Of a DNA stretch of 64,000 nt, positions 1 to 64,000 are shown piece after piece. Under the pieces are notes generated by a model. The model saw nothing but the letters and a program-made list of their open reading frames with translations, searched no databases and was not told where the DNA came from. Origin of the DNA: an uncultured Actinomycetes bacterium (GTDB lineage: Bacteria > Actinomycetota > Thermoleophilia > UBA2241); the NCBI GenBank assembly GCA_963709345.1, contig CAVPVX010000007.1, positions 544,001-608,000 on the forward strand. Direction: 5' to 3'. Position 1 is the first letter of the stretch. The number at the start of each line of letters is the position of its first letter. A program made the position numbers and the translations under genes.

Positions 1-122
1 CACGCTGAGGGAACGGCGGCGCTTCGCCCTGGGCGACGCGCCCGGGAGACGCCCCGGCCGCTGACACGGTCCCGGTTCGACGAGGCCGCGGCAAGGCGCG
101 GGCGCCCCGCGAGAGCGCCGGC

Positions 123-1112
123 TCAGCCGGCCTCGCCGGCGACGGGCACATCGCGGGCCGCCGGCAGCCCGGCCAGCCCCGTCGCCGCGCGCACCGCGCG
201 CACCACCGCCCGCGCCAGTACGGTCGCCGCCGCCGACCCGACCGCGCTCACGTCCGCCGTCACGCCGGCCGCACCCGTCGCCAGCGCGAAGACGGTGTCA
301 CCGTCCAGCATCGTGTGCACGGGGTCGATGGCGCGGGCAAGGCCGTCGTGGGCCATCTGCGCCACCTTCGCGGCCTCCGGTTTGGAGAGCAGCGCGTCGG
401 TGGCGACCACCGCGAGCGTGGTGTTCGCGCCGATCCCGACCCCGGGTGGGTGCTCGCGAAGCCACTCGGCGGTACGCGCGAAGCCGCCGCCGGGCAGCCG
501 CGGCCCGGCGAGGACGGCGCCGCTCGCCGGGTCGACGACGTCGCCGGCGGCGTTGACGGCGACCAGCGCGCCGACGGTGACGCCGCCGGCAAGGGCAAGG
601 CTCGCGGACCCGAGCCCGGACTTGGTGGCGCGCTCGAGGCCCAGCAGCTTGCCGACGGTCGCGCCCGTGCCGGCACCGACGGAGCCTTGAGGGACGGCCG
701 CCGCGGAGGCGGCCTCGCAGGCCGCCGCGCCGGCGGCCGCGTCCGGGCGCACGTCGGTACGGCCCACCGGCAGATCGAAGAGGACGGCGGCGCAGACGAG
801 CGGCACCCGCACCGGGCCGACCTCGACACCGCGACCCTTCTCCTCGAGCCAGCGCATGACGCCTGAGGCGGCGTCGAGCCCGAAGGCGCTGCCGCCGGCG
901 ATCACGACGGCGTGGATGCGCTGGACCGCGTTCACCGGGTCGAGCAGGTCGGTCTCCCGGGTGCCCGGCGCCGAGCCGCGCACGTCGACACCGGCCACCG
1001 CGCCCTCGGCGCCGCAGAGCACCACGGTGCACCCCGTGGCCGCCTCGCCGTCGGTCCAGTGGCCGACGGCGAGGCCGCCGACGTCGGTCAGCGTCCCGTT
1101 CATCGCCGGCAT
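123..1112 (-). CDS. P1/S58 family peptidase (DmpA-like L-aminopeptidase/D-esterase)
   Basis: Motifs GVDVRGSAPGTRETDLL, GGSAFGL, GSVGAGTGA, NTTLAVVAT and HTMLDGDTVF are typical of peptidase S58. Confidence 0.9.
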   Translation of the reverse strand: MPAMNGTLTDVGGLAVGHWTDGEAATGCTVVLCGAEGAVAGVDVRGSAPGTRETDLLDPVNAVQRIHAVVIAGGSAFGLDAASGVMRWLEEKGRGVEVGPVRVPLVCAAVLFDLPVGRTDVRPDAAAGAAACEAASAAAVPQGSVGAGTGATVGKLLGLERATKSGLGSASLALAGGVTVGALVAVNAAGDVVDPASGAVLAGPRLPGGGFARTAEWLREHPPGVGIGANTTLAVVATDALLSKPEAAKVAQMAHDGLARAIDPVHTMLDGDTVFALATGAAGVTADVSAVGSAAATVLARAVVRAVRAATGLAGLPAARDVPVAGEAG

Positions 1113-1200
1113 TGCGTCTTCACCCGATCCCTCCTCCGCTCACGAGCCGCGCCGACTGCAGGTGCGGTCCCCACCAGTCTTGACTATACTGCAGCGATTC

Positions 1201-2442
1201 ATGGAGGACACGACCAGGATCCTGCTCGAGATCTTTCTGGCCTTCGCCGGGGCGCGGCTGCTGGGGAGGCTCCTCGTGGCCGTACGGCAGCCGGCCGTCA
1301 TCGGCGAACTGCTCGCCGGCGCCATCCTCGGCCCCGCCCTGCTCAACCTCGTGCACCACACCGAGTTCCTCGAGGCTCTCGGAGAGCTGGGCGTGATGCT
1401 CCTGCTCTTCACCGCCGGCCTCGACACGCACCTCGGCGAGCTGGCCCGAGCCAGAAAGACGGCGGCCAAGGTGGCTGTCCTGGGTGCGGTGCTGCCCTTC
1501 GCCGGAGGCCTCGCAGGAGGGCTCGCTTTCCACTACGCGACCGGCGAGAGCCTGTTCGTGGCGACGGCGCTCATGGCGACGTCCGTCGGCATCACCGTGC
1601 GCGTCCTGCGCGACCTGGGCTTCCACCGGCGGCGTTCGGTGACCATCGTCCTCGGGGCGGCCGTCCTGGACGACGTGCTCGGCCTTCTCGTGCTCGGGCT
1701 CGTCACCGCGATCGCCCTCGGCAAGGCGAACACACTCGAGCTTGCGCTGCTCGCCGTCGAGGCGGTGATCTTCGTCGTCGGCTTCGGGATCGCCGGACCG
1801 TGGATCATCGCCCGGTTCGGCGAGCGGCTCGCGCGGCTCTCCCCCAACGCCATCTTCGAGGTCGGCATCATCCTGATGCTCGCGCTCTCGCTGCTCGCCA
1901 ACTACATCGGCCTCGCGGCGATCATCGGAGCATTCCTCGCCGGTCTCGCCATCGCGGAGCTCAAGCAGCACACCCAGGTCGAGGAGAAGTTCACACCGCT
2001 GGCCTGGTTCTTCGTCCCCTTCTTCTTCGTGCTCATGGGCACGTACATCGATCTCACCTCGTTCATCAAGCCGTCCGTCGTGCTGGCGATCGTCGTGTTC
2101 ACGGCGATCGCGGTCGTCACGAAGTACCTGGGCGCCATCTGGGGCGCCCGGAGCGAAGGACGTCGCATCGCCCGCGAGGTCGGCGTGGGTATGGTGCCGC
2201 GAGGGGAGGTCGGCATCGTCGTCGCCGGCATCGCCTTGGCCGCCGGCGCGGTGAGCGAGGATGTGTACGCCGCCGTCCTCGGCATGGTGCTGGCGACGAC
2301 CATCGTCAGTCCCTACCTGATCAAGGCGGTGTTCACCGGCGGGCGATCAGCGACCCCCAAGGCAGACGCGCTGCTCGAGCCGCACTCCCCTGCGCCCGAG
2401 ACGACGGCCGAGACGGCGCAGCCACCGGCCGACGACGACTGA
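1201..2442 (+). CDS. Cation:proton antiporter (CPA2/Kef-type)
   Basis: ATG at 1201 (MEDTTRILLE). Multi-TM protein with PAVIGELLAG, ATSVGIT, AAVLDDVLG and GMVPRGEVG. The ORF-track extension to 856 overlaps the peptidase and is discarded. Confidence 0.9.
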   Translation: MEDTTRILLEIFLAFAGARLLGRLLVAVRQPAVIGELLAGAILGPALLNLVHHTEFLEALGELGVMLLLFTAGLDTHLGELARARKTAAKVAVLGAVLPFAGGLAGGLAFHYATGESLFVATALMATSVGITVRVLRDLGFHRRRSVTIVLGAAVLDDVLGLLVLGLVTAIALGKANTLELALLAVEAVIFVVGFGIAGPWIIARFGERLARLSPNAIFEVGIILMLALSLLANYIGLAAIIGAFLAGLAIAELKQHTQVEEKFTPLAWFFVPFFFVLMGTYIDLTSFIKPSVVLAIVVFTAIAVVTKYLGAIWGARSEGRRIAREVGVGMVPRGEVGIVVAGIALAAGAVSEDVYAAVLGMVLATTIVSPYLIKAVFTGGRSATPKADALLEPHSPAPETTAETAQPPADDD

Positions 2443-2510
2443 CGCGGAAGTGGCCCGGAGGGGTCTCGCCGGCGGGGAGACGGCCCGGCCTCCGGAACGT
2501 GGCGGCCGGC

Positions 2511-3845
2511 TCAGATGAAGAAGACCAGCGTCACCAGCACGAACACCGGCAGGAGCACGACCACCGAGTACCCCATGTAGGCGAAGAAGTGCGGCATCTT
2601 GACGCCGTGGTGCTCCGCGATCGACCTCACCATGAAGTTGGGTGCGTTGCCGATGTACGAGAGCGCGCCCATCATCACCGCACCGCAGGAGACGGCGGCG
2701 AGAAAGGCTGCGGGGCTCCAGCCCGCCGCGCCGTCCACAGACGAGCTCATGAGCCCGGCGAACTCGGGCAGACCGAGGAAACCCTGCGCCGCGGAGCCCA
2801 TGGTCAGGTACGAGGGCGCGTTATCCAGGAAGGCCGACAAGCCTCCGGTCGCCCAGAAGAACTGCCACGGCGCGCTGAGTCCGAGCTCGGACCCCCGGGC
2901 GCGCAGGATCTCGAGGACAGGGAGCATGGAGGCGAAGATCCCGGCGAAAAGGATCGCCACCTCAAGGATCGGCTTCCACGCGAACTCGTTGCGACGGCGA
3001 GCCTCGCGTGGGCCGAAACGCAGCGACACGACGGCGAGCGCCACGAGCAGCAGATCGCGCAAGAAGGGTACGTGCACCGCCTCGCCGAGATGAGCCAGCT
3101 GCGGCGAGAGGGCGACGCACGCGACGACGCCGCCGAGCAGCAGCAGGTTGACCTTGCCGATGATCCGCAGCGGGACGTAGTCGAGCGCGTCTTCCAGCAA
3201 GGCGGTGGGCGGCTCACGGCGGTAGTGATAGCGGTCGACCGCGTAGAAGATGCCGAGCACGAGCGCGTTGACGAGCAGCCACTGCGGCAACAGCCGGAAC
3301 GTCCACGTGAAGCTGATGCCGTTCAGGAAGCCGAGGAACAGCGGCGGGTCCCCGAGGGGCGTCAGCAGACCGCCGAGGTTACAGACGATGAAGATCAGGA
3401 AGACGACGACGTGAGCGCGCCGCGTGCGCTCCGAGTTCGCTCGCAACACCGGGCGCACGAGGATCATGGCGGCCCCCGTCGTGCCGATGAAATTGGCGAG
3501 CACCGCGCCGACAACCAGAAAGGTGGCATTGGATCGCGGCGTCCCCAGCAGGTTCCCGGTGAGGTAGATGCCGCCGGCGATCGTGAAGAGGGATCCGAGG
3601 AGGATGATGAACGAGACGTAGTCCTCGGCGGTCGTCAGCACGCTCTCCAGCCCGGCCTCGCCCCACACCGCAAGGAGGTAGACGACGACGGGTGCGCCGA
3701 AGATGGCCGCGACGATGGCCTGGCTGCGGTGGCGCGAGAACCACTCGTCGGCGACGAGCGGCAGGATGGCGACGCTGAGCAGCATCCCGGCGAACGGGAG
3801 GGCCAGCCAGAGACCCAGGTGATGGCCGAGATCCCCCTCAGCCAC
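2511..3845 (-). CDS. Putative sodium:proton antiporter (CitMHS/IT superfamily)
   Basis: Hydrophobic protein with GTTGAAM, NLGGLLTPLGDPPLFLGFL, LDNAPSY and YIGNAPNFMV. Start is either GTG 3845 or TTG 3851. Confidence 0.85.
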   Translation of the reverse strand: MAEGDLGHHLGLWLALPFAGMLLSVAILPLVADEWFSRHRSQAIVAAIFGAPVVVYLLAVWGEAGLESVLTTAEDYVSFIILLGSLFTIAGGIYLTGNLLGTPRSNATFLVVGAVLANFIGTTGAAMILVRPVLRANSERTRRAHVVVFLIFIVCNLGGLLTPLGDPPLFLGFLNGISFTWTFRLLPQWLLVNALVLGIFYAVDRYHYRREPPTALLEDALDYVPLRIIGKVNLLLLGGVVACVALSPQLAHLGEAVHVPFLRDLLLVALAVVSLRFGPREARRRNEFAWKPILEVAILFAGIFASMLPVLEILRARGSELGLSAPWQFFWATGGLSAFLDNAPSYLTMGSAAQGFLGLPEFAGLMSSSVDGAAGWSPAAFLAAVSCGAVMMGALSYIGNAPNFMVRSIAEHHGVKMPHFFAYMGYSVVVLLPVFVLVTLVFFI

Positions 3846-3863
3846 GATCAAGCCCCCGGCGCA

Positions 3864-4400
3864 TTAGAAGCGGCCTACGCCGGCCAGGGCGTTCTTGAAG
3901 GCCGCCCGGCCGGCATCGTCGTACGCCGAGAACATCACGTGCCGCAAGGGCGTACGCGGGTGCTCCTTGAGGTAGGCCACGGTCTCGGTGACCATGATGC
4001 TGGCGCACTGGTAGAGCGGCACGCCGGCGGCGCCGGTGCCGTATGCGGGCATGGCGATCGATCGGGTGCTGCAGCGCACCGCGCAGTCGAGCGTAGCTCG
4101 TGTAGCCCCGGCGATCGCGTTGGCGCTGGTCGTCATCTCCGGACCCATGACCGCCGCGTGGATGACCCACCGTGCCTTGAGGTCGTGGCCGGTGGTGGCG
4201 ATGGCCTCCCCGACCTCGATCGGCCCTTGCAGCATGGCCTCCTGCTCGACGGCCTCGCCGCCCACGCGCTTGATGGCGCCGGCGACGCCGGCGCCCATCC
4301 ATAGTTCGGTGTTGCCTGCGGTCGCGACGGCATCCACCTCGAGGGCTGTGATGTCGCCGGAGGCGAGCTCAAGCTTGGTCTTGCCTACCGAGGTCTTCGT
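3864..4400 (-). CDS. Macro domain protein (ADP-ribose binding/hydrolase, YmdB-like)
   Basis: GDIT..VDAV, GAGVAGAI, VIHAAVM and SIAMPAYGTG motifs. SD GGAGG at 4405-4409 is followed by ACG at 4400, not ATG (see findings). Confidence 0.85.
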   Translation of the reverse strand, partial: TKTSVGKTKLELASGDITALEVDAVATAGNTELWMGAGVAGAIKRVGGEAVEQEAMLQGPIEVGEAIATTGHDLKARWVIHAAVMGPEMTTSANAIAGATRATLDCAVRCSTRSIAMPAYGTGAAGVPLYQCASIMVTETVAYLKEHPRTPLRHVMFSAYDDAGRAAFKNALAGVGRF

Positions 4401-4537
4401 GGATCCTCCATTCAGCGCCGTGCGCGAGGTCCCGCAGGGTTCGCGATTCCCGGCATTATACACACGGGAGCAGCAGATGAAAGCGGCGGCCAACGGCAAC
4501 CGTGCGATAGACTCCCTTGGGGTCTCTGGGGGTCATC

Positions 4538-5551
4538 ACGAGCACGTACACGATCTGGATCGCCGCCGCGTTCGGCATGACCGCGCTCTGGGCGCTGGTC
4601 GTGATCGTCAACAAGCGCGTCCTCGCGTACGTGGACCCCACCGCGGTCAACTTCTTCGTGCGTATCGTCGCCGTCGCGGGACTGCTCCTGATCACCGTGC
4701 CTCTCACCGTCCTGCGACTCTGGGACAACGGGTTCGGCATCAACGCCGCAGCGGCTGGCTGGATGTCGCTTGCGGCGATCGCGACCTGGCTGATCGCCTT
4801 CACCGCCTACTACTATGCCCTGCGCGGCGGACGGGTGGCGGTGGTGATGCCGATCTGCGGCACCGACCCGCTGTGGACGGCGCTCTTCGCCTGGCTGATG
4901 CTGGGAGCGGCGTTCGGCGGGCTCACGCTCGCCGGGATGGCCGTCGCCATGTCGGGCGTCGTGCTCATCACACGCTGGATGAAGGGCGGCGAGGAGCCGG
5001 CCGAACGGCTGGCGGAAGCCGGAACGCTCGCCGGCGCCACACACGGCGACGTGCTGCCGGGCCCGGCGGGTTCGCCGGGCGCCGGGGCCACGCAGCCCGG
5101 GCGCCTCCGCCTCGTCACGCTCGCCGTCGTCGCCGCCGCCGGCTGGGGCATCGGCCCCGTGTTCATCGACCTCGCCTCGACATCCTACGGCAAGCCGACG
5201 GCGTCGATGATGCTACTCAGCCAGCTGCTCGGCATGCTCATGCTCGGCGCCGTGCTCCTGGTACGCCGGCGGCCGCTCACGACGCGCCGCCTGACGGCGC
5301 CGGAGCGGCGGTGCGCCGTCCGGCTCCTCGTGGCCGCCGGCCTGCTCGAGGCGATGGTCACGGTGCTCTTCTTCCTCTCGATCGCCGAGATCGGGCCGGT
5401 GCTCACGATGCTGATCATGGCGACGACGCCGATCTTCACGATCGTCTTCGGCGTCGCCCTCCTGCGCGAGCGCGTCGCGCCGCGGCTCGTGCTCGCCGCT
5501 GTGGTCACCGTCTGCGGCGTGATGCTGGCGGCGCTGGACGGGCTGAGCTGA
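4538..5551 (+). CDS. DMT/EamA family transporter
   Basis: Two 5-TM EamA repeats separated by a hydrophilic linker; PIFTIVFGVALLRERV end. Start uncertain (TTG 4517, ACG 4538 or ATG 4578). Confidence 0.8.
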   Translation, partial: TSTYTIWIAAAFGMTALWALVVIVNKRVLAYVDPTAVNFFVRIVAVAGLLLITVPLTVLRLWDNGFGINAAAAGWMSLAAIATWLIAFTAYYYALRGGRVAVVMPICGTDPLWTALFAWLMLGAAFGGLTLAGMAVAMSGVVLITRWMKGGEEPAERLAEAGTLAGATHGDVLPGPAGSPGAGATQPGRLRLVTLAVVAAAGWGIGPVFIDLASTSYGKPTASMMLLSQLLGMLMLGAVLLVRRRPLTTRRLTAPERRCAVRLLVAAGLLEAMVTVLFFLSIAEIGPVLTMLIMATTPIFTIVFGVALLRERVAPRLVLAAVVTVCGVMLAALDGLS

Positions 5552-5571
5552 AGCGGCCGACCGGCCGGCGG

Positions 5572-6297
5572 CTACTTGCCGCGACCGAACAGCCTCCGCC
5601 GCACGGCCGCCATCTTGAGCCACTGGATGCCCTCGGTGGGATTGAGCTCCTTGGGGCACGCCTCCACGCAGTTGGTGACCGTGTGGCAGCGATACGCGCC
5701 GCGCTCGTTGTCCCAGCGGGGCATGCGCTCCTTGCGAGCTTCGTCACGTGAGTCGACCTCGAAGCGGTACGCCTTGAGCAGCGCCGCCGGGCCGAGGTAG
5801 TTCTTCTCAGTCCACACCGACGGGCAGCTGCTGTAGCAGGCTCCGCACAGGATGCAGTCGATGGGCATGTCGAGCTTCCTGCGCTCCTCCGGCGACTGTG
5901 GGAGCTCCTTCTCCGGCGTCTTCGAATTGCGCATCAGCCACGGCTGCACGTACTCGTACTTGGCAAAGAAGTCGTCCATGTCGCAGACCAGATCCTTGAC
6001 CAGCGGCAGGTGAGGCATCGGCTCGACCGTGACCTCGTCGGTGTGCAGGTGCAGCACGTTGGTCTGGCAGGCGAGCCGGTAGCGGCCGTTGATGTACATC
6101 GCGCACGAGCCGCAGATGGAGGCGCGGCAGCAGTAGCGGAAGGCGAGCGAGCCGTCGAGGCTCTCCTGGATGTGGAAGAGACCATCGAGCACGGTGAGGC
6201 TGGTCTCGTAGCGGACGACGAAGTCGTCGTAGCGCGAGACCCCCTTGTCGTCGCGGGCGGGGTCGTACCGCTTGATGTGAAAGGTGATGGAAGGCAT
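5572..6297 (-). CDS. sdhB: Succinate dehydrogenase/fumarate reductase iron-sulfur subunit
   Basis: Cys clusters CCRASICGSC, CILCGACYSSCP and CHTVTNCVEACP. Confidence 0.95.
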   Translation of the reverse strand: MPSITFHIKRYDPARDDKGVSRYDDFVVRYETSLTVLDGLFHIQESLDGSLAFRYCCRASICGSCAMYINGRYRLACQTNVLHLHTDEVTVEPMPHLPLVKDLVCDMDDFFAKYEYVQPWLMRNSKTPEKELPQSPEERRKLDMPIDCILCGACYSSCPSVWTEKNYLGPAALLKAYRFEVDSRDEARKERMPRWDNERGAYRCHTVTNCVEACPKELNPTEGIQWLKMAAVRRRLFGRGK

Positions 6298-8006
6298 CAG
6301 TACTTCCGCTCCTGTGGCTCGAAAGCGCCGAGGCTGACCGGCTCGTACTCAAGGCGGGGCCCCTCGGGCGTGCAGTACGCCATCGTGTGCTTGAGCCAGC
6401 GCTCGTCGTCGCGCTCAGGGTGGTCGATGCGAGAGTGGGAGCCGCGCGATTCGGTGCGCGCGACGGCGCCGGCCGCGACCGTCAGGGCCAGGTCGACCAT
6501 GCCCTCGAGCTCTACGGTCCGCATCATGTCGAGATTGAAGACCCCGCCGGAGTCGCGCAACCCGATGTGGGCGCAGCGCTCCTTGAGATGCGCGAGCTTC
6601 TCGAGGCCCTCGCGCATGACGGACTCCTCGCGGAAGACGCCGAAGTGGTCGCGCGTGGTCGCGATCATCTCGGCGCGGATGGCGTAGGGATCGGCGCCGT
6701 CGGCGCCGCGCGCCACGAGGTCGGCCACGCGGCGCTCCATGTCGGCGACCGCCTTGAGGCCGGCGGCGGAGGCGTCGCCCCCGCCGGCCCCGCCCCCCGC
6801 AAAGTCGGCGACCGCGGCCGCACCCGAGCGACGGCCGAAGACGATCGTCTCGAGCAGCGAGTTGCCGCCCAGCCGGTTGGCGCCGTGCACGCTGACGCAG
6901 GCACACTCGCCGGCGGCGTAGAAGCCGGGCAGCCGGGTGCGCCCATCGACATCGGTGTCGATGCCGCCCATGGTGTAGTGCTGGCAGGGCTTGATCGGGA
7001 TGGGCGCCTCGATGGGGTCGACGCCCTCGAAGTGGATGGCGAGGTCGCGGATGCCCGGCAGCTTCTCGAGGATCTTCTCGGCGCCCAGGTGACGCAGGTC
7101 GAGGTACACGTAGTCCTTGCCTCCGATGCCCCTGCCCTCGAGGATCTCCGTGGTGATCGAGCGCGAGGTGATGTCGCGCGGCGCGAGCTCCATCGCCTTG
7201 GGAGCGTAGCGGGCCATGAAGCGCTCGCCCTCGTCGTTGATGAGGTAGCCGCCTTCGCCGCGGGCGCCCTCGGTCATGAGGATGTTGGTGGTGCGCAGGC
7301 CCGTCGGGTGGAACTGGATGAACTCCATGTCCTCGACCGCGACGCCGGCGTGGTAGGCGATTGCCGCCCCACCGCCGGTGCTGATGATGGCGTTGGTGGT
7401 ATTGCCGTAGATGCGGCCGGCGCCGCCGGTGGCCATGATCACGGCGTCGGCGGTGAAGGCCTCGAAGCCGCCGCGGATCATGTCGTAGGCGACGACGCCG
7501 CGGCAGCGCCCGTCGTCGACGATCAGCTCGGTGACGAACACCTCGATGTACATCTTGACCTGCCGCTCGTAGGCACGCTCGACGAGCGTGTGCAGCAGGT
7601 AGTGGCCGGTCTTGTCGGCGCCGTAGCAGGTGCGCGGGTAGCCGGCGCCGCCGAACGGCCGCTGCGCGATGCGCCCGTCGTCGTAGCGGCTGAAGGGGCA
7701 GCCCCAGTGCTCCATCTCGAAGATCACGCCGGGGGCGTCCTTGGTCATCTGGATGGCGGCGTCCTGGTCGGCGAGATAGTCCGAGCCTTTGACGGTGTCG
7801 AAGGCGTGCTTCTGGGGGGAGTCGTCGTGACCCTCGGGGTGGTTGGCGAGCGCCGCGTTGATGCCGCCCTGCGCGGCGCCCGAGTGGCTGCGGCCGGGGT
7901 GGACCTGGCTGAGGATCGCCACGTCGACGCCGGCCGCTTTGGCCTCCACGGCGGCGCGGAGCCCCGCGAGCCCGCCGCCGACGACGATCAGCTGATGGTG
8001 AGGCAT
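6297..8006 (-). CDS. sdhA: Succinate dehydrogenase/fumarate reductase flavoprotein subunit
   Basis: Start [15 protein letters not shown]; covalent-FAD motif [10 protein letters not shown]; QFHPT, HYTMGG and [11 protein letters not shown]. Confidence 0.95.
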
Positions 8007-8017
8007 GCCGCGCCCCC

Positions 8018-8380
8018 TCAGCTCACCCAGACCCAGAGGGCCCAGATGCCGTAGATGACCGCGACGACGCCGACTACCCAGAGGAAGGCGTCGAACCCGC
8101 GGCGGACGCCCTGCCCGGAGAGCCCCCAGTCGAGCACGACCATGCGGACTCCATTGAGGGCGTGGAAGACGACGGCGAGCAGGAGCAGGACGTCGTTGAC
8201 GAGCACCGCGCCTCCGGCGAGCCGCTCGCCGATGTTGTCGAAGCTGAGCTGGCCGATCGAGATGTAGTGCGTCAGCACCAGGTGGACCATGATGGTGACG
8301 AGGACGATGACCGCGGTGACGCGCTGGCCCAGCCAAGGCCACATCCCGCCGCGGCTGTGATCGAGTGTCTCGGTTCTCAC
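8018..8380 (-). CDS. sdhD: Succinate dehydrogenase membrane anchor subunit
   Basis: Three TM helices, WLGQRVTA and FHALNG; operon position. Confidence 0.85.
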
Positions 8381-8396
8381 AGGGACGCCTCCGCGC

Positions 8397-8783
8397 CTAG
8401 AGGATGAGTGGGATGGCCTTGTAGGCGAACGCCCACAGGATCCCGGCCGCCACGACCATGCAGGCCCAGAAGACGGCCTTGTGCCGACGGATGCCGACGC
8501 CGAGATCCATGAGGATGATGCGTACCCCGTTCAGGGCGTGATACAGCACCGCCGCCACGAGCATGAAGTCAAGGAAGACGAGGATGGGATGGTCGAACAG
8601 CTCGAACAGCTTGTCGAGCGATTCGGCGCCGCCGGTGCGACCTTGGGAGATCACCCAGATGTGAGCGAACAGGTAGGCGACCAGGATCAGCCCGCTGATG
8701 CGGAAGAGGATCCAGGCCCACATGCCGATACCCTTCCACAGACCAGCGCCGACGTTGGCCGTCTCGCGCTCCTTCGCGCTCAC
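8397..8783 (-). CDS. sdhC: Succinate dehydrogenase cytochrome b556 subunit
   Basis: GMWAWILFRISG and LYHALNGVRIILMD; GTG start after an AAGGGGGG SD. Confidence 0.85.
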   Translation of the reverse strand: MSAKERETANVGAGLWKGIGMWAWILFRISGLILVAYLFAHIWVISQGRTGGAESLDKLFELFDHPILVFLDFMLVAAVLYHALNGVRIILMDLGVGIRRHKAVFWACMVVAAGILWAFAYKAIPLIL

Positions 8784-8959
8784 GTTGCGCACCCCCCTTG
8801 GCGATAGCAGACTCCGCCCCCCCCGAGAGGACGGGCCCCCACTGGGCGTTCATCGTAGAACGTACGCGAGAAGCGAGGCAACAGGGCGGCCCTGCCCCGG
8901 TGGCAGAAGGGCCCGCTCCGGGCGCGCCGCCGCGGCAGGTCCGGCCGGGCGTCGCTCAA

Positions 8960-9046
8960 CGCTGATGCCGGCCGCCACGGCCGCTTCGAGCGTGGTCACG
9001 TCACCGGAGGCGAGCGCGATTCCAGTCTCCCGATAGACGCCTTCAT
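8960..9046 (-). pseudogene. Degenerate 5' fragment of a macro-domain gene paralogue
   Basis: Reads ATG-MKASIG/ETGIALASGDVTTLE with one frameshift, against (ACG)KTSVGKTKLELASGDITALE at 4400. Shared DNA CTCGCCTCCGGyGAC. Confidence 0.6.
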
Positions 9047-9165
9047 GTGGCCGCCACTCTACGGGCTGCGCGGGGATCCGCGTTGGCGGCACGACACCGT
9101 GCGCCGCTCGCGCCCATCCGGTCCTCTTGTGCCCGCCACGCTTCTGCATAGACAATACCCAGATC

Positions 9166-10494
9166 ATGAATCGGAACCACAGCAGCGTCATCGATGCCCT
9201 GATGATCGCCATCGTCGTACTGCTCGGCATCATGGTCTTCTCGTCGCTCGTCCTGCCGGGTCTGCCCCGATGGGGGCTCTACCTCTCTCTGGGGGGGCTG
9301 GCCGGCGTCGCCATGGCACTCGCCCTGGCGCGCTGGATCACCCGCCCCGACCAGCTGCGTGCCCAGCAGAGCCACGGCATACTCGAGATCGCCGACGAGA
9401 GCCTCGCACATCTTCGCCGCGGCCTCGGAGAGGAGACGGCACAGGCGGTCTGCCACATCGTCCTCGAGCGAACGGACGCGGCGGCAGTCGCCATCACGGA
9501 CACGACACGGATCCTCGGATTCTCGGGAGTCGGCGAAGGCCACCACCTCGTGGGCAGCCGCATCCTGACCGAGGCGACTCGCGCGGCGGTCGACTGCGAC
9601 GAGATGCGCGTGCTGCGCACGCGTGACGAGATCAACTGCTCGCACGACAAGTGTCTGCTTCGAGCCGGGATCGTGGTCCCGCTGCACGTACGCAAGCGAC
9701 CGGTGGGAAGCCTCAAGTTCTACTACACGACGCCGCGCCTGCTGAACGAGACACAGCTTGCCATGGCCGAAGGCCTCGCCCACCTGCTCTCCACCCAACT
9801 CGAGCTCTCCGAGCTCGACCACCAGACGGCCCTTGCCTGCCGCATGGAGCTCAAGGCGCTTCAGGCTCAGATCAATCCGCACTTCCTCTTCAATACGATC
9901 AACACGATCGCCAGCCTCATTCGCACTGACCCCCCGCATGCGCGCGAGCTGCTGCGTGAGTTCGCGGCCTTCTACCGGAGCTCACTTGAGATGAGCGAAG
10001 ATCTGATAACGCTCGAGCAGGAGATCGGCTACGTGCGCGCCTACTTCCTCTTCGAGGAGGCGCGCTTCGGCGACCGTGTGGACCTCTCTGTCGATGTCCA
10101 CCCGGCGCACCTCGATCTTCTCCTGCCCGCCTTCGCCCTGCAGCCGCTCGTCGAGAACTCGATCCAGCACGGCATGCGCGCGGACGCCGCGTTGCACATC
10201 GCGGTGACCTCCGGTTTCGACGGTGATCTCGCGACACTGAGCGTCACCGATGACGGCGTGGGCATGGGAGCTGAGGACCTGGAGCGCATCCTCGAACCGG
10301 GGTTCGGCAAGGGCAGCGGCATCGCCCTCAAGAACGTGCACGAGCGTCTCCGTGGCCACTTCGGGCCGGGCTCCGGAGTCTCCGCGACCAGCAGCGCCGG
10401 CTCCGGGACCCGCATCACCCTCGTGATCGTCGGCCCGTCCATGGCCGAGACGCGATCTCGCGTCGATCTGGCCGCTCACGGAACCGTACGCTGA
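9166..10494 (+). CDS. LytS/YehU-family sensor histidine kinase
   Basis: Two TMs, GAF-like region, ELKALQAQINPHFLFNTIN, LQPLVENSIQHG, DDGVG and GIALKNV. Confidence 0.92.
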   Translation: MNRNHSSVIDALMIAIVVLLGIMVFSSLVLPGLPRWGLYLSLGGLAGVAMALALARWITRPDQLRAQQSHGILEIADESLAHLRRGLGEETAQAVCHIVLERTDAAAVAITDTTRILGFSGVGEGHHLVGSRILTEATRAAVDCDEMRVLRTRDEINCSHDKCLLRAGIVVPLHVRKRPVGSLKFYYTTPRLLNETQLAMAEGLAHLLSTQLELSELDHQTALACRMELKALQAQINPHFLFNTINTIASLIRTDPPHARELLREFAAFYRSSLEMSEDLITLEQEIGYVRAYFLFEEARFGDRVDLSVDVHPAHLDLLLPAFALQPLVENSIQHGMRADAALHIAVTSGFDGDLATLSVTDDGVGMGAEDLERILEPGFGKGSGIALKNVHERLRGHFGPGSGVSATSSAGSGTRITLVIVGPSMAETRSRVDLAAHGTVR

Positions 10495-10523
10495 GGAGGA
10501 CCACGGCATGGCATCGGTCTCCT

Positions 10524-11336
10524 CTGCTGAAGGCGCTGATCGTCGACGACGAAGCCCCCGCACGCTCCGAACTCCGCTTCCTTCTTGCGGAGGCGGGCGG
10601 CGTCGAGGTCGTCGGCGAGGCCGGCAGCGCGTCCGAAGCACTGCAACTGATCGCCGCCATCGAGTACGACGTCATCTTCCTCGACATCGAGATGCCCGGC
10701 CTCAGCGGATTGGATCTCGCCAAGACGCTACCCACCACCAAGCCATCGCCGGCCGTCATCTTCGTGACCGCCTACAGCGAACATGCGCTCGAGGCGTTCG
10801 AGGTGGCGGCCACCGACTACATCGTCAAGCCGGTGAGCCTTGCCCGCCTGCGTCTTGCGCTCGCCCGGATCGCCGCGGCCTGCAGCGGCGTCGAGGCGAT
10901 CGCGCCTGCCGGGGCGCCCGATGCCGCTCTGGGCGATCCCCGCCGTGCGGAGCCCGAGCCGAGCGGACCGGAAGCGCGGACGGCCACGGAGGGCGCCGTC
11001 CGCATCGAGCGCGTCGCCGTGGGGAAAGGCAGCCGCACCCTGCTCATCGCCGCCGAGGACATCCTCTACGTAGAAGCGGAGGACGACTACTCGCGCGTCT
11101 ACACCACCGATGGCCGCTACCTCTCGGGCGTGCCGCTGACCATACTCGAGACACGCCTTGAGCCCCTCGGCTTCTTCCGCGTGCATCGCAGCTACCTTGT
11201 CGACCTCGCGCGCGTGCGCGAGGTCCTGCCGATGTACGGCGGAACGCTGACGCTTCTGCTGAGTGACGACGCGGGAACCCAGATACCCGTATCGCGTCGT
11301 CGCGCGGCGGCCGTCAAGCTCGCCCTCGGAATCTGA
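10524..11336 (+). CDS. LytTR-family response regulator (start codon anomalous)
   Basis: In-frame LLKALIVDDEAPAR...FLDIEMPG...FVTAY...KP receiver domain plus LytTR FFRVHRSYLV/IPVSRR. No in-frame ATG precedes the receiver domain. Confidence 0.85.
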   Translation: MLKALIVDDEAPARSELRFLLAEAGGVEVVGEAGSASEALQLIAAIEYDVIFLDIEMPGLSGLDLAKTLPTTKPSPAVIFVTAYSEHALEAFEVAATDYIVKPVSLARLRLALARIAAACSGVEAIAPAGAPDAALGDPRRAEPEPSGPEARTATEGAVRIERVAVGKGSRTLLIAAEDILYVEAEDDYSRVYTTDGRYLSGVPLTILETRLEPLGFFRVHRSYLVDLARVREVLPMYGGTLTLLLSDDAGTQIPVSRRRAAAVKLALGI

Positions 11337-11378
11337 GTTCCACGGGCTGCGGCGAGCGGCCGACGGCCGCTCCGCTGC

Positions 11379-11466
11379 GGCAAGCGGCTGGCGCACGCCG
11401 GTAAGTGGCGGGTGCGGCGCGCGGGCCACGATCCCGCCGTCCGCCTTGTGTGGATCGCCGCCCACC
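11379..11466. promoter_or_regulatory. Candidate LytTR operator repeats (21-bp period)
   Basis: Minus strand GCCGCTTGCC/GCCACTTACC (11379 and 11400) and plus strand CGCCGTCCGCC/CGCCGCCCACC (11435 and 11456), each pair 21 bp apart. They resemble the BtsR/YehT ACC(G/A)CT(C/T)A repeats. Putative -10 TATGGT at 11520. Confidence 0.35.
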
Positions 11467-11590
11467 AGCCGCCACTCCCCACTGGCCGAGTCGACCTCGC
11501 CCCCCCTCCCCGCCTTGGCTATGGTCCAGTGCACTCGTGATCTGGTCCAGCGACCGACTGAACCGCAGTCGGAGGAGAGGGGTGACAGGC

Positions 11591-12088
11591 ATGGTCAAGC
11601 TCGTTGTCACAGGCGCCGCGGAGGATGTGAACCTGGCCGATCTCGGAGAGATCCAGCACTCCGTACAGCGCATCCTGCTGGCGACGGACGGTTCCGAGCC
11701 GGCCGTGCGCGCCACGCAGTACGCAGTCATGCTCGCCAAGCTGTTCAGCGCGGGCATTACGGCGATCTACGTCGACACCGGCACGGAAGACATAGAGCTG
11801 CCCACCGAGACCATGGCGGACGACGTCTTCGAGGGCGTGCATCCCTCGGCAAAGGGGCTCGTCATCGCGCACATGCTCGCCCGGGCCAACGACGTGGACT
11901 GCACCGTCGAGATCGTGCGCGGCGGCATCGCGAAGCGCATCGTGCACACGGCCGAGGATCTCGGCGTCGGCCTCATCGTTCTCGGCGACACCGGCCGCAC
12001 CGGCCTCCGGCGTATCGCTCTGGGGTCGGTCGCGGAGGCCGTCGTCAAGGGGTCGTCGATCCCCGTACTTGTCGTCAAGGGCGAATGA
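11591..12088 (+). CDS. Universal stress protein
   Basis: RILLATDGSE and LIVLG..GRTGLRRIALGSVAEAVV...PVLVVK. Confidence 0.9.
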   Translation: MVKLVVTGAAEDVNLADLGEIQHSVQRILLATDGSEPAVRATQYAVMLAKLFSAGITAIYVDTGTEDIELPTETMADDVFEGVHPSAKGLVIAHMLARANDVDCTVEIVRGGIAKRIVHTAEDLGVGLIVLGDTGRTGLRRIALGSVAEAVVKGSSIPVLVVKGE

Positions 12089-12102
12089 GGGAGGAGGCGA
12101 GA

Positions 12103-12528
12103 ATGGAACCCAAAGTGGAAAGCCAAGGGGCAGTCATGGCGGGAGATGCTCCCAGCGATCCGTCACAGCACACCAGACACGGCGACCACGTCGACACGGT
12201 CGAGAGTGTCGACCGGGTCTTCCTGCGGCAGCGTCGCCTGAGCTTCTCATTCGGCGCGGTGTTCTTCGCAGTCACACTGCTGATCCCCGCGTTCACCGTC
12301 TGGTGGCCGTGGTGGTGGTCAGTCAAGATCTGGGGCGGATTCACAGCGAACTACCTCTTCGTGTCCCTCCTCTACTTCGTCTTCCTCTGGGTGATGGCGT
12401 GGACCTACGCAGCACGTGCGGACAAGCTCGACAGCGAACTCGGCTGGATGAACGCGGAAGAGATGCAGGAGCTCGAGATCGAGCAAATCAGGGCGACTGC
12501 TGCGGAGCTTGAAGGGGAGACCACATGA
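12103..12528 (+). CDS. DUF485/YjcH-like small membrane protein (ActP partner)
   Basis: Strong SD GGAGGAGG; two TMs ending Y..RADKLD; overlaps the actP start. Confidence 0.75.
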   Translation: MEPKVESQGAVMAGDAPSDPSQHTRHGDHVDTVESVDRVFLRQRRLSFSFGAVFFAVTLLIPAFTVWWPWWWSVKIWGGFTANYLFVSLLYFVFLWVMAWTYAARADKLDSELGWMNAEEMQELEIEQIRATAAELEGETT

Positions 12529-14393
12529 ACACCACTGCAATCGTCCTGGTCGCCGCCCTGGTGATCGTCACCATCAGCTTGTCGATCTTCTCGCAGCGGT
12601 TCACCCGCACGACCAGCGATTTCTATCTTGCCGGCCGCAAGGTGGGGTCGTTCACCAACGCGTCGGCCATCTCGGGCGACTATCTGTCGGCCGCCTCGTT
12701 CCTGGGAGTGGCCGCCGCAGTCTATGCGTCCGGTCTCGACGGCGTGTGGTACGCGGCCGGCTTCGCCGGCGGCTTCATGGTCGTCGTCCTGTTCATCGCG
12801 AGCGCCTTGCGGCGTTTCGGCGAATACACCGTGGCGGACTTCTCCTTTGGCCGCTTCAGGTCCAACCGCATCAGGCTGATCACGGTACTGGCCGTCCTCA
12901 TGGTGTCGCTCTTCTACATGGCGCCACAGATGTACGGCGCCGGCGCGACCTGGAAGATCCTCGTCGGCAAGGGTTTCTTCCCCGCCAACGAAGCCGGGCT
13001 CTTCCTCGGCGTCGACCCCGCCTACCTCTCAGGCGTCACGGTCGTCGCCGTGATCATGATGTTCTACGTGGCCGTGGGTGGCATGAAGGGCACTACGCTG
13101 AACCAGGTGATCCAGTTCTGGTGGCTGTGGCTCGCCATGTTCATTCTCGTCGCCTTCGCCGTCGGCGGTGGGTTCAACTACGCGTCCAACCTGCGCACGG
13201 CCAGCGACGGTCGACTCGTCGAGGTCAAGACGCTGACGATCGAGCAGGCGACGACACCGAACCCGGCGACGGGGAAGACGCCGCTCGAGATGGCCGAGTC
13301 ATCCATGAAGCCGGAGTCGTTTGCGGCCGTCCAGGCGACCATCGATTCCGGAGACACCGCGGCCACGGTCAGCCTCCTCATCCCGGCCGCCAACAAGCTG
13401 CACGAGACGAAGCAGGTGTTCAATCAGCCCGGTCACCGCTACAACGCCTTCGACCAGTTCTCCATGGTGCTGGCGCTGGTGCTCGGGACCGCCGGTCTGC
13501 CGCACATCCTCAATCGCTACTACACCAACCCGTCGGGTAGGGCAGCGCGCCGCTCGACGTTCTGGGTGCTCATCCTCATCGGCACCTTCTACATCATGGC
13601 ACCGATCATCGGTCTCTTCGGTCGCCTCGAGATCTTCACGAGGTACTTCGAGGGCACCGCGCCGACGAACGCCGCATATGTGGACGGCTACCTGGCCAAG
13701 TCAGATGCCCTGATGCCGACGCTGGCGCAGATCCTCGGCGGCCAAGGACTGCTCGGCATCGTGGCTGCAGGCGCCTTCGCCGCGATGTTCTCCACCATCG
13801 GCGGTCTGCTCATCGCTTCCGCTTCGGCCGTCGGCCACGATGTGTACGAGAAATACATCAACCCCAATGCATCACAGCGACGCCGTGTGTGGGTCGGTAA
13901 GATCTCGGTCATCTGCTTCTCGCTTCTGGCGTGGTTCCTGGGCTGGTGGATCGCCTACGCCGGCCTTGCGAACGTGTACCCGGCTCTCATCGCCATGATG
14001 GTCACGTGGGCCTTCGCCATCGGCGCGTCGACCTTCGTCCCCATGCTGCTCACGGGCATCTGGTGGAAGGGCACGACCGAGCGCGGCGCCCTCACGGGCA
14101 TGATCATAGGCCTTCTCGGCTCGGTCGGGATCATCGTCCTCAACGTCTTGCAGCAGACTGAAGTGATCGGGAAGACAGGCGTGGTGGGGTTCTTCGGCGC
14201 TCTCACCTTCCCGGTGCTGGTCACGTTCCCGTTGGCGCTCATCGCCACCATCGTCGTGAGCAAGATCGACGGGAAGGTGCCGGACAACATCGACTCGATC
14301 TGGATGCGCATCCACGGCACGGCATCCGAACGCCATGAGAAGCAGCTCGGCCTCGACAAGGTCGGCAGCCTGTTGGGCACGAAGAAGTCGTGA
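12525..14393 (+). CDS. actP: Cation/acetate (monocarboxylate) symporter, SSS family
   Basis: NASAISGDYLSAASFLG, GGMKGTT, LGTAGLPHIL..YYTNP and AGAFAAMFST. Confidence 0.88.
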   Translation: MNTTAIVLVAALVIVTISLSIFSQRFTRTTSDFYLAGRKVGSFTNASAISGDYLSAASFLGVAAAVYASGLDGVWYAAGFAGGFMVVVLFIASALRRFGEYTVADFSFGRFRSNRIRLITVLAVLMVSLFYMAPQMYGAGATWKILVGKGFFPANEAGLFLGVDPAYLSGVTVVAVIMMFYVAVGGMKGTTLNQVIQFWWLWLAMFILVAFAVGGGFNYASNLRTASDGRLVEVKTLTIEQATTPNPATGKTPLEMAESSMKPESFAAVQATIDSGDTAATVSLLIPAANKLHETKQVFNQPGHRYNAFDQFSMVLALVLGTAGLPHILNRYYTNPSGRAARRSTFWVLILIGTFYIMAPIIGLFGRLEIFTRYFEGTAPTNAAYVDGYLAKSDALMPTLAQILGGQGLLGIVAAGAFAAMFSTIGGLLIASASAVGHDVYEKYINPNASQRRRVWVGKISVICFSLLAWFLGWWIAYAGLANVYPALIAMMVTWAFAIGASTFVPMLLTGIWWKGTTERGALTGMIIGLLGSVGIIVLNVLQQTEVIGKTGVVGFFGALTFPVLVTFPLALIATIVVSKIDGKVPDNIDSIWMRIHGTASERHEKQLGLDKVGSLLGTKKS

Positions 14394-14396
14394 CTA

Positions 14397-14823
14397 CTGA
14401 CATGTAGAGTCGTCTGTCAAGTGCCCCAAGACCACGAGCCCCTGCCAAGGGGCTCGTGGTCTTTCCTCGGCCGAAGCTCGGGTGAGCGCGCACGACCTGT
14501 GGCGACGTGCGGTCAACGCTGATACGTGCGTGTTCGGGTATTCGCATGACCGTGTGCGTCGGGAGCCGGCCGCTGGTCTGAGATCGGGCGTCGCCCACCG
14601 GGGCGGCCCAAAGCGCAGTCGCGGATGCTCCGCGCGCCGAGCGTGCGCGCTCGCTCGAGTGCGCCGGGTCTGTCGTGCCAGGCTTTCCGACCTCCATGAC
14701 GGCCGGGCTCCAGCACCAGCCGGCGAGCTCGCAGGCCACGGCCACGGCGCTCACCGTGGGACGCTTGCCGCGGCCATCGAGCGCCGCCCAGGGACGGTGC
14801 AGGTGCCGGCTCGCCCGTGGCAC
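14397..14823 (-). mobile_element. IS110-family (IS1111-type) relic: transposase C-terminal scrap plus right-end non-coding region
   Basis: Peptide RHLHRPWAALDGRGKRPTVSAVAVACELAGWCWS (14823 to about 14700) resembles the IS110 C-terminal 'AVARELAGWCW' motif. It is followed by about 290 nt of non-coding DNA ending in a hairpin and TTGACAGACGACTCTACATGTCAG. Confidence 0.75.
14428..14463. terminator. Perfect 16-bp hairpin; probable terminator for actP, located inside the IS end
   Basis: AAGACCACGAGCCCCT-gcca-AGGGGCTCGTGGTCTT, 34 nt after the actP stop. Confidence 0.7.
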
Positions 14824-14887
14824 AGGACGGATGCAGGTGCGCCATCCCGGCGGGGCGGGGGCGCCGGGCGCGGCCTTGCCGCGACGG

Positions 14888-15697
14888 TCAGCGCTTGCGG
14901 CGTTTGCGCCCGCCGCGCGGTGCGGAGGCGCGCTTCTCGGCCGGCCGGGGCTCCACGGTGATGCCGACCGCGACCGCCGCCTTGATGCGCGCCACGCGGA
15001 GCCGCTCGAGCACGGCGAGGGCGAGGTCGATCGCCGTCTTGGCGACGAGGATCACAGCGAGCCCGGCGACCGCCGAGCCGAAGAACCAGTAGACGAGGAG
15101 ACCGCCGACGAGCACGCCGAACTGCAGGACGAAGAGCCGGCGCAACGGCTCGGACACGGTGGCCGCCGGCGGCACCACGGCCGCCTCGCGGCCGCGCACG
15201 AAGTCGAGGTAGTAGACGGCGGCGCGCGCCAGGATGAGGCCGGCGGCGACCGCCCAGAATTGCCAGGTCGCGAAGGGGCCGCCGGGGTCGGCCGGCGCCT
15301 CGCCCCCCGGCTTGAGCAGGCGGCCGCTGAAGACCATGTACGCGATGAGGACCATCGCCGCCATCACGACGAGGTAGGTGCGCAGGAACTCGCGCACGAG
15401 CACCTGGTCGCGCTGGTCGGCGGCCGCCCCGGCAGCCCATGAGGCTCGTGCCCGCAGCCAGGCGAAGACACCGTCGGCGAGCCCGTCGATGACGCAGATG
15501 ACGACGACGGCCAGGACCGTCCAGGCACCGGTGACCGCGGCCCACACCGCGGCGACATCGGCCGCGACGATGAGCGCGAAGCCGGGCAGCGCCCGGGCGA
15601 GCGTCGAGGCGCTGCGCACCGGCGCCTCCGGCGCAGCGCCGTCCGCGCTCGCCGGGAGCCCGGATGCCGCTTCGTTCCCGGTCGAGCGATCGGTCAT
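14888..15697 (-). CDS. Membrane protein, DUF6498-like
   Basis: Multi-TM protein with P.RRLFVLQFGVLVGG and K.AIDL, plus a basic tail. Confidence 0.6.
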   Translation of the reverse strand: MTDRSTGNEAASGLPASADGAAPEAPVRSASTLARALPGFALIVAADVAAVWAAVTGAWTVLAVVVICVIDGLADGVFAWLRARASWAAGAAADQRDQVLVREFLRTYLVVMAAMVLIAYMVFSGRLLKPGGEAPADPGGPFATWQFWAVAAGLILARAAVYYLDFVRGREAAVVPPAATVSEPLRRLFVLQFGVLVGGLLVYWFFGSAVAGLAVILVAKTAIDLALAVLERLRVARIKAAVAVGITVEPRPAEKRASAPRGGRKRRKR

Positions 15698-15919
15698 GCG
15701 TCTCCCCTGCAAAGACCGCGCCGGAGAAACCGGCGCGGGCTGCGCTCAGGGTATGCGGGCGCGGCGCGAAAGGCAACGCGGGCTCCCGCCCGTCCGTCCC
15801 CGCGCCCACCGGGACAACCGTCCTCGGACCGCCGCTCCAGCACGACGACTCCGCGACCGATACTATCTCCGCGTAGGCCGACGCGCAGAGGCGTGGCCGC
15901 AGGCGAGAGCGGAGGGCAG

Positions 15920-17428
15920 ATGGCGCAGTCCGAGAGCGGGCCCGACCCGAGACGGTGCACGCTCAGCGTGCCCAACGACCTCGCGTTCATCCCCATGGTC
16001 CAGGGATTCGTGAGCGCGTACGCGGCGGGGGCGGGCTTCGGCGCCGCCGACCGGGCACGCCTCGACCTCCTCATGGAAGAGGCGGCGACGAACGTCATCC
16101 AGGGGGCCTTCGCCGCCGACGAACGCGCCGGCTTCGACATCACCTGCGAGCGCGTGCCCGCCGGGATGCAGATCACCGTGCACGACGAGGGCATGCCGTA
16201 CGACCCGTCGCTGACGCCCGAGTACGACCCCGGCGCCGACCTCCACAGCCAGACCGGCGCCGGCCTGGGCAGCTTCCTGATGAAGCAGATCGCCGACACC
16301 GTCGCGTTCCACAACCTCGGCAGCCGCGGCAAGGAGACGGTGTTCATCAAGTACCTGGACAGCGAAGCGGTCACCGGCGCCCCGCCCGCGGAAGAGGCGC
16401 CGGTGGAGCCACCGGAGCCGGTGCCGGCGACCGAGCGCGCGCAGTTCGAGCTCGGCCCGCTGCGTCCCGAGCAGGCGATCGAAGTGTGCCGCTGCATCTA
16501 CGACGCCTACCGGTACACCTACGTGAACGAGCACCTCTACTACCCCGACCGCGTCGTCGCGCTCAACGAGAGCGGCGACATGGTCTCCGCGGTCGCCAGC
16601 ACCGGCGAGGGTGAGGTCGCGGGGCACGCCGCCCTCGTCTTCCCCGCGGACACCCACGAGGTCGCCGATCTCGCGGTCGTGGCCACCAAGGCGAAGTTCC
16701 GCGGCCAGTCCATCGCACGGCGTCTCGGCGAGTACCTCGACCAGGAGGCTCTCACGCGGGGGCTCCACGGCCTCTTCATAGAGGAAGTCACGGTGCACAC
16801 CTACACGCAGAAGTTCTGCCATCACCTGGGGTTCGCCGACTGCGGCTTCCTGCTCGCCTACTCCCCGGCGACGATGGCGTTCACGGGCATCGCCGCGGAA
16901 GCGGCCGCGCGCCGCTCCGTGATCCTGGGGTTCAAGTATCTCGACGCGCCGCCGGGCGGGACGGTGTACGCTCCGCAGCGCCACCGAGACATGATCGCCG
17001 GCATCTACGCGCGGCTCGGCGCGCCGGTGACCCTGGCCGGCGACACCGGCGCCGACCCCGACGGCCTCCCCATCCTGCACGTCAACGTGAACCCGAAGCG
17101 CTCGGTCGCGACCATCCGCATCCCCACGTACGGGCGCCACCTGAGGCAGCGCATCCGCGCCGAGCTGCTGCGGCTGCTGCGCGAGAACGTGAGCGTCGTC
17201 AACGTGTTCCTCGACCTAAGCACGGCCGGCACGGAGAAGGTGGCCGCCGATCTCGAGGACGCCGGCTTCATCTTCACCGGCGTCCTCCCCGGTGGCCGCT
17301 CCGGCGACTGGCTGATCATGCAGTACTTCAACGGGGTCGTCGTAGACTACGACGCGATCCAGGTCGAGGATGCCTTCACCCGCGACCTGCTCGGCTACAT
17401 CCGCGGCAACGACCCGCGCGAGGGGTGA
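15920..17428 (+). CDS. RsbW-like kinase (HATPase_c_2) fused to a GNAT-fold domain
   Basis: N-terminal EEAATNVIQGAF, HDEG.PYDP and GAGLGSFLMK. Central GNAT-like AGHAAL...VVATKAKFRGQSIARRL. SD GGAGG. Confidence 0.8.
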   Translation: MAQSESGPDPRRCTLSVPNDLAFIPMVQGFVSAYAAGAGFGAADRARLDLLMEEAATNVIQGAFAADERAGFDITCERVPAGMQITVHDEGMPYDPSLTPEYDPGADLHSQTGAGLGSFLMKQIADTVAFHNLGSRGKETVFIKYLDSEAVTGAPPAEEAPVEPPEPVPATERAQFELGPLRPEQAIEVCRCIYDAYRYTYVNEHLYYPDRVVALNESGDMVSAVASTGEGEVAGHAALVFPADTHEVADLAVVATKAKFRGQSIARRLGEYLDQEALTRGLHGLFIEEVTVHTYTQKFCHHLGFADCGFLLAYSPATMAFTGIAAEAAARRSVILGFKYLDAPPGGTVYAPQRHRDMIAGIYARLGAPVTLAGDTGADPDGLPILHVNVNPKRSVATIRIPTYGRHLRQRIRAELLRLLRENVSVVNVFLDLSTAGTEKVAADLEDAGFIFTGVLPGGRSGDWLIMQYFNGVVVDYDAIQVEDAFTRDLLGYIRGNDPREG

Positions 17429-17521
17429 GGCGGGCGAGGCCGGCCTGGCGCGGGCGGCAGGAAGGCGGAGGCCCGCGCCCCGCGCGCGCAGCCGCACACC
17501 CACGCCACACGGCCACGCGAG

Positions 17522-17851
17522 CTACGCGAGAAGCGCCAGCGCCTCCACGCGCCCGGGCGCGATCGCGAACAACTCCGAGAACCCCGAGATCGTGAAGACG
17601 TCTTCGACGAAGGGCTGCATGGCGCAGAGCACGATACGCCCTTCGTTCTTCTCGAGGAACTTGAGCACGGTCAGAAAGACACGCAGACCGGCGCTCGACA
17701 CATACTCGGTGCCGCCGAAGTCGGCTGCGATCCGGCGCGCGCCGGCGTCGAGCAACTCCTTGAACCCGGCCTCGATGTCGCTGGCGCTGGTAGTGTCGAT
17801 CCTCGCGGGGAGCGTCACCACCGTGACGTTCTCGACGACCTCTACGTCCAT
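17522..17851 (-). CDS. STAS-domain anti-sigma factor antagonist (RsbV/SpoIIAA-like)
   Basis: RIDT, YVSSAGLRV with the phospho-acceptor Ser, and VFTISGF. Confidence 0.92.
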   Translation of the reverse strand: MDVEVVENVTVVTLPARIDTTSASDIEAGFKELLDAGARRIAADFGGTEYVSSAGLRVFLTVLKFLEKNEGRIVLCAMQPFVEDVFTISGFSELFAIAPGRVEALALLA

Positions 17852-17965
17852 TCGTCCTCCCATCGCTGCGTGCCCGCCTCCACCGTCTCGGCAGCGGCGC
17901 CCACTCGGTCGTCTATCTTCCCTGAGGGCTGCGAGGGCGGCAAGCGTGTCGCATCCGCGCCCCCA

Positions 17966-19978
17966 TCAATCCGTGCCGCCATCCCCGACCGGCGGCCGCG
18001 TCTTGCCCTCGCCCCGACCCGCTCGTGGGCCCAGGTACCGGAACGCGACCATGGTGATGTCGTCGGACTGCTCGACGCCCTCCGCGTAGCGGGTGAGATC
18101 CGCGAGGAGCCCCGTCAGCATGTCGCCACAGGAGCGGTCGCGCAGCCGGCCCAGCGTCTCGCCGAGACGGTCTTCGCCGTAGACCTGATCGACGGCGTCC
18201 ATGGCCTCGCTGACCCCGTCGGTGTAGAGGAACAGCGTGTCGCCCGGCACCATGTCGAGCGTTCCCTCAGCGTAGACGAGATCCGCCTTCGCGCCAAGGG
18301 CGACGCCCCTCACGCGAGGCAGCTGACAGGCCGCACCGCCGCCCGCGGCCACAACGAACGGGCGGTTGTGCCCGGCGCTGGCGTAGGTCATCGCGCCGAT
18401 CCGCAGATCGACCACTGCGAGGAACATGGTGACGAACATGCACTCGTCGTTGTCGGCCGCAAGCTCGTCGTTCACCTTCGCGAGCGTCTCCCCGGGCCCG
18501 TCGCCCTCTCGCGCGAGCGAACGCAGGAACGAGCGCGTGACCGCCATGAGCAGCGCCGCCGGCACGCCCTTGCCGGAGACGTCGGCGATCGCCAGACAGA
18601 GGTGGTCGTCGTCGAGCAGGAAGAAGTCGTAGAAGTCGCCGCCGACTTCGCGCGCCGGGTCGAGCAGCGCGTACAGCTCCAGGTCGTCGCGCTCCGGATA
18701 CGGCGGGAACGTCCGTGGCACGAGGCTCGTCTGGATGGACGCGGCGATGCGCAGCTCGCTCTCGATGCGTTCGCGCGCCGCGGTCGTCAAGCGCAGCTGC
18801 TCGATGTGCGCCTGCAGGTCGTCGCGCATGTGCGCGAACGAGGCCGTGAGTTGGGCGACCTCGTTGCGCCCCTTCGCCTGCGGCAGGGGGGCGTCCAGGT
18901 CGCCCTGGGCGAGCGTGCGCGTCGCCGCATCCAGACTGTGCAGCGGCCGAGTGATCGACTTGGCGACGAGCAGGGCGATGATCAGCAGCGCCGCGATGCC
19001 GGTGAGCGAGATGCCCCACTGGATGCGGCTCAACGCGATCACGTCGCCCTCGATCTCACTGTCGGCGTAGACGATGCCCAGCGACCAGCCGGTCGAAGGG
19101 ATGGGCATGTAGGCCAGATACGATGGCTCCCCGGGCGTGATAGCTCCCAGCCCGGCGAAATCGGCGGAGCCGCTGCCGCCGTCCACCATCCGCCGACCGA
19201 TGCCCCGCAGCACCGGGTCGTCCCGCTCCTCGGCGACGCTGAAGACCGACTCGTTCATGATGAACTCGCGGCGTGGATGGGCGATGAAGGTGCCGTTCCT
19301 GCTGACGAGGAAGGCGTAGCCGGTCTCGCCGAGGTCGAGACCCTCCAGCAACGCCGTGAGCCACGTCAGCGAGACGTCGCCGGTGACCACCGCCGAGACG
19401 GGCTCCGGATCGCCCTCCAGGCGTACCGGGATCGCGTACGTCGCCATCACCATGTCGGCGCCGCCCTCGTCGTAGTACGGCTCCGTCCAAACGGCCTCGT
19501 CCATCTGGTACGGCAACTGGAACCAGTCGCCGGCTTCGAAAGCGCGGCCGCCGGCGGCCAGGTCCTTCACGACCACGCTGCCGTCGCGCTTGAAGGCGTA
19601 GGGCGCGAACCGCGCCGAAGCGGTCGGCCGGTACCCGATCGCCGAGCCGGTCAGCTCGTCGTTCCCGGCCACGGCGCGACGCAGCAGCGCCTCGGCGCGC
19701 CCGGCTCCGGGGTCGAGATCGTCGACCGACAGGGCGAGGCCCTGGATGATCTTCTCGACGTTGCTCTCGACCGTCTCGATACGGTTGGCGGTGGCCTTGA
19801 GCGTCTGCCGGATCTCGGCCTGCTGGCGCTTCTCCAGGAGGTCGCGCGCCGACAGGTACGTGTACAGGCTGACCGCGGCGAGTACGAGTCCGGCGCCGAG
19901 CACCACGAGCACCGTGATGCGCCAGGCGATGCTCAGATCACGGAGCACCGCGAGCCTCCGGCGCAACGAAGCGCTCAT
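17966..19978 (-). CDS. Membrane sensor PP2C phosphatase (Cache-HAMP-SpoIIE, RsbU-like)
   Basis: TM, Cache (WTEPYYD, YAFLVSRNG..IAHP), TM, HAMP, then EVGGDFYD, IADVSGKG, YTDGVSEA and SDDIT. Confidence 0.92.
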   Translation of the reverse strand: MSASLRRRLAVLRDLSIAWRITVLVVLGAGLVLAAVSLYTYLSARDLLEKRQQAEIRQTLKATANRIETVESNVEKIIQGLALSVDDLDPGAGRAEALLRRAVAGNDELTGSAIGYRPTASARFAPYAFKRDGSVVVKDLAAGGRAFEAGDWFQLPYQMDEAVWTEPYYDEGGADMVMATYAIPVRLEGDPEPVSAVVTGDVSLTWLTALLEGLDLGETGYAFLVSRNGTFIAHPRREFIMNESVFSVAEERDDPVLRGIGRRMVDGGSGSADFAGLGAITPGEPSYLAYMPIPSTGWSLGIVYADSEIEGDVIALSRIQWGISLTGIAALLIIALLVAKSITRPLHSLDAATRTLAQGDLDAPLPQAKGRNEVAQLTASFAHMRDDLQAHIEQLRLTTAARERIESELRIAASIQTSLVPRTFPPYPERDDLELYALLDPAREVGGDFYDFFLLDDDHLCLAIADVSGKGVPAALLMAVTRSFLRSLAREGDGPGETLAKVNDELAADNDECMFVTMFLAVVDLRIGAMTYASAGHNRPFVVAAGGGAACQLPRVRGVALGAKADLVYAEGTLDMVPGDTLFLYTDGVSEAMDAVDQVYGEDRLGETLGRLRDRSCGDMLTGLLADLTRYAEGVEQSDDITMVAFRYLGPRAGRGEGKTRPPVGDGGTD

Positions 19979-20948
19979 AGGACGGCGCGTCGGCTATCTG
20001 CCCCTCGCCGATCATGATCGCCCGGGTGCGCTCGTAATCGACACGCGAGAGCACGCCCGGCTGCCAGGAGTCGTTCTCGCCGGGGTAGACGGCCCTGAGC
20101 ACATGCTCGAGCATCCAGCTCTGGTGTGCACGGTTGGTGGGCACGTGCTCCGCCTGCGCCCGGCGCATGACCATCGTCACGGCCTTCTCGGGGTGGTCCC
20201 GGCAGTACCGCCAGCCCTCGAGCGTCGCCGCGGCGAACTCGCGGCACAGGCCGGGACTCCGCCGCTGCGTCGACGCCAGCGCGTACACGCCGTCCTCGGG
20301 GAAGTCGAAGCCGGCCTCGCGCAGGCTGAATGCCGTGAGCTCGTCGGGGTCGACCCCGGCCTGCAGGATGGTGTGGTACTCGTTGTACTCCATCGCCGCG
20401 CACGCCGTGACTCCTCCGCGCAGGAACAGGTTCACGGTGTAGTACTGCGGCACGAGTTCGGGCTCGACGTCCGCCGTGCTGAAGTAGCCGAGGTAGGCGG
20501 CCTGGAAGCTCGTTCCCCAGAGGCTGACCCGCTCGCCGTCAAGCGCCTCGCGGCCCGCCACCGCTCCACGCCGGGCCACCAGCAGGAGGTTCGAGCGGTT
20601 CACGATCTGGCTCACGCACACCAGCGGCTCACCCTCCTCCGCTGCCGCCATGGCGCCGCTGAGGAATGATGTCGCGAACTCAGCGCGGCCGCTCCTGAGC
20701 TCGGCGATCGGGTCGATGCCGGGGCCGCCGGAAAGGATCTCGACGTCGAGCCCGTGGTCGCGATAGAAGCCCTGCTCCGCGGCGGCGTAGTAGCCCGCGA
20801 ACTGGGTTTGGGGCTCCCACTGCAGGACGAGCCGGACCTGCTCGGGGCGAGACGCGCCCTCGGCCGGCCCACCGCGCGTCCCCGCGGCGACGAGAGCGGC
20901 GCCGCAAAGGCAGAGCGCCGCGACGGCGGCGAGGATCCGGCGGATCAT
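19938..20948 (-). CDS. NMT1/THI5-like solute-binding protein
   Basis: Signal peptide, then LQWEPQTQFAGYYAA.EQGFY...GLDVEI, typical of the NMT1/SsuA/THI5 family. Confidence 0.85.
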   Translation of the reverse strand: MIRRILAAVAALCLCGAALVAAGTRGGPAEGASRPEQVRLVLQWEPQTQFAGYYAAAEQGFYRDHGLDVEILSGGPGIDPIAELRSGRAEFATSFLSGAMAAAEEGEPLVCVSQIVNRSNLLLVARRGAVAGREALDGERVSLWGTSFQAAYLGYFSTADVEPELVPQYYTVNLFLRGGVTACAAMEYNEYHTILQAGVDPDELTAFSLREAGFDFPEDGVYALASTQRRSPGLCREFAAATLEGWRYCRDHPEKAVTMVMRRAQAEHVPTNRAHQSWMLEHVLRAVYPGENDSWQPGVLSRVDYERTRAIMIGEGQIADAPSYERFVAPEARGAP

Positions 20949-21382
20949 GTCCGTCTGATGACGAGCCGGAGCACGTTGCGCGAGCCGTCACGCACATAGG
21001 CGACTTCGTCCATCACGCGACGCACCAGGAAGATCCCAAGTCCGCCGACGGGGCGGTCCTCGACGCCGCCGAGCACGTCGGGCTCTTCGGCCTCGAGCGG
21101 GTCGAAGGGCACGCCCTCGTCGACCAGTTCGACGACGAAGCGCTCGTCCTCCGGCGCGACCCGGACCAGCAGTTCGCCTGGCGGCACCTCGTACGCGTAG
21201 AGGCAGATGTTGACGACGGCTTCTTCCACAGCCAGCTCGAGTTGCATCAGACGACGCGGGTGAAGGCCCCACACGGAGGCTTCACCGGCGATCAGCGCGA
21301 TGATGTCCGGGACGGCCTCGGTGCGCGCCGCGAACACCCTCTCCACTCCGGCCGGGCCCACGTCGCTCTCTCCGCCTGCCAC
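20945..21382 (-). CDS. RsbW-like anti-sigma factor/Ser kinase
   Basis: LAVEEAVVNICLYAY, DEGVPFDP and GGLGIFLVRRVMD. Confidence 0.92.
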   Translation of the reverse strand: MAGGESDVGPAGVERVFAARTEAVPDIIALIAGEASVWGLHPRRLMQLELAVEEAVVNICLYAYEVPPGELLVRVAPEDERFVVELVDEGVPFDPLEAEEPDVLGGVEDRPVGGLGIFLVRRVMDEVAYVRDGSRNVLRLVIRRT

Positions 21383-21467
21383 TCCCTCACCCCCTGGCTA
21401 CGAACCGGCCGACCGCGCATCTTGGCGGCCGGCCCGGGCACGCTCACTTCGTGCCGGACGGCGCCGG

Positions 21468-24070
<2,603 letters not shown>

Positions 24071-24074
<4 letters not shown>

Positions 24075-24505
24075 GCCTCGACCTCCCCGTTCTGGATGTC
24101 GATCTTGCGCGCGCCCGACTCGTGCGGCTTGAGGATGAGCCGCACCTCGAGCACGCCCGCCTCGTACGTCGCCGTCGTCACCTCCGGATCGACGTCGACC
24201 ATCAGGCGCACGCGGCGCTCGAAGGGGCCGTAGTCCATCTCCACCTGCTGATAGACCCTGCCTTCGCGGGTCGGGAACGAGCGTTCGCCGCGCACCACGA
24301 GCTCGCGCCGGTCGACCAGCAGTTCGATGTCTTCCATCGCCAGGCCGGCCAGCTCGAAGCGCACCACGATCTCCTGGGTGTCCTCCTCGAAGTAGGCGTC
24401 GGCCGCGGGGCGAAAGCCGCGCCCCCGGTACTGCTGTCTGGTCGCGACCACACACGAATCATTGAAGGCGCGCAGCACCTCGTTGTGCAGCTTCTCGACA
24501 TCCAC
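24071..24505 (-). CDS. Hsp20/alpha-crystallin family protein
   Basis: P.ADAY, ELAG, YGPFERRV and ATYEAGVLEV; SD AAGGAG before GTG; usual hsp20-lon pairing. Confidence 0.88.
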
Positions 24506-24692
24506 GGGGTGACTCCTTGCGCCAGGCCCCGGCCGGACGGCGAAGCCGCGGGTCCGGGGCGCGTTGCGGGAACTCTGCGATGCTCCTACCCGCTCCGTGG
24601 GGGAGCGTAACGACGAGCGCGAACGGCACGCAAGCGGCGGGCGGTCTGCGCTGGCCCGTGCATCCGTCGCCCCGCGGGTTTACGATTGTCGC

Positions 24693-26606
24693 GTGCAACT
24701 GGCGTTCACCACCGTCGACGAATTCCACGGGCTGCTCGAGCAGGCCGGCGAAGCCGTCGACTACCGCGAGGTGTGGCCGCACCTCTTCCCGGTCGCCAAC
24801 TGCCCTCCCGAGCTCATGCACACGCTTGTCGACGACATCGTCAAGAGCGACGAGCGCTTCGCCTGGGAGAGCGACGTCCACGTCGGGCTCGCCGCCTGGA
24901 AGGCCCGGCGGCGCGACCTCGCCGACGTCGCCTTCACCGTCGTCGACCTCGAGACCACGGGCGCGACGCCGGGGTTCGCGAAGATCACCGAGATCGGCGC
25001 CGTGCGCGTCGAGGGCGGGCGCGAGGTCGACTCGTTCTCGACGCTCGTCGACCCCGGCATGCCCATCCCGGCGATGATCACCGGCATCACCGGCATCGAC
25101 GACGCGACGGTCGCCGGGGCGCCGCCGATCGAGGTCGCGCTACCGCGCTTCGTCGATTTCGCCGCGCACTCGGTGCTGGTCGCGCACAACGCACCGTTCG
25201 ACCTCGGCTTCCTCGACTACGAGCTCACGCGGCTCCGCCGCCAGACCTTCCCCCGGCCGGCGCTCGACACCCTGCGTCTGGCACGCAAGCTGTGCCCCCA
25301 GCAGCGCTGCTCGCTGAGCGCGCTGAGCTACCGCTTCGACACCCGGGTCAAGCCCGTGCACCGCGCCCTCCAGGACGCGCAGGCCACGGCTGAGCTGCTC
25401 CTGCTCTTTCTCTCCCGGCTGCAGGAGCAGGGCATGAACACGCTGGAGGAGGTGGCGCGCTTCTGCGAGCCGGGAGCGCGCCGCAACTACCACAAGATCG
25501 CGCTGACGGAGAACATCCCGACCACTCCGGGCGTCTACCTCATGCGCGACGAGAAGGGCGCCGCGCTGTACATCGGCAAGGCCGAGAACCTGCGGCGCCG
25601 GACGCGCGACCACTTCCTCCAGCGCCAGGCCTACCACGCGCGCCAGGCGCTGGAGCTCCTCGACCGCATCGACGTCGTCGAGACGGGGTCGGAGTTCGCC
25701 GCCCTGCTTCTCGAGGGGCGACTCATCGCGAAGCATCGGCCGCCCTGCAACTCACACGGCACCCGGGCGGGCAGCTACCACTACGTCAAGCTCAGCGCCG
25801 ACGAGTACCCGCGTCTGTACGCGACGCCCAATCTGCGCGAAGACGGCTCCTACTACGCCGGGCCGTTCCGCAAGGCGAGCCTGGCCCGGCGTTTCGTCGA
25901 GTGCGTCAACGGCGTGTACCCGCTGCGCACCTGCGCGCACCTGCCGGCGGCGAAGCGGCGCGGCGCGGCGCCGGACCACGCCTGCCCCCGCGCCGGCACC
26001 GGCGCCTGCCTGGCGCCGTGCACGCGACCGCTGAACGGCGAGTACGCGGCCGTGGTCACCGCCGTGCGCCGCGTCCTCGAAGGCGACGCCGGCGAGCTGG
26101 ACCACCGCCTCCAGGAGCGCCAGGCGACGCTGGTCAAGGCGCTGGCGTTCGAGCAGGCGGCGCGCCTGCAGAACCAACGTGAGGCGGTGGATCGGGCGCT
26201 GCGCAGCGTGCGCCGCCTGCGCGCCGCACGGCGGGACGACGTCGTCCTCGCCTACCCGGCGAAGCGCCGCGGCTGGCTCGCCCTCTGGGGAGTGCGCGGG
26301 GGGCGCATCGTCGTTGAGCACGAGGTGGGCCGCGGGGCGTTCGGCGAGGCGGCGGCGAGCAGCTTCCTCGCCGAGCTCGCCGCCGCCGACCCGCCGCGCC
26401 CGCCCCTGCCCGCCGCGGTCATCGACGAGATGCTGCTCGTACACTCCTGGGCCGCCGCCCACCGCGAGGCCGCGAACGTGCTGGACATGGGCGGCTTCGT
26501 CCGCGGCGAGGAGCCGCGCGCCGCCGCGGCGGCGCGCCTTCTCGAGCGCGTCCGCCTGTGCGCCGGCGCCGAGACCGCCGCAGCTGCCGGCACAAGCCGC
26601 CGCTAG
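24693..26606 (+). CDS. DEDD (DnaQ-like) exonuclease fused to a UvrC-like GIY-YIG domain
   Basis: VVDLETTG, VAHNAPFD and HRALQDA; GVYLM...YIGKA.NLR.R; Cys cluster; UVR-like FEQAARLQ. TACGAT 6 nt before the GTG suggests a leaderless transcript. Confidence 0.9.
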   Translation: MQLAFTTVDEFHGLLEQAGEAVDYREVWPHLFPVANCPPELMHTLVDDIVKSDERFAWESDVHVGLAAWKARRRDLADVAFTVVDLETTGATPGFAKITEIGAVRVEGGREVDSFSTLVDPGMPIPAMITGITGIDDATVAGAPPIEVALPRFVDFAAHSVLVAHNAPFDLGFLDYELTRLRRQTFPRPALDTLRLARKLCPQQRCSLSALSYRFDTRVKPVHRALQDAQATAELLLLFLSRLQEQGMNTLEEVARFCEPGARRNYHKIALTENIPTTPGVYLMRDEKGAALYIGKAENLRRRTRDHFLQRQAYHARQALELLDRIDVVETGSEFAALLLEGRLIAKHRPPCNSHGTRAGSYHYVKLSADEYPRLYATPNLREDGSYYAGPFRKASLARRFVECVNGVYPLRTCAHLPAAKRRGAAPDHACPRAGTGACLAPCTRPLNGEYAAVVTAVRRVLEGDAGELDHRLQERQATLVKALAFEQAARLQNQREAVDRALRSVRRLRAARRDDVVLAYPAKRRGWLALWGVRGGRIVVEHEVGRGAFGEAAASSFLAELAAADPPRPPLPAAVIDEMLLVHSWAAAHREAANVLDMGGFVRGEEPRAAAAARLLERVRLCAGAETAAAAGTSRR

Positions 26607-26669
26607 ACGCAGGCCCGCCGCCCGGCGCCTACCGTCCGGCCCGCCACTTGACCCGGGCCGAACACGCCC

Positions 26670-27590
26670 TCACTCGTCGGGCTCCCACACCGGCACGATG
26701 CGGAAGTGGAGGCCCGGCAACTCGTCGGCGAGAGCCTTCTCCATGTGACGGCTGAGCACGTGCACGTGCTCCACGCTCTTCTCCCCGTCGAAGCCCAGCT
26801 CGATCTCCACGAACCGCCGCTTGCCGCTGGAGCGTGTGTAAAGGGTGCCCACGAGGTCGTAGTCGGCGTAGTGCGCGGCGAGCACACGCGTGATCGTGAG
26901 CTGCTCCTCCTCGGCGAGCGGCAGGTCCATGAGGGCGCGGAAGTTGTGGCGCACCAGCGACACGCCCACCCACAGCATGTAGAGGGCGATCACGAGGGCC
27001 ACGGTGGGGTCGACACGGTCGCCGATGGCCGGCAGGCCGAGACCGATAAGCACCGTCGCCAGCACGAAGGCGATGATGACACCGCCGTCGGTGAGCATGC
27101 CGATGAGATAGTCGGCGCGGTACGAGACGAGCAGCGGCGAGGGATTCCGCGTGCCTCGCCTCAGGCGCGACGCGAAGACGAAGAGCACGGTGCCGGTCAG
27201 GCATGTGATCGACACGGGGATCAGGCCCAAGAGGTAGCCCACCTCGGGTGCGTGGATCAACCGCTCGACGGAGTCGAAGAGGACGTACGCACCGGACGGT
27301 ATGTAGAGCACACCGCAGAGAAAGGCGGAGAAGTTCTCGAGCTTGCCGGCGCCGTACGGGTGGGTATACGCGTTCTCGCGCAGCACCTGGCGCATGGCGT
27401 AGACGGCGAAGGCGTTGATGACCAGAGCGATCCCCGACTGGGCGGCCATGGCGATGAGCGCGGCGGAGCCGGTCAGCATGGCGCTGGTGACCATCATGAC
27501 CACGATCGGCACCTCGATGGCCAGCCCCCAGCGGAGCAGCTTGTAGAGGCTCACCGACTCCTGATCGACCAGCGCCTGCTCGTTCTTCAT
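26670..27590 (-). CDS. Cation diffusion facilitator family transporter
   Basis: HPYGAGKLE, DP.VALVIA and a C-terminal dimerisation domain (RSSG.RRFVEI). Confidence 0.85.
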   Translation of the reverse strand: MKNEQALVDQESVSLYKLLRWGLAIEVPIVVMMVTSAMLTGSAALIAMAAQSGIALVINAFAVYAMRQVLRENAYTHPYGAGKLENFSAFLCGVLYIPSGAYVLFDSVERLIHAPEVGYLLGLIPVSITCLTGTVLFVFASRLRRGTRNPSPLLVSYRADYLIGMLTDGGVIIAFVLATVLIGLGLPAIGDRVDPTVALVIALYMLWVGVSLVRHNFRALMDLPLAEEEQLTITRVLAAHYADYDLVGTLYTRSSGKRRFVEIELGFDGEKSVEHVHVLSRHMEKALADELPGLHFRIVPVWEPDE

Positions 27591-27925
27591 TCTGCGGCTC
27601 CCAGGTCGCGGGTCGCGAGCCTGCGGGCGGGCGCTCCTGCGCCCTCCCGCCCTGCTCCCCGCCTCACTCCTCTGTCGCCCGTGTACGCCGGCCGCGCAGC
27701 AGCAACACGACCAGCGCCGGTCGGATGCGTCTCGAGTGAGCCATGATCTCCCCCCGGCAGATGACGCGCGCACCGCTGCCGGTCCCCATGTCGTTGGATC
27801 GCAGCCGCGTTCCCGCACCATCGTCTCACGTGGAGCGCACCGGTCAAGGCAGCGGACCCGGCACGCGGCGGAGGGACTATCATGGGCCGCGGACCACCAC
27901 GCGCACGAAGGGAACCGGTACGCCC

Positions 27926-28699
27926 ATGCACGCCAGCATCTCGACCAGCCGCCACGACGCCGTCATCTTCGACCTCGACGGCGTCGTCACCCAGACGGCC
28001 GCCGTCCATGCGGCCGCCTGGAAGCAGCTCTTCGACACGTATCTCGCGGAGCGCGCCGCGCGGACGGGCGCCACCGGCGGCGAAGCGCCCGACCCGACGA
28101 TGCGGCCCTTCGACGCCGGGTCCGACTACGGCCTCTACGTCGACGGCAAGCCGCGCTACGACGGCGTGCGCGACTTCCTCGCCTCGCGGGGTATCGAGCT
28201 GCCGTGGGGCGACCCCGCCGACCCGCCGGAGCGCGAGACGGTGTGCGGGCTCGGCAACGGCAAGAACGCATTCTTCAACGCCGAGGTCGAGGAGCACGGC
28301 GTCAAGACCTTCCCTTCCACTGTGGAGCTAATCCACCACCTGCGCGACGCCGGCATCAAGGTCGGCCTCATGTCGTCGAGCAAGAACACCGCCATGGTGC
28401 TCGACGTGACCGGCACGACCGACCTCTTCGAGGTGCGCATCGACGGCGTCGTCGCGGCCGAGCTGGGCCTGCCCGGCAAGCCGGACCCGGCCATGTACCT
28501 CGAGACGGCGCGCCGGCTCGAGGTGGAGCCGGGGCGCGCCGTGGTCGTCGAGGACGCCCTCTCCGGCGTGGAGGCCGGACGTCGGGGCGGCTTCGCCCTC
28601 GTGATCGGCGTCGACCGGCTCGGCCAGGCGGCGGAGCTGGCCGCGCACGGCGCCGATGTCGTCGTCGACGATCTCGCCGAGGTGGGCGTCACCGCCTGA
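27926..28699 (+). CDS. HAD-family hydrolase (beta-phosphoglucomutase-like)
   Basis: FDLDGVVTQTA, VDGKPRYDGV, SSSKN, GKPDP and EDALSGVEAG. Confidence 0.9.
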   Translation: MHASISTSRHDAVIFDLDGVVTQTAAVHAAAWKQLFDTYLAERAARTGATGGEAPDPTMRPFDAGSDYGLYVDGKPRYDGVRDFLASRGIELPWGDPADPPERETVCGLGNGKNAFFNAEVEEHGVKTFPSTVELIHHLRDAGIKVGLMSSSKNTAMVLDVTGTTDLFEVRIDGVVAAELGLPGKPDPAMYLETARRLEVEPGRAVVVEDALSGVEAGRRGGFALVIGVDRLGQAAELAAHGADVVVDDLAEVGVTA

Positions 28700-28732
28700 G
28701 CGAGTGACGTCTTGAGCGCCGGTCGCTCGGAT

Positions 28733-30550
28733 CTACTCCTCGACGGCGCGGCCCTTGCCGCGACGCATGAGCACCACGACCAGCACGATCACGACCAGCA
28801 CGGCGACCACGCCGAGGATGATCCACGTGGTCGAGGACGATGCGCTGGTGCTCTCGGCGGCGACCTTCGGCTTGAGGTTCACGTAGGTGTCGATGTTGAA
28901 GGCGTTGAGGAACGAGAGGCCGCCCAGGAACGGCACCCAGCCGTCCCACCTGGCCGTGTTGGCTATCTCGAGGGTGTCGGGATACGTCATGGCGATCTGC
29001 GGGCTCTCGTCGTAGAAGATCTGCTGCAGACGGTGGATCGTGTCGAGGCGCGTCGCCTTGTCGATCTGGCTGAACTGCTCTTCGCACAGCCGGTCGTACT
29101 CGGCGTTCGACCAGCAGGGATCGTTCCACCACTCGATCTGGGCGGTGGTGAACGATGCCAGCGTGTCACCCGGGTCGGCGTAGCCGGCGTAGCTCCACAG
29201 ATAGACGTCGTAGTCGGGTGCGTAGGCGCCGGACTTGTCGTAGTTGTAGAGGGCGTCGGAGAGGGCACCGTCCTCCACCACGCTGTACTTGATGTCGAGA
29301 CCGCACTCCTTGAACCAGCCGGCGATCAGCTTGCCCTGTGACTGGCTCTCGGCCGACTGTGTGCGCGCCGCGAGACGCAGCCTGATGTTCTTGCCTTTGT
29401 ACTCGCGGATGCCGTCGCCGTCCGCGTCGACGTAGCCGGCGGCGTCGAGCAGCTGGTTGGCCTTGGCGATGTCGAAACCGTAGGCCTCCTCGGCCGTGGG
29501 CTCGTAGTGGGCGTCGAAGTCGTCCGGCCACTCGCCGGGCGGCATGATCGAGGTGGCCGGTCGCGCGTACCCGTTCCAGCCGATGGCGACGAGTCGCTCC
29601 TTGTCCACGGCCCAGTTGAGCGCTTGCCGGAACTTCACGTCCCTGAGGATAGGGTGGCCGAGGGAGCTGGGCTGGTCGTAGCAGTTGAAGCAGATGTAAT
29701 CCCACGTGTACAGGTTGCCCTTGAAGCCCTGGAAGCCCTCCAGGTTCGCGACCTGGTCGTACTGAGCCGGCGGGACGCCGTAGGCGGCGTCGATGGCGCC
29801 CATCTTGAGGTCCTGTGTCATCGTGTCGGCGTTCGTGTAGAACTCGAAGAGGATCTCGTCGACGGCCGGCGCAGCGCCCCAGTAGCTGGGATTCCTGGTC
29901 ATGCGGATGTAGCTGCCGCGCTTCCACTCGTCGATCACGAAGGGTCCCGAGCCGACGAACGGGTAGGTCACCTTCTCCTTCTCCGGCTTGGCGACCTTGG
30001 ACCAGATGTGCTCGGGGAAGCAGTAGATGTACAGCCTCTCCATGTTGGCCTTGGGCTTGCTGCACCTCACCTCGCAGGTGGTGTCGTCGATCGCCACGGC
30101 CTCTTCGATGAGCTTGGTGTACGAACTGTAGGCGGCAAGGTTGTTCTCGATGATGTAGTTGTAGCTGAAGGCCACGTCCCCGGCGGTCACGGGCTCGCCG
30201 TCGCTCCACACGGCCCCCTCGCGGATCTTGAACGTCCACGTCTTGCCGTCCGGCGAGACGCTCCAGCTCTCCGCGATACCCGGCACCGGGCTGCCGTCCT
30301 CGGCGCCGTACCCGATGACGAAGTCGTAGTTGAGGCACCACGTCTCGAAGCCGATGGTGCCGTAGCCGACGAACGGATTGAGGCTGTCGGGCTGCTCCAT
30401 CGTGCCGATCTTGAGAACGACCTTCTCGCTGCCGGACGCCGGCGAGGCGCTCTCGGCCGACGATGAAGCGCCGCCCCAGACGAGCCCTGCGGAGAGCAGG
30501 ACCGCCACCACCAGAACAATGGTCGTGAGCCCCTTGCGAGTACGCCTCAT
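28733..30550 (-). CDS. Peptide/nickel ABC solute-binding protein (family 5) with C-terminal TM anchor; no adjacent permease
   Basis: AESWSVSPDGKTWTFKIREGAVWSDGEPVTAGDV; signal peptide; hydrophobic C-terminal helix followed by RRGKGR. Confidence 0.9.
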   Translation of the reverse strand: MRRTRKGLTTIVLVVAVLLSAGLVWGGASSSAESASPASGSEKVVLKIGTMEQPDSLNPFVGYGTIGFETWCLNYDFVIGYGAEDGSPVPGIAESWSVSPDGKTWTFKIREGAVWSDGEPVTAGDVAFSYNYIIENNLAAYSSYTKLIEEAVAIDDTTCEVRCSKPKANMERLYIYCFPEHIWSKVAKPEKEKVTYPFVGSGPFVIDEWKRGSYIRMTRNPSYWGAAPAVDEILFEFYTNADTMTQDLKMGAIDAAYGVPPAQYDQVANLEGFQGFKGNLYTWDYICFNCYDQPSSLGHPILRDVKFRQALNWAVDKERLVAIGWNGYARPATSIMPPGEWPDDFDAHYEPTAEEAYGFDIAKANQLLDAAGYVDADGDGIREYKGKNIRLRLAARTQSAESQSQGKLIAGWFKECGLDIKYSVVEDGALSDALYNYDKSGAYAPDYDVYLWSYAGYADPGDTLASFTTAQIEWWNDPCWSNAEYDRLCEEQFSQIDKATRLDTIHRLQQIFYDESPQIAMTYPDTLEIANTARWDGWVPFLGGLSFLNAFNIDTYVNLKPKVAAESTSASSSTTWIILGVVAVLVVIVLVVVLMRRGKGRAVEE

Positions 30551-30793
30551 GGTGTCCCCCTTGGTTGCGCCCGACGGAGCCGAGCGAGCCTGGTTCCCCC
30601 GCGAGGTGCGAACCCATGTGCCTCCCCTCGCGCTCCCCAACCGTCTCTCAGTAGGTTACCGTCCGGGTCCGGTGCTGTCAGCAGGCGATACTTGGGCAAA
30701 CTTGGCCGCGAGCGTCTTGTGTGTGGTGCCCGGGCTCGCGTGGCTGAGACCAAGGCCGGCCACGGCGGCCGCGGCGCGTCTTTCCGTCCGACG

Positions 30794-30822
30794 TTTACAC
30801 GAACATATGTTCGTGTTACGCT
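30794..30822 (+). promoter_or_regulatory. LexA (SOS) box inside a sigma70-type promoter
   Basis: Perfect 20-bp palindrome ACACGAACATATGTTCGTGT (30797-30816, GAAC-N4-GTTC) spanning the spacer of TTTACA-N17-TACGCT. Confidence 0.92.
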
Positions 30823-30866
30823 CACTACCCCCGCAGCATCGTCCACCCGCACGTCAGGAGCCCCAC

Positions 30867-31199
30867 ATGCCGAGCGGCGGAGCCACCTCCGACGACAGAC
30901 CCCGGCGCCCCACCGGCGCCGCCCGGGCCCGCGCCGGCCGCCCGGGTCCGGGCGGCGAGGCCGTACTCGTCGCCGTCACCTGGGACGAGCGGCAGCGGCG
31001 CCCGGTCGCCTTCGTCTGGCGCCGCCGCCGCTATCAGGTCGAACGCGTGCTCGAGACGTGGGTCCTCGAGACGGGCTGGTGGAAGGACGAGGGCCACGTC
31101 AGCCGCTCGTACTGGCGGGTGCGCGCCGGCGGCCGTGTCGTCGACCTGCGCTACGACCGCATCGGCAAGGCATGGGCGATCGAGAAGGTACTCAGTTGA
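30867..31199 (+). CDS. DUF6504-like small protein (resembles the ImuB C-terminal domain)
   Basis: SD AGGAG. P.AFVWRRRRY.V..V...W...TGWW......R.YWRV...LRYD....W; lies directly before dnaE2. Confidence 0.75.
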   Translation: MPSGGATSDDRPRRPTGAARARAGRPGPGGEAVLVAVTWDERQRRPVAFVWRRRRYQVERVLETWVLETGWWKDEGHVSRSYWRVRAGGRVVDLRYDRIGKAWAIEKVLS

Positions 31200-31230
31200 G
31201 CAGGCGCCGGCACGGCGGCGGGGGGCACGG

Positions 31231-34200
31231 GTGAGCTTCGTCCACCTGCACACGCACACGAACTTCTCGTTCGGCGATGGCGCCTGTCGCATCCCCGAGC
31301 TGGTCGCGCGAGCAGCCGAGTTGGGTATGCCGGCCCTGGCGGTCACCGACCACGAGGGGCTGTACGGCGCCGTGCGGTTCTACCAGGCGTGCAAGGCGGC
31401 CGGCATCAAGCCCATCGTCGGAGTCGAGCTCACGGTCGAGCCGGCGGTCGGCCCCGGCGGTCGGGTCTGGGAGCCGGGGGCGGACGCCCCGCCGCCCGCG
31501 TCGGCTCCGGCCGATCCGGCCGCAGCGGCCGCGCTCGGCGAGCCGCGGGCAGGCGAGACCGGCGCCGCGCAGGCGAGTGGCGCCGCAGCGGCCGCGCTCG
31601 CCCCGGACGGCCGCATCGCCCACCTCAAGGCGGCGGCCACGGTGCCGCCCTCGGCCGCCCGCGCCTCCGGCGCCGGCGGGCACCACCTGGTGCTCCTCGC
31701 CAGGGACTACGCCGGCTGGAGCAACCTCTGCCGCATCATCAGCGCCGCCCACCTCGAGCACCCGGGCGAGCCTCCGCTGGCCCGGCTCGCCACGCTCGCC
31801 GAGCACGCCGGCCACCTCGTCGCGCTCAGCGGCTGCCGCCGCAGCGAGGTCTGGTCGCGGCTGCTCGCCGGCGACAAGGCCGGCGCCCGCGCCGCGGCCG
31901 CCGTCTTCCACCGCATCTTCGGCCGCGAGTTCTTCATCGAGCTGCAGCACGAATTGCTGCCCGACTCCAACGTCTCGCTGCGCGCCCTGGACCTCCTCGC
32001 CCACAAGCTGCGCATCCCCACCGTCGCCACCGGCGACGTCCACTACACGGTCAAGGGCGACGCCGGCCTGCACGACGTGCTCGCCGCCGAAGCCGCCAAT
32101 CAGCCGCTGCCCAACCCGCTGGGGCGCAAGAACGCCGAGCTCTATCTCAAGAGCCCGGCCCAGATGCGCCGCCTCTTCCAGCGCTACCCGGAAGCCTACG
32201 CGAACGCCGCGCGCATCGCCGCGCGCTGCAACCTCGATCTCGGCCTCGGGCGGCTCCTCTTCCCCGCCTACCCGCTGCCGCCGGGCGAGACCGCTTTCTC
32301 GCTGCTCTGGAAGCGCTGCTTCGAGGGAGCGGCCGAGCGCTACAAGCCGCTCACCGCCGAGGTCACGGCGCGACTCGAGCACGAGCTCAAGGTCGTCGAG
32401 GAGCTCGGCTTCGCCGAGTACTTCCTCGCTGTACGCGACATCGTCGAGTTCGCCCGCGGCCGCGGCATCTACTACTCGGGCCGCGGCAGCGCCGGCAACA
32501 GCATCGTCAGCTACGTGCTGCGCGTCACCGACGCCGACCCCATCGCGCACGAGCTGCTCTTCGAGCGCTTCCTCAACCCGGCGCGCCGCGAGATGCCGGA
32601 CGTCGACATCGACTTCTGCTCGGCGCGCCGCGACGAGGTCATCCAGTACATCTACGAGCGCTTCGGCCACGACAAGGTCGCTATGGTCGCCACCGTGAGC
32701 ACCGTACGCGCGCCCTCGGCGGTGCGCATCGCCAGCCGCGCCTTCGGCTTCACGCCGGACGAGATCAACGGCCTCTCCCGGCGCGTCCCGTGGGGCAGCG
32801 CCGCCAAGCTCGGGGAGATGCTCGCCGAGCGCCCCGAGCTCGAGAACCACGAGTTCCAACACCCGCATTACCGCCGCCTCGTCGACGTCGCCGAGCGGCT
32901 CGACGGCTTTCCGGCCCACCTCGGCACGCACCTCGGCGGATTCATCCTCTCGCGCGACCCGCTCACCGACCGCGTGCCGCTGCAGTGGGCGGCCAAGGGT
33001 GTCGTGGTGGCCCAATTCGACAAGGACGACGTCGAGACGCTGGGCCTCGTCAAGATGGACATCCTCGCCCTCAAGATGCACTCGGCCATCGCCGAGGCCG
33101 TGCGCCGCATCGAGGCGCGCACCGGCGAGCGCGTCAGCGCCTGGGAGCTCCCGCGCGACGACCCCAAGGTCTACGAGCTCATCAGGTCGGCGCGCACCGT
33201 CGGCCTGTTCCAGCTCGAGAGCTCGGGGCAGCGCAACCTGGCGACGCGACTGCAGGAGCGCGACTTCGAGGACGTCATCGCGGCCATCTCGCTCTTCCGC
33301 CCGGGGCCGCTGCAGGCCGACATGATCGCACCGTTCATCAGACGACGGCACGGCAAGGAGCCGGTCACCGTGCCGCACCCGGCCATGGAGCGCATCCTGC
33401 GGCGCACCTACGGGGTCATCGTCTACCAGGAGCAGGTCATCGAGGTGGCCTCGGCGGTCGCGGGCTTCAGCCTCGCCGAGGCCGACCTGCTCCGCCGCAC
33501 CATGACCCACGAGCGCTCCATGGAGGAGATGGACGCCATCGGCCGCAACTTCGTGGAGCAGGCGATGGCGCGCGGCGCCACGCAGGAGGTCGCCGACGAG
33601 GTCTTCCGCCAGCTCCGCGGGTTCGCCGCATACGGCTTCAACAAAGCGCACGCCGCCTGCTTCGCCATCGTCTGTAACGCCTCGGCCTGGCTCAAGGCGC
33701 ACTACCCGGCCGAGTTCTACGCCGGCATCCTCAACAACCAGCCCATGGGCTTCTACTCGCCGCGCGTGGTGCTCAACGACGCGCGTCGCTTCGGGCTGCG
33801 CGTGCTCCCGCTCGACGTCAACCTGAGCGGCGAGCGGTTCGAGGTCGAACGAGACGGGACCGCCCTGCGCGTCGGACTTGCCTGCGTCAAAGAGATGAGC
33901 GCGGCCGCGCGGCGGGCGATCGTCGCGGCGCGCGAAGACGGGCACGACAGCGAGCCCTCGGCCGGTCCGGTCCGGTCGTTCACTTCGCTCCCGGACTTCG
34001 TCGCGCGCACTCGCGTCAGCCGCGAGATCACCGAGAACCTCGCGCGGCTCGGCGCCTTCGACGCGCTCGGCGTACGCCGCGAAGAGCTGGTCGCGCAGGT
34101 GCCGCTGCTGTACGCCGGCGCCAGGCCGGCGAGGCGAGCGGCATCCGGCGCGATCGCGTCCGGCAGCCCGGCGGACGCCGGCGCCGGCCTCGACCAGCCG

Positions 34201-34758
34201 CGCCTCGCCCTCGACGAGCAGCTCGGGCCACTCACCTTTCTGCCGGACTGGTCCCCGCAGCGGCGGGTGAGCCTCGAGCTCGAGCTGCTCGGTCTCAACG
34301 TCAGCGCCCACCCCTTACGCTTCGTGCGCGACGAGGTCAAAGCCCTCGGAGTCACGCCCATGTCGCGCCTCCCCGAGGTGCTCCACGGCCGGCGCGTGCG
34401 CCTCGCCGGCGTGCTCGAGCGCGCCCAGATGCCCTGGGTCCGCAGCGGCCACCGCACCATGTTCCTCACCATCGAGGACGAGACCGAGCTGGGCCAGGTG
34501 GTCATCTTCAACGACGTCTACCTCAAGTACGGGCGCGTGCTCAAAGACGCGATCTACCTGCTGGTCGACGGCGAGCTGCAGAACGACGAGGAGCACGGAC
34601 TCGCGGTGGTCGCACACCGCATCACCGACCTCACCCGGGTGTTGGCCCGCAACGAAACACTGCCGCAGGGCGAGCGCCGCGCCGGCTCCGCCGGCCGGCC
34701 GCTCGCCCGTGAGCTCCCCGCCGTCGAGCCGCGCACGCGGCCGGGCCGCACCGGCTGA
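31231..34758 (+). CDS. dnaE2: Error-prone DNA polymerase III alpha subunit
   Basis: PHP domain HLHTH; PDVDIDF; DnaE2-type GRGSAGNS, HLGTHLGG and LNNQPMGFYSP; OB fold; LexA box upstream. Confidence 0.88.
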   Translation: MSFVHLHTHTNFSFGDGACRIPELVARAAELGMPALAVTDHEGLYGAVRFYQACKAAGIKPIVGVELTVEPAVGPGGRVWEPGADAPPPASAPADPAAAAALGEPRAGETGAAQASGAAAAALAPDGRIAHLKAAATVPPSAARASGAGGHHLVLLARDYAGWSNLCRIISAAHLEHPGEPPLARLATLAEHAGHLVALSGCRRSEVWSRLLAGDKAGARAAAAVFHRIFGREFFIELQHELLPDSNVSLRALDLLAHKLRIPTVATGDVHYTVKGDAGLHDVLAAEAANQPLPNPLGRKNAELYLKSPAQMRRLFQRYPEAYANAARIAARCNLDLGLGRLLFPAYPLPPGETAFSLLWKRCFEGAAERYKPLTAEVTARLEHELKVVEELGFAEYFLAVRDIVEFARGRGIYYSGRGSAGNSIVSYVLRVTDADPIAHELLFERFLNPARREMPDVDIDFCSARRDEVIQYIYERFGHDKVAMVATVSTVRAPSAVRIASRAFGFTPDEINGLSRRVPWGSAAKLGEMLAERPELENHEFQHPHYRRLVDVAERLDGFPAHLGTHLGGFILSRDPLTDRVPLQWAAKGVVVAQFDKDDVETLGLVKMDILALKMHSAIAEAVRRIEARTGERVSAWELPRDDPKVYELIRSARTVGLFQLESSGQRNLATRLQERDFEDVIAAISLFRPGPLQADMIAPFIRRRHGKEPVTVPHPAMERILRRTYGVIVYQEQVIEVASAVAGFSLAEADLLRRTMTHERSMEEMDAIGRNFVEQAMARGATQEVADEVFRQLRGFAAYGFNKAHAACFAIVCNASAWLKAHYPAEFYAGILNNQPMGFYSPRVVLNDARRFGLRVLPLDVNLSGERFEVERDGTALRVGLACVKEMSAAARRAIVAAREDGHDSEPSAGPVRSFTSLPDFVARTRVSREITENLARLGAFDALGVRREELVAQVPLLYAGARPARRAASGAIASGSPADAGAGLDQPRLALDEQLGPLTFLPDWSPQRRVSLELELLGLNVSAHPLRFVRDEVKALGVTPMSRLPEVLHGRRVRLAGVLERAQMPWVRSGHRTMFLTIEDETELGQVVIFNDVYLKYGRVLKDAIYLLVDGELQNDEEHGLAVVAHRITDLTRVLARNETLPQGERRAGSAGRPLARELPAVEPRTRPGRTG

Positions 34759-34814
34759 CGCCCGCCGGCCGACGACGGCCGGCCGCATCTCCGGAGCCGG
34801 CGGCCGCCCGGCCG

Positions 34815-36623
34815 TCAGAACACGGCCACCTCGATCAGGACCTCGTCCCCTGGGCGGGCGCGGGCGCCGGCGGCCGGATCCTGCGCCACGACGTCGCCGG
34901 GAAACACGCCCCAGCCGAGCACGAGGTCGGTCTGGACGATGAACCCCTCCTCCTCGAGCAAGGCGGAGGCCTCGCCCTGCGACAGACCCACGACGTCCGG
35001 CACCGCGACCTCCGGCGGGCCGCTGCTCACCCAGAACGTGACGGTGTCGCCACGCTCGACCGTTGCGCCCGCAGCCGGCTTCTGCTTGAAGATCTCCCCC
35101 TTCGGCGCCGATTCCGAAGCGGCGCGACGACTCCGGCCGTTCAGAGATGCGGCCTCCAGGCGCTCACGCGCCACGCTCGCGGCCAGGCCCCCCAGATCCG
35201 GCGCCGGGATGTGCAGCGGGCCGCGACTCACCCAGAGGTCCACCTTGACGCCGTCCTCGACGGCGGTCCCGCCACGCGGCTTCTGGCGGACCACCGCGCC
35301 GGTCGCGTGCTTGTCCGACCAGACGAAGTGGACCGCGGGGCGGAGTCCCTCGTCGCGGACCGCGGCGGCAGCCTCGGCACGATCCACGCCGACCACCACC
35401 GGAACGGTCGGCCCGGCCGCCAGCACGATCACGTACACCACGGCGGCCAGCGCGGCGAGCGCGCCGGCGGCGAGCGCCGTCAGGAGCAGCCGGCGCATGC
35501 GGCGCCGGCGTGGACGCCCGGCCTCCGCCGTCCCGGCCGGGACGCGATAGCGCGTCGGCGCCTCAGACGCGAGTCGCGTGGAGCCCCCGGCGGCCTCCGC
35601 CGAGGCGGCGAGCGCCGTTGCGGCCCGGCTCGGCTCGGCGGCCGGTCCTTCGCCCGGTCCGGCCGGCGCGTCCCCGGCCGATGCGGGCGCCTGCAGGTGC
35701 GGCGCCGGAGACGGCGGAGCGACGACGGCGCCGGCGCGTACCCGGCGAAGCGCCTCGGCGAACTCCGCGGCCGTCTGGTACCGGTCCGCCGGATCCTTGC
35801 TCAGCGCCTGCATGACGGCGGCGGCCAGCGCCTCGGACACGGCCGGCGAGAGCGACCGCGGGTTCGGCGGCGCCGCGGAGACGTGCTGCATGGCCACGAC
35901 GACGTCCGTCTCCCCGCGGAACGGCACCCGGCCCGTCAACATCTCGAACAGGACGACCCCGAGGCTGTACACGTCGGAGCGCTCGTCGGCCGTCCTGCCC
36001 TGCGCCTGTTCCGGAGACAGATACGACGACGTGCCGAGCATCACCCCCGTGCGCGTGAGCGCCGATGCGCCGACCCGGGCGATGCCGAAGTCGGCGACCT
36101 TGACGCGGCCGTTCGCCTCCAGGAGAACGTTGTACGCGGTGACGTCACGATGCACGATCTCGCGCTCATGCGCAGCGCCCAGCGCCGCGAGAACGGCGAG
36201 CGCTATCGCGAGCGCGTCGTTCGGCGCCAGGGCGCCGTCACGCCGCAGGCGCTCCTTGAGCGACTCGCCGCACACGTACTCCATGGCGATGTACGCGGTG
36301 CCGGCGACGCTGCCGCGGTCGTAGACCGCGACGATGTTGGGATGATTGAGGCTCGCGGCCGCCCGCGCCTCGATGCGGAACCGCTCCACGAACTCGGCGT
36401 CCGCGGCGAGGCTCTTCTTGAGCACCTTGACGGCGACGCGGCGACCCAGAGTCTCGTCCTCGGCGAGGTAGACGTCAGCCATGCCGCCGCTGCCCAGCCG
36501 CGAAATGACGCGGTAGCGGCCGTCGAGGAGCCCGCGCCGGGAGCCGGCGCTTCGGCTGTCGTCGGTGCCTGCGCCTTCGCTCTGATCGGGAGCGGCGCCT
36601 CGGCCACGGTCGTGATCGTTCAT
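34815..36623 (-). CDS. PknB/Stk1-like Ser/Thr kinase with TM and three PASTA domains
   Basis: LGSGGMADVY, VAVK, KVADFGIAR and YLSPEQ; TM; VP.VVG PASTA repeats. Confidence 0.92.
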   Translation of the reverse strand: MNDHDRGRGAAPDQSEGAGTDDSRSAGSRRGLLDGRYRVISRLGSGGMADVYLAEDETLGRRVAVKVLKKSLAADAEFVERFRIEARAAASLNHPNIVAVYDRGSVAGTAYIAMEYVCGESLKERLRRDGALAPNDALAIALAVLAALGAAHEREIVHRDVTAYNVLLEANGRVKVADFGIARVGASALTRTGVMLGTSSYLSPEQAQGRTADERSDVYSLGVVLFEMLTGRVPFRGETDVVVAMQHVSAAPPNPRSLSPAVSEALAAAVMQALSKDPADRYQTAAEFAEALRRVRAGAVVAPPSPAPHLQAPASAGDAPAGPGEGPAAEPSRAATALAASAEAAGGSTRLASEAPTRYRVPAGTAEAGRPRRRRMRRLLLTALAAGALAALAAVVYVIVLAAGPTVPVVVGVDRAEAAAAVRDEGLRPAVHFVWSDKHATGAVVRQKPRGGTAVEDGVKVDLWVSRGPLHIPAPDLGGLAASVARERLEAASLNGRSRRAASESAPKGEIFKQKPAAGATVERGDTVTFWVSSGPPEVAVPDVVGLSQGEASALLEEEGFIVQTDLVLGWGVFPGDVVAQDPAAGARARPGDEVLIEVAVF

Positions 36624-36855
36624 CGGAACATCCGGCTCGGTCGCTGCTCGGGACGGCGCCGGCAGGCGCCGGCGAGGGGACGACGAGGAGACGCGGCGGC
36701 CTCGGGCCGGGATCGCGACGCCCGCCGCTCCAGTCCGGCAGGCTCGCGGCACGCCCGCCATGGAGCGCCAACGAGTGTAAACGACGGCGCGAGCCCTGTC
36801 GCCCGGCGGCGCCCAGCGCCGCCGGCTCCGGGGAGCGCCGCCGGCCGTGGAGTGC

Positions 36856-38481
36856 TCAGTCCGCCTGCCGTTCGACGAGCAACTGCAGCGCCTCGATCTC
36901 GTCCTTCTCAAACCAGAAGAGGTCGCAGATGCTGCAATAGTCGACCTCGACGGCGTGCTCGTAGCTGTAGTGGCGGCGCATCATCAGCTTCGCGCAGCGC
37001 GGGCATGGGACGAGCGGCACCTCGTAGCGACCGCGCGCGGCGAGCGCGGCCTGCCGCAGCTGGTCGCCGCTCGCCGTCAGCCAGTCGGCCAGCCGACGCT
37101 GGTCGTCGGTGAAGGCGATCTCGCGACGCGCAAGCAGCTTGCCGACCTGCGCGGTCCCGACGAGGCGGCCGCCGCAGGTGGAGCAGACGATGACCTGAAG
37201 ACCTTCGTACGACGCCGTGACCAGGCCGGCGCCGCAGCTCGGGCATCCCCTGACGCCCGCCGGCGCACGGGAGACGGACGGCGGGTGGGATCCGGACGCC
37301 GCCGGAGCGCTTTGCGCCCGGGGCACGCCGCCCGGCACCCGAGCGGCGGGCGTAGCGGCCGTCGCGCTCGCGGCGCCGGGCACGATGGGAACGATGTGGC
37401 GCCCGGCCCCACCGGCGACGGGGCCTGGCGACCAGTGCTCGCGCCGCGAGAATGTCGTGGCCGCCTGCTCCGCCTGGCGCTCGAAGTCGTCCGGAGGGAC
37501 GTTGGCCAGCGTCAGCAGCGCCGCGACACGCTCGGCCAGAGGCGGATGCGTGTCGTGCCACGACCCCGCCAACCACCCTCGGCGACCACCGGTGGCTGTT
37601 ATGCAGAGCGGCGCCAGGCCTTCCGGGATGTAGCCGGCGCCTCCGGGATGCCTGCCGATGATTCGGAGCGCTTCGGCAAGACTGAGTGGATCGCGCGTGT
37701 ACCGCGCCGCCGCGAGGTCGGCCTGACGCTCACGTTCGCGGCTGAGGGCGGCGTTCGTCACCGACGAGGCGAGCTGCAGCGCCCACAACCACCCGCGCAG
37801 CGTCACGGCGGCCACCACCAGTGGCACGCCGCGCATCCCGACACCGGCGTATGCGGCCTCCTCGAGCCGGTCGGACAGCGCCGAGTAGACGCCGAAGAGC
37901 AGGCAGGAGACCGTTACGGTGACGTAGCTGCCCGACAGCACGTGCGCGAACTCGTGGGCCACCACGGCCGTGAGTTGCTGCCGCGAGAGCCGCGCCAGCG
38001 CCCCCTCCGTCACCCCGATCACACCGCCGCCGTGCAGGTCGCTGAACGCGAAGGCGTTGAGCCCGATCGTGCGCACCGTGAAGCACTCGATCCGCGGCGC
38101 GCCGGTGGCGATGCGCATCTCCTCCACGATGTTGGCGAGCCGCTCGTGGTAGCGGTCGCCGCGGTCGAGCGGCCGGCAGTGCATCGCCCTGATCAGGCGG
38201 TCGCGGGCGCCGATCTGCGCGGCGCCCCAGTAGAGCAGCGCGACGACCAGCGCGACGGCGAGAATGGCGCCGACACCGCGCAGGGTGAACACCCAGGTGA
38301 ACGTGTCGATGATCGGGAAGCTCGCGTACAGACTCAGCGAGACGATGAGGCAGGCCACCCACGCCGCGGCGAAGACCATCCCCAGAAGGAGCGCGAACAG
38401 CAGCCAGATGCGCCAGCGCTTCTCGCGCTCGATCTCGAACAGACTGCGCCTCGTCCCCGCCGTCACGCGTGCCCGAGCCAC
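36856..38481 (-). CDS. M48/HtpX-like metalloprotease with C-terminal double zinc ribbon
   Basis: NAFA, AHEFAHV, RERQAD and THPP..ERV; CPSC..CSTC and CPRC..CSIC. Confidence 0.85.
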   Translation of the reverse strand: MARARVTAGTRRSLFEIEREKRWRIWLLFALLLGMVFAAAWVACLIVSLSLYASFPIIDTFTWVFTLRGVGAILAVALVVALLYWGAAQIGARDRLIRAMHCRPLDRGDRYHERLANIVEEMRIATGAPRIECFTVRTIGLNAFAFSDLHGGGVIGVTEGALARLSRQQLTAVVAHEFAHVLSGSYVTVTVSCLLFGVYSALSDRLEEAAYAGVGMRGVPLVVAAVTLRGWLWALQLASSVTNAALSRERERQADLAAARYTRDPLSLAEALRIIGRHPGGAGYIPEGLAPLCITATGGRRGWLAGSWHDTHPPLAERVAALLTLANVPPDDFERQAEQAATTFSRREHWSPGPVAGGAGRHIVPIVPGAASATAATPAARVPGGVPRAQSAPAASGSHPPSVSRAPAGVRGCPSCGAGLVTASYEGLQVIVCSTCGGRLVGTAQVGKLLARREIAFTDDQRRLADWLTASGDQLRQAALAARGRYEVPLVPCPRCAKLMMRRHYSYEHAVEVDYCSICDLFWFEKDEIEALQLLVERQAD

Positions 38482-38567
38482 CCGCCGCTCCTCACTCCCG
38501 TGAGCCCTTCACACTGCTTAACACTGTGGTAGTGGTTTCAACCGTCGTGCTAGTGGCAATATACCTT

Positions 38568-38715
38568 CTGCGCGGCGGAGTCCCCCCTCCACACACCCTC
38601 CCCGCGCAGGGTACCTCCAGGTACCACCCCATGGCTCCTTTCACAAGCCCCTCTCCCCGAGGGGCTGCCCGGAAACGGGCGCACGAAGGCGACGCGCAAG
38701 CGTCGCCTTCGTGCG
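38568..38715 (+). ncRNA. Candidate sRNA made of consecutive hairpins with C-rich loops (6C-like)
   Basis: Stems at 38568-38609, 38610-38625, 38646-38666, 38667-38680 (GAAA loop) and 38680-38715 (16 bp, GCAA loop). AT-richer promoter-like DNA just upstream. Confidence 0.5.
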
Positions 38716-38737
38716 TACGACCCCGTGGCCGTGGATC

Positions 38738-39445
38738 TCAAGCGACGGGCAGAAGCCCGCACGCGAGCAGGAAGTTCTTCGTGATATGCCGGCAGAACGC
38801 CGGGTAGGCCGGGAGCCGCCGCTCCGTCTCCGCGCGCAGCTCCCGGGCGAACTCCACCCCGAAGTGCTTGTACTCGCTCAGAGCATCGCGGACCCAGTGC
38901 GGCGCCATCGCTTCGTCGACCTCGGGGTGGAACTGCGTGGCCCATGCCTTGCCCCCGGCGCGGAACACCTGGACGCCGTCCCCGCACGTGGCGACGAGGT
39001 GGGACGTGGACGGCACGCGGCACGAGTATTCGTGCCAGTTGAACGCGACGAACGGCGAGGAGATGCCGCGCAGGAGCGGATCCTCGGCGACCTTCTCGAT
39101 CGTGACCCAGCCCACCTCAGGATGCGTGCGCCTGTACACGTCGCCCCCCGCCGCAAGGGTGAGCAACTGCGCGCCGAGGCAGATGCCCCAGACGGGCCCG
39201 CCCTCGTGCACGATGTGGCGCATGAGCTTGATCTCGTCGGCGAGGAAGGGGTACGTGCGCGTGTCGGTGACGTGCATGGCGCCGCCAAGGCTGATGAGCC
39301 CCGACATCTCGTGCGGCCACTGCGGGAGGGCGTCGCCTTCGTGAAGGCGACGCACCTCGAAGGGGACGCCGAGGTCGGTGAGCGCCACGCCGACGCTGCC
39401 GGGAGGGTCGTCGGTCTCGTGCTGAACGATGATCAGAGGCTTCAT
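38738..39445 (-). CDS. Type 1 glutamine amidotransferase
   Basis: GICLGAQLL and QFHPE catalytic motifs. Confidence 0.9.
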   Translation of the reverse strand: MKPLIIVQHETDDPPGSVGVALTDLGVPFEVRRLHEGDALPQWPHEMSGLISLGGAMHVTDTRTYPFLADEIKLMRHIVHEGGPVWGICLGAQLLTLAAGGDVYRRTHPEVGWVTIEKVAEDPLLRGISSPFVAFNWHEYSCRVPSTSHLVATCGDGVQVFRAGGKAWATQFHPEVDEAMAPHWVRDALSEYKHFGVEFARELRAETERRLPAYPAFCRHITKNFLLACGLLPVA

Positions 39446-39561
39446 CTGGGCTCCTGTCCGCTGCTCTGAGTATACCCGAGGCCGGGCCGGCGACGGTGTC
39501 GGGGCTTCACGTCGCGCCCGCGCCTTGCCCGACCGGACGCCCATCTGCGAGACTGGGCATC

Positions 39562-40431
39562 ATGAGCGGCTCGATCCCCACCCACGGCGGCGCCGACCCG
39601 CACACCGCGGCGCCCATCGTCGAGGTGGTCTCCGCCGGCAACGAAGTACTCATCGGCGACGTGCTCGACACCAACACCAACTGGCTGTGCACGCGCGTCA
39701 CCGGCCTCGGCGGCCTCGTGCGCCGCACGGTGATGGCGCGCGACGACATCGAGGCGATCGCCGCCGAGATCCGCGGCTGCATCGACCGGCGGCCGGCCCT
39801 CGTCTTCACCGTGGGCGGCCTTGGTCCCACGAGCGACGACCGCACGCTCCAGGGCGTCGCGCTCGGTCTCGGCGTGGGACTCGTACTGCACCCCGAGGCG
39901 GAGCGCCTCGTGGCCGAGAAGTACGCCGAGTTCCACGCTCGCGGCTTCGTCCCCTTCGCCGGGATGAACGAGAGCCGCCGCAAGATGGCGCGGCTGCCGG
40001 CCGGGGCGGAACCGATCGTGAACCCGATCGGCGGCGCCCCGGCCGTCCTCTGCCGCGCCGGCGAGACGCGCTTCGTGTCGCTGCCCGGCGTGCCCGGCGA
40101 GCTCATGGCGATCGTCGACGAAACGCTCGGCGGCGTGCTCGCCGAGGTGTTCGGAGCAGCGTACTACGAGGAGCGCTCGCTCGAGGTGGAACTCCAGGAC
40201 GAGTCGGCGATCGCGGACATCCTCCTCGCCGCCGAGGAGGCGCACCCGTCCGTCTACGTGAAGTCCCGCGCGAAGGTCCTCGGGAGCACGAGCGTCATCC
40301 GCGTCACGCTGAGCGCGCGCGGACGAAGTGACACCGTCGTCGCCGAGCTCCTCGCGCCGGCGGCGGAGCAGCTGCTCGCGCAGGTCGCCGCCGCCGGTTA
40401 CTGCATCAAGGCCGTCGCCGCCTCGCCCTGA
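39562..40431 (+). CDS. CinA N-terminal/molybdopterin-binding family protein (no PncC domain)
   Basis: GNEVLIGDVLDTN, GGLGPTSDDRT and LPGVPGE. Confidence 0.88.
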   Translation: MSGSIPTHGGADPHTAAPIVEVVSAGNEVLIGDVLDTNTNWLCTRVTGLGGLVRRTVMARDDIEAIAAEIRGCIDRRPALVFTVGGLGPTSDDRTLQGVALGLGVGLVLHPEAERLVAEKYAEFHARGFVPFAGMNESRRKMARLPAGAEPIVNPIGGAPAVLCRAGETRFVSLPGVPGELMAIVDETLGGVLAEVFGAAYYEERSLEVELQDESAIADILLAAEEAHPSVYVKSRAKVLGSTSVIRVTLSARGRSDTVVAELLAPAAEQLLAQVAAAGYCIKAVAASP

Positions 40432-40514
40432 GGGCCTCCGCCTGAGACAGACGCTGCGGCCGTCCCGGGCGCTGCTGAGGCGGCTCGGCGCCCGTCTCCC
40501 GCGCCGGACCCCGC

Positions 40515-41279
40515 TCAGCTCGGCGTCGTCGTGAGCGTCGTGATGTCGATGCGGTTGGCGGGGTCGATGGTGCGGTAGTACCAGTTGCCGCTCGCCGCAT
40601 CGTAGACGAGGTTCCAGTTGAGCTGGTTCGTCAGTACGCGGACCTGCCCCAGCGACTCGGTGACGGTCATGACGTAGCCGGCCGACGGACGCCCCTGCAG
40701 CGTCGCGCCGACCGGCTTGTAGAGGACGCGGTCGATGGGCTCCGAGTACTCCGCCGGGTCCAGCCCGAGATCGGTGTAGCAGTAAGGCGCCCACACGCGA
40801 GGCCACCTGCCGTCGGTGGCGCAGTAGTCGCGCATGAGCGCGATGAGGTCGCCGCTCACGGTGGCGAAGCCGGAGGAGGGAGACGCGGGATCGCCCGGGA
40901 TCGCGAAACCGCCGTCGCTCAGCCGGCCGATGAGGCAGTACGCCGGCGCCGCCGCGACGTAGCTGGAGGAGCCGGGGCTCGCCGCCGCCGAGTACTCCAT
41001 GAGTCCTGCGCCGAACGGATCGCGTGGCCACACGTCGACGTAGGTGCCCCTCAGGACGTCGAGGCTGCCTCTGGGCGGGTACGTGTCGTCGTCGACCGCG
41101 TAGGTCCTCACCCCGACCCGGATGGCATGGACGCCCTCCTTGACGGCGGCGTCCTTGGCCTTGTCTCTCTGCGTGAGGTACATGGGTGTCGCGATCGCCG
41201 CGAGAATCCCCACGACGATGACGACGATGAACATCTCGATGAGAGTGAAGCCGTCTCGCCGTCTCGCCGCTCTCGACAT
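40515..41279 (-). CDS. Type IV pilin/pseudopilin-like protein
   Basis: Class III signal RRDG|FTLIEMFIVVIVVGILAAIATP; SD GGAGGT. Confidence 0.88.
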   Translation of the reverse strand: MSRAARRRDGFTLIEMFIVVIVVGILAAIATPMYLTQRDKAKDAAVKEGVHAIRVGVRTYAVDDDTYPPRGSLDVLRGTYVDVWPRDPFGAGLMEYSAAASPGSSSYVAAAPAYCLIGRLSDGGFAIPGDPASPSSGFATVSGDLIALMRDYCATDGRWPRVWAPYCYTDLGLDPAEYSEPIDRVLYKPVGATLQGRPSAGYVMTVTESLGQVRVLTNQLNWNLVYDAASGNWYYRTIDPANRIDITTLTTTPS

Positions 41280-41324
41280 CACCTCCCCCCCATGGTCCTG
41301 GGTCTTCAAGCCTCCTGGACCAGG

Positions 41325-41350
41325 CATCGACAGATGACCGGCCTTCTTGC
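41325..41350 (-). promoter_or_regulatory. Sigma28 (FliA/WhiG)-like promoter of the pilin gene
   Basis: GCAAG-N14-GTCGATG, about 45 nt before the start codon. Confidence 0.4.
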
Positions 41351-41475
41351 CGGCCCGACTGTCTGGGGCGACGTACCCGGCCGCAACGGGAAGGCCGGCG
41401 GGTGACCGGGCGTGCCGGGCGCCGAGTCGCCCGGGCGCGTCGGAGCGCCGGGCCCCAACCGCGCCGGGGCGCCCG

Positions 41476-42816
41476 TCAGCTCAGGTGATCTTCGATGAAG
41501 TGCGTGTTCACGTCGCCGGCCATGAACAGCGGGTGATCGAGCACCACGCGGTGGAACGGGATCACGGTCTTGACGCCGTCGACGAGGAACTGGTCGAGCG
41601 CCCAGCGCGAGCGCGCGAGACACTCCTCGCGGTCGCGCCCCCAGACGATGAGCTTGCCGAGCAGGCTGTCGTAGAACGGAGGGACCATGTAGCCCTGATA
41701 CACGTGGCTGTCGAGGCGCACCCACGGACCGCCGGGCGGGATCCACTGCGTGACGACACCCGGCGACGGCATGAAGCCCTGCGCCGGGTCCTCGGCGTTG
41801 ATGCGGAACTCGATGGCGTGGCCCTCGAGCGCGATCTCTTCCTGTCGCAACGGCAGCCCCTCGCCGGCGGCGATGCGGATGCCCGTCTTGACGATATCGA
41901 CGCCGCTGACCATCTCGGTGACGCAGTGCTCGACCTGCACACGCGTGTTCATCTCCATGAAGTAGAAGCTGCCGTCGCCGTCGAGCAGGAACTCGACGGT
42001 GCCGGCGCCCTCGTAGTGCGCCGCCACCGCGGCGGCGACGGCGGCGTCGCCCATCTGCCGACGCAGCTCCGGCGTCACCGCCGGCGACGGCGCCTCTTCG
42101 ATGAGCTTCTGGTGGCGCCGCTGGATGCTGCAGTCGCGCTCGCCGAGGTGCACGCCGTGGCCCTTGCCGTCGGCGAGCACCTGGATCTCGATGTGGCGCG
42201 GCGCGCCGATGTACTTCTCGACGTACACGGCGCCGTTCCCGAACGCGGCCTCCGCCTCAGCTTGCGCCTGACGCACGGCGCCGGCCAGCTCGGATTCCTC
42301 CTTGACGATGCGGATGCCCTTGCCGCCGCCGCCGGCGGACGCCTTGACCATGACCGGCAGCCCGATGTCACGGGCGACGACCTCAGCCTCGGCGGCGGTC
42401 TCGATGGTGCCCTCCGAGCCCGGCGTGACGCGCACGCCGGCGGCGGTCATCGTCGCGCGCGCCGCCGCCTTGTCGCCCATGAGGTCGATGCTCTCCGGCG
42501 ACGGACCGATGAACTTGACACCCTGCTCGCGGCACAGGCGGCTGAACTCGGCGCGCTCGGCGAGGAACCCGTAGCCGGGGTGGATCGCCTCGGCGCCCGT
42601 CTGCAGGGCCGCCTGGACGAGCACCGGCATCACGAGATAGCTCTGCGCGGCCGGCGCCGGGCCGATGCACACCGCCTCGTCGGCGTACCTGACGTGCAGA
42701 CACTCCTCGTCGGCCTCGCTGTAGACGGCGACGGTGGCCACGCCGAGCTCACGACAGGCGCGGATGACGCGGATGGCTATCTCGCCACGGTTGGCGATGA
42801 GGACCTTGGTGAACAT
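41476..42816 (-). CDS. accC: Biotin carboxylase
   Basis: KVLIANRGEIA, HPGYGFLAE, GGGGKG, EMNTRVQVEH and RINAED. Own extended -10 TGCTATAAT at 42851-42843. Confidence 0.95.
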   Translation of the reverse strand: MFTKVLIANRGEIAIRVIRACRELGVATVAVYSEADEECLHVRYADEAVCIGPAPAAQSYLVMPVLVQAALQTGAEAIHPGYGFLAERAEFSRLCREQGVKFIGPSPESIDLMGDKAAARATMTAAGVRVTPGSEGTIETAAEAEVVARDIGLPVMVKASAGGGGKGIRIVKEESELAGAVRQAQAEAEAAFGNGAVYVEKYIGAPRHIEIQVLADGKGHGVHLGERDCSIQRRHQKLIEEAPSPAVTPELRRQMGDAAVAAAVAAHYEGAGTVEFLLDGDGSFYFMEMNTRVQVEHCVTEMVSGVDIVKTGIRIAAGEGLPLRQEEIALEGHAIEFRINAEDPAQGFMPSPGVVTQWIPPGGPWVRLDSHVYQGYMVPPFYDSLLGKLIVWGRDREECLARSRWALDQFLVDGVKTVIPFHRVVLDHPLFMAGDVNTHFIEDHLS

Positions 42817-42945
42817 GCACACTCCTTGCCGACGGTCGCCGGATTATAGCAATGACCGAGGTCGCCGCCCGACCTGCCGCCGGCGCGCCCGCGGCCGCAG
42901 GCGCCGGGCGTTGCCAGGAAGCGTAACGCTTTGGCCCGGCGGACC

Positions 42946-42972
42946 CTCATGCGCCGGCCCCCGCTGCCGATA
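42946..42972 (+). promoter_or_regulatory. Sigma28 (FliA/WhiG)-like promoter
   Basis: CTCA-N16-GCCGATA (equivalently TCATG-N14-GCCGATA). Confidence 0.55.
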
Positions 42973-42977
42973 CCCAA

Positions 42978-43130
42978 GTCGAGACCGGGTAGGACAACTC
43001 ACCGGGCTACGGCCCGGCATCTCATCCTCTCTCTCAGCCGGGCCGGTCTCCTTCGATAGACACACGGACAGCCCGCATCCGAGTGAAGGCCCCCGCCGGC
43101 CCGGCGCTCTTCTCTTCCTCTTCTCCTCAC
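42978..43130 (+). ncRNA. Candidate structured RNA E1 (sRNA or leader of the pilus ATPase gene)
   Basis: GAGACCGG(42981)/CCGGTCTC(43043) stem; cUACGg tetraloop hairpin at 43002-43017; two CU-rich tracts. Confidence 0.45.
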
Positions 43131-43234
43131 GGCAGACGCCACGGCGTCGCGACGTCCACCCGCAACCCGCCGGCGGCCCTCGCAGACGAAGGTCGATGCG
43201 CTACACTAGCTCCGCGACCCGGCGGGAGGTACGA

Positions 43235-45271
43235 GTGCCCAGCGCGACCAAGAAGACTCTGGCGATCATCGACGACGACACCGAACTGCTCGACGAGCTG
43301 TCCCGGGCGTTCGCTCTCAAGTACAGGATCGTCGCCGATCCCGGCGACCCGGGCACACTGCGCCTGCTGCAGGACAAGGCGCCGGCGGCGATCATCCTCG
43401 ACCTCGACCTCGGTACCTTCGACCCGTTCGAACTGCTCCGCCTCATCTCCGGCGACTCCGGCCTTCGCGGCACGCCGATCCTCGTGCTCGCCTCGGACGG
43501 CGACTTCTCGACCTTTGAGCACGCGCACCGCATCGGCGCCTCCGAGTTCGTCACCAAGCCGTTCGCTCCCGACGAGCTCGGCCACAAGCTCGACGCACTC
43601 ATCAGCGGCCGCACGCAGCGCGCCGCCGGGCGCCTCAAGCTGGGCGCGCTCCTCGTCGCCAGCGGCCTGGTCACCCAGGGGCAGCTCGACGGCGCCCTCG
43701 AGCGCCAGCACGACGGCGGCGGACGCCTCGGCGAGGTGCTGGTGGCCGAGGGGCTCGTCGACGAGCAGGACATCGTCAGCGCCGTCGCCGGCCAGATGCG
43801 CATCGGCGTCATCGATCTCGCCCACACCAGCCCCCAGCCGGCCGCACTCGGCCTGCTGCCGCGCGACTTCATCGTGCGCCGCCGACTGATGCCGGTCAGC
43901 ATCGACGACGACAGCCTCGTACTGGCGATGACCAACCCGCTGGACGTGATCTCCATCGACGAGGTGGGCATGCGCACCAAGAAGCGCATCGTGCCCGCCA
44001 TCTGCTCCGAATCCGGCTTCGACGAAGCGGTCGCGATCTACTTCAGCTCGCGCGGCAAGCTCAAGGACGCGCGCGACGAAGACGAGGAGGGGGCGCCGTC
44101 CGGCGACCTCGACGCCGACACCATCGAGCTCGTCGACAGTCTGCTCACCGACGCGGCCAGCATGGGCGCCTCGGACATCCACCTCGAGCCGCGCGAGGAC
44201 TCCTTCGTCGTGCGCTGCCGCATCGACGGCGTGCTCCACGAGCTGCGCGAGTTCCCCAAGGACTGGCAGGCCGGCATCACGAGTCGCCTGAAGATCCTGG
44301 GCAACCTCAACATCGCCGAACGCCGGCTGCCCCAGGACGGCCGCGCGTCGTTCGAGCTGTCGAGCGGCGAGGCGGTCGACCTGCGCCTCGCCTGCATCCC
44401 GAGCATGTACGGTGAGAACATCACGATCCGCATCCTCGAGGTGTCGGCGCTGCCGCCGACGCTGGCGTCACTAGGACTCGTCGGCGACAATCTCGCGCGC
44501 TTCGAGAAGGCCTTGAAGGCGCCGGAGGGCGGCATCGTCATCGTCGGCCCCACCGGGTCGGGCAAGTCAACCACGCTGTACACGACGCTCGAGCTCATCA
44601 AGTCGCCCGAGCGCAAGATCTACACCGTCGAGGACCCGGTCGAGCGCAAGATCGACGGCATCATCCAGACGGAGATCAAGCCGGCGATCGGCCTCACCTT
44701 CGCCCAGGCGCTCCGGGCGCTCGTGCGTGCCGACCCGGATGTGATCATGGTCGGCGAGATCCGCGACCTCGAGACCGCCAAGATGGCCGCCGACTCGGCC
44801 GTCACCGGTCACCAGGTGTTCAGCACCCTGCACACCAACGACGCCTCGGCAGCGGTCAACCGCCTCGTCGAGATGGGCGTCCCGCGCTATCTCGTCGCCG
44901 CGGCCTGGCGCTGCTTCGTCGCCCAGCGGCTCGTGCGCCGCCTCTGCCCTCACTGCCGGGAGGCGGCCACGCTCACCGACCGGAAGTGGGAGGATCTCGG
45001 CCTGGGGCCGGCGCCGCGAAAGCGGCTCAAGATCTACAACCCGGTCGGCTGCGCCAAGTGCTTCGGCACCGGCTACCGCGGGCGCGTCGGCCTCTACGAG
45101 GTCCTGGTGGTCGACGACGACCTGCGCGACCTCATCGCCACCGGCGGGAGCGTGCTCGAGATCCAGCGTCTGGCGCGCGGCATGGGCGTCGCTTCGCTCC
45201 GCGATGACGGCGTGGCCAAGGTCCTCGACGGGGCGACGAGCTACCTCGAGTTGCTGCGCGTCACCGTGTAA
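43235..45271 (+). CDS. Receiver-MshEN-GspE/PilB family pilus/secretion ATPase
   Basis: REC (IIDDD, ILDLDL, TKPF); tandem KLG/RLG MshEN motifs; ASDIHLEP, GPTGSGKST, EDPVE, GEIRD, STLHTN and tetracysteine motif. SD GGGAGG and -10 TACACT. Confidence 0.9.
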   Translation: MPSATKKTLAIIDDDTELLDELSRAFALKYRIVADPGDPGTLRLLQDKAPAAIILDLDLGTFDPFELLRLISGDSGLRGTPILVLASDGDFSTFEHAHRIGASEFVTKPFAPDELGHKLDALISGRTQRAAGRLKLGALLVASGLVTQGQLDGALERQHDGGGRLGEVLVAEGLVDEQDIVSAVAGQMRIGVIDLAHTSPQPAALGLLPRDFIVRRRLMPVSIDDDSLVLAMTNPLDVISIDEVGMRTKKRIVPAICSESGFDEAVAIYFSSRGKLKDARDEDEEGAPSGDLDADTIELVDSLLTDAASMGASDIHLEPREDSFVVRCRIDGVLHELREFPKDWQAGITSRLKILGNLNIAERRLPQDGRASFELSSGEAVDLRLACIPSMYGENITIRILEVSALPPTLASLGLVGDNLARFEKALKAPEGGIVIVGPTGSGKSTTLYTTLELIKSPERKIYTVEDPVERKIDGIIQTEIKPAIGLTFAQALRALVRADPDVIMVGEIRDLETAKMAADSAVTGHQVFSTLHTNDASAAVNRLVEMGVPRYLVAAAWRCFVAQRLVRRLCPHCREAATLTDRKWEDLGLGPAPRKRLKIYNPVGCAKCFGTGYRGRVGLYEVLVVDDDLRDLIATGGSVLEIQRLARGMGVASLRDDGVAKVLDGATSYLELLRVTV

Positions 45272-45359
45272 CGCCGAGCGCGACGCCGTCGCCCGCGCCG
45301 GCTACGCTCCCACGGTCTCCCTAGACGCCTGTACCATACGTGCCCGGCACGGCCGGTCG

Positions 45360-45448
45360 ATGCCATGAACAGGAGACCGGAAGTGGCCTGAGAGAGGACC
45401 TTCCCAGTCCACCACAAGACTGGTCGGCGGCGCAAAGCGGGGGCTTGC
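45360..45448 (-). ncRNA. Candidate structured RNA E2 with a sigma28-like promoter, related to E1
   Basis: GCAAG-N15-GCCGAC (45448-45423), then hairpin GACTGGGAAG..TCCTCTCTCAG..CTTCCGGTCTCCT, sharing two motifs with E1. Confidence 0.4.
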
Positions 45449-45513
45449 ACCGCCGGCCGTTCCACGTACGTAGGCCGGCGCCCGCGGCCGGCCTCCGCGC
45501 CCGACGATGCAGG

Positions 45514-45533
45514 ATACCCCCGGTGGGTATACT
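45514..45533 (+). promoter_or_regulatory. CsoR operator overlapping the copA -10
   Basis: ATACCCCCGGTGGGTAT pseudo-palindrome (ATACC..GGTAT with G/C tracts) overlapping TATACT. Confidence 0.8.
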
Positions 45534-45568
45534 CGATATGGGTGCAACGTCGACACGCCCAAGAAGTG

Positions 45569-48037
45569 ATGGACGACCACGAGATCACGATAGAACTGCC
45601 GATCACCGGCATGACGTGCGCCAGTTGCGTGGCGAGGACCGAACGCGCCATCGCCAAGGTCGACGGCGTCGGCACGACCGCCGTCAACCTCGCCACCGAG
45701 AAGGCGACCGTCAAGTTCGACCCGCACGCAGCCTCCACCGGCGACCTGGTCGCAGCCGTCGAGGGCGCAGGCTACGGCGTCGTCACGGCCCGAGCGACCA
45801 TCCCGATCATCGGCATGACCTGCGCCAGCTGCGTCGCCCGCGTCGAGCGCGCCCTGAGCAAGCCTCCGGGCGTGCTCTCGGCAGACGTCAATCTGGCGAC
45901 CGAGAAGGCGACCGTCACCTACGTCGCCGGGCAGGCGACCTACGACGATCTCGTCTCCGCGGTGCGCGGCGCCGGGTATGAGGTCGCCCCGGCGGAGGCG
46001 GGCGAGGGCGGCGCCGCGACGGCGGTGACCGCCGAAGAGGCGGCTCGAGCCGCCGCCTACCGGCGGCTGAAACAGAAGGTCGTCGTCGGCTTCGTGCTCA
46101 GCGTCGTGATCTTCGTCGGCACCATGCAGCCGCACTGGTTCCCCTTCCTGCCGGAGTGGCTGCACAACGGCTACCTGCTCTGGGCCCTGGCCAGCATCGT
46201 CCAGTTCTGGGTCGGACGGCAGTTCTACACGACCGCCTGGTCGGCGCTGAAGCACGGCACCACGACCATGAACACCCTCGTGGCCATGGGGTCGTCGGCG
46301 GCCTACCTGTACAGCGTCCTGGGCGTCCTCTTCCCCGCCTTTTTCGCGCATCAGGGCCTCGGCGAGCCGATGTACTTCGACTCCTCGGCGTTCATCATCA
46401 CCCTGATCCTGCTCGGCCGGCTGCTCGAGGCGCGTGCCAAGGGGCAGACCGGCGCCGCGATCAAGGCGCTGATCGGGCTGCAGCCGCGCACGGCGCGCGT
46501 GGTGCGCGACGGAGCCGAGGTCGACGTCCCGGTCGCGGAGGTGCTCGTGGGGGACCACGTGGTCGTGCGCCCCGGTGAGCGCGTGCCGGTCGACGGCATC
46601 GTCGAGCACGGGGCGTCGCCGGTCGACGAGTCCATGCTCACCGGCGAGTCCATCCCGGTGGCCAAGGGCGCCGGCGACGAAGTCATCGGCGCCACCATGA
46701 ACACGACCGGTTCCTTCACCTTCACGGCGACGCGCGTCGGCTCCGAGACGGCGCTGGCGCAGATCATCAGGCTGGTCGAGCAGGCGCAGGGCTCCAAACC
46801 GCCGATCGCGCGGCTCGCCGACGTCATCGCCGCGTACTTCGTGCCGGCGGTGATCGTCATCGCCACCGTCACGCTCGTCGTCTGGCTGCTGCTCGGACCC
46901 CCGCCCGCGCTCAACTACGCCCTGCTGAACTTCGTCGCGGTCCTCGTCATCGCCTGCCCCTGCGCCCTCGGCCTGGCGACGCCGACGGCGATCATGGTCG
47001 GCACCGGCAAGGGCGCCGAGAACGGTGTGCTGATCCGAGACGGCGGCGCGCTGGAGACGGCCCACAAGCTCGACGCCGTCGTGCTCGACAAGACCGGGAC
47101 GATCACCGAGGGCAAGCCCCGTGTGACCGACGTCGTCCTGTTCGGCGCCGAGGACGGCGACGCGCCCCCCGGCGGCCTGGACGACGACGGTCTACTGCGC
47201 CTGGTGGCGGCCGCCGAACGCGGCAGTGAGCATCCACTGGCGGCGGCGATCCTCGCCGCCGCCGCCGAGCGCGGGGTCGACGTGCCCGCGGCGAGCGGCT
47301 TCGAGGCGATCGCCGGCCACGGCATCCGCGCCGAGGTCGACGGCCACACCGTCGTGGCCGGCAACGAGCGGCTCGCGGGAACCGCCGCGGCGGGATTCGT
47401 GCAGCGTCTTGCGTCCGACGGCAAGACCGTCGTGACCGTCGTCGTCGACGACGAACCGGTCGGAGCCATCGCCATCGCCGACACGGTCAAGCCGAGCTCG
47501 GCGGCTGCCATCGGCCGCCTCAGGCGGCTCGGCCTCGAGGTCGTGATGCTGACCGGCGACCACCGCCGCACGGCGGAGGCGATAGCCGGTCAGGTCGGTA
47601 TCGACCGCGTGGTGGCCGAGGTCCTGCCCGGGCAGAAGGCGGCCGTAGTCGCCGAGCTGCAGGGCGAGGGCAGGCGGGTGGCCATGGTGGGCGACGGCAT
47701 CAACGACGCTCCGGCGCTGGCGCAGGCCGACGTCGGCATCGCCATCGGCACGGGCACCGACGTCGCCATGGAGGCCAGCGACGTCACGCTCATGTCGGGC
47801 GACCTTGGCGGAGTCGCGACGGCCATCGAGTTGTCGCGAGCGACGATCCGCACCGTGAAGCAGAACCTCTTCTGGGCGTTCGCCTACAACGTCGCCTTGA
47901 TACCGCTGGCGGCGGGCGTCTTCTACCCGTCGTTCGGTATCCTGCTCAATCCCATCTATGCGGCGGCCGCAATGGGCCTGAGCAGCGTCACCGTGGTCAC
48001 CAACAGCCTCCGGCTGCGGCGCTTTCGCGCCGACTGA
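45569..48037 (+). CDS. copA: Copper-translocating P1B-type ATPase
   Basis: Two GMTCASC HMA domains; [21 protein letters not shown] and MGLSS. Confidence 0.95.
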
Positions 48038-48170
48038 GGCGCGGCCTCGGCCCGGGACGGAGGAGCGACCTAGACCCGTACGTGAAGAGAGGGACGATCC
48101 GCGCCTTGCGAACCGTCCCTCAAGGCGGCGACGATGGCTTGTCTGCTCGTCCGTTCATCTTCCACCACGA

Positions 48171-48239
48171 TCACTTGCGGCGCTTGCCGTAGCGATCCTC
48201 CTGCTTGATGCGCTGTCTGGTGAAGTGCACAGGTCCCAT
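48171..48239 (-). CDS. Unannotated 22-aa basic small protein MGPVHFTRQRIKQEDRYGKRRK
   Basis: Near-perfect SD GAGGAGGTG 5 nt before the ATG; upstream TTTATT-N17-TAGACT; downstream hairpin GAGGGACG..CGTCCCTC. Confidence 0.55.
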   Translation of the reverse strand: MGPVHFTRQRIKQEDRYGKRRK

Positions 48240-48310
48240 GGTCTCACCTCCTCGAGTGACGTGGTTCGCACTAAGAGTCTATCCGCCGGCACGCCGTAAA
48301 TAAACCTTGA

Positions 48311-48328
48311 TTGTGAACTACGTCACAT
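48311..48328. promoter_or_regulatory. CRP/FNR-family or Rex-type operator
   Basis: TTGTGAACTACGTCACAT is a perfect TGTGA-N6-TCACA and has two mismatches to Rex TTGTGAA-N4-TTCACAA. It sits in an AT-rich patch. Confidence 0.7.
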
Positions 48329-48494
48329 AATTCTCGGTCACCACTCCTTCGTGCCGGTGTCCAGAACGGCCAAGGAAGGTCCCAAATGTCAGTTCGCCCG
48401 TCCATTGTCACCCTCGGGGACCTGATGCGAGGATGAATGGAGCAGCGGCCGGCGGCGCCCTCCGTCACGCCGGCCGCCAGGCAGAAGGGGTCTC

Positions 48495-49163
48495 ATGCTC
48501 AGCGTTCTCGACCGGCACGCCATCGGACAACTGCTCCGCACCAAGGAGGTCGACGCCTGGGGCGTCGCCGCCAACGAGCCGCAGCTGCCCCTCGCGCCGG
48601 CGCATCCCCGAGCGATCGCGATCCTCATGCGCCTCGATCCTCTGGTCGTCCGCGGCCTGCGCCACGGTCCGACCCTCGACTACCAGCAGGAGTACTCACG
48701 CGTCAACCAGGCGCTCGACGACGCGACCGGGACCCTGGTCGACGTCCTTCGCGCCCACCACCACGCGGCGAAGCTCGTCCCCGCCACGGAGAACCAGGGC
48801 AACGGCCACCGGCCCTTCCCACACAAGACGGCGGCCACGAGCGCGGGCCTCGGCTGGATCGGCAAGACGGCGCTCTTCGTCTCGCCCGACTTCGGACCGG
48901 CCGTCCGGCTCGCCACCGTCTTCACCGACCTCGAACTGCCGCCGAGCGAGCCCATCCGTGAAGGCCGCTGCGGCGACTGCCGCGCCTGCGTGGACGCCTG
49001 CCCGGCTGGCTGTGGCAGGGACGTCCGCTGGAAGGCGGGCGTGGCCCGCGACCTGCTCTTCGATGCCGCCGCCTGCCGGCACCACATGACGAGCTTCAGC
49101 GGACTCGACGTCGAGATCTGCGGGATCTGCATAGCGGCCTGCCCGTACTCGCTGCGGCACTGA
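48495..49163 (+). CDS. QueG-like (epoxyqueuosine reductase family) 4Fe-4S protein
   Basis: HKTAATSAGLGWIGK, CGDCRACVDACP and CGICIAACP. Confidence 0.82.
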   Translation: MLSVLDRHAIGQLLRTKEVDAWGVAANEPQLPLAPAHPRAIAILMRLDPLVVRGLRHGPTLDYQQEYSRVNQALDDATGTLVDVLRAHHHAAKLVPATENQGNGHRPFPHKTAATSAGLGWIGKTALFVSPDFGPAVRLATVFTDLELPPSEPIREGRCGDCRACVDACPAGCGRDVRWKAGVARDLLFDAAACRHHMTSFSGLDVEICGICIAACPYSLRH

Positions 49164-49250
49164 CGCCGCGCCGCGGCCGCCTGCCGCGGGCACCCGGCTT
49201 CGCTGAGAGACACCTTGTTCCTCCGCCTCCGCGGTGCTACTCTCACACCT

Positions 49251-49271
49251 TATTGAAAGCGGTTTTCACTT
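49251..49271 (+). promoter_or_regulatory. Zur box
   Basis: TATTGAAAGCGGTTTTCACTT resembles the actinobacterial Zur palindrome TATTGAAAATNATTTTCAATA. It lies just after extended -10 TGCTACTCT. Confidence 0.75.
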
Positions 49272-49286
49272 GCAGAAAGGCTCCAT

Positions 49287-49739
49287 GTGACGCTCCACAC
49301 CGACGACATCGCGAGGACGATGGCGGACCACGGGCTGCGCCTCACGCGCCAGCGCCGCGCCGTCCTCGACGCGGTCACCCACGCCTCCTCAAGCGTGAGT
49401 GCGCTGCAGGTCTTCGACGCGGCCAGAGAGACCTGCCCTGAGCTCGGGCTGACGACCGTGTATCGGACGCTGGACGTCCTCAGCGAGCTCGGCGCCCTGC
49501 GCCGCGTCCACGGTCTCGACAACTGCGAGGCGTTCGTCCCCGCCGGCGCCGCGCACGGCCACACCGTCGTCTGCAGCTCGTGCGGCAGCACCACCGAGTT
49601 CACCGACTGCGACATGCATGCGGTCGTCGCCGCCGCGACGCGGCAGACCGGGTACCGGATCACGGAGCACTTCCTGCAGCTCACCGGCATCTGCTCCGCC
49701 TGCGCTGCCCGAGACACCTGCGCGGGGAGAGCCCAGTGA
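49287..49739 (+). CDS. zur: Fur-family regulator (Zur)
   Basis: RLTRQRRAV, TTVYRTL, HGHTVVCSSCG and CSAC; heads the Zn ABC operon. Confidence 0.8.
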   Translation: MTLHTDDIARTMADHGLRLTRQRRAVLDAVTHASSSVSALQVFDAARETCPELGLTTVYRTLDVLSELGALRRVHGLDNCEAFVPAGAAHGHTVVCSSCGSTTEFTDCDMHAVVAAATRQTGYRITEHFLQLTGICSACAARDTCAGRAQ

Positions 49740-50722
49740 CGCGCCGCTCCAGCCTGCGGGCCGTCCTCGCGCTCCTGCTCGTCTCCCTGTCGGTCACAGC
49801 CCTTCTCGTGGCGGCCGGCTGCGGCAAGGACAAGACGTCGGCGGAGACGGGCTCACTCGCGGTCTTCGCCACGGGCACGGTCCTCGCCGACGTCGCGCAG
49901 AACGTGGCCGGGGACCGCTTCACGGTCGAGTCGCTCGTCCCTCGCGACGCCGACATGCACGCCTACGAGCCCACCACCCGCGACCTCGCGCGCGTCAGCG
50001 AAGCCGATCTCTTCATCCTGAACGGCGGCGGCCTCGAACAGACGCTTGAGCCTACCTTGCGGAGCGTCGCCCCCGACACCACGTTCGTCGTGGCTGCCGA
50101 AGGACTGCCGCCGAGGACGCCGCAACCCAGCGAACCGCTTCGCGATCACGAGGGCGAGGACGCCGGCCACGAAGACGAGCATGCACACGAGACCGACCCG
50201 CACTTCTGGCTCGACCCGATGCGCGTGGTCAAGTACGTTGAGAACATCCGCGACGCGTACTCCGAGGCCGACCCGGGCGGCGCCGAGCAGTACCGCGCGA
50301 ATGCCGTGGCCTACATCGCCGAGCTGGAAGGCCTCGACGCCTGGATAGAGAATGAAGTGGCCACCCTGCCCGAGGAACGGCGCGTACTGATCATGAACCA
50401 CGTGAGCCACGGCTACTTCGCCGACCGCTACGGATTCCGCATCGCCGGGGCCGTCATCCCCAGCGTGTCGACCGGCGCGTCACCGACGGCCAAGCAACTC
50501 GCCGTACTGACCACGACGATTCGCGAGCAGGGCGTGCCGGTCATCTTCGTCCAGGGTATCGAGAACCCGCAGCTCGCGGAGCAGATCGCCGCCGAGACCG
50601 GCATCACCGTGGTCGACGACCTGCGCGCCGGCTCGCTGACCGAGGCGGACGGCGACGCGCCGACCTACATCGACATGATGAAGGTCGACGCCCGGAAGAT
50701 CGTCTCGGCGCTGCGGCAGTAG
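49736..50722 (+). CDS. znuA: Zn/Mn ABC transporter lipoprotein
   Basis: Lipobox AAGC, DMHAYEPT, His/Glu-rich loop and DPHFWLDP. Confidence 0.88.
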   Translation: MTRRSSLRAVLALLLVSLSVTALLVAAGCGKDKTSAETGSLAVFATGTVLADVAQNVAGDRFTVESLVPRDADMHAYEPTTRDLARVSEADLFILNGGGLEQTLEPTLRSVAPDTTFVVAAEGLPPRTPQPSEPLRDHEGEDAGHEDEHAHETDPHFWLDPMRVVKYVENIRDAYSEADPGGAEQYRANAVAYIAELEGLDAWIENEVATLPEERRVLIMNHVSHGYFADRYGFRIAGAVIPSVSTGASPTAKQLAVLTTTIREQGVPVIFVQGIENPQLAEQIAAETGITVVDDLRAGSLTEADGDAPTYIDMMKVDARKIVSALRQ

Positions 50723-50730
50723 AGGCTCCC

Positions 50731-51550
50731 TTGTCCGAGCCGTACCTGGCCATCGACGACGCGACCGCCGGCTATGACGGGCGCCCGGCTCTGTCCGGCG
50801 TGACGATGCACGTCCCCCACGGCGCACAGGTGGCGATCGTCGGCCCGAACGGCGCCGGCAAGTCCACCCTCTTCAAGGCCCTGGTCGGTTTGCTCCCTCT
50901 GCGCTCCGGGCGAATACTCGCTTCACGGCCGGCAACCCGGCGGCCAGACGGATCCCATCGCCTACGTGCCGCAGCGCGAGGAGATCGACTGGGGCTTCCC
51001 AGTGACGGTGCACGACGTCGTCATGATGGGTCGGTACGGTCGTCTGGGATGGTTCTCGCGGCCGCGGACGGCCGACCGCGAGGTGGTCGGGCGCTGCCTG
51101 GACGAGCTCGGCATCGCCGAGCTCGCGGGGCGCGCCATCGGCGAGCTGTCCGGCGGCCAGCAGCAGCGCGTGTTCCTGGCGCGAGCGCTCGCGCAGGAGC
51201 CGCACGTCCTGTTGCTCGACGAACCCTTCACCGGGGTGGACGTCGGCGCCCGCGAGGCGCTCCTCGACCTGCTCGCCAAGCTGCACGGGCAACAGATCAC
51301 CGTGCTCGTCAGCACCCACGATATGGACATCGCCGCGCGGCGCTTCGAGCTGGTCGCGCTCCTGAACGGCCGGCTGGTCGCCTACGGCGCGCCGGCCGAG
51401 GTCTTCACCCCAGAGCACCTGACCGAGGCCTTTGGCGGCCAGGCTCTCTTCCTCGACGGCATGGTCGTGATCGACCAGTGCTGTCCCGGCCACGTCGGCG
51501 ACGGCGAAGCCCACCGCCACAGTCACGAGCCGCACGCGGGGCCGCGATGA
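50731..51550 (+). pseudogene. znuC: Zn/Mn ABC ATPase with a +1 frameshift near 50919
   Basis: Walker A GPNGAGKST is in one frame; LHGRQ..IAYVPQRE, LSGGQQQR and LLDEP are in the next. Extra base in ATACTCGCTTCAC. Confidence 0.8.
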
Positions 51551-52398
51551 TCACCTGGCTCACCGAGCCGTTCGCGCTCGAGTTCATGCAGCGTGCCCTG
51601 GCCGCATCGCTGATCGTCGGCGTGCTGTGCTCGGTGATCGGCTGCTTCGTCGTCCTGCGCTCCATGGCTTTTCTCGGCGACGCGCTCGCACACGCGATCC
51701 TGCCCGGCGTCGCGATCGCCTACCTGCTCGGCGCGAACCTGCTGCTCGGGGCGCTCGTCGCGGCCGTCCTCGTGGCGCTGGGGATCGGCCTCTTCTCGCG
51801 CCGCGGCGGCATGAAGGAGGACACGGCGATCGGAATCCTCTTCGCGGCCGCCCTCGCCCTCGGCGTCGTGCTCATCAGCACCGTGCGCTCCTATGCCACC
51901 GACCTCACGCACATCCTCTTCGGCAACGTCCTCGGCGTCACAGCCGGCGACCTCTGGCTCACCGGCCTGCTGGCGCTCGTCGTACTGGCCGTGCTGCTGC
52001 TCTTCTTCAAGGAGTTCCAGCTCGCGTCCTTCGACCCCGTGCTCGCCCACATGCTCGGCAAGCGCCCCGAGACGCTGCGCTTCGTGATGCTGATCCTGCT
52101 GGCGCTGACCATCGTGGTGGGGCTGCAGACCGTGGGCGTCGGCCTGGTCGCCGCCATGCTGGTCACTCCCGCGGCGACCGCCTACCTGCTCACCCGGCGG
52201 CTGGCGACGATGATGCTGGTCTCGGCCGTCATCGGCGCCGCGGCGAGCGTCACCGGCCTCTACGTGAGCTACTACATCGACGTCGCCTCCGGGGCGGCGG
52301 TCGTGCTCGCCGCCACCGCCGCCTTCCTCGTCGCCTACGTCGCCGCGCCGCGGCGAGGGCTCATCGCCCGGCGGACGGCGCGGCGGCGGCCCGCGTAG
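51547..52398 (+). CDS. znuB: Zn/Mn ABC permease
   Basis: [24 protein letters not shown] and SFDP. Confidence 0.9.
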
Positions 52399-52518
52399 CG
52401 CCCCCCGCGAGACCGGAGTGAGGCCGCCCTTCGGCTGCCGGCGGAGCGTCTCCGCCGTTTCGCCGCGCCCGCCGGCGTGCATAGTGCCTTCAGGACCCCC
52501 ACACGAGGAGGATTCGAC

Positions 52519-52986
52519 ATGCCCACCACGCTCGTCCTGGGTTACGACGGTTCAGACTGCGCCAAGAACGCACTGGAGCACACCGCGGCGCTCGCGGCGC
52601 ACATCGACGACGTCGAGGTGCTCGTCGTGTACGCCTTCGAGTTCTCCGTCGGCTACGTCCCGATGGGCATGGCGGACTCTCCACTCCTGATGAGCGCCGA
52701 GTACGACAACCACGTCCAACTCATCCGCGAGTTCGGCGAGCAGCAGGTCGCGGAGGCCACCGCGCAGCTCACCGCGGCGGGCGTGCGGACGACCGGCGCC
52801 GTGACGGAGGGCCGGTCGGTCGACGTCCTGCTGGAGACCGCCCGGGAGAAGAGCGCAACCGCGATCGTCGTCGGCAGCCACGGACAGGGCGCCGTCTCGG
52901 CCGCCTTCCTCGGCTCGACGGCGCTCAAGCTGTTGCACCACAGCGACACCCCCGTCCTCGTCGTCCCCCAGCACGAGAAGAAGTGA
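52519..52986 (+). CDS. Universal stress protein
   Basis: LVLGYDGS and IVVGSHG....FLGSTA.KLLH...PVLVVP; SD GAGGAGG. Confidence 0.9.
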   Translation: MPTTLVLGYDGSDCAKNALEHTAALAAHIDDVEVLVVYAFEFSVGYVPMGMADSPLLMSAEYDNHVQLIREFGEQQVAEATAQLTAAGVRTTGAVTEGRSVDVLLETAREKSATAIVVGSHGQGAVSAAFLGSTALKLLHHSDTPVLVVPQHEKK

Positions 52987-53056
52987 CGGCGACCCGCGAC
53001 CCGGCGGCGGCGGCCGGCGGCGTCACGCGACGCGACACGCATCCGAGGGAGGTGCG

Positions 53057-53434
53057 GTGAGCCCCTGGCAGAGACCGAATGAGACGCTGGTCGAGCTCCT
53101 GAGCGAGATCGTCGCCGGCATCGAGTTCGAGCAGCCGACCGGGCACCGGCTGATGTTCGGCTGCCCCTCGTACTTCACCGGCGGAAACATGTTCGCCGGC
53201 GTCTGGCAGGACACGGTGATGCTGCGCCTGCCCGAGGACGATCGGGCCGCCGTCGTCGCGGCCGGCGGCCACCCGTTCGAGCCGATGCCGGGCCGGGTCA
53301 TGAAGCAGTACGTGAGCCTGCCCGCTGCTCTGGCCGGGGACCGCGCGACCACGGCCGCCTGGGTGCGGAAGGCGGCGGCATACGCCGCAAGCCTGCCGCC
53401 CAAAGAGAAGTCGCGGCGAACGAAGAAGCGGTAG
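53057..53434 (+). CDS. TfoX/Sxy N-terminal domain protein
   Basis: MFGCPSYF.GGNMFAG, FEPMPGRVMKQY and LPPKEK. Confidence 0.85.
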   Translation: MSPWQRPNETLVELLSEIVAGIEFEQPTGHRLMFGCPSYFTGGNMFAGVWQDTVMLRLPEDDRAAVVAAGGHPFEPMPGRVMKQYVSLPAALAGDRATTAAWVRKAAAYAASLPPKEKSRRTKKR

Positions 53435-53470
53435 GCGCGGGCGCCGGGTTCTTCCGGCTCCCGCGCTTTC
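53435..53470. terminator. Hairpin between convergent genes
   Basis: GCGCGGGcGCCGG-gttctt-CCGGCtCCCGCGC followed by TTT. Confidence 0.45.
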
Positions 53471-53477
53471 CGCAAGG

Positions 53478-54398
53478 TCAGCGCCTCTGCTGCGACTGCC
53501 CCGGCGTCGGGTTGGGCTGCGTCGGCTTGGCGGGGATTGGAGCGATGCCCGCCAGGTCGCCGATCACGTTGACGAGGCTGCCGTCGGCCGGCACGACGAT
53601 CTTGGCGTTCTGCCAGAAGGCCTTCTCGACCGTCTCGAGCTTGCGCAGCACCTGGGCGTTGCCCACGAAGAACTGCTCGGCCGCCTCGTTGACCAGCTTG
53701 ATCGCCTGGGCCTCGCCCTCAGCTGCGAGGATCTTGCCCTGCCGCACGCCCTCCGCCTTCTTGATCTCGGCGCGGCGCTGGCCGTCGGCCTGCGTCTCGG
53801 TGGCGGTGGCATAGTCGATCGCGGAGATCTTCTCGTTCTCGGCCTTGACGACCTTGTTCATCGTCTCCTGGACGTCCGCCGGCGGGTCGATCTCCTTGAG
53901 CTCGGTGCGCAGGATCTCGAGGCCCCAGTTCGCGGTCTCGGTGCGGAGCGTCGTGCGCAGCTCCTCGTTGATGCGGCCGCGCTCGCTGTTCGCCGACTTG
54001 AGACTCAAGGTGCCGATGATGTTACGCAGCGTGGTGCGCGCGAGCTGCACGATCTGGATCTGGTAGTTGGCCACGTTGTACTGCGAGGCCTTCACGCTCT
54101 CTTCGTCGAGCTTCACCTTGAGATAGACCTGCGCGTCGACCCGGGCGTTCAGGTTGTCGTTGGTGATGATCGTCTGCGGCGTGGCGTCGACGAGGGTCTC
54201 GCGGATGTCGACCTGGTACATCTTCTCTATGCCGTACGGGATCGTGAGGTGGATCCCCGGTCCGGCGAACCGGTTGTACTTGCCGAGACGCTCGACGAGC
54301 CCACGGTGCGTGGGGCGCACGATGCGGATCCCGGACAGGATGGTGATCACGATGAAGACGACGACCACCGCGATGACGACGAGAGCTACCCAGCCCAT
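53478..54398 (-). CDS. SPFH/Band 7 domain protein
   Basis: N-terminal TM, VERLGKY, TTLRNIIG, IDPP and AEGEAQAI. Confidence 0.9.
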   Translation of the reverse strand: MGWVALVVIAVVVVFIVITILSGIRIVRPTHRGLVERLGKYNRFAGPGIHLTIPYGIEKMYQVDIRETLVDATPQTIITNDNLNARVDAQVYLKVKLDEESVKASQYNVANYQIQIVQLARTTLRNIIGTLSLKSANSERGRINEELRTTLRTETANWGLEILRTELKEIDPPADVQETMNKVVKAENEKISAIDYATATETQADGQRRAEIKKAEGVRQGKILAAEGEAQAIKLVNEAAEQFFVGNAQVLRKLETVEKAFWQNAKIVVPADGSLVNVIGDLAGIAPIPAKPTQPNPTPGQSQQRR

Positions 54399-54551
54399 AT
54401 CGACCCCTTTCGAGCGAGCGCGGGCACGGCCGGCGGCCGTCGCACTCACGATGATGTTCACAGATCATGCTAGGGCCGGGCGGGCTGAAAGACAAGGGCC
54501 GGGGCCGAGGCGGGGGCGTCGGGCAGGCACGCGACGCGCCGGGCTCCGCCC

Positions 54552-55355
54552 TCAGAGCCCGAGCAGCCCCGGCAGATCGGCGACCGAGCCGATGATGTGA
54601 TCCGGCGTGCCGCCGGCGCGGGCAAGCGCCTCCGGGCGGAACTTGCCCGTGCGCACCAGCACGCCGGTGATGCCGACGGCCTGGGCCGCAAGGACGTCGC
54701 CGCGCACGTCGTCGCCGATCATCGCGACGCGCTCGGCAGGCAGGCCGAGGTCGCGGACGGCGGCGAGAAACGCCTCGGGCGCCGGCTTGCCGAGCACGAC
54801 GGCCTCGACGCCGGCGGCGAGCTCCAGGCCGGCGAGATAGGCGCCGGCGTCGAGGTTCTCGCCGTCCGTCGTCATCCAGATGAGGTTGCGGTGCATCGCG
54901 ACCAGGCGGGCGCCGCCGTGCAGGGCGCGCAGCACGCGGTTGAAAGTGGCGAACGTGTAGGAGTCGTCGGCGCCTGACACGAGGATCACCTCCGGATCCT
55001 CGTCGACGCCGACGAGCCGGACGCCCTGCAGATCCTCGGCCTGCGCGTCTCCGAGCAAGAACACCCGTGCCCCCGGGTGTCGCTCGCGGAGGTAGGCCGC
55101 GGCCGCGACGGGCGTGGTCATGATGTGGTCGTCGGGGACCTCGAAGCCGCCGACGCGCAGGGACTCGCCCATCCGCGGCCGGCTGCGCCCCGTCGTGTTG
55201 GTGACGAGGCGCAGCGGCAGCCCGGCGGCCCTGATCCGCGCGAAGGCCGCGACGGCTCCCGGAAGCGGCCGCCACGACACGGTGAGCACGCCGTCCATGT
55301 CGAAGAGCAGGCCCTCGATATGCGCCGGCGTCATGTGCGTCGTCCTCGTCGTCAT
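54552..55355 (-). CDS. HAD subfamily IIA hydrolase
   Basis: FDMDGVL, VTNTT, GKP, MIGDD..GDV and VRTGKF. Confidence 0.9.
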   Translation of the reverse strand: MTTRTTHMTPAHIEGLLFDMDGVLTVSWRPLPGAVAAFARIRAAGLPLRLVTNTTGRSRPRMGESLRVGGFEVPDDHIMTTPVAAAAYLRERHPGARVFLLGDAQAEDLQGVRLVGVDEDPEVILVSGADDSYTFATFNRVLRALHGGARLVAMHRNLIWMTTDGENLDAGAYLAGLELAAGVEAVVLGKPAPEAFLAAVRDLGLPAERVAMIGDDVRGDVLAAQAVGITGVLVRTGKFRPEALARAGGTPDHIIGSVADLPGLLGL

Positions 55356-55446
55356 GCGCGTCGTCCCTTCTCCGCGAGTCCACCCCGCATGCCGGCGCCG
55401 TCCGAACGGCGCCCGCCGAGATGGCGGCACGGCAGCAGGGTCACAG

Positions 55447-55536
55447 TGGTGCCGGAGCCGGGACTCGAACCCGGACGCCGCACATGGCGACAGAGGATTT
55501 TAAGTCCCCGGCGTCTACCAGTTCCGCCACTCCGGC
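55447..55536 (-). tRNA. tRNA-Leu (anticodon UAA), CCA encoded
   Basis: GCCGGAG acceptor stem, D-loop CTGGTAGAC, anticodon loop CTTAAAA, long variable arm and GTTCGAGTC; -10 TATACT at 55550-55545. Confidence 0.96.
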
Positions 55537-55899
55537 ACGGCAGCAGTATATGACGAGGCGAAGAGCGCGGCGGAGCGGTCGGCTGGACGGGGCAGGCTCA
55601 AGGATGAGAACCGGGACCGGGAGCGAGGTCGCGCCGGCGGCCGGCGCCGCATGCGAAGGCGGGAGCGGCTCCGGCTCAGCCGGTGGCCGGGCCGAGCGCC
55701 CCGGTCACTATGAGCCAGGCGGCGAAGACGAAGAGCGGCGTGCGACGGTGCGAGCCGCGAGACGACGAACGCACACAAGCGACCTCCGGGGAGTGCACGG
55801 ACCCTTGCACCCGACGGTACTGACGCCGCGCGCGGTGGTCAACCCGGACGCCCGGTGACCGGCGACACCGTCGGGCGCGCTGCTGCCGCGTCGCGCGAA

Positions 55900-56886
55900 T
55901 CAGGCGGCCGGCCCGAGCGCACCTTCGGCGAGCGCGAGGGCGGCGCCCTCGAGGATGTCGGCCTCGCTGACGCAAACGGCGTCGAGCCCGAAGGCGGCGC
56001 ATGCTTCGCGCGCGATGAGCGCGCCGGCCAGGATGACATCCTCGCGGCCGGGCTGGATTCCCGGCAGCCGGCCGCGCTCGGCGCTGGTGAAGCGGGCGAA
56101 CAGCGCCACGGCCGCCTCGATGTCGGCGAGCGTGAGCACGTGGCCCTGGACGAGCTGGGCGTCGTACTCGCGCATGCCCAGCTTGTGGGCGACCAGCGTC
56201 GTGTAGGTGCCGGCCACGCCGACCGCGCCGCCGACGGCGGCGCGCAGGTCGGCCGGCACGCCGCGGGCGACGGCGGCGGCGACGTGGCCCGACAGGGCCG
56301 CGACCTCCGTGGTGGTCGGCGGGTCGGCACCGAAGAACCGCTCGGTGAGGCGCACGACGCCGACATCGAGACTGCGCACGAACGCCGGCGCTCGCCCGGC
56401 CAAGCCGATCGCGAACTCGGTGCTGCCGCCGCCGATGTCGACGAGCAGCAGGGGATCGGGAACGGCGTCGGATCCCCCGCCCGACCCGGCGCCCGGGACG
56501 CCGGCAGGCGCGGCGAGCCACGATGTTCCGCCGCGGAAGGCGAGGGCTCCCTCCTCCTCCCCGCTGACGACCCGCCACGGCAACGCGAAGTCACGCTCGA
56601 GGGCTTCCAGGAACTCACGCCCGTCGGCGGCGTCGCGGAGGACGCTGGTGGCGACCAGCAGGCGCCGCGCCGGGCCGTAGGCCTCGAGGCGTGGCGCATA
56701 GCCCGCGATGCAGGCCCGCGTGCGGGCCACGGCGTCGGGGTGGAGCCGGCCCGTGCGGTCCACGCCCTGCCCCAGGCGGACAACGGTCGTGACTCGGGCG
56801 GTGGGCCGTACGGCGGCGACCTCGTCCACCTCGGCGAGAAACAGCCGGCAGGTGTTCGTGCCCAGGTCGACGACCGCGACCTTCAC
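55900..56886 (-). CDS. ppx: Ppx/GppA exopolyphosphatase
   Basis: VVDLGTN, VRLGQGVD, ATSVLRDA and DIGGGSTE. Confidence 0.92.
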   Translation of the reverse strand: MKVAVVDLGTNTCRLFLAEVDEVAAVRPTARVTTVVRLGQGVDRTGRLHPDAVARTRACIAGYAPRLEAYGPARRLLVATSVLRDAADGREFLEALERDFALPWRVVSGEEEGALAFRGGTSWLAAPAGVPGAGSGGGSDAVPDPLLLVDIGGGSTEFAIGLAGRAPAFVRSLDVGVVRLTERFFGADPPTTTEVAALSGHVAAAVARGVPADLRAAVGGAVGVAGTYTTLVAHKLGMREYDAQLVQGHVLTLADIEAAVALFARFTSAERGRLPGIQPGREDVILAGALIAREACAAFGLDAVCVSEADILEGAALALAEGALGPAA

Positions 56887-57431
56887 GCGACGCCGTCCGG
56901 CAGCCGGGCGGCGCACCGCCGGTCGTCGCACCACAGGGCGTCCAGCTCGGCTATCACGGCCTCGCCGAAGAGGTAGCCGGGGCTCGCGAGAGCGTGTGCG
57001 ACGTGCGCGTGCAGGCACTTGACGGCGCGCACGTCGCGCACCCCTCCCACCCCGGTCTCGAGCGAGGCTCCACCGTCGAGCATCAGTCGTGGGTACAGAC
57101 CCACGAGCTCCCGGCGGCGAGCCGTCTCGGCCGTGGCCGCACCGAGGACGGAGTGCGTGAGCGCGGCGTCTGCCGCGAGGCGCCTCGTCCAGGCTGTGAC
57201 GCCGCCGGCGCTCTCGAGCCGCGCCACCTCGACGACGAGCGTCGGGCAGGTGCAGTAGTACAGGGTCGGGAAGGGTCGCCCCTCGAGATCGTACGGCAGA
57301 TCCTCGACGACGGCGGGGAACCCGAAGGGGCACCGCGCGGCGACGGCGCTCATGGCCTGTGGCCGGCGTCCGAGCTGGCCGGCGACGACCGCAAGGTCGC
57401 CGCCGGAGACGAGCCCGGGCGCAGCGCTCAC
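56883..57431 (-). CDS. DUF501 protein (Rv1025-like)
   Basis: QLGR.P, PFPTLYY.TCP and VKCLHAHVAH; conserved position between divIC and ppx. Start approximate. Confidence 0.88.
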   Translation of the reverse strand: MSAAPGLVSGGDLAVVAGQLGRRPQAMSAVAARCPFGFPAVVEDLPYDLEGRPFPTLYYCTCPTLVVEVARLESAGGVTAWTRRLAADAALTHSVLGAATAETARRRELVGLYPRLMLDGGASLETGVGGVRDVRAVKCLHAHVAHALASPGYLFGEAVIAELDALWCDDRRCAARLPDGVA

Positions 57432-57438
57432 GGGCGCC

Positions 57439-57888
57439 TCAGCGACGCAGCGTACGCCACAGGTCCTCGATGCGGTCGAGGACGGAGATGGAGCTCTCGG
57501 TGGGCACGGTGGCGAGGATCTCGGCGTCGGCATCACTGCCCGGCAGCCCCTTGACGACGAACACCTGGGTGCCGGGCGGGACGAGCATGGAGTCGGTGCG
57601 CGCACGCTGGGCGATGTACGCCTTGGTGGTCAGAAGCTCCACCTGCCGCGCGAGCGCCGCATTGTCGGTGCGCGCCGCCTCGAGCGAGGCCGAAGCCTTC
57701 TGATACCGGTCCTGCTGCGCGAAGAAGTCGCGCAGCGGCGCGACGTAGAGGGCTGCGGCGATGAGGATGAGCGCCAGCGCGGCGAGGCGCCCCAGGCGCA
57801 GCTGCGGCGCAGTACCGCGACGCGCACCGGGAGGCGCACGTCGTCCCCGCTTCACTCCGGAGGACCCGGCTGTGGTCGCGTGCGCCAC
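57439..57888 (-). CDS. divIC: Septum formation initiator FtsB/DivIC
   Basis: Single TM, coiled coil and YIAQRAR....V.PG. Confidence 0.8.
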   Translation of the reverse strand: MAHATTAGSSGVKRGRRAPPGARRGTAPQLRLGRLAALALILIAAALYVAPLRDFFAQQDRYQKASASLEAARTDNAALARQVELLTTKAYIAQRARTDSMLVPPGTQVFVVKGLPGSDADAEILATVPTESSISVLDRIEDLWRTLRR

Positions 57889-58014
57889 GCTGTCTCGCTC
57901 CCTGCTCGCCGCTGCCGGCCGCCCGCGTTCCGCAGGCCGGCCGCTTCCCACCCATAGGATTCGCGACCCCCGGCGCGACTCCCTGCCCGCGTGCCGTGAC
58001 GGCGAGAGAAGCGC

Positions 58015-58806
58015 CTACTTCGGCAGCTGCTCGAGACTCGCTTCGGCCTGCTGGCCGGCCTCCGACGCCGGGTCGATGGCAGCGGCGCGCGTGAAGGCGG
58101 TGCGTGCCTGGTCGAAGAGCTTCTGCGCCTGCTTCTCGTCACCCTCCTGCTCGGCGAGACGCGCCCCATGACTCAGGAAGACGGCCTTGTTGAGCCAGGC
58201 CTTCTGGAAGTCGGGGTTCGCCTCGATGACCACGTCGATGCGCTCGAGCGCGCCGGGGATGTCGCCGCTGTAGAAGAGCGCGACGCTGTAGTCGGTGCCG
58301 AGCGCCGGGTCGCCCGGCTGTTTCTTCCACGCCGCCGCGTACACCTCGGCCGCAGCCGAGAAGAACGCGCTGCCCTGCTCGAAGTCCTGATTGCGGAACG
58401 CGGCGCCACCCTGATCGTAGAGGCCGTCGCCCCGATCGACGAGCTCGCGGTAGCTCCCGCTCGTGTCGGCGGTCACGGCCGTCGCCTCCGCCGGACTCTC
58501 CGCCATGCCCCCACCGTCGCCGGAGGAGTCGCCGCCGAAGCCCCCGGAGGCCATGACGACGATGATGACGATGACTGCGAGAGCGCCGAAGCCGCCCCAG
58601 ATGACCGCCGGCGAGAGACGGCCGGACGGCTCGTTCGAGGCAGCCGGCGTCGCCGCGCCGCCCTTGTCGCCGGACCGGCCGGCCTTGCCGCCCTGCCGTA
58701 CGGTCGATCTGTCGCGCAAGGCGCTCTTCACGCCGCTCAGGTCCGCCCCGCACTCGGAGCAGAACTTGGCGTCGCCGGCGTCGTTTCCGCATTCGGGACA
58801 GTACAT
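58015..58806 (-). CDS. Zinc-ribbon/TM/TPR protein
   Basis: MYCPECG..FCSECG, one TM and TPR-like helices. Confidence 0.8.
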   Translation of the reverse strand: MYCPECGNDAGDAKFCSECGADLSGVKSALRDRSTVRQGGKAGRSGDKGGAATPAASNEPSGRLSPAVIWGGFGALAVIVIIVVMASGGFGGDSSGDGGGMAESPAEATAVTADTSGSYRELVDRGDGLYDQGGAAFRNQDFEQGSAFFSAAAEVYAAAWKKQPGDPALGTDYSVALFYSGDIPGALERIDVVIEANPDFQKAWLNKAVFLSHGARLAEQEGDEKQAQKLFDQARTAFTRAAAIDPASEAGQQAEASLEQLPK

Positions 58807-58953
58807 GCTCGCGATTCCTCCGCGTCGTCCGATGGGCCTTCCGGCAGGGTCGCCACCCTGCGACCCGCATCCTCCTGCCCGGAGCAGGCGCCGCGGGGAC
58901 GCCCTCAGTGGTAGGCTCGGCGGCGAGCCGTCGCCGATGTGTGAAGGGATACT

Positions 58954-61134
<2,181 letters not shown>

Positions 61135-61163
61135 TCACAGACTCCGACAAGAGGACGGAGCTC

Positions 61164-61247
61164 ATGCCCGACATCGAGGAAGAACTGATGACGTGTCCCG
61201 AATGCGGCGGGCTCGACATCGAGCTCGTCGAGGCGCCGGCGGCCTGA
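61164..61247 (+). CDS. Unannotated 27-aa CPxCG peptide MPDIEEELMTCPECGGLDIELVEAPAA
   Basis: SD-like GAGGACGGAG; GC-rich third codon positions; fits wholly within the eno-mazG gap. Confidence 0.55.
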   Translation: MPDIEEELMTCPECGGLDIELVEAPAA

Positions 61248-61262
61248 GGCCGGCCGCCGGCC

Positions 61263-62438
61263 TCAGCCAGCCTCGGCGGCCTTGGCGCGCTGGTAGTACT
61301 CCTCCTGATGCGCCGTCTCGAGAGCCGTCCACTCGACGCCATCGGCGGCGGCCAAGGCCGCCGCGCCGGTCACGCGACGCTCGAAGCGTCGGCCGGCCTC
61401 GCGCAGCGCCAGTTCCGGGTCGACGTGCAGGAGGCGGGCGACGTTGACCGTGGCGAAGAGCAGGTCGCCGACCTCGTGAGCGACCCGCGGGTCGCTGCGG
61501 TGCGGGTCCGGTCCGGCGTGGGTCCCGGCCTCCGCCTCGGCGAAGAGCTCGGCCAGCTCGGCGTGCTCTTCGGCGACCTTGGGGAATGCCTCGGCCGCCG
61601 AGGACCAGTCGAACCCGACGCTCGCGACGCGCTGCTGCAGCTTCTTCACGTACAGCAGCGCCGGAAAGCCGGCCGGGACGTCGTGGAAGATGCCCTCGCG
61701 ACCTTCCTGCTCGACCTTGATGCGCTCCCAGCGGCTCTTGACCTCGGCCGGAGTGTCGGCCACGGCGTCGGCGAAGACGTGCGGATGCCGGCGGATGAGC
61801 TTGACCTCGATGTCGCGGGCGACGCTGGCGAGATCGCCAGCGCCCTCTTCGCTGAGCATGAGGGCGAGCAGCACGACCTGCAGCAGCAGGTCGCCGAGCT
61901 CGCCGTGCTCTGCCGCCAGATCGCCGGCGGCGATGGCGTCGGCAAGTTCGTGCACCTCTTCGACGGTGTAGCCGACGATGTCGCGCGGCGTCTGCTCGCG
62001 GTCCCAGGGGCACTCGGCGCGCAGCACGTCGACGATGCGCTTGAGCGAGACCAGTTCCTGGCCGAGCAGGGCGTCGTCGAAGGACTGGGCGTCCGGGATG
62101 GTGACGATCGGCACGGCGTGTGGAGCGGCGCCCGGCGCTCCGACAGCTGCCCGCCGGCGCAGCGCCCGCGCCAGCTGCGGGCCCTGAGGACCGGCGAGCG
62201 CCACCACGACCTCGCCGTCCGACGCGCTGCGCACCACGTCGTCGAGCCCGTCGCCGTCCGAGGGGTCGAGCTCGAGCAGCCGGCCGTAGCCGGGGTCGGC
62301 GGCCTCGGCGACGAGTTCGCGCAGATCCCCGTTGAGGCCGACCGGCACGAAGACGGCGCCACCGGCGGCGAGCGCCCGCAGTGAGCCTGCGGGCGCCAAG
62401 CCGGCGGCGGCGCCGATGTATACGAGCCTGAGACTCAT
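61263..62438 (-). CDS. mazG: MazG nucleoside triphosphate pyrophosphohydrolase with a degenerate N-terminal domain
   Basis: CPWDREQT, EE..EL, ELGDLL, KLIRRHPHVF, GFDW and EVGDLLF. Confidence 0.93.
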   Translation of the reverse strand: MSLRLVYIGAAAGLAPAGSLRALAAGGAVFVPVGLNGDLRELVAEAADPGYGRLLELDPSDGDGLDDVVRSASDGEVVVALAGPQGPQLARALRRRAAVGAPGAAPHAVPIVTIPDAQSFDDALLGQELVSLKRIVDVLRAECPWDREQTPRDIVGYTVEEVHELADAIAAGDLAAEHGELGDLLLQVVLLALMLSEEGAGDLASVARDIEVKLIRRHPHVFADAVADTPAEVKSRWERIKVEQEGREGIFHDVPAGFPALLYVKKLQQRVASVGFDWSSAAEAFPKVAEEHAELAELFAEAEAGTHAGPDPHRSDPRVAHEVGDLLFATVNVARLLHVDPELALREAGRRFERRVTGAAALAAADGVEWTALETAHQEEYYQRAKAAEAG

Positions 62439-62472
62439 CGTCGTGTCACGACGCCCCGAAGGGCAGGTGTCG

Positions 62473-63513
62473 TTACTCCGACGGCGAGGGAGACGGCTCC
62501 GTCGAGGCGGCCGCGCTCGGTGACGCGGTCAGCATCGCGGGATCGTAGCCGGGAGCGTAGACCACGTCTGCGTCTTTCGTGGCCTGCTTCAGCCAGTCCT
62601 CCCACGACGTCGACTGCTTCTGGAACTTGAGCTGCTGCTCGATCGTCGCCTTGGCCTCTTCGAAGGTCTGCTCGGAGCCCGGAGTCTTCTTCGTGACCTC
62701 GATGACGTGCCAGCCGAACTGGCTCTTGACGGGAGCGGAGACCTCGCCGATCGCGAGCGCGAAGGCGGCCTCCTCGAACTCCGGCACCATGCGTCCCTTG
62801 GGGAAGTTGCCGAGAGCACCACCGCTGTTCTTGGAGCCGGGGTCGGTGGAGTACTCCTTGGCGACTTTCTTCCAGTTGGCGTCGCTGTTGTCGGCATCGA
62901 GAAGCTTCTGGACCTTCTCGGCGTCGGCCTTGGACTTGACGAGCACGTGCCGGGCGTCGACCGACTCGGCGACGACGAACTGCTCCTTGTTCTTCGGGTC
63001 CTCGAAGTAGGTCTTCATGTCTGCTTCAGTGACCTCGACCGACTCGTTGACCTTCTTCTGCACGGCCTCCTGGAGCATCTGCGACTCGAGTTGCACCTCG
63101 AGCTCCGCCATTGTCACGGCCTGCTCGCCGAGCAGCTCTTCGAGCTTCTTCTTGCCGCCGACCTGCTTGGTGATCTCGTCCATGCGCTCGGCGATCTGCT
63201 TGTCGGTCACCGACACGTCCATCTCGGCGGCCTGCTGCTTGATGATCTCGTTCTGGACCAGGTAGTTGACGATGCTCGCTTTGAGCTGGTTGTACTGCTC
63301 GCTGCCGTCTTTGGGGAACGGCGGCGCGCCCTCTTGCGATGTGTACTGCGCCTCGGCCTGCTTCCAGATCTGGTCGAACTGATCTTGGGTGACGACGCCG
63401 TCACCGACGGCGGCGATGGCGCCGGCGGGGACCTTGTTGCCTCCGCACGCAGCCAGTGCGAGCACAGGCACGAGCAGGGCGAGCAACGCCACGCCCATGA
63501 TGAGCTTCTTCAT
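62473..63513 (-). CDS. prsA: PrsA-like parvulin PPIase lipoprotein
   Basis: Lipobox LAAC, ARHVLV, GG.LG, MVPEFEEAAF and VKSQFGWHVI. Confidence 0.88.
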   Translation of the reverse strand: MKKLIMGVALLALLVPVLALAACGGNKVPAGAIAAVGDGVVTQDQFDQIWKQAEAQYTSQEGAPPFPKDGSEQYNQLKASIVNYLVQNEIIKQQAAEMDVSVTDKQIAERMDEITKQVGGKKKLEELLGEQAVTMAELEVQLESQMLQEAVQKKVNESVEVTEADMKTYFEDPKNKEQFVVAESVDARHVLVKSKADAEKVQKLLDADNSDANWKKVAKEYSTDPGSKNSGGALGNFPKGRMVPEFEEAAFALAIGEVSAPVKSQFGWHVIEVTKKTPGSEQTFEEAKATIEQQLKFQKQSTSWEDWLKQATKDADVVYAPGYDPAMLTASPSAAASTEPSPSPSE

Positions 63514-64000
63514 AGATTCTCTCTCCCAGGAGTTGCCGACCGGTCGTGAGACACGCGGGTCTCGAGTATAGCATCGAGCAAAGATTCGACCCACCGGAGC
63601 AGCGGGGGCTCGGACCCTTCGCGATGCGCGCCGAGCGACGCCCGCTGTTTGAAGTAGACGATGCGCGAGTCGGCGGCGCGCAGGCGCGTGGCGGCGTCGT
63701 CGCCGAGCTCGAGTCCCTCGACCTGCAGGCGACTGCCGCGGTAGGCGACGGCGCTCGCGCCGAGCTCCGCCGCCTTCAGCCGGATCGCCTGCAGGCTCAG
63801 AAGGCTCTCGACCGGCTCGGGCGGCGCGCCGAAGCGGTCGGCGAGCTCGGCGCGCACGTCCCCGAGATCGCCGAGCGTGCGAGCGCGCGCGATGCGCCGG
63901 TGCGCGTCGATCTTGCTGGCCTCGTAAGCGATGTACTCCGGCGGCACGTAGGCAGTGACGGGAAGGTCGACGCGCACCGGGGCCACGGCGGCCGCCTGCT
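63510..64000 (-). CDS. mfd: Transcription-repair coupling factor, C-terminal TRCF domain (truncated by window edge)
   Basis: DLPV.AYVP..YI.....KI..HRRI and ELADRFG.PP..V..L; position upstream of prsA-mazG-eno. Confidence 0.88.
   Translation of the reverse strand, partial: QAAAVAPVRVDLPVTAYVPPEYIAYEASKIDAHRRIARARTLGDLGDVRAELADRFGAPPEPVESLLSLQAIRLKAAELGASAVAYRGSRLQVEGLELGDDAATRLRAADSRIVYFKQRASLGAHREGSEPPLLRWVESLLDAILETRVSHDRSATPGRENL

Follow-up and report, generated by a model that had tools for sequence, protein, structure and literature searches.

In the window (the whole 64,000-nucleotide stretch of DNA analysed here), the gene for a type IV pilus ATPase is bracketed by two short elements, E1 and E2, sharing a bipartite motif that reads on the plus strand in E1 and on the minus strand in E2. 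The question raised by this locus is what such an inverted pair means: two copies of one RNA, sites recognised in the DNA, a leader controlling the gene, or complementary segments of RNAs made from the same strand. The features are the following:

42946..42972, plus strand: promoter-like element of E1, CTCA (42946-42949), 16 nt, then GCCGATA (42966-42972)
42981..43114, plus strand: E1 RNA of about 134 nt, a predicted transcription unit
42981-42988, plus strand: 5' end of E1, GAGACCGG
43002-43017, plus strand: UNCG-capped hairpin of E1
43025-43052, plus strand: CU tract plus CCGGUCUCCU of E1, that is, the bipartite motif UCCUCUCUCUCAG, then CCGGG, then CCGGUCUCCU; overlaps the 5' arm of the E1 terminator
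43037-43047 with 43095-43105, plus strand: long terminator stem of E1
43065-43081, plus strand: small inner hairpin region of E1
43106-43118, plus strand: U-rich tail of E1
43191..43210, plus strand: second promoter-like block just 5' of the ATPase gene, GTCGATG, then TACACT
43224-43229, plus strand: ribosome-binding site of the ATPase gene, GGGAGG, 3' of the second promoter-like block
43235..45271, plus strand: ATPase gene, 678 aa; response-regulator receiver, MshEN domain and T2SSE (PilB/GspE-type) ATPase
45321..45362, plus strand: block 5' of E2, with CTAGAC (45321-45326), GTACCAT (45331-45337) and the -10-like GTCGATG (45356-45362)
45371..45474, plus strand: E2 in the ATPase-strand reading, a 3'UTR and possibly a 3'UTR-derived small RNA
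45371-45380, plus strand: E2 seed 1, AGGAGACCGG
45388-45398, plus strand: E2 seed 2, CUGAGAGAGGA
45398-45371, minus strand: bipartite motif of E2 in the minus-strand reading, UCCUCUCUCAG, then GCCACUU, then CCGGUCUCCU
45422-45458, plus strand: terminator-like hairpin of E2, loop GCGGGGG, followed by the tail GUUCCACGUACG

The two 28-nt motifs reported in the earlier note were recovered (the combined pattern matched twice in the window, where 100 shuffles gave an expectation of 0.00), and the search that it proposed for further copies left E1 and E2 as the sole such pair in the 3.1-Mb genome. Across 38 genomes the E1 motif was almost invariant. A third copy in one genome (G063) was discarded as a chance match within a methyltransferase-like reading frame (named by eye), as were 11 pattern matches among 321 genomes outside the family, the reversed-pattern control matching about 7 of those genomes.

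The E1 and E2 blocks flank the receiver-MshEN-PilB-type ATPase gene (Pfam matches: T2SSE, 2.1e-119; MshEN, 6e-19; Response_reg, 2e-12) in two sister genera, uncultured soil actinobacteria of one Thermoleophilia family. Orthologues of the ATPase are present in 81 of 89 family genomes, a range far wider than that of the two elements. Conservation of E1 reaches beyond the genus to the sister genus and to one more; the R2 model of E2 matched 48 of the other 53 genus members, 10 of 13 sister-genus genomes and 0 of 22 from the other genera of the family. When pattern and model were combined, both elements were found in 45 of the 53 other genus genomes and neither in 4; for the 11 sister-genus genomes examined both ways the figures were 9 and 2. 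E1 was found without E2 at three loci (L061, L137 and L108), and the sole cases of E2 without E1 were two incomplete genomes (completeness 53% and 63%), a distribution consistent with E2 modulating E1, the primary RNA. A metagenome scan with an E1 18-mer returned at least 120 loci, 80 of which were taken for model scoring; 19 were E1 by the covariance model of this element (R1), 16 of them with E2, and the other 61 were unrelated, apparently mostly coding.

The order accC / E1 / ATPase / E2 was constant in the loci examined: accC was divergent and upstream in 22 of 23 E1 loci, the orientation of the ATPase gene relative to accC and E1 was the same throughout, and E2 was found on the ATPase strand in 38/38 genomes. 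These data bear on the reading of the motifs as DNA-level sites, either inverted protein-binding sites (for a repressor or roadblock) or recombination sites that would invert the ATPase gene. The inverted arrangement around one gene, with each copy just 3' of a promoter-like element, would agree with such sites, and the partly palindromic TAGA..TCTA block upstream of E2 looks operator-like; the genome contains no second copy of the TAGAC..GT(T/C)C(T/C)AT block, and an operator regulon was not found. Against this reading, the half-motifs are separated by 5 nt in E1 and by 7 nt in E2, with a spacer that is free to vary in E2, which is not typical of recombinase core sites; the gene keeps one orientation in all loci examined; accC and a copper ATPase gene are the genes next to it; and wobble-type substitutions and UNCG loops suggest RNA. 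We regard DNA-level sites as highly improbable. The earlier note had offered a decayed mobile inverted-repeat pair as its alternative; with a single pair per genome, constant orientation and order, and differing spacers, neither this nor the ends of an insertion sequence nor an invertible segment could be retained.

On the plus strand, E1 looks like a self-contained transcription unit, combining the features of an independent sRNA gene (a promoter-like element, an intrinsic terminator and intergenic conservation). The R1 model found it as a single copy in the genome (165.2 bits), and at 43094-43106 a terminator scan called a small hairpin and T-run resembling a terminator. In the alignment of 41 sequences from three genera, 99.4% of the cells were paired, U-G and G-U pairs occurred on the plus strand only, the unpaired nucleotides were extremely conserved, and two-sided changes affected three pairs, all within the 43002-43017 hairpin. 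The cUACGg hairpin previously noted is this one (UACG loop, C-G closing pair), and a UNCG loop occurs at this place in 13 of 20 genus sequences. The mutually exclusive pairings also described before can be read from the sequence: GCCGGG (43037-43042) can pair with either 43013-43018 or 43095-43105. A further helix, between CCGGUCUC and the 5' end of E1, was 91.2% paired; its pairs 4-6 change mostly by wobble-type substitution, and pairs 5 and 6 each contain two cells that do not pair.

The promoter-like element of E1 is also well kept, with GCCGATA (8 nt before GAGACC) invariant and CTC(A) nearly invariant in 20/20 genus sequences. Sites of the form CTCA-N16-18-GCCGATA number 16 in the genome, among 224 GCCGATA sites, where a rough composition estimate gives about 2 by chance; several lie 5' of genes for pilin-like, HD-GYP-like (named by eye) and secreted proteins. 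The sigma-28 (FliA/WhiG) consensus has a GCCGATAA-like -10 box and a -35 TAAA about 15 nt upstream. Compared with it, the -10 boxes fit (E1 GCCGATA, E2 CCGAT(A/G)) but the -35 regions differ (CTCA in E1, another block in E2). A FliA/WhiG-type sigma gene is present in the genome, split over two frames in this assembly. The sigma28-like promoter once proposed upstream of both elements holds as a motif for E1 and not for E2 as then read, there being no conserved promoter 5' of E2 on the minus strand.

A leader of this kind could act in cis. E1 would then be a riboswitch-like attenuator of the ATPase gene, in which a closing helix of GAGACCGG with CCGGUCUC competes with the terminator and the choice between the two falls to a ligand or protein instead of E2; E2 would simply be the 3'UTR and terminator of the ATPase gene, and its likeness to E1 would reflect something else. 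The mutually exclusive pairings and the extreme conservation of unpaired nucleotides, as in ligand-binding RNAs, argue for such a leader, as do the three loci with E1 and no E2 and the position of E1 upstream of a gene with an MshEN domain, which is a c-di-GMP binder. In the 19-sequence alignment, however, a separate conserved promoter-like block, GCCGAT(G/A)CGCTA(G/C)ACT, precedes the ATPase start, separated from the E1 terminator by a spacer of about 30-110 nt that varies in length and sequence. Nor does a known riboswitch family match: when the 4227 models of Rfam 15 (including 6C, ar7 and the c-di-GMP and c-di-AMP riboswitches) were searched, no family with E <= 10 in 42000-46500, cyclic-dinucleotide riboswitches included, lay over E1, and at gathering thresholds the whole window gave only a tRNA (55450-55536). 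The attenuator would also leave unexplained the two E2 blocks complementary to E1 that are described below, and we consider it rather improbable.

Which strand of E2 is expressed matters for everything that follows. The earlier note proposed that E1 and E2 are sibling sRNAs, E2 being a minus-strand transcript that runs towards the ATPase gene, so that the same CU-rich and CCGGUCUCCU seeds would address the same Shine-Dalgarno-like targets. The order of the motifs is indeed identical and their sequence nearly so. An 8-mer, GCCCCCGC, is also common to E1 and E2(-), although at 69.5% G+C such a match is, by estimate, often expected by chance. The best sub-threshold Rfam match over E1 and E2 was ar7 (RF02342), an alphaproteobacterial sRNA, which aligned weakly with the minus strand of E2 only (23.9 bits against a threshold of 60, E = 0.09) and placed C-rich loops in two minus-strand hairpins. 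Overall homology between the elements is nevertheless lacking, since R1 gave 5.6 bits (E = 1.5) on the E2 region and blastn with word size 7 found no E1-E2 cross-match. Besides having no conserved promoter, the minus strand has no terminator downstream, and mostly a coding gene ends 30-60 nt upstream of E2(-). In this genome a divergent copper ATPase gene occupies that upstream position instead.

The structure of E2 was compared on both strands. On the plus strand the alignment folds into about 55 unpaired nucleotides followed by a 15-pair hairpin with 4 covarying pairs; conservation of E2 ends past this hairpin, beyond which nothing is common with the sister genus, and the R2 model scores E2 of this genome at 103.1 bits. 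The U-tract past the hairpin is weak (GUUCC / UUCAC). Among 40 sequences, hairpin wobbles favoured the plus strand in 27 cells (6 positions) and the minus strand in 20 cells (4 positions). A single position accounts for 14 of the latter; its pair would be U-G if the minus strand is transcribed and C-A if the plus strand is (11/19 sequences in the smaller alignment, then 14/40). This position, in hairpin 1 of the minus-strand reading, speaks for the siblings, together with the minus-strand wobbles of the CU-tract stem; in the local stem UUGGAAG/CUUCCGG at E2, wobbles occur only on the minus strand. In the sister genus, on the other hand, all three E2 hairpins read by eye bear G-U pairs only on the plus strand (5 cells). 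Folding of the genus-only 19-sequence alignment gave -24.5 kcal/mol for the minus and -32.1 for the plus strand, a slight preference for the plus strand that is not decisive. The hairpin loop in which the CU tract of E2 had been placed exists in part of the genus but is lost in its diverged members and in the sister genus; this helix 2 of the minus strand was 86.2% paired with zero double changes.

Just upstream, the plus strand carries a conserved block. GT[ACT]C[CT]AT was present in 54/54 and TAGAC in 52/54 distinct regions upstream of E2, and a -10-like NCGAYN box in 54/54 (CCGATG in 26, CCGATA in 19, TCGATG in 4, CCGACA in 3 and CCGATT in 2); the block is also kept in the sister genus. The distance from GTACCAT to the -10-like box is 18 nt in this genome and 19-20 nt in 52/54 relatives, and that from the box to GAGRYC is 8-12 nt (10 nt in 42 of the 54 regions), similar to the 8 nt between GCCGATA and GAGACC in E1. 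This -35 region (GT(T/C)C(T/C)AT, 19-20 nt from the -10-like box) differs from that of E1 (CTCA, 16 nt away), so that an independent promoter for E2 is uncertain. E2 always starts soon after the ATPase stop codon (about 50-100 nt), and in several genomes the TAG of cTAGac is that stop codon; the stop thus lies within the conserved block before E2, and the mRNA must extend into E2. Taken together, the comparative evidence favours the plus-strand reading, and on the plus strand E2 is the complement of the E1 motif, not a second copy of it. An inverted short non-coding "repeat" may thus mean complementarity on one strand and not two copies of one RNA.

Read in this way, the 5' end of E2, AGGAGACCGG...CUGAGAGAGGA, complements the E1 motif, a relationship kept in 38/38 genomes with both elements. 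The local E1-E2 duplex of this genome was predicted at -42.2 kcal/mol, compared with -28.5 +/- 4.2 for shuffled sequences; over the 38 genomes, which are related and not independent, the median was -38.75 kcal/mol (median z -3.5), and at most 5 of 100 shuffles were as good in 37/38. The full-length co-folding gain was modest (-8.4 kcal/mol, equalled by 8/100 shuffles) because the terminator of E1 must open, and the whole-sequence duplex fold of E1 with E2 (-71.4 kcal/mol) equalled the shuffle mean and was uninformative.

Substitutions in E2 point in the same direction. Two interior variants of seed 1, GAUCGG and GGCCGG (3 genomes each), retain pairing to E1 by G-U; in the minus-strand reading (U to C, G to A) they would disrupt the pairing of a sibling with a shared target, which favours pairing of E2 with E1. 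One base pair is flipped from A-U to U-A between lineages (mostly E1 ..CAG with E2 CUG.. in the genus; E1 ..CUG with E2 CAG.. in 6/6 sister-genus genomes), with exceptions in G012, G001, G011 and L111. Since the E1 motif is near-invariant, true two-sided covariation between E1 and E2 rests on this one position and essentially one lineage split. Conserved complementarity with pair-preserving substitutions, as expected of an sRNA with its sponge or target, is thus present, with a weight limited by how little E1 varies and by the relatedness of the genomes. Binding of both elements to a shared third partner would predict the same conservation. Weighing both strands, we regard sibling sRNAs as unlikely; that the elements are undescribed, as the same proposal had it, stands, no Rfam family reaching its gathering score. 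On sequence grounds, E1 and E2 are conserved non-coding features with RNA-type signatures, previously undescribed.

A cognate pair, formed by a small RNA and a complementary 3'UTR or decoy, is the explanation that we prefer, and we give it about an even chance, with the strand of E2 and the pairing deduced from comparison. E1 would be an sRNA or terminated leader of about 134 nt, with a sigma-28/WhiG-like promoter and an intrinsic terminator, exposing the pyrimidine-rich, anti-Shine-Dalgarno-like UCCUCUCUCUCAG...CCGGUCUCCU with which it may repress the ribosome-binding sites of target mRNAs. E2 would form the 3'UTR of the pilus ATPase mRNA, on the same (plus) strand as E1, and is probably also made separately from a CCGAT(A/G)-type promoter just past the stop codon. 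The unstructured 5' part of E2 would form two helices with E1, of about 8-10 and 8-11 bp, the tail of the ATPase mRNA or free E2 thereby acting as a Shine-Dalgarno-like decoy that titrates E1 and may couple other genes to the expression of the ATPase. As to these other genes, about 6 of 23 extended GAGAGAGGA sites precede a possible start codon and no regulon could be defined from them; GGAGACCGG sites were set aside as targets, nearly all looking coding (Glu-Thr-Gly) and few lying before a possible start.

The segment of E1 bound by E2 overlaps the 5' arm of the E1 terminator, and pairing could for this reason also lower termination of E1. Taken further, E2 as the tail of the ATPase mRNA might be a trans antiterminator, pairing with the CU tract and CCGGUCUCCU of nascent E1 before the 3' arm of the terminator is made; read-through from the sigma-28-like promoter into the ATPase gene would then yield more E2, closing an RNA-only positive feedback loop, and the 5' end of E1, which mimics the 5' end of E2, would be a weak built-in antiterminator. 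We hold this feedback loop to be distinctly doubtful; if it were true, expression of the pilus motor could be bistable.

Several known systems resemble the cognate pair in part. RsaE is a C-rich or CU-rich anti-Shine-Dalgarno sRNA, and E1 shares with it, and with 6C and ar7, pyrimidine-rich unpaired stretches able to pair with G-rich ribosome-binding sites. Neither 6C nor ar7 matches E1 in sequence or structure, and 6C (RF01066), considered for its C-rich loops, was rejected, since its match in the genome lay away from E1 and E2 and scored 19.4 bits where 47 are required. Among 3'UTR-derived sRNAs, those of the DapZ/MicL type share the terminator of their parent mRNA; E2 resembles them in its -10-like box right past the stop codon, its single-stranded 5' seed and its terminator common with the upstream mRNA. 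Unlike them, E2 has as its predicted partner an sRNA or leader 2.3 kb upstream and not a set of mRNAs, and its independent promoter is a prediction. Base pairing between the 5' and 3' UTRs of a single mRNA reportedly occurs in hbs of Bacillus subtilis. In icaR of Staphylococcus aureus, the pyrimidine motif UCCCCUG of the 3'UTR is reported to pair with the gene's own ribosome-binding site (PMC3868564). As in these two genes, a conserved 3'UTR segment of the ATPase mRNA complements the 5' side of the same gene, one strand being SD- or anti-SD-like. The arrangement is otherwise unlike icaR: here the pyrimidine motif belongs to an upstream unit that ends, at a terminator of its own, about 120 nt short of the start codon, the 3'UTR (E2) supplies the purine-rich, SD-like strand, and the ATPase ribosome-binding site is outside the pairing. 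Another such system is SroC, an mRNA-derived sponge reported to titrate the sRNA GcvB (PMC4474525). Common to both cases are an sRNA with a conserved seed and an mRNA-derived RNA bearing the seed complement, with potential sequestration. In contrast to SroC/GcvB, the decoy E2 is the 3' end of the gene directly after the sRNA gene, so that a single gene lies between the two; the complementary region is split into two helices by a variable linker and overlaps the terminator arm of E1 itself; and the host is a Thermoleophilia actinobacterium, in which E1 and E2 are known from sequence alone.

A full-text literature search combining "Thermoleophilia" and "small RNA" returned nothing on such RNAs. 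E1 and E2 would add two well-delimited candidate RNA families, both new, for a widespread and understudied soil and sediment lineage. Their arrangement is unusual: a single gene separates the putative sRNA gene from the complement of its seed, and this seed also serves as one arm of the sRNA's own terminator. If the pairing of E1 with E2 is real, the locus would offer a compact model for mRNA-tail decoys or RNA-controlled termination. For the organism, it would point to a possible regulon in which the type IV pilus ATPase is tied to sigma-28/WhiG-like control, seemingly together with pilin-like and HD-GYP genes.

Both strings of the motif pair described in the earlier note were found at exactly the positions it had given, on either side of a gene for a receiver-MshEN-PilB-type ATPase (the ATPase gene). 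The combined pattern has two matches in the window, compared with 0.00 expected from shuffles, and a whole-genome pattern search found no third copy elsewhere in the 3.11-Mb genome (69.5% G+C). The elements carrying the motifs, E1 and E2, and the features around them are:

41476-42816, minus strand: biotin carboxylase gene (accC), upstream and divergent
42946-42972: promoter-like block CTCA-N16-GCCGATA, preceding E1
from 42981: 5' part of E1, GAGACCGG
43002-43017: E1 hairpin (UNCG loop in 13/20 sequences), followed by the CU tract, CCGGUCUCCU, a long stem and a U-rich tail
43025-43052, plus strand: E1 motif, TCCTCTCTCTCAG-CCGGG-CCGGTCTCCT
43235-45271, plus strand: the ATPase gene, between both motifs (678 aa; response-regulator receiver, MshEN and T2SSE (PilB/GspE-type) ATPase domains)
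45398-45371, minus strand: E2 motif, TCCTCTCTCAG-GCCACTT-CCGGTCTCCT
45371-45380 and 45388-45398, plus strand: E2 seeds AGGAGACCGG and CUGAGAGAGGA, separated by a variable linker
45571-48037: copper-type P-type ATPase gene, the downstream neighbour

The copper ATPase gene is a neighbour in the source genome alone; a perfect inverted repeat about 40 nt upstream of it (ATACCC-N5-GGGTAT, 45514-45530) is one that we take to resemble CsoR-type copper-repressor operators. An ORF at 40515-41327 (minus strand), 1.5 kb from the ATPase gene and past the biotin carboxylase gene, has an N-terminal methylation motif of prepilin type (Pfam N_methyl, 1.9e-05).

By BLAST, 22 of 24 genomes from the source organism's genus have the E1 region and 21 the E2 region; in other families of the class, none of 16 sampled genomes has the E1 region. 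CTCTCTC-N2-16-CCGGTCTCC, searched as a strict pattern, was present in 49/54 genus genomes (the control, the pattern backwards, gave 2 matches); where both types lie on one contig, one E1-type and one E2-type copy converge at a distance of 2.2-4.8 kb. In a class-wide sample of 401 genomes, the pattern was found in 44/48 genomes of the genus, 9/11 of a sister genus of the same family (E1 type only), 1/1 of a further genus, and 0/11 and 0/3 in another two genera of that family. Another 11 scattered matches, in 321 genomes of other families, were discarded, control matches being similar in number. In 22 of 23 E1 loci, the other two genera included, E1 has the biotin carboxylase gene upstream and divergent. 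A covariance model of E2 (R2) matched 48/53 other genus genomes and 10/13 of the sister genus, usually once per genome and adjoining the ATPase gene, and 0/22 genomes of other genera of the family. Pattern and model together place both elements in 45 of these 53 genus genomes and neither in 4; E2 without E1 was found in two, both incomplete, while one genome (G019) has a variant E1 picked up by BLAST and another (G048) a weak E2 (27.9 bits). Both elements were present in 9 and neither in 2 of the 11 sister-genus genomes examined by both pattern and R2. E1 without E2 occurs in three loci (L061, L137, L108), indicating a role of E1 independent of E2. The single-copy synteny excludes mobile-element ends or decayed repeats, the alternative kept in the earlier note, and the finding is real and conserved, being more than an ordinary terminator or repeat debris. 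Sites acting at the DNA level are very improbable, given that the orientation is fixed in all loci, that the spacers differ between the motifs and that the substitutions are of RNA type.

In E1, 99.4% of the cells are paired (41 sequences, three genera), the terminator is invariant in the same set, and two-sided changes affect three pairs, all inside the 43002-43017 hairpin; the U-G/G-U pairs hold on the plus strand only. The long stem is formed by GCCGGGCCGGU..CCUUCG with UGAAGG..GCCGGCCCGGC, and a scan placed a small terminator-like hairpin at 43094-43106. The mutually exclusive pairings proposed previously for E1 are real possibilities: the alternative helix of the 5' GAGACCGG with CCGGUCUC is 91.2% paired, the changes at its pairs 4-6 being mostly wobble-type; pairs 5 and 6 include two unpaired cells each. 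The unpaired E1 nucleotides are extremely conserved, as might be expected of a ligand- or protein-controlled leader accompanied by an unrelated 3'UTR (E2), a reading that we consider unlikely. A second conserved block, GCCGAT(G/A)CGCTA(G/C)ACT, lies about 35 nt upstream of the ATPase start, at a freely variable 30-110 nt from the E1 terminator. Taking this anatomy as a whole, we read E1 as its own transcription unit, with read-through into the ATPase gene possible.

The GCCGATA of the E1 promoter-like block is invariant (20/20 sequences). CTCA-N16-18-GCCGATA occurs at 16 sites in the genome, out of 224 GCCGATA sites, with about 2 expected by chance (rough composition estimate). Several of them lie upstream of a pilin-like gene, an HD-GYP-like gene (by eye), a receiver-LuxR gene, an NlpC/P60-like gene and other genes for secreted proteins; examples in the source genome are C9:23198, C7:708340, C4:301840, C1:268602 and C7:691253. 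The 16 sites are candidates for a sigma-28/WhiG-like regulon whose -35 is unusual. A FliA/WhiG-type sigma gene is present, in two reading frames in this assembly (pieces of 142.3 and 117.4 bits vs a whole-gene cut-off of 189.6), which points to a genuine frameshift or else to an error of assembly. This gene, the best of its type in the genome, lies outside the window (G000:C7:51093-51771 in the source genome; about 1072-1908, minus strand, in locus L083), and a tyrosine-recombinase-like gene (by eye) adjoins it. In three metagenome-assembled relatives (loci L006, L016 and L021), the biotin carboxylase match is broken into two or three pieces that lie in different frames; frameshift-type assembly errors thus seem common in the assemblies of the genus, a point relevant to the split sigma gene.

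The covariance model of E1 (R1) scored 165.2 bits on E1 and 5.6 bits (E = 1.5) on the E2 region, with one copy in the genome; blastn gave no cross-match between E1 and E2, and a short bipartite motif is all that they have in common. The earlier view of E1 and E2 as sibling small RNAs is probably wrong, though instructively so: the supposed "twins" more probably fit each other as a key fits its lock. Siblings on opposite strands would account for a large-hairpin position that is U-G on the minus strand in 11/19 sequences, and for the local stem around the CU tract, where the wobbles are valid on that strand alone. The minus-strand stem that would hold the CU tract of E2 in a loop, as the earlier note had it, is supported in part of the genus; diverged members and the sister genus have lost it. 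Siblings appear unlikely.

Other features favour the plus strand. E2 always lies directly past the ATPase stop, whatever neighbours its far side, and the conserved cTAGac includes the TAG stop codon itself in several genomes, where the ATPase mRNA must therefore extend into E2. The sister-genus plus strand reads CTAGAC..GTCCTATG, 17-19 nt, CCCGATAC, 7-11 nt, GAGACC.., CAGAGAGAG and a hairpin, and its -10-like box, 8-12 nt before GAGACC, is E1-like in sequence and position. Among 54 distinct upstream regions of E2 (40 genomic and 16 metagenomic matches, duplicates removed), NCGAYN was found 8-12 nt before GAGRYC in 54/54 (CCGATG 26, CCGATA 19, TCGATG 4, CCGACA 3, CCGATT 2), and GT(A/C/T)C(C/T)AT also in 54/54, in 52 of them 19-20 nt further upstream of the -10-like box. 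The plus-strand alignment fold has about 55 unpaired nt and then a 15-pair hairpin with four covarying pairs, a predicted shape that is usual for small RNAs of the seed-plus-terminator kind, and conservation ends past the hairpin on the far side. Hairpin wobbles in 40 sequences comprise 27 plus-only G-U cells at 6 positions and 20 minus-only cells at 4 positions, a single position contributing 14. Judged on these patterns, E2 is quite probably read on the plus strand.

At the ATPase stop codon lies a highly conserved block, TAGAC..GT(T/C)C(T/C)AT (45321-45337; in 52-54 of 54 relatives). Partly palindromic (TAGA..TCTA) and without a second copy in the genome, it may represent an operator or else a -35 region of unusual sequence; in relatives, CTAGAC recurs within the ATPase promoter block, at 43205-43210. 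In most genus members, the E2 hairpin is faced on its far side by a convergent gene ending ..SEGKARRVIDxRP*, presumably the C-terminal end of an enzyme of the phenylacetate-CoA-ligase type, and the hairpin may well be a two-way terminator for convergent genes. Directly after the hairpin lies an 8-nt block, CACGTACG (45463-45470), which most of 19 aligned genus sequences keep and the sister genus does not.

Read on the plus strand, the E2 seeds are the complement of CCGGUCUCCU and UCCUCUCUCAG of E1. The predicted local duplex reaches -42.2 kcal/mol in the source genome vs -28.5 +/- 4.2 for shuffles. The 38 genomes with both elements have a median of -38.75 kcal/mol (range -43.5 to -33.7) and a median z of -3.5, with at most 5/100 shuffles as good in 37/38 genomes, ranks that do not amount to a probability because the genomes are related. 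Full-length co-folding gains 8.4 kcal/mol over separate folds, equalled by 8/100 shuffles, a modest gain since the E1 terminator must open. The E1 motif is almost invariant, and the E2 linker and flanks vary. Variants in the first E2 seed block (A to G opposite U, C to U opposite G; 3 genomes each) stay G-U, and pair-breaking changes fall at the end of the first-block helix. E1 ..CAG faces E2 CUG.. in most genus genomes and E1 ..CUG faces E2 CAG.. in 6/6 sister-genus genomes, a swap that is essentially one event (exceptions: genomes G012, G001 and G011, and locus L111). We give an even chance to E1 and E2 being a cognate RNA pair, the strand of E2 and the pairing being predictions.

The arrangement is outside every described RNA family. 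At Rfam 15 gathering thresholds, a tRNA was the sole match in the window, with no family on E1 or E2; at E <= 10 nothing overlapped E1, and the E2 minus strand gave a weak ar7 alignment (23.9 bits vs a threshold of 60). 6C RNA was considered and is absent, its best match (19.4 bits vs 47) lying elsewhere in the genome. A full-text literature search for Thermoleophilia and "small RNA" returned only unrelated work. SroC/GcvB is a small RNA with an mRNA-derived sponge (PMC4474525), and in icaR a UCCCCUG motif of the 3'UTR base-pairs with the ribosome-binding site of its own gene, creating an RNase III substrate (PMC3868564). The proposed pair would be like the former in kind, here predicted from sequence, and resembles the latter in its 5'-3' UTR pairing; compared with both systems, it differs in polarity (pyrimidine strand upstream, purine strand in the tail), in having a separately terminated upstream partner, in its bipartite pairing and in a seed that doubles as terminator arm.

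From the established sequence anatomy, conservation and complementarity we infer all further steps. E1 would be a sigma-28/WhiG-type small RNA, whose pyrimidine-rich segment we take to resemble an anti-Shine-Dalgarno sequence. No other E1 targets were definable in a search of the genome, GAGAGAGG-type ribosome-binding sites being the candidates imagined. The tail of the ATPase mRNA, or free E2 RNA, would carry a Shine-Dalgarno-like decoy for E1, so that abundant ATPase message would titrate E1 off other targets. In a bolder variant, co-transcriptional pairing could instead suppress termination and feed back on the ATPase gene, because the stretch of E1 that pairs includes part of the terminator's 5' arm. 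The ATPase gene occurs in 81/89 family genomes, far more widely than E1 and E2, indicating that the two elements are a lineage-specific addition to an older gene.
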